Assembly: GCA_043803405.1 (NCBI GenBank)
Contig: JAZDKB010000010.1
Location: forward strand, 32,001 to 96,000
Direction: 5' to 3'
DNA: 64,000 bases
From: Spirochaetota bacterium
GTDB taxonomy: Bacteria; Spirochaetota; UBA4802; JAFGDQ01
Shown: in pieces, positions 1 through 64,000 of the stretch
Numbering within the stretch: position 1 is the first letter of the stretch
Layout: each line of letters opens with the position of its first letter
Position numbers and translations under genes: made by a program
Notes under the pieces: model-generated
The model's input: the letters and a program-made list of their open reading frames with translations, nothing else
Database searches by the model: none
Told to the model about the DNA's origin: nothing

Positions 1-1
1 A

Positions 2-580
2 AACTTCCTTATCAAATACATCGTCTATCCTTTTATTGAGCACATCCTTTTCGCTGGTCTTGAAAAAATTCAGAAACGTTTTATTGACCGATTCAATTTT
101 TAAATTTGTGCTGTCAATAGTCAGAATACCGTCCGGGACGCTTGTAACAATATTTTCATAATGTTCTCTAAGCGCTTTGTTCTCAACTTTCAGCTTATAG
201 TTTTGTACGGCGTTTTTAATGGGAATAAGGATATCGGAGATGTTATCAAGGGGTTTTAAAAGATAATTATATGCATTCAGCGCGACTGCCTGTCTCGCGC
301 TTTCCAGATTCGCATATCCTGTTACCAAGATAACCGGCAGATCGTCATCTATCGTTTTTATTCTGGAAAGAAATTCAATGCCGTCCATACCTTCCAGCTT
401 AATATCCGAAATAATTACGTCAAATTTGCCTTCATCGACCAGTTCAAGCGCTTCTTCTGCAGAAGCAACTGCGGTAACTTTACAGTTCTTTTTAGAAAGA
501 CGGCCGGCGAGAGAAGTCCTGAAATCAATATCATCTTCAACCAACAGGAGGTTTACTTTTTCTTCTTTAATTATATTCAA
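2..580 (-). CDS. Response regulator receiver + PAS domain protein (runs off the left edge; not in ORF track)
   Basis: Manual translation from TTG at 580, with a GGGGG SD-like run upstream: MNIIKEEKVNLLLVEDDIDFRTSL...FDVIISDIKLEGMDG...VILVTGYANLESA...YLLKP (REC), then YENIVTSVPDGILTID (PAS start). Confidence 0.85.
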   Translation of the reverse strand, partial: MNIIKEEKVNLLLVEDDIDFRTSLAGRLSKKNCKVTAVASAEEALELVDEGKFDVIISDIKLEGMDGIEFLSRIKTIDDDLPVILVTGYANLESARQAVALNAYNYLLKPLDNISDILIPIKNAVQNYKLKVENKALREHYENIVTSVPDGILTIDSTNLKIESVNKTFLNFFKTSEKDVLNKRIDDVFDKEV

Positions 581-600
581 ATTTAATTCCCCCTCTCTTA

Positions 601-2232
601 TTATGAAACCTTAATAGTATATGGAATTATAACATTGAATACCGTGCCGTACCCGGCTGAGCTGCTTACATCTATGTTGCCGTTAAAGCGCTTTACAATA
701 TTGCCCGCAATTGCAAGTCCAAGGTCTTTTCTGCCCCTGCCGAATTTGGTCGTATCGGATGTATCGAAAATCTCGACTATTTCGTTTTCCGGGATTATAT
801 CCCCGTTGTCCCGGATATCCACATGCACTCCCTCGGCACCGCTCGAAGTCCTTATGCTTATATCCCCGTTTTCCCTTATAGCTTCGAAAGCATTCATTAT
901 TATGTTGGTGAACACCTGGTTAATCTGCATTGAATCCGACATTACAACCGGAAGCCCCTGCTCCAGGTCCTTATTAAATTTAACATTTACCTTTGAGAAT
1001 ATTTCGCTCTTTGCCGCAATAATTTTATCTATTACTTCGTTAATATCAATTTCAATTATATATAAATTTTCGTAAGTCCTGGAAAATGACATAAGGTCGG
1101 TTATTATAATTTTACTTTCCCTTGTGGCCTTTTCTGCTTCAACAAGTTTTGGCCGGCGCGGATCGCTTTCCTGCATATCGTCCAGAACATCCTGCAGGTA
1201 GTTCCGCACAGCCCCCATGGGATTATTTATCTCATGGGCAATCCCTGCAGCAAGCTGAGCCACGCTAATCATTTTTTCAGCTTTTAGTAATTCCTCCTCG
1301 CTCCTCCGTAAATCAATTAAAGCCTTGTCCAGTTTTTTATTAACTACGTCTAATTCTTCGGTCCTTTGATCTATGCTAATCTGGAGTTCCTCGTTCAGGA
1401 TTTGATTTTTTTCCAGCGAGTCCATAACGGCGCCATTCTGATCATTCGTGATATCCGAGTTGTCTTTTATGGTTTCTATGTAATCAAAAATGTGTCCGCC
1501 GATAAAAAACGTAATGGGGATAAGAAATAACGCAATTCTACCTAACCCAGACAGGTGTGACACATACCATTCTATAAAATAATAAATAATAATTACAAGA
1601 ACTATTCCGCCGGTCACGGAAAAAAATTCACGTTTATTAAAAACCCTGTTCTGCCATTTAATTTCGTATATACACGAGTCTGCTCCCTCTGCAGCGCACT
1701 GGACTTCCTTAACACGGGCAAATGGAAGTCCGTAAATTGTGGGAATGGCCGAATATCCGCCTTGTACATTCAGGCAGTTATTTTTATCCTGTTTATATTT
1801 ACCCATGAACTGACTTTGTATCACAGCAAAGTTCTTCTTAAACTCAAGAATTTGCAAATCCGCAACCTTAGTTATTCTGGGATTCAGCCTGATCAGGGAT
1901 TTATAGGTAAACGACGGGGTAGGACTTAATGTGAATAATATCTTTAATACTCCCCATGATTCGCCGTACTTTATGGAATTGAGACCGTATCTATATGCAA
2001 TATCGGGGTCGCCTGTATAATTAACCAGTTTTTTTAACAGCCTGCACCAGTAATCGTAACTGATCCAGTTATGTTCATTATCAAAATAATCGACAGGCAC
2101 TCCTGAGCTTTCCATGAACTCGACAAGCTTGTCTGTTCCGTATTCTTCTTCAAATGACCTTATTATTGGGCCCACTACCCGTGCGCTCATCTCTATCTTT
2201 GTATTTTTCCTGTCTATGTTTTCTCGTTTCAC
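601..2232 (-). CDS. Membrane sensor histidine kinase with N-terminal V4R-like domain
   Basis: C...KEVQCAAEGADSCIYEIKW V4R-like motif, two TM helices, H-box AHEINNP, N-box NIIMNAFEAI, degenerate G boxes. Confidence 0.8.
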   Translation of the reverse strand: MKRENIDRKNTKIEMSARVVGPIIRSFEEEYGTDKLVEFMESSGVPVDYFDNEHNWISYDYWCRLLKKLVNYTGDPDIAYRYGLNSIKYGESWGVLKILFTLSPTPSFTYKSLIRLNPRITKVADLQILEFKKNFAVIQSQFMGKYKQDKNNCLNVQGGYSAIPTIYGLPFARVKEVQCAAEGADSCIYEIKWQNRVFNKREFFSVTGGIVLVIIIYYFIEWYVSHLSGLGRIALFLIPITFFIGGHIFDYIETIKDNSDITNDQNGAVMDSLEKNQILNEELQISIDQRTEELDVVNKKLDKALIDLRRSEEELLKAEKMISVAQLAAGIAHEINNPMGAVRNYLQDVLDDMQESDPRRPKLVEAEKATRESKIIITDLMSFSRTYENLYIIEIDINEVIDKIIAAKSEIFSKVNVKFNKDLEQGLPVVMSDSMQINQVFTNIIMNAFEAIRENGDISIRTSSGAEGVHVDIRDNGDIIPENEIVEIFDTSDTTKFGRGRKDLGLAIAGNIVKRFNGNIDVSSSAGYGTVFNVIIPYTIKVS

Positions 2233-2548
2233 TTTTTTGTTTTCCCGAAGTTAAACACCTGATCCCCGTGCCGGGAGGTTTTCCGGCAAAAGATGCAAAG
2301 GGGTAACCAATTAAAAAGCCCTTACGTTTAAGCGGAAATTATTTATATCAAATTCCGGAAAAATAAGCAAATATTTTTTTAATGTAGGGAAAAATATCAC
2401 TTGAACAGTTGTTAATCAGATACATTATGAATTTATTGTACAATATTACTGGTACGCAGTCACATTCGATTAAAGAGATCAATAATGCTAAAAATTGAAA
2501 AGTGATACTGTACTAAAAACAGCAAAAAATCAATAATTATAGAGTTAA

Positions 2549-3544
2549 ATGAACTACACTTTCGCATATAAGCCCCTCCTGCTTCTTCTGCTTTTAGTTG
2601 CAGCATGGGCTTATTTCAAATACAAAAAAGGATTTCCTGCAATTGCATTTTCCCTGACTGGCAGGATCGCAAAATTCACAGGCAGATTCGGCAGATTAGC
2701 AGGCATTGTGCCATTAATTCTGCGTACTGCCGCGCTTGCGCTCCTGGTATTAGCTGCTTCAAGGCCGCAGCTCTATAACGTGTCACGCGACACACGCTCG
2801 CCCGGAGTCGACATAATGCTTTGTCTTGACACTTCGGGCACAATGCGGGCAATGGACTTTATTCTTAATAACGAACGCGTAACAAGACTAATTGCGGTAA
2901 AAAAAGTGGTTACCGACTTTATTAAAAAGCGTGAATACGACAGGATAGGTCTTGTTGTGTTCGGAACCGAAGCATACACCCAGTCGCCGCTTACTATGGA
3001 CAAAGGGCTTCTGCTTGCTCTCATAGAAAAACTCGAAATCGGGATGGCAGGCGACCGCACTGCGATCGGATCCGCAATTGCAGTGGGGGGCAAGCGCCTC
3101 AAAGACCTGGAAGCAAAGTCTAAAATTCTTATTTTGCTTACAGACGGCAGGAACAACACAGGGAGTATAACGCCCGAACAGGCAGCAGACGCTGTTAAAG
3201 CATTCGGAGTAAAAATATACGCGATCGGGGTTGGCGGCAGGGGGCCTGCGCCCATTGTAGATCAAACACCATTCGGCCCAAGGCTTGTCTATATACAGGA
3301 AGATCTGGACGAAAGCATGCTCACTAAAATTGCAGGCATAGGCGGCGGTCGCTACTTCCGCGCCAGCGACAGCAAAGAACTTTCGGAAATATACGACATC
3401 ATCGATAAAGCAGAAAAACGCGAGATAAACATTAAGGAATTTTTTAATTTCAGGGAACTGTATCTTTATTTTTTAATACCTGCGTTTATTTTACTTCTTA
3501 TCGAGATAGCATTAAAAACGACAATTTTAAGGATAATCCCATGA
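2549..3544 (+). CDS. batA: VWA domain membrane protein, BatA family
   Basis: N-terminal TM segments, MIDAS DTSGTM, DRIGLVVFG, LLTDGRNN, C-terminal TM. Confidence 0.8.
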   Translation: MNYTFAYKPLLLLLLLVAAWAYFKYKKGFPAIAFSLTGRIAKFTGRFGRLAGIVPLILRTAALALLVLAASRPQLYNVSRDTRSPGVDIMLCLDTSGTMRAMDFILNNERVTRLIAVKKVVTDFIKKREYDRIGLVVFGTEAYTQSPLTMDKGLLLALIEKLEIGMAGDRTAIGSAIAVGGKRLKDLEAKSKILILLTDGRNNTGSITPEQAADAVKAFGVKIYAIGVGGRGPAPIVDQTPFGPRLVYIQEDLDESMLTKIAGIGGGRYFRASDSKELSEIYDIIDKAEKREINIKEFFNFRELYLYFLIPAFILLLIEIALKTTILRIIP

Positions 3545-4536
3545 ACTTTGATCAGCTATGGGCGCTCAACTTTTTGTGGATTGTCCCGCTCGCTGCACTC
3601 GCAATTATTTTCGGCCTCAGAAAAAAAAGAATCGCACTATTAAAATTTGCCGACAATAAACTTTTCCCGAAAATTACAGGAGAAGAAAAAAAAGGAAGAA
3701 TTTATTTTAAGATAATTCTGTTCCTTGCTTCTCTTACTCTTATCGTCTTTGCTTTATCCGGCCCTAGATGGGGAAGCCGATACCAGGAAGTCAACCAGCA
3801 GGGGGTCGACATAATGATTGCGGTAGATGTATCCTCCAGCATGCTTGCCCAGGACGTTAAGCCGACCCGCATGGAGAATGCAAAAAGAGAGATTCATGAT
3901 TTTATTAAAGCAGTGAACGGCGACAGGCTCGGGCTGGTTGCCTTTGCAGGCACAGCATTCGTACAGTGCCCTCTTACTCTCGATTACGCCGCTCTGCAAA
4001 TGTTCCTGTCCGAGCTAGGCCCTGACTTGCTGCCTGTAGCAGGTACGGATATCGGTGCAGCGATTGACACAGCAGTATCCTCCTTTGACGAAAAGTCGAA
4101 TACGGACAGGGTAATACTGCTAATTACAGACGGGGAAGACAATGAAGGCAAAGGCATCAAGGCTGCGGAGAGAGCAGCCGGCAAAAACATAAAGATATTC
4201 GTTTTCGGCACCGGCGACACAGCAGGCGCGCCGGTGCCTGCGACAGACGGCTCAGGTGGCTTCGTAAAAGACAGCCATGGGCAGCTTGTGCTTTCCAGGC
4301 TTGACGAAGCAGGACTCAGCAAAATAGCAACAGCGTCCGGTGGAAATTATGTGCGTTCTGTTGCAGGCGATCTTGATCTCGATCTTCTGTATTACAGCGG
4401 TATAAAACTGAAGACCGAATCAAAAACACTGAAAAGCGGGAAAGTCAAAGTTTTCGAGGAACGGTTCATGATCTTTGTTTTTGCTGCTCTTCTATTGCTG
4501 CTTATTGAAGGCTTTGTAGAAACAAGAGCAAAATAA
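3541..4536 (+). CDS. batB: VWA domain membrane protein, BatB family
   Basis: MIDAS DVSSSM, GDRLGLVAFAG, PLTLDY, LITDGED; 4-bp overlap with batA. Confidence 0.8.
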   Translation: MNFDQLWALNFLWIVPLAALAIIFGLRKKRIALLKFADNKLFPKITGEEKKGRIYFKIILFLASLTLIVFALSGPRWGSRYQEVNQQGVDIMIAVDVSSSMLAQDVKPTRMENAKREIHDFIKAVNGDRLGLVAFAGTAFVQCPLTLDYAALQMFLSELGPDLLPVAGTDIGAAIDTAVSSFDEKSNTDRVILLITDGEDNEGKGIKAAERAAGKNIKIFVFGTGDTAGAPVPATDGSGGFVKDSHGQLVLSRLDEAGLSKIATASGGNYVRSVAGDLDLDLLYYSGIKLKTESKTLKSGKVKVFEERFMIFVFAALLLLLIEGFVETRAK

Positions 4537-4782
4537 CCGTGACATCTGCATTTAAACCACGATTCGGCCGGAACATCTTCTAAATACTGCTATTAAAAAT
4601 AAATATTTTTTATTTAAAAAATATTTTAATAAATCATATTATTTATTTGATTAAAATGAATTCAGCTTATATAATTTAAGCGACTGTTTTATCATATTAT
4701 ATTTTGCGAATAAAAAAACGATGAAATAATAATTGGAAACTTCCCCTTGTTTAATAGAAAATTTTTTTAACCATATTAAAAA

Positions 4783-7700
4783 ATGAAAAAAATGCAACTT
4801 AACGCGGAACAAAAAAGTTCCGGTAAAAAAGCCGGATTTGATAAAAAACCGGCAAAACCCCGGAATAAAATTAAAACTACGCATAAGAACGCACCGGCAG
4901 AAAAAAAGTCCGCAATTCATAACGATATTCTTTCCACATTAATTGCTCAGGCACACGAAATGGTAATGATTACCGGGCTTGACGGCACAATCGAATATGT
5001 GAACCCCTATTTTGAAAAAATTACCGGTTACGACAAATCGGAAGTCCTTGGGAAAAATCCGCGCATATTAAAAAGCGGCCCGCATGATCCTTATTTATAC
5101 AAAGAACTGTGGACCACTATAACCAAAGGCAAAAACTGGAGAGGCATCCTTATTAATAAAAAAAAGGACGGCTCTCTATACAGCGAAGAAGCAGATATTT
5201 TCCCAATTAAGGATACAAACGGCAAAATAATAAAATATGCATCTATAAGTCACGACATTTCCGAAAGAAAAAAAGCCGAAGAATATATACTGCAGCAGAA
5301 TAAATTTTTTAATAATATGATAGAGGCCTTTACATATCCGGTTTATGTTATAGACGTACATACAGGCGGGATTCTCGTAGCAAACACAGCTGCGAAATCC
5401 CAGAACATAACAAACGGAATGCCGCATGAAAAAATACACTATGGCCTCAAGTTATTATCCGGCAAATCTGCGAAGGAATCCCTGCTTGAAAAAATTAAAA
5501 AGACAAAAGAGCCGGTCTTCATGGAATACACCATCAATGACAATAAAGGCAACCCGATATTCCGGGAGCTGTACGGCTATCCCATATTCGATGCACAGGG
5601 AAATGTAATCCAGATTATCGAATATATAATGGATATTACAGACAGGAAAAAATCCCAGGAAGAGCTGGTAAAATTATCGCAGGCTGTTGAACAGAGTTTA
5701 AACATAGTAATGATAACGGACAAATACGGTGTAATAGAATATGTCAATCCCAAGTTCACAGAAACTACCGGTTATTCGTTTCAGGAAGTGATAGGAGAAA
5801 AAGCGTCTTCCTTCGGGAAAATAAGCCCTGAAGAGAAAGGAAACTTCTGGGATATATTAAAGAAAGACGGAGAATGGCGCGGGGAATTCCACAACAAAAA
5901 AAAGAACGGGGAATATTACTGGGAATTCGCTTCGATATATTCAATTAAAAATTATCAGAATGTCGTTACACATTACATCAAGGATGCGGTTAACATCTCA
6001 AAAAGGAAACTGGCGGAGGACGAGCTAAAAGCAGCCAAGGAAAAAGCCGAGCTGGCAAACCGCTTCAAAAGCGAATTCCTTGCAAACATGAGCCACGAAA
6101 TAAGAACTCCGCTTAACAGCATTCTCGGATTCATTGAGCTTCTGCTCACGACAGAGCTGGACAGGCAGCAGAAAGATTATTTTGAAACAATAAAGGACAG
6201 CTCCCGGGTGCTGCTCGGTATAATAGAGGATATTCTGGATTTCTCAAAAATTGAAAGCGGGAAACTTGAAATAGACAATATTAAATTTTACCTGAAGCAT
6301 GAACTTGAACCTGTTGTGGAAATGTTCGTCGCAAGGGCGGATGAAAAAAATATTGAATTATTATACTTTATCGATCCTTCTTTACCCGAATATATTTTCG
6401 GAGACCCGCTCAGGATAAAGCAGGTGCTTAATAATCTTATCAGCAATGCAATAAAATTTACCCCCGAGAAAGGAAAAATATTCGTTGAAATTAAGCTTTT
6501 AGAACTACGTGATAATTTATGCCGCATAACATTCTCAGTTTCCGATAACGGGATTGGAATACCCGAGAGTAAGCAGAAAAAAATATTCGAAGCGTTTTTT
6601 CAAGCGGATTCTTCAGTATCCAGAAATTACGGCGGTACAGGACTTGGCCTTGCCATCTCGAGACATCTTGTTCACCTTATGGGAGGCGAACTGCAGCTTG
6701 AGAGCCGCGTAGCTGAAGGAAGCAGGTTTTATTTCGACCTGGCATTTACGGAATTCAGCGGCCTGGATATTTTTAAACGCGATTATGATTTCAGAGATGT
6801 GAAATGTTTTTTATTTAAAAAAAAGTATAATGATAAAATGCAACTCTATAATATTGAACGCTACCTGAAAGCTTTTAATATAGAGGTTGGAACTTTTTCT
6901 TCACTGGAAGAATTCAGCAGGCCGGATCACAATTTAAAAACTATTATTTTTACGGAATATTCAATACATACGCGGGACGAAATATCCGGGATACAACACG
7001 CCCTGCCCGACATACCAATTATAATGGTAGCAAACAGACTGGAAAAAGAATTCGCCAATCTTATAGTAAATAAAATCACTAAAATAATATACAAGCCGGT
7101 TTATGCTTCAAAAATAATAGGCGCGATTATTGAAATACTGTTCAACGAAAAACAAAAACCGTATGCGGACGCAATTGACGAAAAGGCAGGCAGGCCTTTT
7201 TTTTCAGCGGATGCGCTTGTTGCGGAAGATAACGCGATCAACCAGAAACTGATTACCTTAATGCTGAAAGAAATAGGAATTAAAGCCGACATCGCAAAAA
7301 ACGGCACTGAGGCAGTAGAAAAATTCATTAAAGGAAAATATGATATTATTCTTATGGACGTAAATATGCCTGTAATGGACGGTATCCAGGCTACAGCGGA
7401 AATCCTTAAAATTGAAAAATCTAACGAGAAACAGCACACACCCATTGTAGCATTGACCGCCAAGTCAATTAAAGGAGACAGGGAAATAATAATCAATGCC
7501 GGAATGGATGATTATCTGTCAAAGCCCATCAGTATCAACAAGTTATGCGGAACGATATATCCTTTTTTAAAGCACAAACAAACAAACCTGTCACCTGACT
7601 CATCAGCAACTCAGAATCAGGAAAATCAGACTCAACAGGCAATAAGTCAAAAAACTGAACAACCGGCATTTTTACAGACAAATAATGTCGCATACGATCT

Positions 7701-8022
7701 GGCCGAGATTGCAGATGAACTCGGAGTAAGCATTGAATTTTTAAACAATCTGGTACGCCAGTTCATCGGTAACTTCGAGAATTATTTTTCTCTGATATCT
7801 GAAAGCGTAAAAACATATAATTTTGACGTAATCTACGCCGAAGCCCACAAAATGAAAGGAACTGCCTCTAATTTAAGGCTCAACAAACTGGCCGATTATT
7901 TTTCAAAGATGGAAGCAAACGCCAGAAATAAAGACCATGGAGATTACGGAGCATTATTAAATTTAATTAAAGAAGAAATTAAGATATTAAGAACTGACTT
8001 TATAAATCATTCGGAGCTTTAA
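4783..8022 (+). CDS. Cytoplasmic hybrid histidine kinase (3 PAS, HisKA, HATPase, REC, Hpt)
   Basis: PAS/PAC repeats, FLANMSHEIRTPLN, NLISNAIKFT, GGTGLGL, LVAEDN...LMDVNMPVMDG, AHKMKGTASNL (Hpt). Confidence 0.92.
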   Translation: MKKMQLNAEQKSSGKKAGFDKKPAKPRNKIKTTHKNAPAEKKSAIHNDILSTLIAQAHEMVMITGLDGTIEYVNPYFEKITGYDKSEVLGKNPRILKSGPHDPYLYKELWTTITKGKNWRGILINKKKDGSLYSEEADIFPIKDTNGKIIKYASISHDISERKKAEEYILQQNKFFNNMIEAFTYPVYVIDVHTGGILVANTAAKSQNITNGMPHEKIHYGLKLLSGKSAKESLLEKIKKTKEPVFMEYTINDNKGNPIFRELYGYPIFDAQGNVIQIIEYIMDITDRKKSQEELVKLSQAVEQSLNIVMITDKYGVIEYVNPKFTETTGYSFQEVIGEKASSFGKISPEEKGNFWDILKKDGEWRGEFHNKKKNGEYYWEFASIYSIKNYQNVVTHYIKDAVNISKRKLAEDELKAAKEKAELANRFKSEFLANMSHEIRTPLNSILGFIELLLTTELDRQQKDYFETIKDSSRVLLGIIEDILDFSKIESGKLEIDNIKFYLKHELEPVVEMFVARADEKNIELLYFIDPSLPEYIFGDPLRIKQVLNNLISNAIKFTPEKGKIFVEIKLLELRDNLCRITFSVSDNGIGIPESKQKKIFEAFFQADSSVSRNYGGTGLGLAISRHLVHLMGGELQLESRVAEGSRFYFDLAFTEFSGLDIFKRDYDFRDVKCFLFKKKYNDKMQLYNIERYLKAFNIEVGTFSSLEEFSRPDHNLKTIIFTEYSIHTRDEISGIQHALPDIPIIMVANRLEKEFANLIVNKITKIIYKPVYASKIIGAIIEILFNEKQKPYADAIDEKAGRPFFSADALVAEDNAINQKLITLMLKEIGIKADIAKNGTEAVEKFIKGKYDIILMDVNMPVMDGIQATAEILKIEKSNEKQHTPIVALTAKSIKGDREIIINAGMDDYLSKPISINKLCGTIYPFLKHKQTNLSPDSSATQNQENQTQQAISQKTEQPAFLQTNNVAYDLAEIADELGVSIEFLNNLVRQFIGNFENYFSLISESVKTYNFDVIYAEAHKMKGTASNLRLNKLADYFSKMEANARNKDHGDYGALLNLIKEEIKILRTDFINHSEL

Positions 8023-8025
8023 AAT

Positions 8026-9066
8026 ATGTTCACAGGACTACAGGGCATTTCCATAGATGATGAAAAAATAAATCTCATGCTTGTTGAAGAACTTGCTGTT
8101 AAAGTAGGGCTTAACATAAAAAGCTTTATTGATCCCGTAGGCGCTATTGACTTTATAAAAAACAATAATATTGATATAGCATTTGTCGATTATCTAATGC
8201 CGCAGATGAACGGCATTGAAGTTGTAAAAAATATAAGAAAATTTCATCCTGACATACCGATTATTATGATCACTTCGATGGGAGGCGACGAGCAGTTAAA
8301 ACTTTCCGCTATAGAAGCCGGCGCTACGGAATTTTTGCTTAAACCGCTCAGGGGCTCGGAATTTATTGCACGCATTACAAATTTATCCAATCTGAGAAAA
8401 TACCAGCTCCTGTTAAAGAACAAAGCCCTTCTTCTGGAAGATGAAGTTAAAGACGCCACTCAAAATTTAAAGAACAGGGAGTTTGAAACATTAATTGTTC
8501 TGGGCAATGTCGCAGAATATAAAGATCCGGAAACAGGCAATCATGTTTCAAGAGTAGCACATTATTCGCGAATGCTTGCGATGTTATTGAATGAAAGCGA
8601 AGAAAATCAGGAAAATCTTTTTAACGCTTCCCCGCTTCACGACGTAGGCAAAATCGGCATTCGTGATTCAATTCTTAATAAACCCGGCAAACTTACTCAG
8701 GACGAATGGGAAATAATGAAAACTCATTCAACAATAGGATATGAAATTCTTAAGAGTACTGAAAGCCCTTTCCTGAAATCCGGCGCAGTAATCGCAAAGA
8801 TGCATCACGAAAAATTTGACGGTACCGGATATCCGAACGGGTTAAGAGGAAGCCAGATCCACCTGTTCGGCAGGATAGTAGCGGTTGCGGATGTGTTTGA
8901 CGCGCTTATGACGCGGAGGCCGTATAAGGAACCGTGGCCTTTTGAGAAAGCTATTGAATTGCTTTTTGAAGAAAAAGGAAAGCATTTCGATCCGGATATT
9001 GTTGATCTTTTTTTAAATAATCTCAACAGGGTTAAAAAAATATCAAATATTTTTAAAGATATCTAA
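8026..9066 (+). CDS. Response regulator with HD-GYP c-di-GMP phosphodiesterase domain (RpfG family)
   Basis: REC (IDDE...FVDYLMP), LHDVGKIG, HHEKFDGTGYP; 3 bp downstream of the hybrid kinase. Confidence 0.92.
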   Translation: MFTGLQGISIDDEKINLMLVEELAVKVGLNIKSFIDPVGAIDFIKNNNIDIAFVDYLMPQMNGIEVVKNIRKFHPDIPIIMITSMGGDEQLKLSAIEAGATEFLLKPLRGSEFIARITNLSNLRKYQLLLKNKALLLEDEVKDATQNLKNREFETLIVLGNVAEYKDPETGNHVSRVAHYSRMLAMLLNESEENQENLFNASPLHDVGKIGIRDSILNKPGKLTQDEWEIMKTHSTIGYEILKSTESPFLKSGAVIAKMHHEKFDGTGYPNGLRGSQIHLFGRIVAVADVFDALMTRRPYKEPWPFEKAIELLFEEKGKHFDPDIVDLFLNNLNRVKKISNIFKDI

Positions 9067-9209
9067 TTGATTTATTTTTTGTTTTACAAATTATTTATAT
9101 TAATTATAAAAACCTCCAGTATCTTTTACAGCTAAAGTTCCTTTACAAAAAAATAATCCTTTAAGTCCGCAAAAAAATATACTTTATAAGTAAACACTTG
9201 AGGAGTTTA

Positions 9210-9956
9210 ATGAAAAGTAACAGATGGTATTTAATAATTACAGTTGTTTTACTTTTATTTTCCGCGATCTTTTATCTTATTCAGATTTCTATATTCCACA
9301 AGACAGAAGATACATTCTTTTATCTGTTGCAGGATCTATCATTTGTCCCGGTTCAGGTTTTGCTTGTTACTCTGATTCTGGACAGACTACTTAAAAAACG
9401 CGAAAAAAATTCCTTTCTGAATAAATTAAACATGGTTATCGGAGTATTTTATAATGATATCGGGAACAGGCTTCTCGAATTATTCGGCAAATTTGCCCTA
9501 AACAATGAGAGCATAAGCTCCCAGCTCAGGATATCAAACGAATGGAAAGAAAAAGATTTCAGGAATAAAATAAACGAATTCAGAATTCATCCTGAGGATA
9601 TTAATCCCGAAAGCGAAGGATTATACTCCCTGAAAAAATTTTTAACGGAAAAAAATCAGGGACTGTTAAACCTGCTCGCCAATCCGAACCTTCTTGAACA
9701 CGATACTTTTACAAATTTACTCTGGGCTGTGTTCCATCTTGCGGATGAACTGATGCACAGAGAAAAATTTGACAACCTGCCGCAAAGCGACCTTAATCAT
9801 CTTAGAGGCGACCTGGTGAGAGCTTATCAGCTTATAGTTCTTGAATGGCTATCTTACATGAAGCACTTAAAAAAAGATTATCCGTATCTTTTCTCAATAG
9901 CTGTGCGGACAAATCCGTTTAATCCCGATGCAGAAATAACCGTAAAGCAGCCGTAA
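9210..9956 (+). CDS. Conserved hypothetical membrane protein
   Basis: Two N-terminal TM helices; ATG at 9210 preceded by GAGGAG (ORF track starts at TTG 9198). Confidence 0.7.
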   Translation: MKSNRWYLIITVVLLLFSAIFYLIQISIFHKTEDTFFYLLQDLSFVPVQVLLVTLILDRLLKKREKNSFLNKLNMVIGVFYNDIGNRLLELFGKFALNNESISSQLRISNEWKEKDFRNKINEFRIHPEDINPESEGLYSLKKFLTEKNQGLLNLLANPNLLEHDTFTNLLWAVFHLADELMHREKFDNLPQSDLNHLRGDLVRAYQLIVLEWLSYMKHLKKDYPYLFSIAVRTNPFNPDAEITVKQP

Positions 9957-9957
9957 A

Positions 9958-10491
9958 TTATAGCATTTTAAAAAATATTACTTTCCCGTCGCCCGGATAA
10001 TAAAAATCCGGAAAATACGCTCCTTTTTTGTATCCGCACGATTTGTAAAATTTCCTGGTAGGAAGATACTGTTTTCTTGATGAAGTTTCGGAATATATTT
10101 GCAGGCCGCCGGACTGCTTTATACTGTCTTCAGTCATGGACAAAAGGATTCTGCCTATGCCGTTTCCCTGCTGATTCGGGCTTACAGCTATCCAGTACAG
10201 ATCGTAACTGGCCTTTGTAAGCGGGATAAGCCCATAACATGTATAACCAATGAGACTGCCTTCAATTTCTGCAAAGATGAACTCGTATGTTGATCTCTTA
10301 CCGAGCGAAAGCTTTTCTTCAATAAGCTCAATAGCGACTATCAATTCTTCATCCGAAAAAAAACCAGTGAGTCTTAATAGTTTGCGTACATTAATACGGT
10401 CTTCTTTTCTCGGTTCATTTCGAAAATCGATTGGCAATGAGGCCGGACTTTGATTGTTTTGTTCAATTTTTAAACGACTCATAATACTCAA
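9958..10491 (-). CDS. GNAT family N-acetyltransferase
   Basis: Acetyl-CoA motif A YWIAVSPNQQGNGIG, C-terminal FY..CGY motif; last gene of the KamA/ATP-grasp operon. Confidence 0.88.
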   Translation of the reverse strand: MSIMSRLKIEQNNQSPASLPIDFRNEPRKEDRINVRKLLRLTGFFSDEELIVAIELIEEKLSLGKRSTYEFIFAEIEGSLIGYTCYGLIPLTKASYDLYWIAVSPNQQGNGIGRILLSMTEDSIKQSGGLQIYSETSSRKQYLPTRKFYKSCGYKKGAYFPDFYYPGDGKVIFFKML

Positions 10492-10547
10492 TAATTTTTT
10501 TATTCGATTTTTATTCTTCTGCCAATATATCAGTAAAACAATATGTT

Positions 10548-12584
10548 TTAAATCCCAAGTATTCGCTGGGTTACATCGTCAAATGTCAGTCCAATTTTCC
10601 TTGCTGCTGCCATAAATCCGGCATCGGAGGCAAGACACGGGTTAGCATTAACCTCCAGTACCCACGGCTTCCCCTCGGCATCTACCCGAAAATCAACACG
10701 GGCATAGCCCTTAAGCCCGAACATGTCCCAGCACTTAAGCGCATCAATACTGAGTAATCTCAGCAAACGCTTATCATTTTTCTTAAAATCATAACTGCGA
10801 ATAGTATTTCTGTATTCAAACGAATCCTCTTCCCACTTCGCTTTATAATTTACTATCCGCGGTTTATCTTCCGGGTAATCCTTAAAAATAATCTCGGCAT
10901 GAGGCAAAACCTCAGGACCGTCCATACCGTCAAGAATCGCGATGTTAAACTCACGGCCGTCAATATAAAACTCGGCAAAACATTCTGTTTTATATCCGGA
11001 AGCAATCTTTCTAAAAATACTTTTATCTGTTTTACCGGTTATTTTTACCAGGGAATTCTCATTAATACCGATCGAAGCATGATCGAACAGGGATTTTATT
11101 ATATATGTTCCCTTGGGCAATTTTACTTTTTCGGCTTTAAATATTGAAAAATATTGAGGGGTAGAAATCCCGCTTTGCTTCATTATTTGCTTAGCCAGCA
11201 TTTTATTTCCTGTCATGGCTATTGCGTCTGACCCGGAACCCGTATAATCAAAAGATAAAGACTCAAGAACAGCAGGCGCAATTATCATAAGCCTGTCATG
11301 CCCGTCAACAGACTCAACCAGATTAAATACTTTTACAGGCTTTATTTGTAATAAGGATTTTTTTAGTTTATCAATATCAAGAGTCAACTCGATATTTACC
11401 GGTTCATAACCTAAACGTTTAACCGAAGCCGCAATCTCTTCCGCCTGTACCAAAACATCCTTTTCATCAGGAGATGCGTTTCCAGGCACGTGTTGATGTA
11501 AAATCACAATTTTTTTTAAATTAGTTTTTTTTTTGGCAGGTTTGGGAGTTTTATTATTTATAATTGAAGATATGTTTATTTCTTTTACCTTCTGAGGAGC
11601 AAACTCAAGCAATCCATAGCGTTTCAAAGCGGAATTGACGATAGAGCCTATAAGCGTAATATAAGGTATGCCTGCTTTTGTGCAGATTATAGGCAGATCG
11701 GAATGCTCAGGATGAAGCCCTGCAAGCGGATTTACTTCAATAAAGTTAGGTTTGCCTGCGCTATCGCATCTTATGTCTACCCTGCCCGCATCAAAGCACC
11801 CTAGCCCCCTCCACGCGTCCAGAGCCAGCTCTTCAGCAGCCTTTGCAGTCTCATCATCGGCTAAAGTATATGTAACCAGCTCCTCGCAATTCTCCTTGTT
11901 CGAAAACGAATAGACTCCGCTTTCTGCATTTTCGTGCAGTATTACTTCAAGGACGCCGGCAGAATAAGCTTCCCTGCCTGTGCCGATTATCCCAACGGTA
12001 AATTCGCGTCCAGGTAAATAGGATTCCACCAGCACAGGCTGATTATACCGTGCGAGAAGCCCTGAACAGACTTCAACAAGTGTTTTTTTATCTATTATTA
12101 CTGATGCAGCATTAATACCCTTACCTGTGCCTTCTGCATAAGGCTTGGCAAACATAGGGTAATTAAATCCGATTGACTCAATTTCGCTAACTGAGTTGAC
12201 AAGCTGAAATTCGGGAGTAGCGATCCCCAGATCGCGTATAACGCGTTTTGTAAGATCTTTATTTAACGAGAGTCCCATTATACAGGGATCGGAGAATGTA
12301 TACGGAATCCTGTAAGCATCGCACACGGCCGGCACCTGTGCTTCGCGCCCTATGCCATAAACTCCTTCTGCGATGTTAAACACAATATCCCAGCGTTTGC
12401 CTTCAGTAAGATTCGGGACAAGCTCTGCGATATTGCCTATGCGTTCGGTTTCAAAACCCAAATCATTAAGCGTTTTCTCAATAGCATCAACCGTTTCGCC
12501 GAAATCAAACTCGGCAACATCCTCTTCGGAGAATCCAAGATTTCGGTAATAATCCCTTAAATCATAGGTAAGGCCAATCAGCAT
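10548..12584 (-). CDS. Fused tandem ATP-grasp amide ligase (two D-Ala-D-Ala-ligase-like domains)
   Basis: Domain 1: KP..EGTGKG, E.YLPGREF, RVD, IEVNP. Lys/Asn-rich linker. Domain 2: E.YIDGREF, YARVDFR, LEVNANP. Confidence 0.88.
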   Translation of the reverse strand: MLIGLTYDLRDYYRNLGFSEEDVAEFDFGETVDAIEKTLNDLGFETERIGNIAELVPNLTEGKRWDIVFNIAEGVYGIGREAQVPAVCDAYRIPYTFSDPCIMGLSLNKDLTKRVIRDLGIATPEFQLVNSVSEIESIGFNYPMFAKPYAEGTGKGINAASVIIDKKTLVEVCSGLLARYNQPVLVESYLPGREFTVGIIGTGREAYSAGVLEVILHENAESGVYSFSNKENCEELVTYTLADDETAKAAEELALDAWRGLGCFDAGRVDIRCDSAGKPNFIEVNPLAGLHPEHSDLPIICTKAGIPYITLIGSIVNSALKRYGLLEFAPQKVKEINISSIINNKTPKPAKKKTNLKKIVILHQHVPGNASPDEKDVLVQAEEIAASVKRLGYEPVNIELTLDIDKLKKSLLQIKPVKVFNLVESVDGHDRLMIIAPAVLESLSFDYTGSGSDAIAMTGNKMLAKQIMKQSGISTPQYFSIFKAEKVKLPKGTYIIKSLFDHASIGINENSLVKITGKTDKSIFRKIASGYKTECFAEFYIDGREFNIAILDGMDGPEVLPHAEIIFKDYPEDKPRIVNYKAKWEEDSFEYRNTIRSYDFKKNDKRLLRLLSIDALKCWDMFGLKGYARVDFRVDAEGKPWVLEVNANPCLASDAGFMAAARKIGLTFDDVTQRILGI

Positions 12585-12595
12585 TTATAGTCCTG

Positions 12596-13921
12596 TTACT
12601 CGGCAGAGCATGTATCTGGATAGGTGAATATTTTGTCCTCGTAGTTCTTAAGAACAACTGATGAACCATCGCGTCCCTGATAATATCCCGGCTGAAGCGG
12701 AATTTTTCCTCCGCCGCCTGGTGCGTCGATCACATAATTAGGGACTGCAAAACCTGTTGTATGGCCGCGAAGCCCCTTAATAATTTCAATGCCCTTCTCA
12801 ACCGGAGTTCTGAAATGGGAAGATCCCGATATAGGATCACATTGATATAAATAGTACGGACGCACTCTGGCCATTAAAAGCTTATGATAAAGAGATTTCA
12901 TGGTATCAATATTGTCATTTACCCCTTTTAAAAGCACTGTCTGGCTTCCAAGCGGAATACCGGCATTTGAAAGCCTGCTGCAAGCGGTTTCCGTTTCAGG
13001 AGTAATCTCCTCAGGATGAGTAAAATGAATATTCATCCATAACGGATGATATTTCTTAAGCATGTTAACCAGATGAGGCGTAATCCTCTGCGGAAGCACA
13101 ACAGGAACCTTAGTGCCGATTCTGATTATTTCAACATGCTGAATGGTTCTGAGAGATGAAAGCAACCATTCAAGCGATTCATCCGAAAGTGTAAGCGGAT
13201 CCCCGCCCGAAATGAGCACATCCCTTATTTCTTTGTGCGATTCAATATATGCAATTGCCATCTCCCAGTGCTTTGTGTTAATAATATTTGAACGGGAGTG
13301 GCCCACCATCCTGGAGCGTGTGCAATATCTGCAATATGTTGAGCAGAAGTCCGTTACAAGGAAAAGCACTCTGTCCGGATATCTGTGAACAAGCCCGGGT
13401 ACAGGGCTGTCGTTTTCTTCATGCAAAGGATCATCCGATTCTCCTTCAGCGCGCTTTAATTCAGCAGCTACAGGAATAACACATCTGCGTAAAGGATGAG
13501 AAGCATCGTCCCTGTCAATCAGACTGGCATAATAAGGTGTAATCGACAAAGGGAGCATTCCATTTGAATTCTCAAGCGCATCTTTTTCTTCTTCAGACAG
13601 CCTGAAAATGAGCGATAATTCGCTGCCCGTTTTTATCCTGTTCTGGAGCTGCCAGCGCCAGTCGTTCCATTGCTCTTTGCCAATGTTAGGATAATGACTT
13701 TTTCTAAAAAGATTGGTTCTGGCTGATGATGCATTTCTGGTTGGAAATTTTTCTTTTAAAACATAAGGAGATAATAATGGAGCTGTAAATAATTCAGATG
13801 TTACAGTACTACTGGAAGGAGGTTCATCTGAATCGGAATATTCCTCTGCGGCATTTGTGACAATGTTTGAAGTGTCTTTAACCGCATTTGAGGAAGATAT
13901 AGATAATCTTTGATGCTGCAT
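12596..13921 (-). CDS. KamA family radical SAM/PLP aminomutase (lysine 2,3-aminomutase type)
   Basis: WNDWRWQ, HRYPDR, CSTYCRYCTR (CxxxCxxC), SGGDPL, YQCD, IDAPGGGGK (PLP lysine). Confidence 0.92.
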   Translation of the reverse strand: MQHQRLSISSSNAVKDTSNIVTNAAEEYSDSDEPPSSSTVTSELFTAPLLSPYVLKEKFPTRNASSARTNLFRKSHYPNIGKEQWNDWRWQLQNRIKTGSELSLIFRLSEEEKDALENSNGMLPLSITPYYASLIDRDDASHPLRRCVIPVAAELKRAEGESDDPLHEENDSPVPGLVHRYPDRVLFLVTDFCSTYCRYCTRSRMVGHSRSNIINTKHWEMAIAYIESHKEIRDVLISGGDPLTLSDESLEWLLSSLRTIQHVEIIRIGTKVPVVLPQRITPHLVNMLKKYHPLWMNIHFTHPEEITPETETACSRLSNAGIPLGSQTVLLKGVNDNIDTMKSLYHKLLMARVRPYYLYQCDPISGSSHFRTPVEKGIEIIKGLRGHTTGFAVPNYVIDAPGGGGKIPLQPGYYQGRDGSSVVLKNYEDKIFTYPDTCSAE

Positions 13922-13993
13922 GTCGCGTACCTCATTTTATAATTAACAAAGCTTACGACCTAAAAAAGGTCTAAAATATTTTTATTAAATCCG

Positions 13994-14027
13994 AGAGAGT
14001 TAAAAAATATAATACTCTCTTTGTCAA
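13994..14027 (-). promoter_or_regulatory. Candidate sigma-70 promoter with overlapping inverted-repeat operator for the KamA operon
   Basis: Minus strand TTGACA (14027-14022) followed by AGAGAGT-N13-ACTCTCT. Confidence 0.35.
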
Positions 14028-14333
14028 TAATAATACACAATTTTTTTAAAGAAAAAATTTTTTTGAATTTTACAAATAAAATCCCAACATGTTTTTCTTA
14101 TTCTTTTTTCTTTATATCGTAATCTTTTAAAAATTGTTTAATGATTTTTCTTCAGCTTTTCAATTAAAATCTATTGTCTGATTATGTCGCATATAATTAA
14201 TATGTCATCTCTTTTTTTATTATGACTAAAATTTTTTTTATTTTTCTCAAATATCTTTCAGCCATAATCCAAGACATCTGTTCTTCCGGCATCTTAAGGA
14301 TAAGCACGCTTCATTTATTATAAAATATCCGGC

Positions 14334-14933
14334 CTAAATTCTAATACCGGAAAATCCATAAAAGATAAGAGCCAGCAGAACGAAGTTCAATATTGCAATC
14401 GGAATACCCATTAATCCGGATGGAATTTCAGCAAGTTCCAGTCTATCAATAATTCCTGATATCAAAACCAGAACAAAAGTAAAAGCCAATCCGGCACCTA
14501 TCCCATGCGCAGCTGCTTCAACAAAAAGGTTAAACGAAAAAAAGCCGGATTCAATATTAAATAACGATATTGATGTCCCTAAAAAAGCGCAGTTAAAAAG
14601 CAAATAAGGAAAAAATATATTTACGGATTGGGAAATTGCGGGAAAAAATCTGTTTGCAGCTGTTTTAAAAAGCTGAACAAATATAATAATAATTAAATTA
14701 AAAATAATACATTTTAACAGAAGAAATTCAATGGTGAAAAAATGTTTTACAACAAGGGAATAAATAATAGATGTAAATATCATAACAAAAGAAAATGCAA
14801 GTCCGGCTTTGAGGGTTAATCCCGGTTTTTGAAGAAAAGAAAAGAAAGGAGGCTTCCTGACAACACGGGGCAAAAAATAATTGCTGATAAACAAGGAAAT
14901 AATCGCAGTAAAAAATAAGATTTTAATCTCCAT
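14334..14933 (-). CDS. rnfA: RnfA/RsxA-like membrane subunit (divergent)
   Basis: Six hydrophobic helices, NCAFLG, GIGAGLAF, GIIDRLELAEIP..LMGIPI, FYGFSG C-terminus. Confidence 0.7.
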   Translation of the reverse strand: MEIKILFFTAIISLFISNYFLPRVVRKPPFFSFLQKPGLTLKAGLAFSFVMIFTSIIYSLVVKHFFTIEFLLLKCIIFNLIIIIFVQLFKTAANRFFPAISQSVNIFFPYLLFNCAFLGTSISLFNIESGFFSFNLFVEAAAHGIGAGLAFTFVLVLISGIIDRLELAEIPSGLMGIPIAILNFVLLALIFYGFSGIRI

Positions 14934-14997
14934 AATAGCTTCCTAAAATTTCAATTCCTGCACATTAAGTAATCCGCCTAGATGCAATTTATACTGA

Positions 14998-15855
14998 TTA
15001 TATTATCGCGCCAAAAACACGAGGCTTTGAATATTTGTCAATTAATGGAACTGCTGCATTCATAAACAGAATAGCAAAACAAACGCCTTCTTCGAATGCC
15101 CCCACTGTACGGATTACGAATGTAAATATTCCGCATCCAATGCCGAATATTAACATGCCTTTCTTTGTTACAGGCGATGTTACCATATCCGTTGCCATAA
15201 AAAATGCTCCAAGGAAAAGACCGGCAGAAAAAAAATGAATCGTGATAATCCTTAACGAAATCTCATTTCCTGAAATAATATTATAAAGAATTACAATAAT
15301 AAAAAAAGATCCAAGGTAGCTGGCAGGGATATGCCAGCTTATTATTTTATTGATCATAAGAAAAACTGCGCCTATTAAAAGCAATATTAAGGGAATTATC
15401 CCTATTTCCTGGTTAACGGCCATTTCCGCAGGCCATAAAGCTATTAATAAGGCTATTGCAGCCAAAGCTGGATTAAATATATTAAAACCCAGTCCGCCGA
15501 ACGCCTGTTTAACAATTATTATTGCAAAAAAAGAAGCAATTGCCGTCATCCAAACAGGCAGACCGTGAGGAACGTTCATGGCAATCAGCAATCCGGTAAT
15601 CACTGCAGAACCGTCCGGAATACTCACTTTTTTATAAATAATTGCCTGATACAAAAATTCGATGATTGCTGCAGAAAATACTGATACTGCCAGAAGAATC
15701 AAATAACTAATACCTGACAAATAAATTGTATAAACGTTCGAAGGCAAAAGAGCCAATACGACAAACCACATGATCTTTCCGATGGATTGGCAGTCTCTGA
15801 TGTGAGGCGAGTCCGAATTTATTAATTTTGATATTGATTTTTCTTTTTCGGTCAT
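14998..15855 (-). CDS. rnfD: RnfD/RsxD-like membrane subunit (short, internal deletion)
   Basis: SPHIR, DGSAVITGLL, KQAFGGLGFNIFNPA, FFMATDMVTSP, EGVCFAILFMN. Confidence 0.82.
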   Translation of the reverse strand: MTEKEKSISKLINSDSPHIRDCQSIGKIMWFVVLALLPSNVYTIYLSGISYLILLAVSVFSAAIIEFLYQAIIYKKVSIPDGSAVITGLLIAMNVPHGLPVWMTAIASFFAIIIVKQAFGGLGFNIFNPALAAIALLIALWPAEMAVNQEIGIIPLILLLIGAVFLMINKIISWHIPASYLGSFFIIVILYNIISGNEISLRIITIHFFSAGLFLGAFFMATDMVTSPVTKKGMLIFGIGCGIFTFVIRTVGAFEEGVCFAILFMNAAVPLIDKYSKPRVFGAII

Positions 15856-15883
15856 CGGTAATTTAATTATATTTAAAATTTTG

Positions 15884-17206
15884 CTAATTATTGCTCTGAA
15901 TGGTTTCCTGGGCAGTCTTTATCAGACTGCTGATTGGCCTTTTCGCAGGGCACACAAATGAACACGAACCGCATTTTATGCAGTCGAAAATATTTTGCTT
16001 CTCAAGTAAATCAAATCTGGATTTGAGTGCGGCCTGCCCAAGATCGCCCGGAACAAGCCGGGACGGGCATGCCGCTGTGCAACGTCCGCACCTAATACAT
16101 GGTCCATAGCTTTCCCTATGGACTTCCGCTTTTGAAAGAAATACGATACCTGTTGTCCCTTTTAATACAGGCATATCATAGCCAGATACTGAAAAACCGC
16201 GCATCGGCCCGCCCATAATTATTTTTGCAGGCTCTTCTTTACAGCCTCCGCATTCTTCGATTATATCGCAAATTCTCGTACCTATTCTGAGTTTATAATT
16301 TCCGGGTTTATTGATAATTTTCCCGGTTACGGTTACAAACCTCTCGAAAAGAGGTTTACCGAATACACAAGCATCTCTTATCGCAAAAACAGTTGCTGCA
16401 TTAAGCACAACAATTCCGCTGTCTGCAGGTTGTTTACCGGAAGGAATTTCCATTTTAAGTATGCTGCTAATAAGCTGTCTTTCAGAACCCTGAGGATATT
16501 TTGTTTTTAAAAGAACAATCTTAATGTTTTCTTTTGCAGAATTTTTATCCAGAATATCTTTCAATGCCTGAACAGCTTCCGGTTTGTTGTTTTCTATCCC
16601 GAAAAAAGCATTATTAATGCCAAGAATTTTTAAAACAATTTTAATACCTTCTATAATCTCTTCAGGATAAACTTTTATCAACATTTCATCCGCTGTGAGA
16701 TAAGGCTCCGATTCAGCTCCATTGATTAATAAATATTCTGTTTTTTTACTTTTATGCGAAGATAATTTAACGCTAGTCGGGAATGCTTCACCGCCCATGC
16801 CTACTATTCCAGCTTCTCTGATTCTTTCGATTAAAGATTCTTTTTTTAAATCCTGCCATGCAGTCTTTTCGCGTTTTTTACCGGATGTATTAAACCTGCC
16901 ATCGGATTCAATCATTATGCATTTGCATTTCCCCTGAGAAAAAATCTGCTGTTCTGTAATAGAAATAACTTTCCCAGGTACGGACGAATGAACATTAGCG
17001 CTTAATAGTCCGTCAGCTTTTCCGATTAATTGTCCTTCCTGAATTAAATCACCGACATTTACTATAGGATAAGCCGGATTTCCGATATGCTGTTTAAGTG
17101 GTATATTGCAGATATGAGGAACAGATAAGTTGGAAAAACCCTTCCCGGAGGTAATTTTTTTCTCCGGAAAAGGATGAATTCCTCCCTTGAAAGTGTTTAA
17201 TAACAT
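15884..17206 (-). CDS. rnfC: Electron transport complex subunit RnfC/RsxC
   Basis: FKGGIHP, QHIGNPA, GIVGMGG..FPT, EPYLTAD, YPQGSE, CIRCGRC..ACP and CIKCGSC..VCP ferredoxin motifs. Confidence 0.92.
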   Translation of the reverse strand: MLLNTFKGGIHPFPEKKITSGKGFSNLSVPHICNIPLKQHIGNPAYPIVNVGDLIQEGQLIGKADGLLSANVHSSVPGKVISITEQQIFSQGKCKCIMIESDGRFNTSGKKREKTAWQDLKKESLIERIREAGIVGMGGEAFPTSVKLSSHKSKKTEYLLINGAESEPYLTADEMLIKVYPEEIIEGIKIVLKILGINNAFFGIENNKPEAVQALKDILDKNSAKENIKIVLLKTKYPQGSERQLISSILKMEIPSGKQPADSGIVVLNAATVFAIRDACVFGKPLFERFVTVTGKIINKPGNYKLRIGTRICDIIEECGGCKEEPAKIIMGGPMRGFSVSGYDMPVLKGTTGIVFLSKAEVHRESYGPCIRCGRCTAACPSRLVPGDLGQAALKSRFDLLEKQNIFDCIKCGSCSFVCPAKRPISSLIKTAQETIQSNN

Positions 17207-17218
17207 CGAGGGCCTCTT

Positions 17219-17497
17219 TTAAGCCTTCGTTGAATATATTTCGTCCTTTATAGGTAATTCTTTTCTAAGGTTCTTGATGTATGGAAAAAGTTCGCCGTTT
17301 TCCACATAATATTCGCAATCGTCCATTATTCTTCTTGCAACCGTAAAGTATTTATAAAACTTCTCTTCGCCCGATCTCTTTACCCACTGTTTTTTTGTAC
17401 ATTTTACTCTGAGTACATATCTTTCAGGTTCAGATTCATATTGTCTTATAAGTATACAGTTTGCGCAATTGGCACAGAATATCTTTTCCATTACCAT
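17219..17497 (-). CDS. Small Cys-rich conserved hypothetical protein
   Basis: CANCANC plus two further Cys; 12 bp upstream of rnfC. Confidence 0.75.
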   Translation of the reverse strand: MVMEKIFCANCANCILIRQYESEPERYVLRVKCTKKQWVKRSGEEKFYKYFTVARRIMDDCEYYVENGELFPYIKNLRKELPIKDEIYSTKA

Positions 17498-17636
17498 TTA
17501 TTACTCCTGGCAAAATATTAATAAAAATTAAAAATAAAACCATTACAAGAAAATTATTCCCGGTTTTTCCGGAAATTGCTATTATTAAAGATGCACAAGT
17601 TTATGTCAACAACTTAGCAATTGCGTCAAGTTTTTT

Positions 17637-19106
17637 TTATTTATTGCCGCCCTTTTTAAGAGAAGTCAGATTATTTAAAGTTCTGTAAACAAGATCATAA
17701 GAATTCGATGCGTTCCAGAAAAGATAGCCCTGAGCTCCGGCATCCCTGCAAGCGGCAATCTGCTTAATTATATAATTCTCATTGTAACTTGATGCCGGCA
17801 CTCTCCATCCGAAAGCCTGCAGCCATGGCCTCACAGGTTTCCCGTTTGCCAGCAATTTAGTTCTTCTGGTCCCTTCCAGAATAAAATGATACGGTTCATC
17901 GCCCGGTTTTGCAAATCCGTCAAAATCGTCGTCAAAATGAGAGGGATATAACATAGGAGAAATAACATCGCAATATCTGGAAAGCGCCTCCACTCTCTGC
18001 CCTGTTTTTTCAATATCTATTTCTTTTCCCCAGGACACTACGCCGAATATATCAACCGAAAACAAAGTATTTCTTTTTGATATTTCGCCGTATGCCTTTT
18101 GCAAAAAAAGAGTTATAACTGATTCTTTAGACATTTTGCCGTAATGATAGGCGTAATCCGCATCCCGTAAATCGCCTTTTGTCGGGAACCTGATATAATC
18201 GAACTGAATCTCATCAACCCCTTTTTCCGCAAGCTCAACCGCAATATCAATATTATATTCCTGAACATATTTATTTGACGGATCGCACCATATTTCCTTT
18301 GCACCCAAATTCCATATCCGGCCGGTTCTTTTTGATTTAATGGCAAAATTCGCATTTTTTAGACAAAGCAGGTGGTCTCTGAATACGGCTATTCTTGCAA
18401 TCGTATAAATTCCCTGCTCTTTTAAAGCCCTGATCATTTTGCCGATATTATCAATTGCTCTTTTTTCATGAGTATTATATTTCAGGACATTGGCCACATT
18501 ACTGTAATAATTTACTTCACCTGTTACATCCTTTGCGTCAAAAACGATTGTATTGATCCCTATATCCCTGAGTTTCGGAAGCAAATTCAAAAAGTTTTCG
18601 CTTCCTGCGGAAGTGCCTGTAAAATACAAACCTCTTGTGTAAGTTAAATCGGATCTTTTAAAATTCTTTAATCCGGATATTATCGAGGGAATTGAATCCG
18701 GAATATATAACAGCATATCATTTTTTACAATATCCTGTTTTAGACCGTTATACTCCATGAGCGCATTACGGAGCCTGTTTATTCTATAAAAATTAGTATA
18801 CCCAATGGACAGCTTTGCAGCATCCTTTACCGTGCTGCCTTTTTTTACCTTTAAAAATAACGCGTTGCCGAAATGAATAAAGTCTTTTTGCAGATTTTTA
18901 TACGGTTTGACGAACCTGGCGCCGGATACATTTATTATCCTGAAATTATTTTTATCATCCTGGACATTATTATCACCATAAAAATATTTTCTTATATCAT
19001 TGATAAAATAATTTATTCCATTGAAATTATTGCTTGAATAAATTAAAATTACAATAAAAACATAAGCAAACAATAAAATATAAATATTTCTTTTTGATAA
19101 ATACAT
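17637..19106 (-). CDS. Membrane-anchored putative glycoside hydrolase (DUF4015-like TIM barrel) with LysM-like segment
   Basis: N-terminal TM, VFDAKD, IARIAVFRD, GVDEIQFDYIRFP, ISPMLYPSH, RPWLQAF. Confidence 0.75.
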   Translation of the reverse strand: MYLSKRNIYILLFAYVFIVILIYSSNNFNGINYFINDIRKYFYGDNNVQDDKNNFRIINVSGARFVKPYKNLQKDFIHFGNALFLKVKKGSTVKDAAKLSIGYTNFYRINRLRNALMEYNGLKQDIVKNDMLLYIPDSIPSIISGLKNFKRSDLTYTRGLYFTGTSAGSENFLNLLPKLRDIGINTIVFDAKDVTGEVNYYSNVANVLKYNTHEKRAIDNIGKMIRALKEQGIYTIARIAVFRDHLLCLKNANFAIKSKRTGRIWNLGAKEIWCDPSNKYVQEYNIDIAVELAEKGVDEIQFDYIRFPTKGDLRDADYAYHYGKMSKESVITLFLQKAYGEISKRNTLFSVDIFGVVSWGKEIDIEKTGQRVEALSRYCDVISPMLYPSHFDDDFDGFAKPGDEPYHFILEGTRRTKLLANGKPVRPWLQAFGWRVPASSYNENYIIKQIAACRDAGAQGYLFWNASNSYDLVYRTLNNLTSLKKGGNK

Positions 19107-19231
19107 AAGCTGTTATAATATCAGGAGCAAATTACCGTTTGCCTGTTTTTCTCTGGCAGAAATTTGATGATAGACCTAATTAGAAGAAAGGCACTATAAA
19201 ATCAACTTAAAAAACTGCCGTTTTCCGGAGT

Positions 19232-20005
19232 ATGGTTTTGATAAAAAATAAATTATTAAGCTATTGGAAAGGAATAAAAAATTTTTATCAGTATTTTGTT
19301 TCATTAATAATTTCATTTAAATCCATAAAGCATCTTCGCTTTCGTTCCATTTTTGCGATAGCTGTAAATCAGACGAAATTCACCGGCATTGACGCCATGC
19401 CTCTTGTCGCTTCTATAGCAGCTCTTATAGGAGGAACGGTAATAATTCAGGCAACGCAGAATTTTCCTAAATTCGGCATTGAAGGATTCATTGGCAACCT
19501 TCTTGTACTGATTATTGCCAGGGAGATAGGGCCGCTTGTAACGGCCATTATTGTAATCACAAGATCAGGTTCAGCCATTACAGCGGAAATTGCAACCCAG
19601 AAACAGCATAAGGAAATCCTTTCCCTTGAGCTTATGGGAATAGACACAAAGCTTTACATTGTGCTGCCGAGGATCATTGCTTCTACTTTCTCCATCTTTT
19701 CACTGATTATTATTTTTGATATTGTCGGGTTCCTGGGCGGATATATCATTTCCATGACAACGGTTTATATACCTCTGGACAACTTCATGAGAACAGTTAT
19801 GGAAGCATTTACTTTTGAAGATCTTATTATTACTTTAGTAAAAAGTATAATGTACGGCGTTCTTATTCCATTAATATCCTGCTATTACGGTTTTCTGCCA
19901 AATGCTTACTTTGAGATCCCGATTTATGTCAGCAGCGCGGTTGTGCGCACCGTATGGATAATATTTGTAATAAACGCACTTATCTCTGCTGTTTTTTATT
20001 TTTAA
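19232..20005 (+). CDS. mlaE: MlaE family ABC transporter permease
   Basis: REIGPLVTAIIVITRSGSAITAEI, LMGID...VLPRIIA, SAVV. Confidence 0.85.
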   Translation: MVLIKNKLLSYWKGIKNFYQYFVSLIISFKSIKHLRFRSIFAIAVNQTKFTGIDAMPLVASIAALIGGTVIIQATQNFPKFGIEGFIGNLLVLIIAREIGPLVTAIIVITRSGSAITAEIATQKQHKEILSLELMGIDTKLYIVLPRIIASTFSIFSLIIIFDIVGFLGGYIISMTTVYIPLDNFMRTVMEAFTFEDLIITLVKSIMYGVLIPLISCYYGFLPNAYFEIPIYVSSAVVRTVWIIFVINALISAVFYF

Positions 20006-20025
20006 AATGATAAGGATTACTAAAG

Positions 20026-20787
20026 TTGGAAGAAACTGAATTACTAAAGATCGAAAATCTTACATACAAATCCGATAAAAATGATCTGCTTATCGATATT
20101 TCTTTTTCTGTAAAGAAAGGCGAAAATGTAGTTATATTCGGACCTGAAGATTCAGGTATTGAAATAATATGCCCCATGATTGCGGGTTTAATCAGCGGGT
20201 ATCAGGGGGATATCTTTTTCAAAGGCAAATCCATAAAATCTCTTAATTATATTGAAACGCACGATTACAGAAAAGAAATGGGATACCTTCAGAGGGATTA
20301 CGGCCTCATAAGCAATATGTCCGTATTTGAAAACATCTCTTTGCCGTTAAAATATCACTCAAAACTTTCAAGCATCGAAATTGAAGAACTTGTAAATAAT
20401 AAAATAAAGGCCATGAACCTTGAACATTGCAAAAATCAAAGGCCGGTAAATCTAAAGAGATCTGAAAAACTTAAAACGGCTTTTTTAAGATCAATAGTAC
20501 TGTCCCCGGATCTTTTACTGCTTGAACATTCAGTAGAAAGTCAATGCGTATTCAATATTCAGTCTTTTTTCAATGCGTTAAATGTAGAATCATTGACAGG
20601 AACAAAGTCATTTATATTTGTAACTTACGATCCTAAATTATTTGTCAACCTGGCAAACAAATTCATTATGCTATATAAAGGAAATATTGTTTTTTCTGGT
20701 TCACGCGCGGAATTTGCTTCTGCGGATACTCAATATTTACAGCAATATTTATATGCTTTATCGGACGGCCCTATGATATTGTTATAG
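20026..20787 (+). CDS. MlaF-like ABC ATPase with degenerate catalytic motifs
   Basis: ABC fold pattern (DISFSVKKGE, SNMSVFENISLPL); Walker A/B, signature and H-loop all altered. Confidence 0.75.
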   Translation: MEETELLKIENLTYKSDKNDLLIDISFSVKKGENVVIFGPEDSGIEIICPMIAGLISGYQGDIFFKGKSIKSLNYIETHDYRKEMGYLQRDYGLISNMSVFENISLPLKYHSKLSSIEIEELVNNKIKAMNLEHCKNQRPVNLKRSEKLKTAFLRSIVLSPDLLLLEHSVESQCVFNIQSFFNALNVESLTGTKSFIFVTYDPKLFVNLANKFIMLYKGNIVFSGSRAEFASADTQYLQQYLYALSDGPMILL

Positions 20788-20796
20788 AGGCAATAA

Positions 20797-20967
20797 CTAA
20801 TCTATCTTTTCTCTTTTAAGCTCATCCCTGACTGCTTTAAGAAAAAGAGAATCATTATAGCCCTTAAGCATTTGGTTTTTTCCTTTTACAACCTTTTTAT
20901 ATTTCTCGTAAAGATCGCGATTAATTTCAATCTTCAAAACTGCTATTTTATTCTTTTTGTCTTGCAC
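20797..20967 (-). CDS. Small basic hypothetical protein
   Basis: ORF with possible GTG start at 20967 after GGGGT; beta-strand then two helices pattern. Confidence 0.4.
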   Translation of the reverse strand: MQDKKNKIAVLKIEINRDLYEKYKKVVKGKNQMLKGYNDSLFLKAVRDELKREKID

Positions 20968-21278
20968 TAAATATACCCCAAAACTCAAAATTTGAGGATA
21001 AATTATTAAAACATCGCTTTTTTGTCGACAATAAAATATCTAAATATTAAATTATATCTTTAAAATAATTTATTGATGTTAATTTCATTCTATATTTATT
21101 TATTTATGTTTGCTAATTCATTATAATCTGAAAATAAAATAAAATTGATCTTTTTTTTAAAATAGACTATCTTTATATTATTAAACTCAATATTACTTTA
21201 TTAAAAAAATTTTTCCCGTCATTTCAGGAGCTTGCATATTAGTACCGTTTTGGCAGGTTCTTAACAGGTGAATCGTAT

Positions 21279-21974
21279 ATGAAACTAAGCAAGAACGAGA
21301 TCAGGGTAGGTTTATTTATTCTAGTCCCTATAATAATAATTTTTTTATTTTTAACACTGAAACTCGGATTTTCATTAGCTAGTACCACCATAGATGTATA
21401 TCTGAAAGTTGATAATATTAAATCGATTAAAAAAGGTACAATTGTAAAAATCAAAGGCTACGATATAGGAAGAGTTATTGAAATTAAACCGGTATACCAG
21501 CCGGCCCTTCATTTCCTGGCAATAATGAGGATTAAAACCGAAATAGACATTTTTGAAGATTGTTCAGCAATAATACAAAATCAAAATATAATAGGTGAGC
21601 CGGAGATTGAAATCAGAAATCCTGAAATAAAGGGCGACCTAATTGCAAAAGCTTCGGTAATTGAAGGAATAGAATACGTTAATCTGGATACTATAGTGAG
21701 TGATGTTCATACATTGCTTACCAATCTAAGCAATACAGTCGATGTCTTTAAGGGAATATCTTTAGACAGTAAAAATAACATAAAACTGCTCATTACAAAT
21801 CTTACGGGCAGCGTTACAACTCTAAATCAGATCCTGAACGACTCACAAAAAGATATTGGCTCAATGCTTACATCATTCCGCAAAACTGCATCAACTCTCG
21901 ATGAAATATCCCAGGAGTTAAAAAAGCATCCGGTGAATTTTTTGTTTAAAGGCAAAAAAGACGAGAAAAATTAA
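21279..21974 (+). CDS. mlaD: MlaD/MCE domain protein
   Basis: EIRVGLF + TM, KKGTIVKIKGYDIGRV, IIGE, helical C-terminus ending LKKHPVNFLF. Confidence 0.8.
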   Translation: MKLSKNEIRVGLFILVPIIIIFLFLTLKLGFSLASTTIDVYLKVDNIKSIKKGTIVKIKGYDIGRVIEIKPVYQPALHFLAIMRIKTEIDIFEDCSAIIQNQNIIGEPEIEIRNPEIKGDLIAKASVIEGIEYVNLDTIVSDVHTLLTNLSNTVDVFKGISLDSKNNIKLLITNLTGSVTTLNQILNDSQKDIGSMLTSFRKTASTLDEISQELKKHPVNFLFKGKKDEKN

Positions 21975-21985
21975 AGTATTAATGT

Positions 21986-23062
21986 TTATTTATCCGCCTT
22001 ATAAAAACTGTAGCAGAACAAACCTTGCGAACCTCTAATAATAAAAATATTTTTTATTATTCTGGAATCAATAAAAGTTTCATTAGAAAATTTTTTTTGA
22101 TAAAGAATGCCGTTATTTAAAAAAATGAAAAAATGTGCCTTGCCGTCAACGTCCATGTATCCTGCCGAATAAACACCATCGCTGCAGCTAATGGAACTTA
22201 AACCCGGATTGCTTGCGGGTATTTTAATTATACTCTCAACTTCATCCTCTTCGCCTATTATTATTCTGTCATAATCAATAGCTGCAATTTCCCCGTTATC
22301 ATTTATATTCAAAGCAGTCCTTGTAAGATGCACATGTTTTAAAGGCAAATCATACGACTTATCCCGCGAAGCATCAATCGATTTCAAAAAATCCCCTTTA
22401 CTGCTGCCATAATGGACAAGTGAGTATCTCCCATTTGGACTTATCGCGATATTTTTCACAATTGCTTTATCCGCAACAATACCTCCGGTTATAAGGTCTC
22501 CTCTATCATTTAAAATATAATAATTCCCGTCCATAAAACCGACGCCGGCATAATCGGAATTCTGCTGTAGTGCAATAACTGTGCATAGTGTGCCGGAAAT
22601 TTCCTTTATACCTGCCGGATTTCCGTCAATGTCTATTATTCTGATCTTTGTATGATCGCCGTTCATTAGCAGGACAAGTTTCCCGCCCGAAGTTATATAG
22701 GGATATTCCATGGATTTAATGCGCCAGAATCTGTCCCCGGACGGATTAAAAAGTTCAGCATGATCGCCGATTTTATCATATTGCACATAATAACTGCCGT
22801 TACTGCAAACAGATGCCAGGCGGTTATCAAAGTTAATCTTTTTTAAAAATTTTCCATTTGCTGAAACCAGAAAGATGTCGGACCTGACAACCAGGGGAAA
22901 TTCAGCTTTTGGCATTAGAGGATTTCTGGATTCTTCAATACTTCGGACAGATTCAATGCTGCCGTGCCATTCCGGAAATATTTCAATCGCTCCGGCTGGT
23001 CCCCAGATTGGGGCAAAGCTTAGAAGTATCCCGGCTAAAAGTCCCAAGAGTATATAGAGCAT
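21986..23062 (-). CDS. Exported hypothetical protein, beta-propeller-like
   Basis: Signal/TM segment; repeated S-x-N/D-G-aromatic blade-like motifs. Confidence 0.6.
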   Translation of the reverse strand: MLYILLGLLAGILLSFAPIWGPAGAIEIFPEWHGSIESVRSIEESRNPLMPKAEFPLVVRSDIFLVSANGKFLKKINFDNRLASVCSNGSYYVQYDKIGDHAELFNPSGDRFWRIKSMEYPYITSGGKLVLLMNGDHTKIRIIDIDGNPAGIKEISGTLCTVIALQQNSDYAGVGFMDGNYYILNDRGDLITGGIVADKAIVKNIAISPNGRYSLVHYGSSKGDFLKSIDASRDKSYDLPLKHVHLTRTALNINDNGEIAAIDYDRIIIGEEDEVESIIKIPASNPGLSSISCSDGVYSAGYMDVDGKAHFFIFLNNGILYQKKFSNETFIDSRIIKNIFIIRGSQGLFCYSFYKADK

Positions 23063-23064
23063 AT

Positions 23065-24129
23065 TTATTTCCCGAAAAATGTTTTTAACTGCTGGATTCT
23101 GGAAGGATGACGGAGTCGCCTGATCGCTTTTTTCTCAATCTGTCTTATCCTTTCTTTGGATAATTTAAACTGATCGCCTATCTGCTGGAGGGACATGGGT
23201 TTTTTGCCGTTAAGACCGAAACGCATTTTTAAAATATCCCTTTCGGATTCCGTCAGAGTTTCAAGAACAGCATTCAATGCTTCTTTTAATGACTCATCCA
23301 GAACCTTTTTGTCCGGTGATTCTGTTCCGAAATCCTCCATTGTTGAAAGTACAGACATTTCTTCGGAATCGCCCAGAGAAGAGTCGAGCGAAACGTATTC
23401 CTGGCTAATGCTTCTTAGATAATTCACCTCATCATCGTCCATATCAAGTTCAGCGGATATTTCCGCAGCAGTAGGTTCGCGACCAAGCTGGTTTTCGAGT
23501 TTGCGGTGAACTTTCTCAATCTTTTGAATATCGACAGTTCTGTTTACCGGAAGCCGTATAAGCGATGTCTTTTGTGATATAGCAAGAATAATAGCCTGTC
23601 TTATCCACCAGATTGCATACGAAATAAAATGATACCCTCTGTCCGGATCAAATTTTTCCGCAGCCTTAATAAGACCCATATTCCCTTCATTTATCAGGTC
23701 GAGAAGCGATATCCCGCTGGTCTGGTATTTTTTTGCGATTGTAACTACAAATCTCAGGTTAGCCTTGATAAGGTCATCCTTGGCTTTTTCATCACCAGCC
23801 TGAGCGGCCTTGGCAAGTTTATTCTCTTCTTCCCTGCTCAACAAGGGTATTTTATTAATTTGTTCCAGATACCACGATATTGAAGAATCCCTGAAGGTTG
23901 CTTTACTTTTTTTATTCGTCTTTCTTTTTGCATCAGGATGTTCAAGATCGGCGTCTATTTCATCGTTTTCCAGATCTTCCTGATCAAAATCAATATCATC
24001 CTCATCAATATCCGGATCTTTTTCATCGTCTTCGTATAATAGCTCAGTTGCGAGCTTTGCGCTTTCATCCGGGCTGGAAATTGATTTTGAATTCCTGGTC
24101 TTTAACGCCTTTTTCGGTTTTCGTGCCAT
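23065..24129 (-). CDS. RNA polymerase sigma-70 factor, RpoD/RpoS family
   Basis: Regions 1.2 (YLEQINKIPLL), 2 (ANLRFVV, DLINEGNMGL, FISYAIWWIRQ), 3, 4.2 (SKERIRQIE). Confidence 0.92.
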   Translation of the reverse strand: MARKPKKALKTRNSKSISSPDESAKLATELLYEDDEKDPDIDEDDIDFDQEDLENDEIDADLEHPDAKRKTNKKSKATFRDSSISWYLEQINKIPLLSREEENKLAKAAQAGDEKAKDDLIKANLRFVVTIAKKYQTSGISLLDLINEGNMGLIKAAEKFDPDRGYHFISYAIWWIRQAIILAISQKTSLIRLPVNRTVDIQKIEKVHRKLENQLGREPTAAEISAELDMDDDEVNYLRSISQEYVSLDSSLGDSEEMSVLSTMEDFGTESPDKKVLDESLKEALNAVLETLTESERDILKMRFGLNGKKPMSLQQIGDQFKLSKERIRQIEKKAIRRLRHPSRIQQLKTFFGK

Positions 24130-24156
24130 TAGTTTTAATATACCTGATAAAATTAT

Positions 24157-24717
24157 TTATTTCTGAAACAAACTGATATGATGTGCTACATTCCGGAAAA
24201 TAAACAAATCAAGATTTTCCTTCTGATCATCATATATTGTGCTGAACATAAGTCCTATCCCGTATTCATTCTTTTTAATTTTTTCCGACCTGATTACCAT
24301 CGTCAGCGCCTCAATGTCCTTCAACTTTTTATCAACAGATGAAAGATCGATCTTTATCATAATAATACTTGAAATTTCAATATGCTTTTTAGATTTAAAG
24401 TACAATCCTCCCCTGCTGATGTTCTTAATTGTGCCTACAAAATCAATTGCTTTGGCTTCTTCCTCCGACGATTCTATTAATATTTTGGTTATCCTTACAG
24501 GGATTTCTACATCAAGCCTGAAATATTTTCTTTTATTGTCAGAGCATATCTCAGTGTAATATTTTCCGGTCCATTTTTCAAAATTTTTTTCGAACCACTG
24601 GAACATAGCTTCTTCAATCGTTAATTGTTTATTTTTCTTCTTTTTACTTTCATAATATTTATTGATTTCCGTTTTTATACCCTGCGATAGGTCTTTATAT
24701 TTAATAGTATCTTTCAT
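24157..24717 (-). CDS. PilZ domain c-di-GMP-binding protein
   Basis: RxxxR (KRKYFR) and NxSxGG (NISRGG). Confidence 0.82.
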   Translation of the reverse strand: MKDTIKYKDLSQGIKTEINKYYESKKKKNKQLTIEEAMFQWFEKNFEKWTGKYYTEICSDNKRKYFRLDVEIPVRITKILIESSEEEAKAIDFVGTIKNISRGGLYFKSKKHIEISSIIMIKIDLSSVDKKLKDIEALTMVIRSEKIKKNEYGIGLMFSTIYDDQKENLDLFIFRNVAHHISLFQK

Positions 24718-25008
24718 ATTGTTCCTGCATTTTTTTAATTAAATTTTACTAATTTATTAAAATTTAAGGCAATCCCCGCAGCCGGCAGCTGTATGAGTCT
24801 TTAATACTATATTAAATTACCGATTTTAGAAATTAAAAAATATTATTACTTTTTAAATCTTTAAAAACAAAAATGCAATCTTTTTCTTAAAATGATCGAT
24901 ATTAATATTGTAAACTATTTCATAATATTATAGAATTAGTAAAATATTATTGTGTTTACAGCTTACTACAGTATATAAAAATCCGATTAAGGCTAATTTA
25001 TAAAGAAT

Positions 25009-26739
25009 ATGAGATTAAAAGCAATTGTTTTTTCAGCCATAGCGCTCACTTTAATATTCACAGATCATGTATTTTCTTCAGCTGATATAAGCCAGCAAAA
25101 TAAAATAGTTATTTCAATTATTGACAAAGAAAAAAATAATAATAATCTTGATAAGATTAAAGATATTATCAATCAAATAGATTCGGTTTACGGGGATTTG
25201 TACAACAAACTGCAAAATGGTGGCAAAATAGTAATTCATTTTGATCCTGCCCACGGAAGACTGAACAACGGTAAATGGCAGGGGGAATCCACAAACAGGG
25301 TAAGCTCAACAGGAATTACAGAAGAGTTATATTCGATCCCTATTGCCAGGAAACTGTATAACATGCTTAATAATAATAAATATATTAAAATAATTTCCAA
25401 TGACGAATATATGCTCGTTCTAAAAGGAGAAAGCGAAGAATATAAAAAAATATTTTTTTCGGAAACAGTAAAATCCGCAAAAGCTGAAAATGCATTCATG
25501 GTAATTAGCGAACATTTAAATAATATTTCCGTTCTGCAGAAGACAGATGGCATAATAAATATTCCCGGTATTCATGTCACATGCGACGATGCCGGTAACA
25601 GGTATCTTACATTTATTCACAGCTCTTATGACGGTTACCTGACTTTATATAATAAGTATGATATTTCCGGAATGTCGAAAAGCATTGCATATAAAATGAA
25701 AGAATATATTCCTTCAAAAGGCATAAAATTAAACGGCTGGGATTACGGCGCTGTGGCTGATGACCGTTTCAGTTATTTTATTGATTTCCCGGTGTCCGTG
25801 ATTTTTGAGTCAGGATTTATTTCAAATCCTGTTGAGGAAAAAAAACTTAGGGATACTGACTACCAGCAGATTATTGTCGACTGCCAGTACAGGGCTATTC
25901 TTGAAAGCATAGAAAAAATCTTTGGCGTTGATGTATCAGGCTTGTGGCTGAAGGAGGCGAACAAGAACCCGGAAATAGTGGATCTGATTAAATTATCAAG
26001 GATTTCAATTTATTATCTGCAAAATGGTTATCCCGAAAAAGCTGTAAACATAATAAACGAAATTGAAAATAATTACAGCGATTCATATTCCGATTTAATA
26101 GAACCGTATATTATTTTAAAAGACCGTATAATTAAAGCGGAAAAATATTTTAGCAGATGCAAATACCTGCAAAATGCAGGTAAAAACAAAGATGCAAAAA
26201 GAAATTTGCTTAATGCTGTAAGGACAACCGGGAATGAACAGATATTTTTAGGTTTAACCGACAGATATTCCAAATACGCGCGCAGGAACTTCGGGATAAG
26301 GATCATTGACTGGCACGAGAAAGGCTGCTCTGCGAAAATGCCGGTTGCGTACACACCGCATAAAGCATCCTTAGACATGCCGATTATTCTGCCGGTTGAG
26401 AAAGACCAGCTTCTGGAAGATGCAGTAATTAAGGCTCTTTCTCCGAGGCAGGGGGTGTACGCAAAGCTGGTCAAAGCATTTAACGAAGCGCATATCTGGA
26501 AAAAAATTAAAAAAGAAAAATATTCAGAGAAAAAAAAGAGAAATATAGTTTACTGGGAAAGAGAAAGAATTAAATTTACTTTTAAAGAAGGTTTATATCT
26601 TGTTAATCTTAACAGAAATTTTCAAATAACAAGAGTAAAAAAAGTTTCACAGCTATTGCTCGATCCTAACAGATATCAAAATCATCAATATTTAAAGAAT
26701 TCATATTTTGCCGGAACCACAAAAGAAAAATCACTGTAA
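25009..26739 (+). CDS. Exported N-acetylmuramoyl-L-alanine amidase (Amidase_3-like) with helical C-terminal extension
   Basis: Signal peptide, FDPAHG, TEE, ISEHLN, IFESGFISN. Confidence 0.7.
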   Translation: MRLKAIVFSAIALTLIFTDHVFSSADISQQNKIVISIIDKEKNNNNLDKIKDIINQIDSVYGDLYNKLQNGGKIVIHFDPAHGRLNNGKWQGESTNRVSSTGITEELYSIPIARKLYNMLNNNKYIKIISNDEYMLVLKGESEEYKKIFFSETVKSAKAENAFMVISEHLNNISVLQKTDGIINIPGIHVTCDDAGNRYLTFIHSSYDGYLTLYNKYDISGMSKSIAYKMKEYIPSKGIKLNGWDYGAVADDRFSYFIDFPVSVIFESGFISNPVEEKKLRDTDYQQIIVDCQYRAILESIEKIFGVDVSGLWLKEANKNPEIVDLIKLSRISIYYLQNGYPEKAVNIINEIENNYSDSYSDLIEPYIILKDRIIKAEKYFSRCKYLQNAGKNKDAKRNLLNAVRTTGNEQIFLGLTDRYSKYARRNFGIRIIDWHEKGCSAKMPVAYTPHKASLDMPIILPVEKDQLLEDAVIKALSPRQGVYAKLVKAFNEAHIWKKIKKEKYSEKKKRNIVYWERERIKFTFKEGLYLVNLNRNFQITRVKKVSQLLLDPNRYQNHQYLKNSYFAGTTKEKSL

Positions 26740-27664
26740 AGACAGGAATCAATCTGCAAAGCCGTATAATTTTTTCGGCGATTATTTATGGAAAAAATAC
26801 GGCTCCCGCATATTAAAGCTTCCGATCAATGCAGGTTTTACATGCCCGAACAAAGACGGCCTTGTTGGAACCGAGGGTTGCATTTTCTGTGCGGAAGACG
26901 GTTCCGCTTCGCCGAGCTCGCTTGTCTCCGAAAACATTACTGCACAGATGGAAACCGCGAGAAAAAATTTTAAAAGGTCGGAAACAGACACAAAATACAT
27001 AGCTTATTTTCAGGCATTCAGCAACACTTATTCGGAAATTGAAAATCTGAAATATGTTTATGATACCGCAGTCGGATTTAAGGACATTGTAGGACTAATG
27101 ATCGCCACACGGTCTGATTGTCTTCCAGAGGATGTGCTTGACCTGATATGCGGGTATGCTAAAGATAATTTTGAGCTTTGGCTGGAAATCGGCATGCAGA
27201 CAATTCACGAGAAAAGCCTCGCGTTTTTAAATAGAAGGCATTCGTACGACTCAGTAAAAAGCGCAGTCTTCAGAGCGCATCAAAGAAAAATACCTGTATG
27301 TCTACATGTTATACTCGGCATTCCAGGTGAATCGTGGCGGGACATGATGGACACCGCAAAGGAAATCTCTTCCCTGCCCGTAAGCGGTGTAAAGATTCAT
27401 CATCTTCATGTTATTAAAGGCACCAGGCTAGAAGAGTATTATAAAGAAGGAAAAGCGGATATTCCGGGATTTAAAGAATATGTATCCATACTTTGTGATT
27501 TTCTTGAAAGGCTTAGACCCGACATTTTAATTCACAGGCTTTTAGGCGACAGGAGCGCGAATTCGCTTGTTGCTCCAAAATGGGGAATGAATAAAGGTAC
27601 TGTTATAAAGGCAATCGGGGACGAATTTGCCCGAAGATGCACATACCAGGGATTTTTATTATAA
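26708..27664 (+). CDS. TIGR01212/YhcC family radical SAM protein
   Basis: AGFTCPNKDG...GCIFC, YFQAFSNTY, LEIGMQT, HVILGIPGE, VKIHHLH. Confidence 0.88.
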   Translation: MPEPQKKNHCKDRNQSAKPYNFFGDYLWKKYGSRILKLPINAGFTCPNKDGLVGTEGCIFCAEDGSASPSSLVSENITAQMETARKNFKRSETDTKYIAYFQAFSNTYSEIENLKYVYDTAVGFKDIVGLMIATRSDCLPEDVLDLICGYAKDNFELWLEIGMQTIHEKSLAFLNRRHSYDSVKSAVFRAHQRKIPVCLHVILGIPGESWRDMMDTAKEISSLPVSGVKIHHLHVIKGTRLEEYYKEGKADIPGFKEYVSILCDFLERLRPDILIHRLLGDRSANSLVAPKWGMNKGTVIKAIGDEFARRCTYQGFLL

Positions 27665-27667
27665 ACC

Positions 27668-27695
27668 GTAGAGACGCACATCCGTGCGTTTTTAC
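27668..27695. repeat. GTAG-type REP-like palindrome, copy 1
   Basis: GTAGAGACGCAC-ATCC-GTGCGTTTTTAC between convergent genes. Confidence 0.7.
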
Positions 27696-27702
27696 TACGC
27701 TA

Positions 27703-28170
27703 TTACCCTTTAAGCAGCCTGGCATTAAATTTATATGGAACAACATTGATGATTTTTATTTTCGCGAAATCCGGATGACGCGGATTAATAAGATAATTTC
27801 TCCCTTCTCCAGATGGCGTTATTGAAGACGGCACACTTAGCGCAACACGGCTGCATTTATTTATCCAGTCCGATCCTATTTCCGCAAGAATGCCTGGCGC
27901 GGGATATGTATGCCAGTTCTTCGGTAGCTTAGCTGCGGAAATTTTATCAATACCGATGTTATCCGGCAGTTCAAATGTCGTCATTGATATATTTTTGGGC
28001 ATTAAATTCAAAGAAACATGAACGAGCATTTCCAGGGTCGCCAAAGCTGTTGAATCGGAGGTATATATTACAGGCGTTCCTTTCAGGTTCCATCTGCCGC
28101 CTGCCATACGGACGCCGTGTCCCGAAATTTCTCTCGCGTATTTTGCTTTGGAAATTCTGTATAAGAGCAC
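27703..28170 (-). CDS. RES domain toxin (NAD+ phosphorylase family)
   Basis: YRI, GGRWN, YTS....ATLE.LVH, VPS, NYLINPRHP; GTG start overlaps the antitoxin stop. Confidence 0.9.
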   Translation of the reverse strand: MLLYRISKAKYAREISGHGVRMAGGRWNLKGTPVIYTSDSTALATLEMLVHVSLNLMPKNISMTTFELPDNIGIDKISAAKLPKNWHTYPAPGILAEIGSDWINKCSRVALSVPSSITPSGEGRNYLINPRHPDFAKIKIINVVPYKFNARLLKG

Positions 28171-28589
28171 TAAGAAACAGCCCCATATTCAATGCGGACG
28201 AGTTCATCGAAAATCATCTCGATCCCGGTTGATGTATCAAGAAGTTCAACAGGAGGAACATTCCCGAACGAAGCACAAGGCTCCTTAAGCCACTGCGCAG
28301 CGTCTTTTTTATCTTCAAAGACTTCAAGGCATCTTGTATAGACTCTGGTAATCTGCAGGACATGATCCGATAAATCGGGGGAAAGGACTTTGTCCGGTTC
28401 ATAACGCTGCAGTGTCCTCTCCGAAACATGAAGGCACCTGGCAATATCCGAGACCTGCAAATTCATTTTTTTTGCCAGTGCATCTATTGATTTTTTCGGA
28501 ATACCGTTCCTCGCTGCCTTTATAAACTCCAAAGGCGTGCCTATAAGTATCTTCAATCCAAGTTCTTTTAAAACAGCCTGATAACTCAT
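28170..28589 (-). CDS. Xre/MbcA/ParS family antitoxin
   Basis: HTH (HVSERTLQRY) and C-terminal VFED...AAQWL..P..SFGNVPPVELLDT..G...V/L.RIEYG. Confidence 0.9.
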   Translation of the reverse strand: MSYQAVLKELGLKILIGTPLEFIKAARNGIPKKSIDALAKKMNLQVSDIARCLHVSERTLQRYEPDKVLSPDLSDHVLQITRVYTRCLEVFEDKKDAAQWLKEPCASFGNVPPVELLDTSTGIEMIFDELVRIEYGAVS

Positions 28590-28620
28590 GATTCCTCCGG
28601 CAGATTATCATATCCTATAT

Positions 28621-28651
28621 GTCAAATGTCGCAAAAAATAAGTCAATTGTC
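28621..28651. promoter_or_regulatory. Candidate autoregulatory operator of the Xre-RES operon
   Basis: GTCAAATGTC and GTCAATTGTC direct repeats, 21 bp apart, just upstream of the antitoxin. Confidence 0.45.
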
Positions 28652-28670
28652 AAGATAATTATTATAGAAT

Positions 28671-30635
28671 TTATTCATACCTCAGGGCTTCTATGGGATT
28701 AAGCCTTGAAGCCTGAACTGCCGGGTAAAAGCCGAAGCAAATGCCAACGAGAACCGAAAAACCGGAAGACATGAGAATTGAGAAGAGAGAGACTTTCGCA
28801 GTCCAGCCTGCGATCGCAGACAAAAGCGCGGAAATGCCTGCGCCTAAAAGTATGCCTGCTATTCCGCCTGTAAGGGTCATAAGCGCGGATTCAATGAGAA
28901 ACTGCACAAGGATATCGGTCCTGCGCGCCCCGATCGCTTTTCGAAGCCCGATCTCCTTTGTGCGCTCCTTGACAGACACGAGCATAATGTTCATAATGCC
29001 GATGCCGCCTACTATGAGGGATATTGCGGCGACCGACCCGAGCAGTATGCTGAAAGTCCTTGTAGTGCTTGTCATCATTTCCCTGATCTCAGTTGTGTCC
29101 CGAACTTCAAACGAATCCTCCTTATCCGGACTAAGGCGGTGGCGTTTAATGATAAGCTCTTTAATGGATGATGTGGCGCTGTTTATATACGACTGGTCTT
29201 TTACTTCAACGTCAATTGCATCAAGGTATATTTTCCCGAGAAGCCTGTACATGGCCGTAGAAACAGGCACAACTATAATATCGTCCTGATCCCTGAAAAA
29301 TGAAGTGCCTCTCTTGGGAAGCACTCCGATTACAATAAAATTGGTTTTGTTTATCTTGATCTCTTTGCCTACAGGATATATATCGCCGAATAACTGTTTG
29401 ACTACTGTAGTACCAACCAGGGCGACCTTTTTCCTGGCACGCACCTCACTCTCGTCGAAAAAACGCCCGATTTCCGGCTTCGCGTTTCTCATGGATTCGT
29501 ACTGAGAGCCGACTCCTTGAATGCTAGTGTTCCAGTTCTTATTCATAAAAACGAGCTGGCCGCGTCCGCCGACAGTAGGCGAAACATTTTTAACTTCTTT
29601 TAGCAGAGCTATTTCCTTTGCGTCCTGCATTTCAATCCTGGTAACTGCTCCAGCTTCAAGTGAAATACCATGCTGCCTGTGCGATCCCGGCCTCACCATA
29701 AGAATATTCGATCCCAGAGAACTTAATCTTTCCGTAACGGATTCCTGCGCTCCCTGACCCAGAGCCATCATGGAAATTACTGCTGCAACGCCTATAAGTA
29801 TTCCAAGCATGGACAGCAGCGAACGCAATTTATGAGTTATAATGGACATCATTGCCTGGCGGATGTAGTCCATAAATTCAGCCTGTCCGAAGGATGTATT
29901 CGTTTTCGATAGAGCTTCATTGATCAGACGAGTATCTGTTTCAATTTTACCCTGACTGCCGGATTTCCCTTTTCGTTTATCGGAAATGATCCGGCCGTCA
30001 CGCATTCGAATGATACGCTTAGCGTGTCTTGCGATTTCATCCTCGTGCGTAACCATAATAATCGTTTTCCCACCGGCGTTCAGACGGTCAAGGATGGCAA
30101 GTATTTCCTGTTCGCTCTTTGTATCGAGGTTGCCTGTAGGCTCATCTGCAAAAACTATCAGGGGTTCGTTTACCATAGAGCGTGCAATTGCCACTCTCTG
30201 CTGTTCGCCGCCGGACATTTCGTTAGGAGAATGAGTCTCTCTGTGAGCAAGCCCGACGTCCCTTATCTTTTCTTTTGCAACATGTTTCATGTCCCTTTTG
30301 CCGGCATATACGAGCGGCAGCTCGGCATTACCGAGCGCAGTCATCCTGGGCAGAAGGTGGAATTGCTGAAACACAAATCCAGCAATATGGTTACGCAAAA
30401 TCGACAATTCATCATCTTTAAGATTGGAGATATCTTTACCTAGAAGAAGATATGTCCCTGAATCCGGCTTATCTAGAAAACCGAGTATATTCAACATGGT
30501 CGATTTTCCAGATCCGGACGCACCCATAATAGCTACAAACTCGCCTGCTTCTATTTTAAGGGAAACATTGTCAAGAGCCTTGAATTCGACAAGTCCGGTT
30601 TTATAAATCTTATTTATATTTTTTAATTCTATCAT
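28671..30635 (-). CDS. macB: MacB family ABC exporter, ATPase-permease fusion
   Basis: GASGSGKST, MSGGEQQRVAIAR, ADEPTGNLD, GGIGIMNIMLVSVKERTKEIG; likely start MIELK at 30635. Confidence 0.92.
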   Translation of the reverse strand: MIELKNINKIYKTGLVEFKALDNVSLKIEAGEFVAIMGASGSGKSTMLNILGFLDKPDSGTYLLLGKDISNLKDDELSILRNHIAGFVFQQFHLLPRMTALGNAELPLVYAGKRDMKHVAKEKIRDVGLAHRETHSPNEMSGGEQQRVAIARSMVNEPLIVFADEPTGNLDTKSEQEILAILDRLNAGGKTIIMVTHEDEIARHAKRIIRMRDGRIISDKRKGKSGSQGKIETDTRLINEALSKTNTSFGQAEFMDYIRQAMMSIITHKLRSLLSMLGILIGVAAVISMMALGQGAQESVTERLSSLGSNILMVRPGSHRQHGISLEAGAVTRIEMQDAKEIALLKEVKNVSPTVGGRGQLVFMNKNWNTSIQGVGSQYESMRNAKPEIGRFFDESEVRARKKVALVGTTVVKQLFGDIYPVGKEIKINKTNFIVIGVLPKRGTSFFRDQDDIIVVPVSTAMYRLLGKIYLDAIDVEVKDQSYINSATSSIKELIIKRHRLSPDKEDSFEVRDTTEIREMMTSTTRTFSILLGSVAAISLIVGGIGIMNIMLVSVKERTKEIGLRKAIGARRTDILVQFLIESALMTLTGGIAGILLGAGISALLSAIAGWTAKVSLFSILMSSGFSVLVGICFGFYPAVQASRLNPIEALRYE

Positions 30636-30642
30636 ATTCCAG

Positions 30643-31599
30643 TTATTTTTTTCTTTGCGGCAAAAAAGGACTGCTTGTATTTTTTTCTTCGGAAGAAACA
30701 AGTTTCTTTTGTATAATGACGATTTTCTCTTTACCTGTCAGACCGGATACAATTTCCACATTCTGCTCATCGCTTAGGCCTGTCTTAATTTCCTTTTTCT
30801 CCGTTTGTTGGGCGTTATTATCAGTACTTACAAGTACGTATGTCCGGTCATTGTGTATAATAGCTTCATCAGCCAAAAGCAAAACATTCTTTTTAATATT
30901 ATCAAAGATATTTATATTTGCGCTCATTCCGGATTTGTATACAGGAGGAACTTTGTCCGGAACAATCTGGACTTCGTATGTCGTTACGTTATTTACTGTA
31001 GTTGATTCATATTTAATAAGAGCAACGCGTCCGTCAACTTTTACTTCCGGGTATGCATCCAGCGTTATTTCGGCAGCCTGGCCTTTTTTCACCCTGCCTA
31101 TATCGGTTTCATCTACGTTTGCTTTAATGATAAGCCTGTCGGATAAAACAAGTATTGCAGTTGCAGTAGTGGCTGTCTGTCCCGGCTCCACTGCGCGTAC
31201 AATTACGGTCCCGGTAATAGGTGCAACAAGAGGAATAGGCTTATAAACTTCTTCCCAGTATTTTAGCTGGGACCCGCCTTGCGACCGCGCGGCGTCTATA
31301 AGAGCTGCCCTGTCAGTGGAACTCATCCAGATGAGAGTCTGTCCGGTGTTTACATGATCTCCTTCTTTAACAAGAATACTCTCAACCCTGCCGCTTATCG
31401 GAGGTTTGATCTCAAGCCTGTTCTGGGGAAGGATAGTCCCTGTTGTCGATACGAATGTTTTAATAGTGCCGTAATGAGGATAAATGATTTTTTTGCTGAC
31501 AGCAGGCGCTTTTTTACTTTTAAAAATAAAGATTATACCTGCGGCTATTATTATACAAATTATAATAATAAAAACAATTTTTCCTTTTTTATTCGCCAT
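30643..31599 (-). CDS. macA: MacA-like periplasmic adaptor (membrane fusion protein)
   Basis: TM anchor, IKPPISGRV.....KEGD.V, APITGTV, VDETDIGRV, GMSAN. Confidence 0.85.
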   Translation of the reverse strand: MANKKGKIVFIIIICIIIAAGIIFIFKSKKAPAVSKKIIYPHYGTIKTFVSTTGTILPQNRLEIKPPISGRVESILVKEGDHVNTGQTLIWMSSTDRAALIDAARSQGGSQLKYWEEVYKPIPLVAPITGTVIVRAVEPGQTATTATAILVLSDRLIIKANVDETDIGRVKKGQAAEITLDAYPEVKVDGRVALIKYESTTVNNVTTYEVQIVPDKVPPVYKSGMSANINIFDNIKKNVLLLADEAIIHNDRTYVLVSTDNNAQQTEKKEIKTGLSDEQNVEIVSGLTGKEKIVIIQKKLVSSEEKNTSSPFLPQRKK

Positions 31600-32863
31600 A
31601 ATTCAGAATCCCCCCCTTTGCCTGTATCCATTCAGCTTCAGCCGTAAGTGCATTAACTTCCGCTTCCAGAAAATTTTTCTTAATACTCACAAGATTATCC
31701 TGAATGGTGATCCAGTTGTCGAATACGATTGAACCGATTGAATACAGGGCGTCGGATATTACAGCCCGCTCTTCCGCAGCTTTTAAAAATTTCAACTGAA
31801 CATTTACCAGTTCAAAATTGTTTTGAAGATTATTCCATTTTTGCTCCAGCGTTAATATAACCGAACTGCGGGTGCTTTTTTCATCAGCAATAAGCTGCTT
31901 ATTATATGCCCGTGCGTTCCCGGACTCGTAATAATTTTTGCCTCCCTGGAACAGGTTTAGCGACATTTCCACTCCTGCCGAAAGCTGGCTGTTTTCAGGC
32001 GGCCATTTGGAACCAGTCCTCTCTGCGCTTAGCTGCCCGTAAATTTTAGGCGCATTATCCATATCCGCAGATTTTATGCTGTACTCCGATGACCGGCGCT
32101 TGCTGACTATTTTTAATACCGACGGATTTGTTCCCGCTATTGCCGTAATATCCGGCTTCTCCTTTTCCGCCTTTGCAATAAGATTATCCTTTACTTTAAG
32201 CGGTTTAAATTCCTTTAAGCCCATTTGTTTAAGAAGACTCTGCTGCGCAACTATAACATTTCTGCCGGATTGAGAAATCTCATATTCAGCCTGTGCCAGG
32301 TTTGCTTCTGAAGTCAAAAGAGAGCCCTTGTTTTCCAGGCCTGCCTTGTACCGCATCTGCACCAGCTCAAAATTCTTTTTCCTAATTGCCGCAATTTCCT
32401 TTGATATTGCCGAAAGTTCCTGGGCGCGTAAAAGCTGTATAAAAGCGTTTCTTAGACTGAGCCGTACAGTTGAAGAAGTAACCTGATAATCATAATCGGA
32501 TGCCTCAAGTTCTTTCTTTGAACTTTGCAGATCGTAATGGGATTTTGCTCCGTCAAAAAGGAGCTGCTTTCCGGTAACGCCGTAAGAATAACTGTCCGAC
32601 CGGATATTGCTTCGCGTGTCTGTGCCGGTTTTGGATGTCGAAGCACCCGCGCTCGCATCTACCTTAGGCAAAAGGCCGCTTCGCGTAATTCCGACATTCG
32701 CTTTTGCCTGGCTCACTTTCTCTGCAGCAGACTGAATGTCCGGATTATTCTCCTCTGCTATTTTAACACAGTCAGCCCATGTTAATATTTCCTCAGCCTT
32801 GAGGCAATATGAGAAGAAAAGGCAGATCAGGAAAAAAATGAATTTTGAATATTTATTAAGCAT
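31589..32863 (-). CDS. TolC family outer membrane efflux protein
   Basis: Signal peptide, ENNPDI, LLPKVD, LFDG, two OEP-like repeats; operon with macAB. Confidence 0.85.
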   Translation of the reverse strand: MLNKYSKFIFFLICLFFSYCLKAEEILTWADCVKIAEENNPDIQSAAEKVSQAKANVGITRSGLLPKVDASAGASTSKTGTDTRSNIRSDSYSYGVTGKQLLFDGAKSHYDLQSSKKELEASDYDYQVTSSTVRLSLRNAFIQLLRAQELSAISKEIAAIRKKNFELVQMRYKAGLENKGSLLTSEANLAQAEYEISQSGRNVIVAQQSLLKQMGLKEFKPLKVKDNLIAKAEKEKPDITAIAGTNPSVLKIVSKRRSSEYSIKSADMDNAPKIYGQLSAERTGSKWPPENSQLSAGVEMSLNLFQGGKNYYESGNARAYNKQLIADEKSTRSSVILTLEQKWNNLQNNFELVNVQLKFLKAAEERAVISDALYSIGSIVFDNWITIQDNLVSIKKNFLEAEVNALTAEAEWIQAKGGILNYGE

Positions 32864-33099
32864 ATCATTAAAATATCAGGAATAATATTTACTGTTTATA
32901 AACAACAGCAGCAAAGAGCGCCTGGTAAACATTTTATTTTTTAATTTCGCGCCCTCTGCTGCCTTTTCAAAATATTTATACGGTTTTTTTATGGTTACTA
33001 TCTTAGACCCTTTTATTTGAAAAAACGTTCCAAAAATATTTGCTTTACTTTGTTTAATGAAATTCGCCGGAGCGATATATTACGCCTATAAATAAAAAA

Positions 33100-33446
33100 C
33101 AGGAGGGGATCATAAGCCGAATTCTGTCTATGCAGCCATCCATCTTGTATTCGCGTTACCGCGAATTTCTTTGCGATCTACCCACAGCCTGGGACGGGCA
33201 GCCCTTAAGCGGCTGTATATTTGATCTTGCACCGGACGGGGTTTACAATGCCGTCTCCCTCTCGGGAGGCGCGGTGAGCTCTTGCCTCGCCATTTCACCC
33301 TTACCCGTTTCCGGGCGGTATATTTTCTGTTGCACTTTCCATCGCCTCGCGGCGCCCGGGTGTTGCCCGGCATCCTGCCCTGCGGTGTTCGGACTTTCCT
33401 CGCTGTCCGCAAAAGCGAACCCGCGTGGCTGCTCGATCCCCTCCTG
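33100..33446 (-). ncRNA. rnpB: RNase P RNA (bacterial type A)
   Basis: Minus strand GAGGAAAGTCC near 5' end, AGTGCAACAGAAA, GGGTGAAA, TAAACCCC, ACAGAATTCGGCTTA near 3' end; terminal P1 helix CAGGAGGGGATC/GATCCCCTCCTG. Confidence 0.97.
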
Positions 33447-33640
33447 TCGGAAAACATTAAAAAGCTTAATCGTAAAAAAGAATAGCATTTTTTAGTTTGA
33501 TGACTAATTTATCAATATAATTAAATTTGCTTAATTTTACATAAATAGCTATAATTAACTTGCCCAATAAAACAGGATAAATATATTAGTTTATCGATCA
33601 TGAATCTCTTACTTCATAAAAGCATTAAAATTTAATAATT

Positions 33641-34432
33641 ATGACAATATCACAATCAAATAACGATTTTTTAACAATAGCAGGCAGAAAATTTACATCA
33701 CGGCTTTTTTTAGGTACAGGCAAATTCGCTTCTATCGATATAATGAAAAAAGCGATTGCGGCATCCGGAACAGAAATGGTAACTGTAGCCTTGCGCAGAG
33801 TCGATCTCGATAATCCGGAAGACAATCTTCTGGGTGCTGTAATTGAGCAGAAAAACATTCAGCTTTTGCCGAACACATCGGGAGCAAGAGACGCGGACGA
33901 AGCAGTAAGGCTCGCAATGCTGGCGAGAAAAATGGGATGCGGGAACTGGCTTAAACTCGAAGTTACTCCCGACCCGCGGTATCTTTTACCGGACCCGATT
34001 GAAACGCTAAAAGCAGCGGAAAAGCTTGTTAAAGAAGGATTTATTGTCCTTCCATATATCAATGCCGATCCCGTACTTGCAAAAAAACTTGAAGAAGTAG
34101 GATGCGCCACAGTAATGCCTCTGGGATCTCCAATAGGCACAAACAAAGGGCTTAAAACGCTCGACAATATAAAAATAATACTTGAAATTTCAAATATACC
34201 TGTAGTAGTAGACGCAGGGCTTGGCTGGCCGTCGCATGCCGCAGCTGCAATGGAAGCCGGAGCGGATGCTGTGCTTGTCAATACTGCGATCGCAACTGCA
34301 AAGGACCCTGTTTTAATGGGCAGCGCCTTTAAAAAAGGCGTCGAAGCAGGAAGAGAAGCATTCCTTGCAGGCGTCTCAAAGATCAGCGATACAGCAAAAG
34401 CATCCAGCCCTTTAACAGGTTTTTTAAGATAA
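33641..34432 (+). CDS. thiG: Thiazole synthase
   Basis: [42 protein letters not shown]. Confidence 0.95.
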
Positions 34433-34491
34433 ATATTCTTCCCTGTCAGCTCCATCGCTTATCATCTATTTTAGAATTAACAATAAATTTT

Positions 34492-35601
34492 ATGTTTGAA
34501 GATATCCTGAATAGATATTCGTGGGAATCGGTTAAAGAACAAATATATTATTCTTCAAAAGAAGATGTAAAATCTGCGATCGATAAAGAACGGAAAAACC
34601 CGGAAGATATTTTTGCTTTGCTGTCTCCGGCCGCCGATACTTTTCTGGAAGAACTTGCTTTAGCATCGCAAGCAATAACAAGGCAAAGATTCGGCAATAT
34701 TATACAGTTATACGCTCCGTTGTACATTTCGAACGAGTGCCAGAATTCCTGTGTCTATTGCGGATTTAACAGGCATAATGATATTAAAAGGATCACCCTT
34801 TCCGGCGAAGATGTTGAGAAGGAAACCGATATTCTTTATCAGAGAGGGTTCAGGCATATTCTGCTGGTAACAGGCGAAAACAGACACGCAGTCTCGCCTC
34901 TGGATTTATCCTTAATTGCAAAATCCATTCACGGCAAATTCGCTTCTGTTTCAATAGAGGTTTATCCTCTGGATTCCGATGAATACAAGTTAATGGTAAA
35001 ATCCGGTATTGACGGCATCGCTCTTTACCAGGAAACTTACAATAAATCGCAATACGAAGCAGTCCATCCATCGGGTAAGAAAAAAGATTACTTATGGCGG
35101 CTGCATGGCCCTGAAAGAGCAGGCAGTGCAGGTTTCAGAAAAATAGGAATAGGCATACTATTAGGACTTTCGGACTGGAGGGTAGACGGATCTTTCATGG
35201 CTCTTCATGCGTATTACCTTACAAAGAAATACTGGACAAGCCAGATACAGATATCCTTCCCGCGCATCAGGGATGCTCATGGCGGCTACGCACCTCCTTT
35301 TCCTGTAAGAAACTCTGAGCTGGCGCATCTGATCTTTGCCATGCGTATCATTCTGCCGGATTCCGGGCTTCTCCTGTCCACCAGGGAGTCGCAGCATTTC
35401 AGGGACAACATTATGCCCCTGGGCATAACTATGATGAGCGCAGGTTCAAGAACAGAACCCGGCGGTTATTCCAATCCGGAAGCAAATGCTCAGCAGTTTT
35501 CAATCGATGACGACAGATCCCCTGATGAGATAGCCGGCGTTATTGCGCAGAAGGGATTTGATCCTGTCTGGAAAGACTGGGACAGATCATATTTGAGCTA
35601 A
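34492..35601 (+). CDS. thiH: 2-iminoacetate synthase (tyrosine lyase, radical SAM)
   Basis: APLYISNECQNSCVYCGF, YQETY, ISFPR, LSTRE, SAGSRTEPGGY, WKDWD. Confidence 0.93.
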   Translation: MFEDILNRYSWESVKEQIYYSSKEDVKSAIDKERKNPEDIFALLSPAADTFLEELALASQAITRQRFGNIIQLYAPLYISNECQNSCVYCGFNRHNDIKRITLSGEDVEKETDILYQRGFRHILLVTGENRHAVSPLDLSLIAKSIHGKFASVSIEVYPLDSDEYKLMVKSGIDGIALYQETYNKSQYEAVHPSGKKKDYLWRLHGPERAGSAGFRKIGIGILLGLSDWRVDGSFMALHAYYLTKKYWTSQIQISFPRIRDAHGGYAPPFPVRNSELAHLIFAMRIILPDSGLLLSTRESQHFRDNIMPLGITMMSAGSRTEPGGYSNPEANAQQFSIDDDRSPDEIAGVIAQKGFDPVWKDWDRSYLS

Positions 35602-35796
35602 ATAAATAATTATAAATTTTGAAATAAAACCGATAAATAATTATAACGTTCTCCTTTTTTTCCTTTTATATAATAGACTTGTTGTGTAACTCAATAAAAT
35701 TGTTATCTTTATTGAGAAATAATATGGTTTCCACCGACCGGTGGATGAAAACCAGTTTTGCAATAAGCCTATTCCTCAATTAAAAATAAATACTAT

Positions 35797-38394
35797 ATGA
35801 ACCGAAAAGATAAAAGATCCCAGGTAAGAACGTCTTCAATTATTTTTGAAGAAATAGTCAAAATATCAGATCAGCAAAATTTTTTATCTCATCACATAAA
35901 TGAAATTTATGAATTTATCTGCGAAAATTCGGATGAATTTATATGTATACTCTCATCCGGCGGAAAAATCATTTATCAAAACTCCGCCTTTAATAAACTG
36001 GGATACGGAGAGAAAGCTCTTATTGGAAATAACTATATAGATTTTTTACATACCGAGGATATTGAACCTTTCAGTAATTTATTAATAGATCTGGCTGATC
36101 AGAAAAGAAATATTTCTTTGCATGAAAATCAGCTGACACTGTACTCCCGCTTCGTATTAAAGTCGGGGGAATGGATTGAACTCAAAAGCAATTTACATAT
36201 ATTGAAAGAACAACCAGATCAGTTTGCTGTATTGATAATCTCCAGGGATATTACGGACAGCAAACAATCAATTAACGAAATAAAAGAATGGACAGATACT
36301 TTCGACACTTTTGTTGCAAAATTTGACATTAATGGTTTTATGATCTTCTGCAACGCTTCTCTTCTAAATTTAGCCGGCGTTTCGGAGTCCGATTTGTTTG
36401 GAAAGTATTTTCCCGATACCAGGCTTTTTTCCCATTCAAAAATCGAAAAGCTGAAAATTGTAAGATGCCTTAATAATTCAAAAGCATATTTACCAAGCCG
36501 CATAGAGTGCACATTTCTTGGAGCCGGCAACAGGCATATACCGGCTATATTTAATTGCCAGCCCGTAATAGATGAAACGGGTGATATTAAATATATAACA
36601 GGCGAAGGGAAAACAATTATGGAGGAAATTCTGCTCAGGGATAAACTCCTTGAAGCAAATTCCAATCTGGAAAAACGCATTAATGAACGAACAGCTCAAA
36701 TAATAAAAATAAATAAGGAACTTAATGAAGATATAAAAAAACGAAGAATTGCGGAAAATAAAAATATCGGTCTGGCCGCCTTTCCAAGAGAGAGCCCGCA
36801 CCCTATAGTCTCGTGCAATACTGACGGAAATATCATATATATAAATCCTGCAGTCCAGAATCTGGTCGAAGGACTTGGACTGGATTCGCCGGTCTGCATT
36901 TTGCCTGAAAACCATAACGAGCTTATCAAGCAATGTTTTGACGATTTAAAAAGCTACAATAATCTCGAAAGAAGGATCAAGGGCCACGTCTTTTCATGGA
37001 CATATAATCCTATACCGGATATCGCCATGATTCATTTACACGGCCTGGATGTTACAGATCAGAAATATTTTGAAGAAAAACTTTTACATGATACATTGCA
37101 CGACAACCTTACAGGCCTTCCAAACAGATCTTTTTTTTATGATACGCTTTTAAGATCCATTAAAATTGCCCAGAGAAGGAACGATTATCATTTTGCGGTA
37201 TTATTTATGGATATGGGCAAATTCAAGGTTATTAATGACAGTATGGGACATTTAACAGGAGATAAAGTGCTTGTTGAGGTAGCCGGGAGATTGTCGTCAT
37301 GTCTGCGTCCCGAAGATATGGCAGCCAGGTTCGGGGGCGATGAGTTCACAATTCTCCTTAATAATATTATGGATGCAAATGATCCTGTTCGCGTTACCGA
37401 GCGCATTCACAAGAATTTATCTCTTCCGCTTCTTATTGAAGGCCATGAAATTATTCCTTCTGCAAGCATAGGCATAGCTCTCAGTTCGCACGATTACACG
37501 AAACCGGAAGATATTATAAGAGATGCCAACACCGCAATGTACAAGGCAAAAGCTGAAGGAACATCCCGTTATGTAATTTTCAATAATACTATGAACAAAC
37601 AGGCAATTAAACTGCTGGAGCTGGAAAACAACCTTCAGTATGCCCTTGCAAGCAAGGAATTCTGCATTTATTATCAGCCTATCGTTTCTTTTGATACCGG
37701 CAGAATAGCCGGTTTCGAAGCTCTTCTCCGTTGGCAGCATCCGAAACGCGGGCTGATACTGCCCGACGATTTTTTACCAATGATCGAAGAAACCGGCCAG
37801 ATTGTCCCTATAGGCGAGTGGTCAATCAGAAAAGCCTGCAGTCAGCTCCGCACCTGGCACAAAAAATATAGCTCCCATCAGCATCTTTTTATAAGCATAA
37901 ACCTGTCTGCAAGACAATTCATTCAGAACGATATAATTACCAAAATAGCAAAAATACTGGAAGATGAAAATATTTATCCGGGTTATTTGAACCTTGAAAT
38001 TACCGAAAGCGTTATAATGGGCAATTACAAAAAAATAAACTCAATGCTTTCGGAACTCAATAAAATGGACATTCAAATAGCAATCGATAATTTCGGGATC
38101 GGTTACACTTCGTTAAATAATTTACATCAATTCCCTATTCACGCCTTAAAAATAGACCGTTCATTTATTTCAGCTATAAACGGCAATGAACAATCATTGG
38201 TGCTGCCTCAAATAATCATCAACCTTGGGCAACAGCTGGAAATCGATGTTGTTGCAGAAGGCATTGAAACAGATTTACAGTACGATCAGCTCAGAAAACT
38301 CGATTGCCCGTTCGGACAGGGAAATTATTTTTCAGAGCCTGTAGATAGTAAAAACGCAGAACTGTTAATTATGAATAATCCGGTATGGAAATGA
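35797..38394 (+). CDS. PAS-GGDEF-EAL c-di-GMP metabolising protein
   Basis: PAS domains, HDNLTGLPNR, RFGGDEF, GFEALLRW, LEITES, LKIDRSF, VAEGIE. Confidence 0.92.
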   Translation: MNRKDKRSQVRTSSIIFEEIVKISDQQNFLSHHINEIYEFICENSDEFICILSSGGKIIYQNSAFNKLGYGEKALIGNNYIDFLHTEDIEPFSNLLIDLADQKRNISLHENQLTLYSRFVLKSGEWIELKSNLHILKEQPDQFAVLIISRDITDSKQSINEIKEWTDTFDTFVAKFDINGFMIFCNASLLNLAGVSESDLFGKYFPDTRLFSHSKIEKLKIVRCLNNSKAYLPSRIECTFLGAGNRHIPAIFNCQPVIDETGDIKYITGEGKTIMEEILLRDKLLEANSNLEKRINERTAQIIKINKELNEDIKKRRIAENKNIGLAAFPRESPHPIVSCNTDGNIIYINPAVQNLVEGLGLDSPVCILPENHNELIKQCFDDLKSYNNLERRIKGHVFSWTYNPIPDIAMIHLHGLDVTDQKYFEEKLLHDTLHDNLTGLPNRSFFYDTLLRSIKIAQRRNDYHFAVLFMDMGKFKVINDSMGHLTGDKVLVEVAGRLSSCLRPEDMAARFGGDEFTILLNNIMDANDPVRVTERIHKNLSLPLLIEGHEIIPSASIGIALSSHDYTKPEDIIRDANTAMYKAKAEGTSRYVIFNNTMNKQAIKLLELENNLQYALASKEFCIYYQPIVSFDTGRIAGFEALLRWQHPKRGLILPDDFLPMIEETGQIVPIGEWSIRKACSQLRTWHKKYSSHQHLFISINLSARQFIQNDIITKIAKILEDENIYPGYLNLEITESVIMGNYKKINSMLSELNKMDIQIAIDNFGIGYTSLNNLHQFPIHALKIDRSFISAINGNEQSLVLPQIIINLGQQLEIDVVAEGIETDLQYDQLRKLDCPFGQGNYFSEPVDSKNAELLIMNNPVWK

Positions 38395-38457
38395 GTTTAC
38401 TTGTTATTTACAGTTTAAGATGTGACAGTGCCACTTGAACAAAATTATGGCATATTC

Positions 38458-39030
38458 TTATTCTGTTTTTATAAAAATAGACAGCGAGTTTTTTGCGTAT
38501 CTTTTTGTGCCTGAATATTTAAAATCTAAAGATTCAATATTTAAACGGACATTACTTAAATGTTGAATTATAATTTTCCCGTCTTTCTTCAATATGTCAT
38601 ATTTCCTTAATTCACTTAAAATCTCCTCATATAATTCCGTATTATTTTTATCGCGTAAATAAGGCGCATCAATAAAGATACAATCGAATTTATATTCCTT
38701 CGAAGCGCAGTATCTCATGCATCTGAACGAATGAAAACCGAGGATATGAGCTGCGTCATCTTTCAATGCATCAATTACCGATTTAATGAAATGAAACCTT
38801 TTTTTGTCGATTTCATTGAATACAACAAACTCGGCTCCCCTGCTCAATGCTTCAATGCCCATCTGTCCCGAACACGCGTAAAGATCGAGAAAAGATTTGC
38901 CTTCCAGGTCTTCACCTAGAATAGAGAAAACAGCTTTCTTTATTTTCTGCGGAGTGGCATTCGCATTATCGAATTTTTCGTTCCCGAACGGAATATCTTT
39001 ATTCTTGTATTTGCCTGATATTACTCTCAT
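38458..39030 (-). CDS. rsmD: RsmD family 16S rRNA (guanine966-N2) methyltransferase
   Basis: MRVISGKYK, LDLYACSGQMGIEALSRGA, IFIDAPY. Confidence 0.8.
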   Translation of the reverse strand: MRVISGKYKNKDIPFGNEKFDNANATPQKIKKAVFSILGEDLEGKSFLDLYACSGQMGIEALSRGAEFVVFNEIDKKRFHFIKSVIDALKDDAAHILGFHSFRCMRYCASKEYKFDCIFIDAPYLRDKNNTELYEEILSELRKYDILKKDGKIIIQHLSNVRLNIESLDFKYSGTKRYAKNSLSIFIKTE

Positions 39031-39104
39031 TTTTTTATGTTGATTTATTTTTTTAGTATTACTTCAATATAGTATAAATAATTTTACAAGAACAACTTAT
39101 TTAA

Positions 39105-40382
39105 ATGAACGAACAAAAAATAAAAGGAATGTTCTGGGGCGCCATTACAGGAGACGCTATCGGGACACCTCTGGACGGACTAAGCAAAGCGCATTTACAT
39201 TCTGTCTTTAAAAACATTGAAAGCTATTTAGATCCAACACCGGCATTAAAAAACAAACCGGAGAACTGGAAAAAACCCTGCCTTTACTCTGCTATTTCGC
39301 AATTTATGCTGCTTTTATCAATGTTTCTGTTTTCCTTTAAGCGCCCCGATCCCCGCGAATTTACCGAATATATTTCGCGCAGTCTTTCCGAAGGAGATAA
39401 CGAATTAGGGATATTCAGGCATCCTGCTGTAATGGAGAAATACTTTATAAAAAAAATAAAATCCCAGGCCGCAAATTCCGGAGATGCCTTGTTTTCAGTC
39501 CCGTCTGCAAATTTAGCCGTATTAATGACGCCCTTTGTTCTAAGTCCGCCGCAAAATGAAACACATATTGAGCAATTACTTTCCTTTTCGCTTATGCTCA
39601 ACAGGGATGTTCATTCAACAGCCGGCACATTAATTTTTAATGCGCTTTTAGCAGATATACTTGGTAAAGAAAGTTTGCCTGAAAGGGAATCGATACTTGC
39701 TTCTGCGATCACCAGTTCGAATTCATTACTTAAAAATGCAGAGAAATTAATGCCAAGAATATTTGATCTCGGCATAAATCCGGACTATCTGTTAGCATCT
39801 ATAAAAGATTATATTACAATATTTTCTAATATTATAAATATAAATGATATTGATAGTTCAGAGAAAACAATAATAAATTATGTGAATTTAAAAATAAAAA
39901 CGCCTGTTACAAGGGCAACAGTAAATCATCCGCTTGCAATAATTCCTTTTGCGGCTTATCTTTCAAATTATTATATGGATGATTCTTTAAATGCTATTTT
40001 CCACGCTGCGGAAAGCGGAGGATCAACCTCGGTTTTTTGCGCGCTGGTCGGCGCGTTAAACGGTGCAATGTACGGCTTAGACACTCTGCCTGAAAATTTA
40101 ATCAATGAACTCGTAAATAAAAAAAAGATAACAACAATGGTGGATTCTCTTGTAAAGAAAAAAATGAATGATGAGCTTATTAAGGACTTTATTCACGGGG
40201 AAGCATCGCTTTCAGCAAAAGAAATTCAGGAAAAAAACGCGAGATTAAAACACGTAAAAATTAAAACAAAAAAACAAAAATCCCGTTCAGAAATAGAAAA
40301 TAGATTATCTTCCCATATTGTGGAAACATGGACTAAACTTGATAAGGCAAAATGGAAAAGAAAGAAAGATAAAGCGCAATAA
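39105..40382 (+). CDS. ADP-ribosylglycohydrolase family protein (degenerate active site)
   Basis: GMFWGAITGDAIG, GG....ALVGALNGAMYG...LP; basic C-terminal extension. Confidence 0.7.
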   Translation: MNEQKIKGMFWGAITGDAIGTPLDGLSKAHLHSVFKNIESYLDPTPALKNKPENWKKPCLYSAISQFMLLLSMFLFSFKRPDPREFTEYISRSLSEGDNELGIFRHPAVMEKYFIKKIKSQAANSGDALFSVPSANLAVLMTPFVLSPPQNETHIEQLLSFSLMLNRDVHSTAGTLIFNALLADILGKESLPERESILASAITSSNSLLKNAEKLMPRIFDLGINPDYLLASIKDYITIFSNIININDIDSSEKTIINYVNLKIKTPVTRATVNHPLAIIPFAAYLSNYYMDDSLNAIFHAAESGGSTSVFCALVGALNGAMYGLDTLPENLINELVNKKKITTMVDSLVKKKMNDELIKDFIHGEASLSAKEIQEKNARLKHVKIKTKKQKSRSEIENRLSSHIVETWTKLDKAKWKRKKDKAQ

Positions 40383-40384
40383 TA

Positions 40385-40413
40385 TTGACAAATAAAAAGT
40401 TTCGGGATAGGAT
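40385..40413 (+). promoter_or_regulatory. Candidate sigma-70 promoter
   Basis: TTGACA-17 bp-TAGGAT upstream of the M50 protease gene. Confidence 0.45.
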
Positions 40414-40443
40414 TGCAGACACTATATTTTAGTAGAGGAAAAT

Positions 40444-41157
40444 ATGAATTATTTTGTTATAATTTTGATCGTTGGTCTGCTGATATTGATACATGAGCTG
40501 GGGCATTTTATATTTGCAAAACTGGCAGGCATCCCGATTTCGGTGTTTTCTATCGGGTTCGGGCCAAAGCTATATAAATGGAAAAGAAAAGAAACGGAGT
40601 ATCGCCTTTCACTGATACCTCTGGGCGGTTATATTATGCCGGCTGTTCAGGACGAGAAGGAATTTTACAGGATACCGGTTCTTAAAAGGATATTTTTTAC
40701 TGCAGGCGGACCGGTTGCGAATATCATTCTGCCATTAATCGTTTTAATTGTAATGAACGTTATCAATTACGGAATATCAATTCCAGGAATATTTACAGAA
40801 CCGTTTGCAAGGCTGTTAAAATACTTATCGAACATACTAAATTCCATACCGCTTTTATTCTCAAAGCCGGAAGCGTTGTCCGGTATAGTAGGCATCATTG
40901 CAGCAGGCGGGCAGATAATTAACTCCCAATTCCGAAATGCAATCAACCTGCTGGTCATTCTAAGCTTAAACCTTGCTGTCTTTAACATGCTGCCTATACC
41001 TGCCCTTGACGGAGGTAAAATACTGCTATACCTGCTGGAAAAAATACATCCGAAATTTCTGAAGGCACAGGTACCGGTTACAATAGCAGGCTGGGTATTG
41101 CTGATCGGATTAATGATTTACGCAACAGTAAATGATGTAATCAAACTTGTCGCGTAA
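40444..41157 (+). CDS. Site-2 protease (M50, RseP-like, no PDZ)
   Basis: HELGH, FSIGFGP, IPLGGY, AGGPVAN, NMLPIPALDGG. Confidence 0.9.
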   Translation: MNYFVIILIVGLLILIHELGHFIFAKLAGIPISVFSIGFGPKLYKWKRKETEYRLSLIPLGGYIMPAVQDEKEFYRIPVLKRIFFTAGGPVANIILPLIVLIVMNVINYGISIPGIFTEPFARLLKYLSNILNSIPLLFSKPEALSGIVGIIAAGGQIINSQFRNAINLLVILSLNLAVFNMLPIPALDGGKILLYLLEKIHPKFLKAQVPVTIAGWVLLIGLMIYATVNDVIKLVA

Positions 41158-41228
41158 TGCAATATTAAACGGCATATTATACTGATATTTAAAAGCCGTT
41201 CCAAAATTTTCAAAGGAGGATTATTTTT

Positions 41229-41564
41229 ATGAAAAAAAACATGCTTCTTGCTTCAGTTGCCTTCTTAATATTCATAATATCATCTATTAATTTTTCTTCA
41301 GCTGCTTCCGGCAAATTAAATGCAAAAATATTTACAGGAAGGATTATATTTGTCGCTGATAATTATATTGAACTAAAAAAAGGTAAAACCGAGATCAGAG
41401 TTTACATTGCTGAAAATACAAAATTTATTGCCAGGGACGGCAAAGAAAGCGGAAAAAATATTATCAGGATTTGCCAGTATGTTGAAGCGTATTACAGCGA
41501 AGAATCGGGCAAGATGAATCTTGATAAAATCATTATTAAAAAAGAGAGCGACTGCGTTAAATAA
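41229..41564 (+). CDS. Small exported hypothetical protein
   Basis: Signal peptide, GGAGG SD, beta-rich body. Confidence 0.65.
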   Translation: MKKNMLLASVAFLIFIISSINFSSAASGKLNAKIFTGRIIFVADNYIELKKGKTEIRVYIAENTKFIARDGKESGKNIIRICQYVEAYYSEESGKMNLDKIIIKKESDCVK

Positions 41565-41603
41565 AGACTTGAAACATAATCAATAATTGCTGACGATAAT
41601 TAA

Positions 41604-42515
41604 ATGCCAAAAGAAAAATTTATATCCGGGTTTTCGACAGTAAGGAACGGCGTAAAACTCGGATACCCCCTTGTTGAATCAATTAAATCCGTCCTGCCTG
41701 TTGTGGACGAGTTCATTATCTCCGTAGGCAAATCGGATGATGATACTCTTAAAACAATCAAGAAGATCGGTGACAAAAAAATAAAGATAATCGAAACAGT
41801 ATGGGACCCACGCTTCACTGTTAAGGGCAGGATTCTTGCCGTGCAGTCGAACATTGCTCTTTTCCAGTGTACGGGCGACTGGGCGTTCTACATCCAGGCG
41901 GACGAAGTTTTTCACGATGAAGATCAGAACAAAATAGTCGCCCTTTGCGAAAAATACAAATCAGACGAAAGGGTCGAAGGTTTTCTTTTCGACTACACGC
42001 ATTTCTTCGGCAACTACAACTGGTACGGCGATTCGTATCACTGGTACAGGAAGGAGATACGCCTGATACGCAATCACAGGGGAATAATATCGTGGCGATC
42101 TGCCCAGAGCTTCCGGGTTGACGGAAGAAAGATAGGCGTGATCGACTCGTGCGCGCGTATATTTCATTACGGCTGGGTGCGGCCCCCCGAAGTAATGGCA
42201 GAAAAGAGACGGCAGCACGATGAGCTTCATCACGGGAAAGGGCATTATCATACAATTCATAAACCTGACTATAATTATTTAAGCGAAATGGATACGAAAT
42301 GCATGAAGCCGTTTACAGGAAAACATCCGGCTGTTATGAAGGACAAAATTAAAAGCTATAAGGTTGATTTTAATCCTGCGATGGTGGATTATAAGCCGAA
42401 GTTTAAAGATTTGCGGCGCAGGCTTCAGAATAAAATAGGCAGGCTCACCGGATTTTATCCCGGGGAATACAAGAATTACAAATTATTAAAAACAGATAAT
42501 AGTGCCAAGTATTGA
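41604..42515 (+). CDS. Glycosyltransferase family 2
   Basis: ISGFSTVRN, SDDDT, WAFYIQADE, IFHYGWV. Confidence 0.85.
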   Translation: MPKEKFISGFSTVRNGVKLGYPLVESIKSVLPVVDEFIISVGKSDDDTLKTIKKIGDKKIKIIETVWDPRFTVKGRILAVQSNIALFQCTGDWAFYIQADEVFHDEDQNKIVALCEKYKSDERVEGFLFDYTHFFGNYNWYGDSYHWYRKEIRLIRNHRGIISWRSAQSFRVDGRKIGVIDSCARIFHYGWVRPPEVMAEKRRQHDELHHGKGHYHTIHKPDYNYLSEMDTKCMKPFTGKHPAVMKDKIKSYKVDFNPAMVDYKPKFKDLRRRLQNKIGRLTGFYPGEYKNYKLLKTDNSAKY

Positions 42516-42519
42516 TTAA

Positions 42520-43167
42520 ATGACATCCGATTTTGATGATATAAAAAAGATCTATAAGTTAATTAAGAGCGACATTGAAAAACAGATCGCAGGCTTTAAG
42601 TCGATATGGAAGCGCGGCAACAATGACGAGCTCTTCACTGAACTTGCGTTCTGTATACTCACGCCTCAGTCAAAAGCAAGATCGGGCTGGAAGGCAATCT
42701 GCAACCTTAAAGAAAAAAATCTGCTCCTGTGCGGCAAATACAGCGACGTCAACAAAGAACTAAACATAGTCCGTTTTAAAAACAAGAAAGCGGAATACCT
42801 TATACACGCCAGGGAAAAGTTCGCTTCAAATGAAAATCCAGGCTTAAAGAAACTGCTAAGCAGCTTTACATCAATATACGAAAAAAGAGACTGGCTTGTA
42901 AAAGAGGTAAAAGGGTACGGCTATAAAGAAGCGAGCCACTTTTTACGCAACATTGGGCTTGGAGAGGAGATCGCGATTCTGGACAGGCACATACTTAAAA
43001 ACCTTAAACTCTTTGATGTGATTAAAAAAATTCCCGATTCAATTACCAGAAAAAAATATTTAGAGATGGAAGAGCAGTTAAAAATATTCGCAAAAGAAAT
43101 AAAGATACCTGCAGATCATCTTGATTTTGTTCTATGGTACAAGGAAGCGGGTGAAGTGTTTAAATAG
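42520..43167 (+). CDS. ogg: 8-oxoguanine N-glycosylase/DNA lyase (OGG2, archaeal/thermophile type)
   Basis: ELAFCILT, RFKNKKA, VKGYGYKEASHFLRNIG (HhH), AILDRHIL, LDFVLWY. Confidence 0.88.
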   Translation: MTSDFDDIKKIYKLIKSDIEKQIAGFKSIWKRGNNDELFTELAFCILTPQSKARSGWKAICNLKEKNLLLCGKYSDVNKELNIVRFKNKKAEYLIHAREKFASNENPGLKKLLSSFTSIYEKRDWLVKEVKGYGYKEASHFLRNIGLGEEIAILDRHILKNLKLFDVIKKIPDSITRKKYLEMEEQLKIFAKEIKIPADHLDFVLWYKEAGEVFK

Positions 43168-43217
43168 CAAAGATACCCTAGAGATGCACGGCCGTGCGTA
43201 TCCATGGGTATTTTTGC
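43167..43217. repeat. REP-like palindrome copy 2 embedded in a long hairpin; likely bidirectional terminator
   Basis: GCAAAGATACCC-TAGAGATGCAC-GGCC-GTGCGTATCCAT-GGGTATTTTTGC between convergent genes. Confidence 0.6.
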
Positions 43218-43221
43218 ATAT

Positions 43222-43839
43222 CTACTTGCCAAGCAGTTTCTCAATCAGGTCCAGAAAAACCGGTTTTGTAATCTCATCTTTTATGTATGCTCTTACTACC
43301 ATCTGTACCTGCTCAGGGAAAAACGTCCAGTACTTCTTTGCCCAGTCTTGTGGAAAAGATTTTAGTTGCTCATCCGTAAGCTCGCCCATGCTGTAAGCGA
43401 CGAACTGCGATACCATGGCGCGCATAGCGTCATTCGGGATCTTATTTGCAGCTTTCGATTTATCCGGCACCCACTGGCGAAGCAATGCCTGTATCTTTTC
43501 TTCCGGTATGTACGGATCGTACTGAAGTATCATAGTCCTTACCGCGTCCCGCGCGCTACTTGTGATCTGCTCCGAAGTAAGACCCATCCTCTGCTTAATG
43601 TCCGAAGCAAAACGGTTCGCTGTTTTGTTGACGTCCATTTTGCCGAGCGGCTGCCTGGAATTGCGGGACGAAGGCGCGCTTTTACTGTTAGGCATGCTTT
43701 GCATACCGGGCGCCCCTGCCATGCCGGGCATTTTATTTTCGAGCGATTTCAGAAATGCGTCAAGCTCAAGCAGATCCTGCTCAGTAGCATTGGCGAAGAA
43801 ATCATCGACAACTTTTTTTATATCTTCCTGATCGTCCAT
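43222..43839 (-). CDS. Hypothetical protein
   Basis: 205-aa ORF 8 bp downstream of pgi; no family recognised. Confidence 0.7.
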   Translation of the reverse strand: MDDQEDIKKVVDDFFANATEQDLLELDAFLKSLENKMPGMAGAPGMQSMPNSKSAPSSRNSRQPLGKMDVNKTANRFASDIKQRMGLTSEQITSSARDAVRTMILQYDPYIPEEKIQALLRQWVPDKSKAANKIPNDAMRAMVSQFVAYSMGELTDEQLKSFPQDWAKKYWTFFPEQVQMVVRAYIKDEITKPVFLDLIEKLLGK

Positions 43840-43847
43840 TTTATTTA

Positions 43848-45521
<1,674 letters not shown>

Positions 45522-46340
45522 TTATTTTAACTCAGCATATTCCTTCACTATGTCTGCTGTAAAAGATTCCATGCCCTCGTATGTCTTGTGGTGCTTAAGC
45601 ATATCCTTAATCACCTGAAAAGGCAATGTCGCGATATGTGCGCCTGCAAGCGCTGCTTCCCTGGTCTGGCGCGGGTTTCTGAGCGAGGCAGCAATGATCT
45701 CCGAGTCGAAATCATAATGCTCCACTATTTCTACACATTGGCCGACTAAATCTATCCCTGAAATAATACCGTTATCGTCCAGAACTTTGCCATCCTTTTC
45801 AATGCCGAATGCCGGGAAATAATCCGATTTGTCGAACTTGGCACCCAGGGTTTTCCGAAGATGATCATCTATCCGGCCGGCAAACGGACTTATAAATTTA
45901 GCACCCGCCTTTGCTGCTAAAAGCGCCTGCTCTGGGGTGAATATCAGAGTACAGTTTACGGGTATTCCTTCTTCCGTCAGCTTCCGTACCGCTTCTATCC
46001 CGTCGAAATGAGTAGTATCCTCATTTTTAAACGCAGGATTAACGGGTATCTTTATATAAACGTTATTTGCAACCGGATTAAACATACCAAAAATTCTTTT
46101 CCCCTGCTCAATCATTTTATCAGCCTTAATCTCGGTTACTTCCAGACTTACCGGCGTATTCTTTGCGGTTGTCAGTATATTATTAATATACGTCTTAAGA
46201 TCAAGTTTCTTGCCTGCTGCGACCCGCTTCTCCACAGCTTTTTTTAACAGCGACGGATTCGTAGTAACACCGTCAGTGACTCCCCAAGCGTATGCCTGCG
46301 CTATTTCCTCAATATCCGCGCTGTCGATAAAAATTTTCAT
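45522..46340 (-). CDS. tal: Transaldolase family protein
   Basis: IFIDSAD, GVTTNPSL, YIKIP, NCTLIF, SPFAGRIDD, AASLR. Confidence 0.85.
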   Translation of the reverse strand: MKIFIDSADIEEIAQAYAWGVTDGVTTNPSLLKKAVEKRVAAGKKLDLKTYINNILTTAKNTPVSLEVTEIKADKMIEQGKRIFGMFNPVANNVYIKIPVNPAFKNEDTTHFDGIEAVRKLTEEGIPVNCTLIFTPEQALLAAKAGAKFISPFAGRIDDHLRKTLGAKFDKSDYFPAFGIEKDGKVLDDNGIISGIDLVGQCVEIVEHYDFDSEIIAASLRNPRQTREAALAGAHIATLPFQVIKDMLKHHKTYEGMESFTADIVKEYAELK

Positions 46341-46363
46341 TTAATCATCCTCCAGAATTTTGT

Positions 46364-46552
46364 TTACCCGGCTCTGCCATCATCGCATGGACCGCTTTCA
46401 TCTCTTGCTCTTGCATGCTCAGCAGTATCGGTAGTAGTGCAATACGGCAGTTTTTCCATTTGTATGCCGCAACATTCCGGTGTAACTTCATTGACGCCCG
46501 CGTCAAGACTTTTACCACATTTTTTACATTTGAATGTCGTTCTGTCGTCCAT
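46364..46552 (-). CDS. Small metal-binding protein (CxxC...CCG)
   Basis: FKCKKCG-x13-CCG, then C...AEHAR...PCDDGRAG; GGAGG SD upstream. Confidence 0.75.
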   Translation of the reverse strand: MDDRTTFKCKKCGKSLDAGVNEVTPECCGIQMEKLPYCTTTDTAEHARARDESGPCDDGRAG

Positions 46553-46684
46553 AGCAAGCCTCCGTCTGTAAATAAAAACCCATTAATTATATTACTTTAT
46601 AAACAAATAAAGCAACCGAAAAATTATATTATATTTTAAGGAAAAGAAAGTATAGCAGGATCAATGAGGCAAAAAATTGAATTT

Positions 46685-47314
46685 CTAATAATTATTATAT
46701 TTAACGAATTTTTCAGGAGCCCTTCTATAAGCCCTGGGCAAAAGTTTAACACCTTTTTTCAGATAACCGATAGCCAGGATAAGCGGTATAATTTTTTCCT
46801 CAGGAATATTGAATTCTTTTTTAATCATGTCTTCATTGAATCCGTCCATAGGATGAGTTTCCAGCCCCATATCTTTTGCTGCAATCATAAGGCTCATTGC
46901 AAAAAAAGATGTATTTTTAATGGCGAATATCTTTCTTCTTAAGCTGTCCTTCTCGCCGTAATAACTCAACGTGGAGGCTTTTGACGACTGAAAAGCCTCC
47001 GGTTTTGTATATCCTAACCTGATATTTACATTAAGGACATCATCAATATTCTCTTCTATAGCCGACGGATTGGCTATAATAATAAAAACAGCCGAAGCTT
47101 CGGCAACCTTTGCCTGGTTACCTGCGCATTTTTTTAAATCTTCTTTTCTGTCAGGATCATCGACAATAATAAGTTCCCACGGCTGCAAATTCCTTGAAGA
47201 GGGAGATAGATTTGCAAGATTGAGCAGTTTTTTAATTTTTGCATCAGGTATCTTTTTACCCGGCTCGAAAAAATTTATTGAGCGTCTCTCTTTTAATGCT
47301 TTAACAGTTTCCAT
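46685..47314 (-). CDS. Nitroreductase family protein
   Basis: ERRSINFF, SPSSRNLQPW, GLETHPMDGF. Confidence 0.9.
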   Translation of the reverse strand: METVKALKERRSINFFEPGKKIPDAKIKKLLNLANLSPSSRNLQPWELIIVDDPDRKEDLKKCAGNQAKVAEASAVFIIIANPSAIEENIDDVLNVNIRLGYTKPEAFQSSKASTLSYYGEKDSLRRKIFAIKNTSFFAMSLMIAAKDMGLETHPMDGFNEDMIKKEFNIPEEKIIPLILAIGYLKKGVKLLPRAYRRAPEKFVKYNNY

Positions 47315-47434
47315 GAAAATTGCTCCTATATTGCTCCTTTGATTATTATTTAAATTGCGTCCTTAATCCAGTTTGCAATTGTGAGACTATTTAAGCATAT
47401 CAACAAAGAGTTTATTTAAGTATAGTTCGAAAAA

Positions 47435-48640
47435 TTAAAATACTTTTAATCCGGACAGTTTCTTTCCTATCTTTTCTCCCAGTTCAACACAACTTTTAAT
47501 ATCCTGTTCATTCGGAACGAACTTAATATTGATGTCGTCCACCGCATCCATCATGTTAAACTTCATCTCATCAAGTTCGCGGCGGATAAGTTTAACGGAC
47601 TCTCCGCTCCACCCGTAAGAACCGAATGCAGCGCCTATTTTATTCCTGGGTTTCAGGCCTTTCATATACACAAGAAAATCACCGACAGTAGGGAAAATCT
47701 GGTTGTTCAGGGTCGGGGATCCAACAATAACTGCGCCTGCGTCCATAACCTCTGTTATAATATCGCTTCTGTGGCACGACCTTAAATGCATGGGCAGTGT
47801 GTAAACGCCTGTGCTGTTTAAGCCTGCGGTAATTGCTTCAGCCATTTTTTCCGTGCTATGCCACATCGTATCATAAACCACTATAGCTTTCTTAGTCGGT
47901 TTTTGCTCGCACCACTCAGCATAGGCCGAGATTATTTTAGATGGATCAGTACGCCAGATTATTCCATGATCCGGGCAGATCATTTTTATCTGCAAACCGA
48001 GTTCGGCAACACGGCCTAATAATTTTTTTATCAAAGGCGAATAAAGCAAAAGAATATTAGCATAATATTTTTTCGCGTGAGGCATAATAAACTCATCTTT
48101 TATCTCATCATCAAATCTTTCAGGACCGGCATAGTGCTCACCGAACGCGTCGCTCGAAAACAATATCTTATCTTCCTTAAGATAGGAAAACATGCTGTCC
48201 GGCCAGTGAAGCATTCTGGTCTCGAGAAACGTAAAAGTCCTTTTGCCTATTTTAAGTTCTTCACCATCCTTAACAGCTTTAAGATTAAGCTTTCCGTAAA
48301 TATGCCTGCTTAGATTTTCCAATCCCTTTTCTGAACAATATACAGGTTTCTCTTTGCCCAAAATATTCATTACTTCCGAAAGCCCGCCGGAATGATCCAT
48401 TTCCGTATGGTTGCTGATAACATAATCGATTTTTTTCGGATCAATTATGCTTCTGATATTTGCAATCAGTTCCTCAACAAATTCTTTTTTAACAGTATCT
48501 ATCAGCGTAACTTTTTCGTCAATTATCAGATATGAATTGTATGTTGTCCCTTGTTTTGTGGAATATCCGTGAAAGTCGCGCACATTCCAGTCTACAGCTC
48601 CGACAGAATATATACCCGGAGCCAGCTCAGTTGCTTTCAT
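47435..48640 (-). CDS. fprA: Flavodiiron protein (FprA/rubredoxin:oxygen oxidoreductase family)
   Basis: NHTEMDH, HWPDSM, SSDAFG, PDHG, flavodoxin domain with FGSYGWSGE. Confidence 0.93.
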   Translation of the reverse strand: MKATELAPGIYSVGAVDWNVRDFHGYSTKQGTTYNSYLIIDEKVTLIDTVKKEFVEELIANIRSIIDPKKIDYVISNHTEMDHSGGLSEVMNILGKEKPVYCSEKGLENLSRHIYGKLNLKAVKDGEELKIGKRTFTFLETRMLHWPDSMFSYLKEDKILFSSDAFGEHYAGPERFDDEIKDEFIMPHAKKYYANILLLYSPLIKKLLGRVAELGLQIKMICPDHGIIWRTDPSKIISAYAEWCEQKPTKKAIVVYDTMWHSTEKMAEAITAGLNSTGVYTLPMHLRSCHRSDIITEVMDAGAVIVGSPTLNNQIFPTVGDFLVYMKGLKPRNKIGAAFGSYGWSGESVKLIRRELDEMKFNMMDAVDDINIKFVPNEQDIKSCVELGEKIGKKLSGLKVF

Positions 48641-48661
48641 ATTAATTACCTCAGTATTAAG

Positions 48662-48820
48662 TTACATCTTTTCAAATTCGCTTTTTGATGCTCCGCAAAC
48701 CGGGCATGTCCAGTCGTCAGGAATGCTCTCAAATTTTGTCCCTGGTTTAACACCGTTATCCGGATCGCCCTTTTCCGGATCATAGATATAACCGCAAACT
48801 GCGCATTTGTATTTATTCAT
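48662..48820 (-). CDS. Rubredoxin (52 aa; below ORF-track cutoff)
   Basis: Manual translation [59 protein letters not shown]. Confidence 0.97.
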
Positions 48821-48890
48821 ACCGATACTCCTTTTATTTTATAATTTTTTTCGAATTAATAAACTATTACAATAAATACCCGAATATATA

Positions 48891-49859
48891 CTATAATTCT
48901 TTAATGAGATCAATTACATTTTTTTCTATGTTCTGTCTTAATTCGCGAATAAATTCCAGAGACTTACCTGCCGGATCCGGCAAGTCCCAGTTAATGAGTT
49001 TTACACCCGGAATTAAAGGACAGGAAACATCGCAACCCATTGTAACAATAACATCAGGTTTGTTATTCATCAAAACTTCCTGAACTGATTTTGGACTGCG
49101 AAATGCCATATCAATACCTTTTTCAGCCATTATCTGAATCATATTACCGCTTATGCTTTCAGCAGGATTATCGCCGGCGCTAAGCGCCTCAACTGTGCTT
49201 CCGGCATAATAAGCTGTGAACGCTTCCGACATCTGGCTGTGGAACGAATTGTCTTTACATACAAACAACAGTTTCTTTCTGTTTAAATACGGCCTGATCA
49301 GCTCACGGGCTTTTTCTCTTGCTTCGTTAAGCGCACCCGGGTGCTTTGCAATATCGCCCGGCTCCTCAATCTGCCTGTATACAAGGCTCCCTTTAAAGTT
49401 CGCTCCTACAGCATCAAAAAAATACTTAGCAGTAAGATTCAGCCCCTCGAATAAATTCTCGCCCTTTGTTGCTCCTAGAGCAAGTAAAAAACCGCTTCTC
49501 CATTTTCTTCCGGGATCGTCAAGTTTCAGTTTATATTTGCGCGCCCATTGAGTCTGTGAGCGGTCGATAAGTGCCTTTAACTGTGCAGGTACGCTGTAAA
49601 AAAAGACCGGGGTTGCCATAACTATCAGATCCGCCTTCCACAGAAGAGGATAAATCTCACTTTTCATGTCATCATAAATAGGACAAAAGCCCTGTGTCTC
49701 ACAAACCTTGAGTTCTTTGCAAGGAATAATATTTTTTTTATCGACAGCAATAGTGTGAGTTATTGCGCCGTTTTTTTCCGCTTCTTCCATGAAGGCGGAA
49801 AGAAGAACGCTTGTATTCCCGTTTTTTCGCGGGCTTCCCAGCAATCCCAGAATAAACAT
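48891..49859 (-). CDS. Iron-sulfur flavoprotein/FMN reductase-like domain fused to ArsC/LMW-phosphatase-like domain
   Basis: GSPRKNGNT, ATPVFF, KALIDR; C-terminal LFVCKDNSFHSQM, SAG, VTMGC...CP, WDLPDPAG. Confidence 0.8.
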   Translation of the reverse strand: MFILGLLGSPRKNGNTSVLLSAFMEEAEKNGAITHTIAVDKKNIIPCKELKVCETQGFCPIYDDMKSEIYPLLWKADLIVMATPVFFYSVPAQLKALIDRSQTQWARKYKLKLDDPGRKWRSGFLLALGATKGENLFEGLNLTAKYFFDAVGANFKGSLVYRQIEEPGDIAKHPGALNEAREKARELIRPYLNRKKLLFVCKDNSFHSQMSEAFTAYYAGSTVEALSAGDNPAESISGNMIQIMAEKGIDMAFRSPKSVQEVLMNNKPDVIVTMGCDVSCPLIPGVKLINWDLPDPAGKSLEFIRELRQNIEKNVIDLIKEL

Positions 49860-49877
49860 AGTATTTGTCTTTTTATT

Positions 49878-49927
49878 AAGATTTACAAGTAGAGACGTAC
49901 AGTCGTGCGTCTCTACTTGTAAATCTT
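49878..49927. repeat. REP-like palindrome copy 3 (49889-49916) within a perfect 20-bp inverted repeat
   Basis: AAGATTTACAAGTAGAGACG-TACAGTCGTG-CGTCTCTACTTGTAAATCTT. Confidence 0.8.
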
Positions 49928-52150
49928 TATTCTATTAAGCCGCAGGCTGTTGCTCACAACGGTAATACTGCTGAGAGCCATGGCGAATGCAGCCATCATC
50001 GGATGCAGATGTCTCAGCATCTCCGGAACTGATTCAAAAGGATAAAGAGCGCCTGCTGCAATGGGAATAAGCGCTATATTGTAAAAGAATGCCCAGAACA
50101 GATTTTGTTTTATTGTCCGCATAGTTGCCCTTGAGAGCGCCATTGCCCTGGATACTCCTTTTAACGCACTCCCAACCAGAACAATATCAGCAGCTTCAAT
50201 CGCTATATCAGTACCAGATCCGATTGCAATACCGACATTCGCCTGCGCAAGAGCGGGTGAATCATTTATTCCGTCGCCTACCATTCCAACCAGGCTGCCG
50301 GTTCCCTGCAATTCTTTTATTTTTCTGGCTTTTTCATCAGGAAGAACATCTGCGATTACCTCATCAATCCCAACACTGTCTGCAATAATTTTAGCAGAAT
50401 TATAATTATCCCCGGTAAGCATTGCAACATTCAGCTTTTGTCCATGCAGTTCAGCTATGGCATCAGCAGATTCAGGCTTTACTTTATCCGAAAGTGCAAT
50501 AATACCCGCCGGCTTGCCGTCAATGGCAATTACAATAACTGCTTTACCCTGATCCTGAAGCCAGGCAATTTTTTCAGTAAAATATTTTAAATCAATATTT
50601 AATTCTTTAAACCATGCAGGTTTGCCTGCATAAATAATTTTTCCGTTTACAAAAGCCTGCACACCCATGCCACGAAACGCCTTAAACCCATCAGCATCAA
50701 ATATGCCCAATCCCCTCTCTTCCGCTTCTTTTACAATTGCCCTGCCGAGCGGGTGTTCCGATCCCTTCTCCACTGAAGCTGCGAGTTTAATTAATTCGTC
50801 ATCATTACTCACAGGATCAGCAGTCATAATATCGGCTACAAAAGGCTGCCCTATTGTAACGGTTCCGGTTTTGTCAAAAACGATCGTGTCCAGCCTTGAA
50901 GCAATTTCGAGAGCCTCGCTGTTTTTAAAAAGAATGCCGTTCTCCGCGCCTTTGCCGGTGCCGGCCATAATCGCAGTAGGCGTTGCAAGCCCCAGGGCGC
51001 ACGGACATGTTATCACAAGAACCGAAACCAGCCGAATCATGGCAGGCACAAATTCACCGGTAATTGCCCACCAGAATGCGAAAACAACCAGCGCAACGCC
51101 AATCACAGAAGGAACAAACACAGCGGAAATTCTATCCGCAATCGATTGAATGGGCGCCTTGCTCCCCTGCGCTTCCTGAACAAGATTTATTATCTGTGCA
51201 AGCGCAGTATCTTTCCCTACTTTAATAGCCTTAAACTTTAACACGCCGTCCAGATTTATTGTGCCTCCGGAAACCCGGTCGCCCTGCTTTTTATCCGCAG
51301 GAATCGGCTCGCCCGTAAGCATTGATTCATTTACAGCGGATTCGCCTTCGGTTATTATTCCGTCAACAGGGATTTTTTCTCCGGGCCTGACTATTATTAT
51401 ATCATTTATATGCAGTCCGGAAATCGGCGTCTCTATTTCTGCGCCGTCTGTAACAACAAACGCCGTCTTTGGCTGAAGCCCCATAAGTTTGCGTATAGCA
51501 CCGCCCGTACGGCCTTTAGTTTTAACCTCAAGAATTTTTCCGAGTTTTATTAAAGTAATAATTACGGCAGCTGTTTCAAAATATACGTGTTCCCCAAGCG
51601 AAGGATTGAGTAATAATGAAAGCGAATAAAAATACGCAACAGACGCCCCCATAGCAACAAGAACATCCATGTTCGCGCTGCCGTTGCGAATACTTTTAAA
51701 GCCTCCCTTATAATAGTCCCACCCTGTATAAAACTGTACAGGAGTAGCCAGAATAAAAAAAAGCCAGCTTACCCAGCAAGCGTGGCTCCAGTGACCGAAT
51801 AAATTAAAATCCCTGCCCATGCTGAGAATAAAAAGCGGAAGCGTAAATATAATTCCCAGCAAAAATTTCCTGGTTTGATTTTTAATCTCTTTTGTACGGG
51901 CGATGATTTCCAACTCATCGCCTTCTTCCGCATTCGGCTTAAGTGCGCCATAACCTGCTTTTTCTATTGCAGCTATCATGCCGTCAATGCTTACAACTTC
52001 GGGCGTATATTCGACAGATACCCGTTCGTTTGCAAAATTTACGGACGCACTGATAATTCCCGGAACTTTCTTAAGAGATCTCTCAATATTCGCAGCGCAG
52101 TTAGCACACGTCATCCCGGTTACTGGAATAATTATCTTGTTCTCGGACAT
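49913..52150 (-). CDS. copA: Copper-translocating P1B-type ATPase
   Basis: [37 protein letters not shown] and MALSS. Confidence 0.95.
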
Positions 52151-52157
52151 TATGGTT

Positions 52158-52364
52158 CTATTCAGCAGGCGGATAATTGATTTCCTTAAGCTTATCCATA
52201 ATTGCCTTTAAAGAAGCCGGTGCATCCCAGCTTACCGTAATAGTCTTTGCATTCTGATCTCCCTCAACACCGGAAACACCCGTTATCTCGCTTAATTCAT
52301 TTTTTATTGTCATAACACAGTGCTTGCAGGAGATATTTGGAATTGTTAATTTTTTAGTTTCCAT
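52158..52364 (-). CDS. copZ: Copper chaperone (HMA domain)
   Basis: ISCKHC HMA motif; 7 bp upstream of copA. Confidence 0.85.
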
Positions 52365-52404
52365 TATATGCCTCCATTAGGAAATGTAAAATTATTTTAA
52401 ATAT

Positions 52405-52782
52405 TTATGCTTTCCACAAACCGTGGATATTACAGAATTCTCTTACCGTTACAATATCTTCTATGCCGCAGAATGAAGCTTCAGGCGCTTCACCAGGTTT
52501 AAGAAATTTCCGGCATACTTTGCCGTTAGATTGAATTACCTCTATCCATTCTATAAAATGTTTTTCTTCCATAGGATGTGCTACGGAACCTACTTTGACC
52601 GTAATATCTTTCCCGTTTTTATTTACTACAGGCACATGTTTTTCTTTTGCGGCATCTGTGGTATTTTCAGCAACAAGCGTCATCGGCTTTCCGCAGCACA
52701 CTAATTGCCCCTCACAAGCATGAACTACTTCAATAATATTTCCGCAAATTTCACATTTATATATTTGATCTCTTTTAGTCAT
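52405..52782 (-). CDS. dfx: Desulfoferrodoxin (superoxide reductase)
   Basis: CEICGN...CCG, EKHVP, HPM...H.IEWI, CNIHG. Confidence 0.95.
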
Positions 52783-52850
52783 AAAAATCTCCTATTACTT
52801 TTATAAATTATTTTTTGCAGCAACGCAACAAAAATCTTCTCCTTATTAAA

Positions 52851-53423
52851 TTAAAAAATATCCGCCATAATCTGAAAATATGCCTGAGGATGATCGCATG
52901 CCGGACATTTATCGGGCGCGCTGTCTCCTTCGTGAATGTAACCGCAGTTCCTGCATTTCCATTTTACTTTCTGATCTTTCCTGAACAATGTCCCCTCTTT
53001 AAGATTTTTAAGCAGATCCAGATATCTTTTTTCATGATGTTGCTCTGCTATTGCGATTGCCCTGAAAACCCTTGCAATCTCGTTAAAACCTTCATCTTCT
53101 GCAATTTTAGCAAAGCCGGGGTACATCTCATACCATTCATAATGTTCACCTGCTGCCGCTTCTTTCAAATTAACCGCTGTATCCGAAATTATGCCTGCTG
53201 GAAAAGTTGCAGTTATTTCAGCCTCACCGCCCTCTAAAAATTTAAATTCTCTTTTTGCATGTTCCTTTTCCTGATCCGCCGAATCAAGAAATACTGCGGA
53301 AATCTGTTCATATCCTTCTTTTTTTGCCTTGGAAGCGAAATAAGTATAACGATTTCTTGCCTGTGATTCACCGGCGAATGCAGTTAATAAATTTTTTTCC
53401 GTTCTGGTACCTTTAATTTTCAT
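52851..53423 (-). CDS. rbr: Rubrerythrin
   Basis: [33 protein letters not shown]...CPAC. Confidence 0.95.
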
Positions 53424-53533
53424 TTTCCCTACCTTTTAATTTAATTATTCTAATTAAATCGTTCATGGATTAATTAGTGTCTATTTAAATATTTAAAAAA
53501 TCAAGTTATTTATTAAAGCAGATTAAAATTAAC

Positions 53534-53577
53534 TTTGTAATGATTACATTTATATAATTAGTACAAATTGCTGTCAA
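53534..53577 (-). promoter_or_regulatory. rbr promoter with overlapping palindromic operator (putative PerR box)
   Basis: Minus strand TTGACA-17-TATAAA, abutting TGTAAT-n-ATTACA (53534-53550). Confidence 0.6.
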
Positions 53578-53729
53578 TAAATAAATATTTTTTAAAAAAA
53601 TATTTCACTAAGGTATTGTATTTTTATGTATTAAAATTAAAAGATAAGATAATAAAATAAAATTTTTTCGGGGCAAATCTTTGGTTAAATAATAAAATCA
53701 AAAACTGTTTATATCGCTGTTTTAATTTG

Positions 53730-54137
53730 CTATTTTTGGCATGCCTTACATATTCCTTTAAAGAAAAGCTGGGTTTCTTTAATTAAATGACCTCCAATAG
53801 ATTTGATATACAGCACCTTAGTATCCATTGGAACATCATATAATTGACCGCACACATTGCATTTGAAATGAGCGTGTTTTTCTACTGAAGCATCGTATTT
53901 AACCTCATTGTCTTCAATTGTGATTGCCTGAACAATGCCCGAGTCCTGAAATGTTTTTAAAGTATTATAAACCGTTGTCTTTGAAAGGGTCGGGATGTCT
54001 CCGGAAATATCTTTGTATATAGTATCAACAGTAGGATGGTTCTTCATTTTTAAAAGATACTCAAGAATTTTCATTCGGTGAAGAGATGGCTTAATAGTGT
54101 TTTCCGAGAGGATATTTTTAATTTCCGATGGTTTCAT
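53730..54137 (-). CDS. Fur family transcriptional regulator, PerR-like
   Basis: NHPTVD.IY, SKTTVYNTL, HAHFKCNVCG, GICKAC; adjacent to rbr/dfx. Confidence 0.88.
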   Translation of the reverse strand: MKPSEIKNILSENTIKPSLHRMKILEYLLKMKNHPTVDTIYKDISGDIPTLSKTTVYNTLKTFQDSGIVQAITIEDNEVKYDASVEKHAHFKCNVCGQLYDVPMDTKVLYIKSIGGHLIKETQLFFKGICKACQK

Positions 54138-54271
54138 CTTAATAAGATTATTAGCTTAAAAATTATATATTACACAATATTATTACGTATAATTCTATTA
54201 TATATAACATTTTGGTTGGAATTGTCAATATTTTTAATGATAAATATAAAAATTTTTGAAATAATTTTGAT

Positions 54272-54288
54272 TTTGTAATGATTACATT
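54272..54288. promoter_or_regulatory. Second identical copy of the putative PerR box
   Basis: TTTGTAATGATTACATT, identical to 53534-53550, upstream of the regulator gene. Confidence 0.6.
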
Positions 54289-54392
54289 ATGTTTTTAAAG
54301 TAAAAGAACGCCATTTTAAAAAAAATATCTTTTGTTTTTCCGGATTCCGTATATAATTATAAATTAATATATTATTAATAAGGATATTTTTT

Positions 54393-55379
54393 ATGTTATT
54401 GAATCCGTTTACGGAATCAAATCTTCAAAATCTTCAAACTGGTATTTTAAAAATATCAGCCGATATATTCTGTCCCATACTCCAAATTTTAAAAACCAAA
54501 TGGGTTATGCTGGCAAAAAATGCCAGAGAGCAAATAACGATTATAATTGTCCCGCATAATGAAAAAAAAATTTTAAACTATAATTTACACATATATTCAA
54601 TTATTACGATCGTAATAGTATTCATTTCGGGTTTAATATTTACTTCGGTCTCAATTATAAACTTTTCTTATACAAGCAAAAATGTCTCAAAATTGACCCT
54701 ATATGATGCAAATTCAAAACTGCAAATCAAAGAATATAAAGAAGAAATAACCAAATTATATGACAAATTCCAGGAACTTAAATCCGGCATATCCTTGTTG
54801 TATTCAACAATAACCGAAGAAAATTCAAATTCACTGTGGGCAAAAGGAGGTGAATCAGCTTTAAATGCCGACGAATCATCCTCCCCGTCTATTGAAGAAT
54901 TAAACATGAAAGAACTGGATCAGGAATTAAAAGCAAGCTTTGAAATTCTGGGAGAAATAAAAAATTATTTAAAAAATAAAAATATTATTGAAAGCGCTCC
55001 GTCCATCAGACCGGTGATCGGTTACATATTATCTGAAGCTGAAATAAATACTCACAAGATCATCTATGATAAGGCAAATGTAAAAGGCGTTGCAATAGCC
55101 GCTTTCCCGGGGACAAAGATTCGGGCAACTGCGCCTGGTAAAGTTGAAGCTGTAGTTTGGGATAAATTATTAGGCATTAAAATAACAATACGTCATAAAT
55201 ACGGCTTTTCCAGTATATTCTCGCACTGCCGGAATGTGATCGTCAAGCCGAATCAAAATGTTTCAAAAGGCGAAACTATCGGCTACACGGGAAGTACCGG
55301 TTCGGCTGCAAAAGCAATTTGTTTTTATCAAATCAGGATTGGAAATGAATTTGTCAATCCACTCCCGTATATCAAATAA
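54393..55379 (+). CDS. Membrane-anchored M23/LytM domain protein (degenerate Zn site)
   Basis: TIIIVPH, TM, coiled coil, PSIRPV, GTKIRATAPG, H.YGF...FSH, GETIGY.G.TG, VNP. Confidence 0.8.
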   Translation: MLLNPFTESNLQNLQTGILKISADIFCPILQILKTKWVMLAKNAREQITIIIVPHNEKKILNYNLHIYSIITIVIVFISGLIFTSVSIINFSYTSKNVSKLTLYDANSKLQIKEYKEEITKLYDKFQELKSGISLLYSTITEENSNSLWAKGGESALNADESSSPSIEELNMKELDQELKASFEILGEIKNYLKNKNIIESAPSIRPVIGYILSEAEINTHKIIYDKANVKGVAIAAFPGTKIRATAPGKVEAVVWDKLLGIKITIRHKYGFSSIFSHCRNVIVKPNQNVSKGETIGYTGSTGSAAKAICFYQIRIGNEFVNPLPYIK

Positions 55380-55413
55380 GATATTATTTTAAATGTTATT
55401 ATATTATTCGGAT

Positions 55414-56001
55414 TTATTTGCCTATCTTTTTACCAGAAAGCAGTTCCCATATTTCAGCAAAACCATATTTACGAGCATATACAAGAGCTGTATTACCGCT
55501 GTTGTCAACCATATTAGGGTCAGCACCCTTTTCAAATAACAGCTTTGCTATATCAAGATGACCATAATAAGCAGCGAGAATCAAAGGAGTTTTATTTGTA
55601 TTTTCTGTAATATTTATATCTGCTTTATGATTTAACAATATCTTCACGATTTCACTATAATTATAGAATGCTGCTATATGAAGTGCTGTATATCCAATCT
55701 TACCGCCAGATTGTACTCCTCCTCCGGGTTGCCCGCTACTTAAATCTTTTATTTTAAAATTCGCGTCAGCACCATTATCCAATAAAAGCTCCATTACCCG
55801 GCTGTGATTATAATAGGATGCCCATAAAAGAGGTGTCCATCCATTTTGATCCACTGAATTAACATTGTCTCCTTTTTTGATCAAGTCATCTGCCATTATG
55901 AGGTTACCGTCTTTTGCGGCCTTGTGTAAACTTGAACAACTTATAAAAGTTAAAAATATTAATAAAACAATAAGGTAAGAATATAAGGATTTAATTTTCA
56001 T
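55414..56001 (-). CDS. Ankyrin repeat lipoprotein
   Basis: TPLLWA, TALHIAA, TPLILAA, TALVYA repeats; lipobox-like TFISC. Confidence 0.88.
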   Translation of the reverse strand: MKIKSLYSYLIVLLIFLTFISCSSLHKAAKDGNLIMADDLIKKGDNVNSVDQNGWTPLLWASYYNHSRVMELLLDNGADANFKIKDLSSGQPGGGVQSGGKIGYTALHIAAFYNYSEIVKILLNHKADINITENTNKTPLILAAYYGHLDIAKLLFEKGADPNMVDNSGNTALVYARKYGFAEIWELLSGKKIGK

Positions 56002-56082
56002 AAAATTATCCTTTAAAATAATTTAAAATTTATGTAAAAATAATATTCTGGCTTTTTACTCAATTAATAAAATAATAAAAAA

Positions 56083-56277
56083 TTACTTAACCCGCTTGAT
56101 AGTTTTATTTGATATCATATCCATAAGCTCTTTTAAAAGCGCCTTTTCAATTTTATCAATAACTCCGTCTTCCTGGGACAAACGGATTATTTCCTCATAT
56201 TCCGCCTGAGTTACTTGCTGATCGTCAATGGCTTTTTTTATGACATCTTTAAGCTCTTTACCGTTATTTGTCTTCAT
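56083..56277 (-). CDS. Small hypothetical protein
   Basis: 64-aa helical ORF with GAGG SD; two D-x-x-I/V-x-x-x-E repeats. Confidence 0.65.
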   Translation of the reverse strand: MKTNNGKELKDVIKKAIDDQQVTQAEYEEIIRLSQEDGVIDKIEKALLKELMDMISNKTIKRVK

Positions 56278-56366
56278 AATAAATACCTCGAGTAGTTTTT
56301 ATAAATTTATAAAAATTATTAACATCGAAATTGTCAATATTTTTTTATTGTTTTAGTGAAGCATGG

Positions 56367-56819
56367 TTAAGCAGAAATATTCAGAATATTAAGTATTTCG
56401 GACGGTGAATTAGATACTATTATTTTTTTTCTTATATCTTCGTTTTTTAAAACCGTCATTATTTTTGAAAGCAGTTTTAAATATTCCTTATGCTGATCTT
56501 CCCCTGCTGCAACAAGTACTATCATATAAACAGGCTCGCCGTCAATCGCGTTAAAATCAATTCCGTTTTCCGAGATACCTATAGCAAAAGAGATTTTTTT
56601 TACCGTAGTTATTTTTGCATGCGGAATTGCAATACCAAGGCCTATACCTGTGGTCATTATCTCTTCTCTTTCAATAAGAGCGGCAGTCAGCGACTCGATA
56701 TCGTTGCATACATCTGTATCTTTAAATACGCCGGCTACCTCTTCAATTGCTTTAAGCTTATCTTCTGATTTTATTTTAATTATATATTTTTTATCCGTAT
56801 AGTCTGAAAGATCACCCAT
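56367..56819 (-). CDS. PTS EIIA component (fructose/mannitol/nitrogen-regulatory family)
   Basis: EREEIMTTGIGLGIAIPHA, GIDFNAIDGEPV; likely start MGDL at 56819. Confidence 0.88.
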   Translation of the reverse strand: MGDLSDYTDKKYIIKIKSEDKLKAIEEVAGVFKDTDVCNDIESLTAALIEREEIMTTGIGLGIAIPHAKITTVKKISFAIGISENGIDFNAIDGEPVYMIVLVAAGEDQHKEYLKLLSKIMTVLKNEDIRKKIIVSNSPSEILNILNISA

Positions 56820-56981
56820 CAATAATTTCTCCGGCAAATTTTGTCTTTGTATAATTAATTCCTTTGACAAAATATTATTATAGCTTAATTACTTTCAAGT
56901 AATAAATATTTAATTTATAAATCAATTTAAATTTTATCCGGCTTACTTTCGAAAATTGAACAAAAAAAAAGAGACTGCTAT

Positions 56982-57782
56982 ATGAAAAAATATGTTCATG
57001 GCTACTCGGACAGAGAATCAAAAAGACTGCAGGATCAGGCAAACACGCTGGACGAACTGCTGCACCATGATTCTGTTTTCCCGGCGAACAGTAAAATACT
57101 GGAAGCAGGCTGCGGCGTAGGTTCCCAAATAAAAATTATTGCTCCTAAAAATCCTTTATGCAGTTTTACTTCGATCGATATATCCGAAACTTCGCTTGAA
57201 AAAGCAAAAAAATTAGCCCAGTCATTAAACATAAAAAATGCCGAATTTCGGATGGGCGATATTTTTAATTTAACATTTAAAGAAGAATCCTTTGATCATA
57301 TCTTTGTTTGTTTTGTTCTTGAACATCTGCCCGATCCTTTGAAGGCGCTGCAAAAATTAAAAAAAGTATTACGGGTAGGCGGGACAATTACCGTGATTGA
57401 AGGCGACCACGGTTCAGCTTATTTTTATCCTAAAAGTGAAGCCGCACAAAAAGCCATTAACTGCCAGGTGCGTTTACAGGCAATGCATGGCGGCAATGCT
57501 TTAATTGGCAGAGAAATTTATCCGCTTCTTACCCGCGCCGGGTTCAAAGATTGCATTGTTTCCCCAAGGATGGTCTATGTTGATTCCAGCAGGCCGTTTT
57601 TCGTTGAAGGCTTTACAAAGAATACTTTTACAGCCATGATTGAAGGTGTGGAAAAGGATGCCCTGGAGAATTCTCTTATAACCAAAGAGGAATGGGATCA
57701 GGGAATAAAAGACCTGCACCGCACTGCCGGGAAAGACGGCGTGTTTTGCTATACTTTTTTTAAAGGAAAAGCGGTTAACTAA
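56982..57782 (+). CDS. Class I SAM-dependent methyltransferase
   Basis: ILEAGCGVG, SIDIS, FDHIFVCFVLEH, VLRVGG. Confidence 0.88.
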   Translation: MKKYVHGYSDRESKRLQDQANTLDELLHHDSVFPANSKILEAGCGVGSQIKIIAPKNPLCSFTSIDISETSLEKAKKLAQSLNIKNAEFRMGDIFNLTFKEESFDHIFVCFVLEHLPDPLKALQKLKKVLRVGGTITVIEGDHGSAYFYPKSEAAQKAINCQVRLQAMHGGNALIGREIYPLLTRAGFKDCIVSPRMVYVDSSRPFFVEGFTKNTFTAMIEGVEKDALENSLITKEEWDQGIKDLHRTAGKDGVFCYTFFKGKAVN

Positions 57783-57852
57783 TTAGTATTATTCCTGTAC
57801 CACCTGAGCTGCCCTTTTTGAAGCCCCCTTAGGGAATCTGTTACAGATTTTA

Positions 57853-58209
57853 TTATTGTTTTAACCGAATGGTTACTGCATTACATGAAATGTTTCCAAC
57901 AAGCTTTTCCCAGCCATTATTATTAATTTGTCCGATATGTTCAACCTGCCATGCCGGTCTCTGACCGAAAAAAATACAGAAGTAATTGCCTCTGTTTGTA
58001 TAAGCAATGCCTCCGGAAGGAATATCAGGTACCGGCTTTTCTTCACCAAGATCTATTCCGATTGAACCATATAATTCATTTCCCCACTTCTCAAGATTTA
58101 TTCGATAAGGCAATTTCCCAGCAAAGCTATCTGCCACCGATGTGTTAAAAAGTTCTGCCTCAAGAACTATTGATCCGAAATCCAGAATAATCTGTTTCTT
58201 CTGTATCAT
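57853..58209 (-). CDS. Cyclophilin-like fold protein
   Basis: LP......WGNELY, GGIAY...GNYFCIFFG. Confidence 0.7.
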   Translation of the reverse strand: MIQKKQIILDFGSIVLEAELFNTSVADSFAGKLPYRINLEKWGNELYGSIGIDLGEEKPVPDIPSGGIAYTNRGNYFCIFFGQRPAWQVEHIGQINNNGWEKLVGNISCNAVTIRLKQ

Positions 58210-58336
58210 TTCCTGGTTTATCCTATGCAGATTAATATCCGGTTACATAACATGCCGGTTCAGCAGCGGTAATGCGCCGTCTCCCGGAACCGGTTGTTAG
58301 ATGAACTTTTTTCTTCTCTTTCAGAAGATACTGTTC

Positions 58337-60562
<2,226 letters not shown>

Positions 60563-60887
60563 TCAAAAAACAAAAAAGATATGTACCGCAGGTGTGAACG
60601 CAGGAATTGAGAATCATATTAGCGGAACAACTCCACAAAACTTATTGAAGTAAAAATTGTAAGATACATCTGACAGTATATTTTGTCAGGTACATTTTAA
60701 TCACAAAAGAATTTCCTTACTGTAAAATATGCCATTTCTAAAATCATATATTATTATTATACGTCGCAAACAGAAATCCAGTATACGGACATATATGTAC
60801 AACATCATATTTTATTAGACTTTAATATTCTAAAAATCTCAAATACTTTTTAAAATAATTTCAAAATTATTTTAACCGGCCTGGTTT

Positions 60888-62078
60888 TCAGGGAACGGCC
60901 ATTCCAAGTGCACGACGCGTCATCATCAGGATCATCTTTGCATTTCCGGCCCGGGCACGCATAAGCGTGAGATAAAACCGTGTTGTGTCTTTCGCGGGAG
61001 TTGCTATTTGATCCTTTTTCCGCAGATGGACAGCATTCGTATTACATACCGTAGTACATAATCCGCAGCCAATGCATCTTCCCGGATCAACTCTGCCTTT
61101 TCCGTCTTCCAGCGCAATGGCGTCCATCTGACAACGATCGATGCATCGCCCGCATCCAATACAAAGATCGGCATTTGTAAACGCATAATAGTTGGAGTAA
61201 AAATACCGGGCAGGATTATCCAGAAGCTTTGCATTGGATAACACCTCACAGCAGCAGCCGCAGCACAGGCAAACACAAAACGGAGATTGAGAATTGGACG
61301 GCTGCACCACAAGCCCGTCCTGTTCGCATTTATCCAGGATCCGGAACACTTCCTCCAGCGTAATTTCCCTTCCCCAGCCGTGATCCTTGTAATTTCTGGC
61401 AGCATTGCCGAAGAGCAGGCAAATTTCGCGCTCTTTCGTTACTTTGCAGGGATGCCCGAGTAAATCATGTCCTTCTTTGCAGATACAATCAACCACCAGA
61501 AAAGGACCGCGATATCTGCCAAGAATTTGCCGGATATCATCATAAGGCATAATATTGAGATCCGGAGTAATAGATCCTTTAGTAGGCACCGGACGGAGTT
61601 GAGTGAACTTCGGGTTTAAGAGGGCATCGCGGAATTTTTCGTCGATATATTGTTTAAAATCCTCAAAGAATTCTTTCTTAAGGTGATTGACCTGAAATTC
61701 AAACATTCCAATAGCCAGCATAATGACACTGTAGATTTTAAGTCCGTTTCTGGTGATGCTTCTGACAATACTCCCCTGATCGGACATCTGGTCTAAAATT
61801 TTTTCAAGTTCAGCAATATCAGGATATTTGCTCTTTAATCGTTTTTGAATAACTTTTGCAGGTTCAGGGATAATGCTCATCGACAAGGCAATTTGTGCCT
61901 GTTCGGGTGTAAACAAATGTTTCAATATGCGGATTTCAACACCGGATTCAGTTGCAGGAAAAGCAATGGGCAATTTATCCAACTTTTGCTGTAGTTTTCG
62001 ATATACTTTAGAATCAATGCTATCCCGGGATGTAATTTCCATATATTCCTTTTTATTCAATAATATAATTCCGGTCAT
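60888..62078 (-). CDS. 4Fe-4S dicluster binding protein
   Basis: CIC, C...C, CVCLCCGCCC, CIGCGRCIDRC and CIGCGLCTTVC. Confidence 0.85.
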   Translation of the reverse strand: MTGIILLNKKEYMEITSRDSIDSKVYRKLQQKLDKLPIAFPATESGVEIRILKHLFTPEQAQIALSMSIIPEPAKVIQKRLKSKYPDIAELEKILDQMSDQGSIVRSITRNGLKIYSVIMLAIGMFEFQVNHLKKEFFEDFKQYIDEKFRDALLNPKFTQLRPVPTKGSITPDLNIMPYDDIRQILGRYRGPFLVVDCICKEGHDLLGHPCKVTKEREICLLFGNAARNYKDHGWGREITLEEVFRILDKCEQDGLVVQPSNSQSPFCVCLCCGCCCEVLSNAKLLDNPARYFYSNYYAFTNADLCIGCGRCIDRCQMDAIALEDGKGRVDPGRCIGCGLCTTVCNTNAVHLRKKDQIATPAKDTTRFYLTLMRARAGNAKMILMMTRRALGMAVP

Positions 62079-62117
62079 TGTTTTTTTATCAGATCATTAT
62101 CTCTGATAAAAAACAAT
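62077..62117. other. AT-rich inverted repeat (terminator or operator)
   Basis: ATTGTTTTTTTATCAGA-N8-TCTGATAAAAAACAAT. Confidence 0.45.
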
Positions 62118-62166
62118 CAAAGCATCGGGCAATTAAAACGACAATGAGGAGATTCGGCTGGAAGTA

Positions 62167-62943
62167 TTATTTAAATATATTATTTATTATTTTAAAATAA
62201 TCTTCTTTCGTGTCCATATTTATCTTTGATCTGTTTGCTATAAAAAAATTTATACTTTCAATGTACTGCTCCCTGCTCCAATCGTTCAGGTTGTTCCATT
62301 GCTGTACATTAAAAACAAACTTATCATAAGATGAAAAGAATTCTTCAGCTTCATTTGCATTATCGGGCGCCACTTTAATGTTCCTTTCCTTATATTCATC
62401 CAGTAATTCCTTATACAGTTCATCTTTATGCATAAATGACAACAGCTCAATTCCATAAGACATAAAATTTATTATATCGTGCTTTTCTATTAGCATATTA
62501 TGCAGCTGTTCATAATTATCACTGCGAAGCCTCGCTATTTCATCCAGGCTTCGTGCGGCAAGAACCGGATTATTCATATAATAAGTGTTTAAGAAAGCTT
62601 CCTCCAGGTAGACTGAATTTTCAGGAAGAGGAAATTTCCCGATTGTGAAGATGGCAAATGATTTCCATGTCAGTTGTTCATGATATAGAAATTTTTTAAA
62701 GTATGGGAAGAATGAATTTCCTTTTAGCCGGGAAAGGAATTCCGAATAATCATCATCCGTTAAATCCGATTTTCCTGACAGATCCACAAGGATCATTAAT
62801 GCCGATACAAAATCAATTCCGTCTTCTGTTGAATCCAGGTATTGCATTATTTCCGGTACCAGGTTTTTCATTCCGATTAAGTCGCAGTATTTCTTAAGTT
62901 TTCCGTCACGATTGTAGCTACTGATAATTTCATTAAAATTCAT
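62167..62943 (-). CDS. Hypothetical protein, helical-repeat-like
   Basis: 258-aa ORF with GGGAG SD; no family recognised. Confidence 0.65.
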   Translation of the reverse strand: MNFNEIISSYNRDGKLKKYCDLIGMKNLVPEIMQYLDSTEDGIDFVSALMILVDLSGKSDLTDDDYSEFLSRLKGNSFFPYFKKFLYHEQLTWKSFAIFTIGKFPLPENSVYLEEAFLNTYYMNNPVLAARSLDEIARLRSDNYEQLHNMLIEKHDIINFMSYGIELLSFMHKDELYKELLDEYKERNIKVAPDNANEAEEFFSSYDKFVFNVQQWNNLNDWSREQYIESINFFIANRSKINMDTKEDYFKIINNIFK

Positions 62944-63242
62944 AAAATACTTTTCTCCCGAAGTAGCCTATTACATAGAAATGTCCTGAGACTGTTCCCT
63001 TCTGTTTCAGCGTTTATTATTTTATAAGTCAGCTACCTTTATTGGATGTAATGAGTGTGCTGTCAATTAAAATGGATTTATATAAAAATATCCAGACAGG
63101 TTGAATCACTTGCAGGGTGATTTCCGTCTTTACACTCCGGGACTCTGTACTTCATAATTTACTAAAATTTTCAGCATGATGCAGCCATACTTTACCTGGA
63201 ATTCTAAACGACAATTTTTATTTTAATACAGTTTCATCTGAC

Positions 63243-63998
63243 TCAGGATAAAATCTCAACAGCGGTTACAAATCTACCAAGCCCTATCATTAGTATTCCT
63301 TTGCCGGCCAGATCGGTTTCGCGGGCACCCGCAAGCGCGGGCAACCGGCCGCTTTTAACCCATTCGAAAGCAATTGCGCACGCGACTGCCGAAGCAGAAG
63401 CAAACTCGCCTGTAATCGTCCTGTAATCAATGACAGGCATTTTTTGCAGAAGCTTTGATTGCAGTTCAGCGAGCTGTTTTTCCGCGATATTTCTTTCAGC
63501 TGCCGGCATTCCTGCGAAAATTACCCCGAACGAGCTGTTTATTCTTTCTACTCCTCCAAGACTATTGACCAGAGATTTTATTATGCTGCTGTTATTGTGT
63601 GAAAATTCAAGGAACGAAGGGAATATCTTAGGGCCGGAATTTTGCTCCGATCTATTAATCAAAAATGCGGCTCCGCCGTCTGACGGCAAAACGCCAATTG
63701 CAGATCTGTCCAGAACGCATGTTAAAACATCGTGATACTCGTCCGCGCATATCAGCATAGCAGGCTCCTCGCCCTGGTGCAAAAGGCTTGCGCAGAAAAG
63801 TGCCTGCTCGAAAGAGTAATCGCCTCCTGTAGCTGTTACGTTCGCGCCGCCGGCGCCGTACCACATCGCAGTCTGCCCTGCAGGCGCGTTGTGCACTGAT
63901 CCGATAAAATCAGTCGGGCTTGGAAACTGCTCGCCTGTTTCAAAAAGCTTATCTAAAAAATCATAAGTTTCAGAAAGAGCGCCCCAGCCTGTGCCGAA
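63243..63998 (-). CDS. Beta-ketoacyl synthase chain-length-factor-like domain (5' part beyond the right edge)
   Basis: Frame stays open to the edge: FGTGWGALSET...SPTDFIGSVHNAPAGQ...SFEQAL...GEFASASA. Confidence 0.75.
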   Translation of the reverse strand, partial: FGTGWGALSETYDFLDKLFETGEQFPSPTDFIGSVHNAPAGQTAMWYGAGGANVTATGGDYSFEQALFCASLLHQGEEPAMLICADEYHDVLTCVLDRSAIGVLPSDGGAAFLINRSEQNSGPKIFPSFLEFSHNNSSIIKSLVNSLGGVERINSSFGVIFAGMPAAERNIAEKQLAELQSKLLQKMPVIDYRTITGEFASASAVACAIAFEWVKSGRLPALAGARETDLAGKGILMIGLGRFVTAVEILS

Positions 63999-64000
63999 AT

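Follow-up and report, generated by a model that had tools for sequence, protein, structure and literature searches.

The operon described here is one copy of a widespread and apparently unstudied bacterial enzyme set, in which a KamA-family aminomutase, two Ddl-like ATP-grasp ligase domains (LigA and LigB) and a small GNAT acetyltransferase occur together far above chance. Judging by its parts, the cassette would be a stand-alone, non-ribosomal small-molecule pathway, and we propose that its product may be beta-lysine joined by an amide bond to a polyamine-type acceptor and acetylated, a reading to which we assign a probability of roughly 45%.

Organization and distribution of the cassette

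The operon lies in a window of 64,000 nucleotides, the whole stretch of DNA analysed, and comprises the following features:

9958..10491, minus strand: small GNAT acetyltransferase (PF00583/PF13508), 177 residues from a TTG start
10548..12584, minus strand: fused double Ddl-like ligase open reading frame, 678 residues, matched twice by PF07478
10548..11516, minus strand: LigB, ligase domain B (residues 357-678), Ddl-fold ATP-grasp
11610..12584, minus strand: LigA, ligase domain A (residues 1-325), Ddl-fold ATP-grasp
12596..13921, minus strand: KamA-family radical SAM/PLP aminomutase, 441 residues, in its own cassette clade (family models and residue alignment with 2A5H)
13814..13825, minus strand: GAA CCT CCT TCC, encoding Glu33-Pro34-Pro35-Ser36 after acidic residues, a candidate translational pause
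13929..13934, minus strand: Shine-Dalgarno-like TGAGGT, read from the sequence 7 nt ahead of the aminomutase ATG

The coordinates bear out an earlier note on this DNA, which described three co-oriented genes separated by gaps of 11 and 56 bp, and family profiles agree with its identification of an aminomutase, a protein with two ATP-grasp domains and a GNAT. The GNAT has an alternative ATG start at 10482, giving 174 residues (gene call P0121). An Rfam scan of positions 8000-16000 returned zero matches at gathering level, and a promoter/terminator scan found 2 sites where 3.6 were expected.

The neighbourhood survey that the earlier note had proposed showed that the genes are co-conserved and form one conserved four-domain cassette. 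Of the 30 aminomutase loci closest to this one, 28 carried a ligase, compared with 0 of the 50 next-ranked loci, and all four parts were found at 22 of the top 30. When metagenome loci were approached from LigA, the aminomutase lay upstream in 48/50 loci with room for it, LigB was present in 53/56, the GNAT in 26/33 and a GNAT-deacetylase, the optional partner gene, in 14/33. LigA is the domain most closely linked to the aminomutase. Among the 23 LigA genes of the phylum, 5 lack an adjoining aminomutase, and all five of these genomes hold a KamA-type gene elsewhere. At some loci (L144, L157, L159, L178 and L190), LigB or the GNAT is absent or lies apart. The two ligase domains are usually encoded by separate genes. 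The 120 ligase homologues listed comprised 93 LigA-LigB fusions, 11 KamA-LigA fusions, one LigA-LigB-GNAT fusion and 15 instances of LigA alone, and deacetylase-GNAT triple fusions were seen at 6 of 80 metagenome loci. The cassette was detected in 23 of the 151 sampled genomes of the phylum and also in Bacteroidota, Melainabacteria, Dependentiae, Fibrobacterota and Lentisphaerota, while in the plasmid collection the ligases found were all distant (30% or less) and the GNAT matches partial. In agreement with the earlier note, no characterized product was found in the literature searched, which did not take in the 2009 amidoligase survey of Iyer and colleagues, where this neighbourhood may be mentioned.

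A lysine-type aminomutase on a separate branch

The only KamA-like gene of the genome, which is 94% complete, encodes a clear member of the KamA subfamily (371 bits against a TIGR00238 cut-off of 199). The active-site residues point to a lysine-type enzyme. D362 of the YQCD motif and D399 and K406 of IDAPGGGGK align with Asp293, Asp330 and Lys337 of the Clostridium subterminale enzyme (PDB 2A5H), while the CxxxCxxC-T-R motif consists of C193, C197, C200 and R202, the last aligning with Arg134. We take Asp293, Asp330 and Arg134 to be site residues of lysine 2,3-aminomutase. The earlier note's two lysine-binding aspartates are indeed both present; the second, however, lies in VIDAPGGGGK and not in VDAPGGGGK as it had stated. 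Its pointer to lysine or another basic substrate is upheld as far as a lysine-type aminomutase, and from family and residues we infer that L-lysine is converted to beta-lysine.

It could be argued that the enzyme acts on another substrate, a possibility raised by scores under every equivalog cut-off and by 22 conserved columns that differ from canonical KamA. The same pathway logic would then place a different beta-amino acid, derived from ornithine, arginine or a lysine derivative, in the product. Consistent with such a shift, the cassette aminomutases form their own branch, apart from AblA (SH-aLRT 96, in a quick tree search only), in the phylogeny that the earlier note had suggested, and clade-specific changes fall near the active site (R to K271, N to S326, and L to P363, which adjoins D362). 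The lysine 2,3-aminomutase equivalog TIGR03820 gave 511 bits, below its cut-off of 525, and three other enzymes of the clade scored 471-491, compared with 739 for a true AblA. It should be emphasized, however, that TIGR03820 was still the best model, with 360 of 417 positions matched and the shortfall corresponding to a missing tail. The segment past PGGGGK is 35 residues long here as against 60-90 in 49 canonical loci, LAM_C was matched over positions 1-56 of 127 only, and the C-terminal Cys-rich zinc/assembly region is absent. Models for glutamate (TIGR04368, 449 against a cut-off of 650), arginine (TIGR04468, 424 against 600) and EpmB (TIGR03821, 270 against 369) scored lower, and in three genomes that have LigA the sole KamA is of the canonical, long-tailed kind. 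A substrate other than lysine is decidedly unlikely.

Ligase pockets, acetylation and the candidate product

Both ligase domains, which are 27% identical, contain the Lys/Lys/Arg-x-Asp/Glu-x-Asn catalytic set of the ATP-grasp fold (K109, K147, K230, R268, D270, E283 and N285 in LigA). They share with the Ddl and Van ligases the fold and the residues of ATP/acyl-phosphate catalysis; in contrast with those enzymes, the cassette has two paralogues side by side, and identity in fold matches is 22-25%. The Ddl residues His63, Tyr216 and Ser281-Leu282 (E. coli numbering) presumably form the D-Ala site. The triad His63/Tyr216/Leu282 is replaced by Glu/Glu/Asp in LigA and by Glu/Trp/Gly in LigB, in which Cys additionally takes the position of Gly276. 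In LigA, Glu takes the place of His in 109/109 sequences and of the omega-loop Tyr in 85/109, and the Asp adjoining the C-terminal Ser is found in 109/109; the bulky omega-loop Trp of LigB is present in 79/79. LigA has invariant acidic residues (E25, D27, E73, E81 and D296), and in LigB K583-W584 and N646-x-N648-P-C650 never vary. As read from these residues, the ligase pockets are acidic and non-Ddl.

The Ddl fold and homology would also be compatible with an altered cell-wall dipeptide for peptidoglycan, either VanA/VanC-like or containing beta-lysine. The fused ligase passes NF002378 (250 bits against 243), although only as the sum of its two domains, and a glutamate-racemase-like gene, the sole cell-wall gene among the recurring neighbours, lies near three loci. 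Against this, the two domains together reach 196 bits with TIGR01205 (Ddl; cut-off 246), none of the Van models exceeds 109 bits (cut-offs 495-775), the Ddl specificity residues are replaced, and neither Mur ligases nor dcw genes recur beside the cassette. The genome has its own canonical Ddl on contig C26, scoring 252 bits compared with 83 and 68 for the cassette domains, which upholds the view of the ligases as distinct from cell-wall Ddl. A cell-wall role, one of the modifications that the earlier note had considered, is highly improbable. An ESM Atlas search returned generic Ddl-family names only.

The GNAT is a close homologue of the structural-genomics entry PDB 2R7H, labelled 'putative D-alanine N-acetyltransferase'. 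It is shorter than AblB and unlike it, as previously noted, with 174-177 residues against 281, no TIGR03827 match, and 22 bits over 86 residues when compared with a true AblB (281 residues, TIGR03827-positive). Indeed, TIGR03827 matched its control but nothing in the operon or genome. The deacetylase of the optional GNAT-deacetylase is closest to acetylpolyamine amidohydrolases, which provide its five best PDB matches (E 1e-70 to 5e-56), ahead of HDAC6 (3e-54) and HDAH (3e-27). The partner is missing from the present operon, and the genome's three deacetylase homologues match the deacetylase part alone.

Taken together, these features suggest the following scheme. The aminomutase would convert L-lysine to beta-lysine, the carboxylate of which LigA, judging by its conserved catalytic residues, would activate as an acyl phosphate and couple to a cationic, carboxylate-free amine, possibly a polyamine (putrescine or homospermidine, for instance) or the side chain of beta-lysine. 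LigB, with a different specificity, would form a second amide, and the GNAT would N-acetylate the product. In many genomes the GNAT-acetylpolyamine-amidohydrolase partner may undo this acetylation, the product being neutral in storage and cationic when active. This genome probably supplies polyamines, as it encodes an arginine decarboxylase of the pyruvoyl type, a gene resembling deoxyhypusine synthase and, on our reading of the sequence, an agmatinase-like open reading frame between the two. No polyamine-synthesis or -transport genes recur next to the cassette, and spermidine synthase does not track it (17/22 genomes with the cassette, 14/20 without).

The acidic pockets would suit beta-lysine or lysine alone equally well. 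Alternatively, the product might consist of amino acids alone, as an acetylated di- or tripeptide (such as N-acetyl-beta-Lys-X-Y) that contains no polyamine, serving as a compatible solute or storage compound comparable to NAGGN. The co-conservation and fusion data fit this alternative just as well, and the invariant Trp of LigB could accommodate a neutral amino acid. There is precedent both for an osmolyte made by acetylation and peptide-bond formation by Ngg/AsnO (PMC8070244) and for a role of acetylated beta-lysine in osmoadaptation (PMC9049628). The kinship of the accessory deacetylase with polyamine-specific enzymes argues against such a peptide, as does the invariant Asp of LigA beside what we take to be the Ddl acceptor-carboxylate site. 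We regard it as a serious if doubtful alternative to the polyamine amide.

The E-P-P motif and comparison with known systems

The disordered N-terminal extension of the aminomutase (residues 1-58) carries an E-P-P motif in 64 of 78 cassette enzymes, compared with 0 of 49 canonical ones. The earlier note had overlooked this motif, as well as the usual separation of the two ligase domains, the missing zinc region and the optional GNAT-deacetylase. The first proline of the motif is encoded by the rare codon CCT in 23 of 30 dereplicated copies, compared with a background of 25%, a bias that suggests a translational pause; through this motif and codon, the ribosome may tune production of the aminomutase. 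Ser, Gly or Asp follows the two prolines in 61/64 matches, and all three are in the 'strong' rows of S3 Table of PMC5811046, while Glu ahead of PP is not among the strong rows shown. No conserved shifted-frame product follows the motif. Anti-Shine-Dalgarno pairing was rejected as a general reason for CCTCC, as no partner was shared across the loci and the gene's own ribosome-binding site paired best in 7 of the 90 loci folded. A predicted complex of aminomutase residues 15-62 with the fused ligase scored 0.00, evidence neither way.

A conserved diprolyl motif in a beta-lysine-making enzyme could instead reflect protein modification, either of EF-P by an ATP-grasp route replacing EpmA or of the motif's Glu acting as a built-in, LysW-like carrier. 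The residue ahead of PP is Glu in all 64 E-P-P matches, the genome encodes an EF-P with a PGKGG tip and two further efp matches, and no EpmA-length match came from G000 or the genomes of the 30 top loci, 31 in all, the two matches obtained being of LysRS length. EpmA was not found over the cut-off genome-wide, and the window open reading frames scanned (25 in one scan) matched none of kamDE, epmA and efp at the thresholds applied, as the earlier note had said; KamD gave no match genome-wide, but neither did its control. EpmA-like genes, however, coexist with the cassette (6/22 genomes, compared with 4/20 cassette-free genomes of the phylum), and efp is absent from the gene families common to at least 3 of 110 loci. 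Moreover, variants with Lys, Gln, His or Asp ahead of PP are tolerated, E-P-P is kept in 4 of 5 viral copies with no ligase alongside, and a carrier role leaves the codon bias unexplained. The EF-P modification considered in the earlier note was therefore not upheld, and protein modification in either form appears quite unlikely.

Returning to the polyamine amide, a more far-reaching proposal would be that the cassette makes an undescribed bacterial polycation, a beta-lysyl-polyamine with an acetylated/free switch, and that acidic-Glu-Pro(CCU)-Pro-Ser/Gly is an in-frame ribosome sensor through which the product controls its own synthesis via EF-P or ribosome stability, large phages having captured the sensor-bearing enzyme. 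We consider this unlikely. If the pathway itself is as proposed, it would represent a fourth use of beta-lysine, after those in fermentation, in the AblAB osmolyte and in the modification of EF-P, would assign a function to two large families now named D-Ala-D-Ala ligase, and would explain the solved structure 2R7H. Ligases that take polyamines as well as beta-amino acids would be of use as catalysts, and with the E-P-P/CCU motif, codon-level control within an enzyme's own N-terminus could be tested directly in a simple case.

Among characterized systems, C. subterminale KamA is 55% identical to the cassette enzyme over 366 aligned columns, with the cluster cysteines, Arg134, Asp293, Asp330 and Lys337 all kept; the cassette enzyme, however, lacks the C-terminal Cys-rich region, has a long disordered E-P-P extension and is not beside lysine-fermentation genes. 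In PylB/PylC (pyrrolysine) and BlsG/BlsI (blasticidin S), too, a radical SAM enzyme rearranges a basic amino acid before an amide ligase of the ATP-grasp type acts, but the enzyme families and products differ from those of the cassette. Ngg probably also contains an ATP-grasp domain. The NAGGN pathway of Ngg/AsnO works in an analogous manner, joining N-acetylation to a non-ribosomal peptide bond in a small solute (PMC8070244), but its substrates differ, it has no aminomutase, and the cassette has no AsnO. The E-P-P motif resembles MgtL-type pause elements in combining proline with acidic residues (PMC12856214) and CadC-type elements, in which the choice of CCU or CCC codons sets protein copy number (PMC8129111). 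It differs in lying inside the enzyme's own N-terminal extension, with no separate leader peptide. Finally, the AblA/AblB pathway to N-epsilon-acetyl-beta-lysine, like its B. subtilis counterpart KamA/YodP, unites a lysine 2,3-aminomutase and a GNAT in one operon (PMC9049628); in contrast, the cassette adds two ATP-grasp ligases, its GNAT is not AblB, and its aminomutase, without the long tail, sits on another branch than AblA.

The operon and the distribution of the cassette

The earlier note placed three co-oriented open reading frames here, separated by gaps of 11 and 56 bp; their positions are borne out by the window sequence, on the minus strand. The operon, in which the first gene (aminomutase) carries a Shine-Dalgarno-like TGAGGT 7 nt 5' of its ATG, has a GC content of 41.6% compared with 39.1% for the genome (3.98 Mb, 94% complete). 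It is flanked as follows.

9198-9956, plus strand: convergent gene whose stop is one base from the GNAT stop; its 252-aa product has a hydrophobic stretch at the N terminus
9958-13921, minus strand: aminomutase, fused ligases LigA-LigB and small GNAT
14334-17206, minus strand: partial Rnf-like set (RnfC-, RnfD- and RnfA/E-like, read from sequence), with PF02508 on the last

The 252-aa protein matched no Pfam or NCBIfam family, and its stop and that of the GNAT leave no space for a terminator. The Rnf-like set lies upstream of the aminomutase on the same strand, 412 bp away. Named sequences most similar to the cassette proteins come from Spirochaetota MAGs, and the host is thus probably an uncultured spirochaete. 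The genome encodes a canonical Ddl apart from the cassette ligases, and genome-wide searches found a single KamA-like gene, no AblB and no EpmA over the cut-off.

The cassette is a real and widespread pathway that combines known types of enzyme and is apparently uncharacterised. The best 80 of 578 aminomutase loci in GTDB genomes were surveyed. Of the top 30, 27 contained LigA, 25 LigB and 23 the GNAT; 22 had the complete set of four, and 28 had one ligase or more, the two ligase-less loci both stopping at a contig edge. None of these partner genes was present at any of the remaining 50. Among the top 30 are loci from Spirochaetota, Bacteroidota, Melainabacteria, Dependentiae, Fibrobacterota and Lentisphaerota. 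Searching in the opposite direction, from a LigA alignment (80 of 597 metagenome matches kept, counting loci with enough flank), placed the aminomutase upstream of LigA in 48/50 and, downstream, LigB in 53/56, the GNAT in 26/33 and a GNAT-deacetylase in 14/33. LigA and LigB are mostly two separate genes. The LigA-LigB fusion of the window is genuine and recurrent: the 120 listed homologues of similar length comprised 93 LigA-LigB proteins (the window protein counted), 11 KamA-LigA, 1 LigA-LigB-GNAT and 15 LigA alone.

Within the phylum LigA is present in 23 of 151 genomes; the aminomutase is adjacent in 18, the cassette is split over contigs in 2, and 3 have a lone LigA with a canonical (long-tailed) KamA elsewhere in the genome. 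In five spirochaete genomes (L178, L183, L187, L190 and L192), three of them with only canonical KamA, LigA has neither LigB nor GNAT as a neighbour and may work alone. A neighbour survey found no other gene family that recurs widely next to the cassette. Nine metagenome loci (L093, L094, L105, L106, L109, L116, L124, L141 and a ninth) have an activator of the sigma-54 response-regulator type upstream, and 10 to 14 loci share a neighbourhood specific to a Bacteroidales lineage.

Cassette-clade aminomutases lacking Ddl-like ligases also occur on large-phage contigs (L001-L004 and L006 from IMG/VR; L203, from the 462 kb phage LR756500). At L004 an R2K-type ATP-grasp gene lies two genes downstream of the aminomutase. 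Among phage genes of another IMG/VR contig (L169:703-1716) is a lone diverged LigA-like gene (37%), just upstream of ORFs that read as terminase- and portal-like. A KamA-family gene of lower similarity (39%), with a hypothetical-protein annotation, is present in nine cultured Pseudomonas putida phages of about 200 kb (PP496436-PP496444).

Substrate signatures of the aminomutase and ligases

The aminomutase aligns with the Clostridium subterminale lysine 2,3-aminomutase structure 2A5H (E 2e-140) and retains the PLP lysine, the cysteines of the cluster and the equivalents of Arg134, Asp293 and Asp330. Its score against the lysine equivalog model, 511, misses the cut-off of 525, and the glutamate, arginine and EpmB models fit more poorly. 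Judged by sequence, the likeliest substrate is lysine. The protein ends 35 residues past PGGGGK, in contrast with canonical KamA (49 loci), which continues into a Cys-rich tail of 60-90 residues. In a quick-search tree of 60 rows, with L201 left out, one branch (SH-aLRT 96) unites the cassette and viral copies with L066, apart from canonical KamA and AblA (97). Another aminomutase context is seen at L197:4342-6833 (genome G038), where a divergent KamA-family gene (VNDLPGGGGK) precedes ORFs of 411 and 231 aa.

Both ligase domains are confidently predicted to adopt ATP-grasp folds (mean pLDDT 92.8); they share 22-25% identity with Ddl structures and 27% with each other. An alignment of 109 LigA and 79 LigB sequences that included the Ddl of this genome shows both families keeping the omega-loop lysine, the pair of ATP lysines and the R-x-D / E-x-N residues, Asp replacing Glu in 11/79 LigB, and since these catalytic residues persist both ligases look active. 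The Ddl specificity positions differ: the Ddl His is Glu in LigA and in LigB; the omega-loop Tyr is Glu in 85/109 LigA and Trp in 79/79 LigB; and the conserved Ser is followed by an invariant Asp in LigA and by Ala/Ser/Gly then Gly in LigB, in which NxNPC is also invariant. We infer that LigA would bind a cationic donor together with a cationic, carboxylate-free acceptor.

A candidate control element in the aminomutase gene

Residues 1-58 of the aminomutase are predicted to be disordered, and related proteins show no constraint on the length or sequence of this N-terminal extension, with the exception of one motif, E-x-x-E-P-P-[S/G/D], located 5 to 30 codons past the nearest Met. Counting all ORFs with a WxxWxW anchor and none cut by a contig start, [ED]PP occurs in 64/78 cassette aminomutases, compared with a mean of 7.3 and a maximum of 15 over 1000 shuffles, in 4/5 viral copies and 4/4 other short-tailed copies, and in 0/49 canonical aminomutases, whose extensions are much shorter. 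Four large-phage copies keep the motif, with IEPS instead in L006 and the matching L203; seven aminomutases have two copies.

After dereplication at 72% identity, [EQKH]PP is present in 30/40 aminomutases, and its first proline codon is CCT in 23/30 and CCY in 28/30. By comparison, CCT is used at 61/205 other N-terminal prolines, 154/605 other PP pairs, 14/80 PP pairs that lie within 50 codons of the start of a neighbouring gene and 13/36 of the genome's own EPP motifs. Second copies of the motif share the preference for CCT (13/17). The p-values for the excess are too favourable, as the sequences are related and hence not independent. Synonymous variation at the Glu codon and at the second Pro codon shows that the motif is read as protein in the aminomutase frame. 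It is possible that the element is a docking peptide, a degron or a nucleic-acid site. The codon counts indicate that the first proline codon is under constraint besides the protein sequence, making this a candidate codon-level control element in the first cassette gene.

The best reading of the element, at roughly even odds, is a translational pause. MgtL pausing is driven by proline and acidic residues (PMC12856214), CadC copy number is set by proline codon choice and, in E. coli, CCC/U-C is counter-selected as frameshift-prone (PMC8129111). Neither an RNA partner common to the motif-bearing loci nor a conserved shifted-frame product after the motif was found. Were the element a pause, losing EF-P activity would by itself reduce the level of the aminomutase, and inhibition of EF-P by the product would give negative feedback on the enzyme, by analogy with the eukaryotic uORFs that sense polyamines.

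The product and its relation to known pathways

We tentatively propose, with a probability of about 0.45, that the product is an acetylated amide of beta-lysine with a polyamine-type amine. The GNAT matches PDB 2R7H (E 2e-39), a 'putative D-alanine N-acetyltransferase' for which no characterisation was apparent in the open-access literature searched; comparison with true AblB led us to reject the GNAT as an AblB. An optional 580-aa partner, absent from the window, joins a second GNAT to a deacetylase domain whose five best PDB matches are all acetylpolyamine amidohydrolases; it occurs in 21/110 loci, many of these incomplete, and in six loci forms a fusion with the small GNAT. On polyamine supply, the genome contains the following.

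Contig C15, 78582-81101: consecutive genes for a pyruvoyl arginine decarboxylase, an agmatinase-like protein and a deoxyhypusine-synthase-like protein

This gene group is likely a homospermidine route. A genome search found no spermidine synthase or fold-I decarboxylase, and across genomes spermidine synthase did not track the cassette.

It could be argued that the cassette replaces EpmA in modifying EF-P. An EpmA-length match was found in 0/31 genomes (this one and the 30 top-locus genomes), a set that is mostly Bacteroidota; a Bacteroides control genome likewise had no match. In a matched comparison within the phylum (22 cassette genomes and 20 of 128 cassette-free genomes), a second non-LysRS match, read as EpmA, was present in 6/22 with and 4/20 without the cassette, and replacement of EpmA is therefore rejected. 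The genome has three efp matches: one EF-P with a PGKGG tip, one with a PGNW tip and one partial at a contig end (C34:1719-2270, C15:220892-221437 and C8:8552-8881). Use of the cassette in the cell wall is unlikely, given the separate canonical Ddl, the altered Ddl specificity residues of the ligases, Van-model scores of 109 bits or less against cut-offs of 495-775, and the lack of Mur ligase or dcw genes among recurrent neighbours.

No characterisation of the cassette appeared in the open-access literature searched; subscription papers, supplements on bioRxiv or the 2009 amidoligase survey may hold an earlier prediction. By the membership tests applied, the cassette falls outside AblAB, Ddl/Van, EpmAB and the glutamate and arginine mutases. 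It would work similarly to the N-acetylglutaminylglutamine amide route, and similarly to AblA/AblB, the known N-epsilon-acetyl-beta-lysine pathway, with two ligases added.
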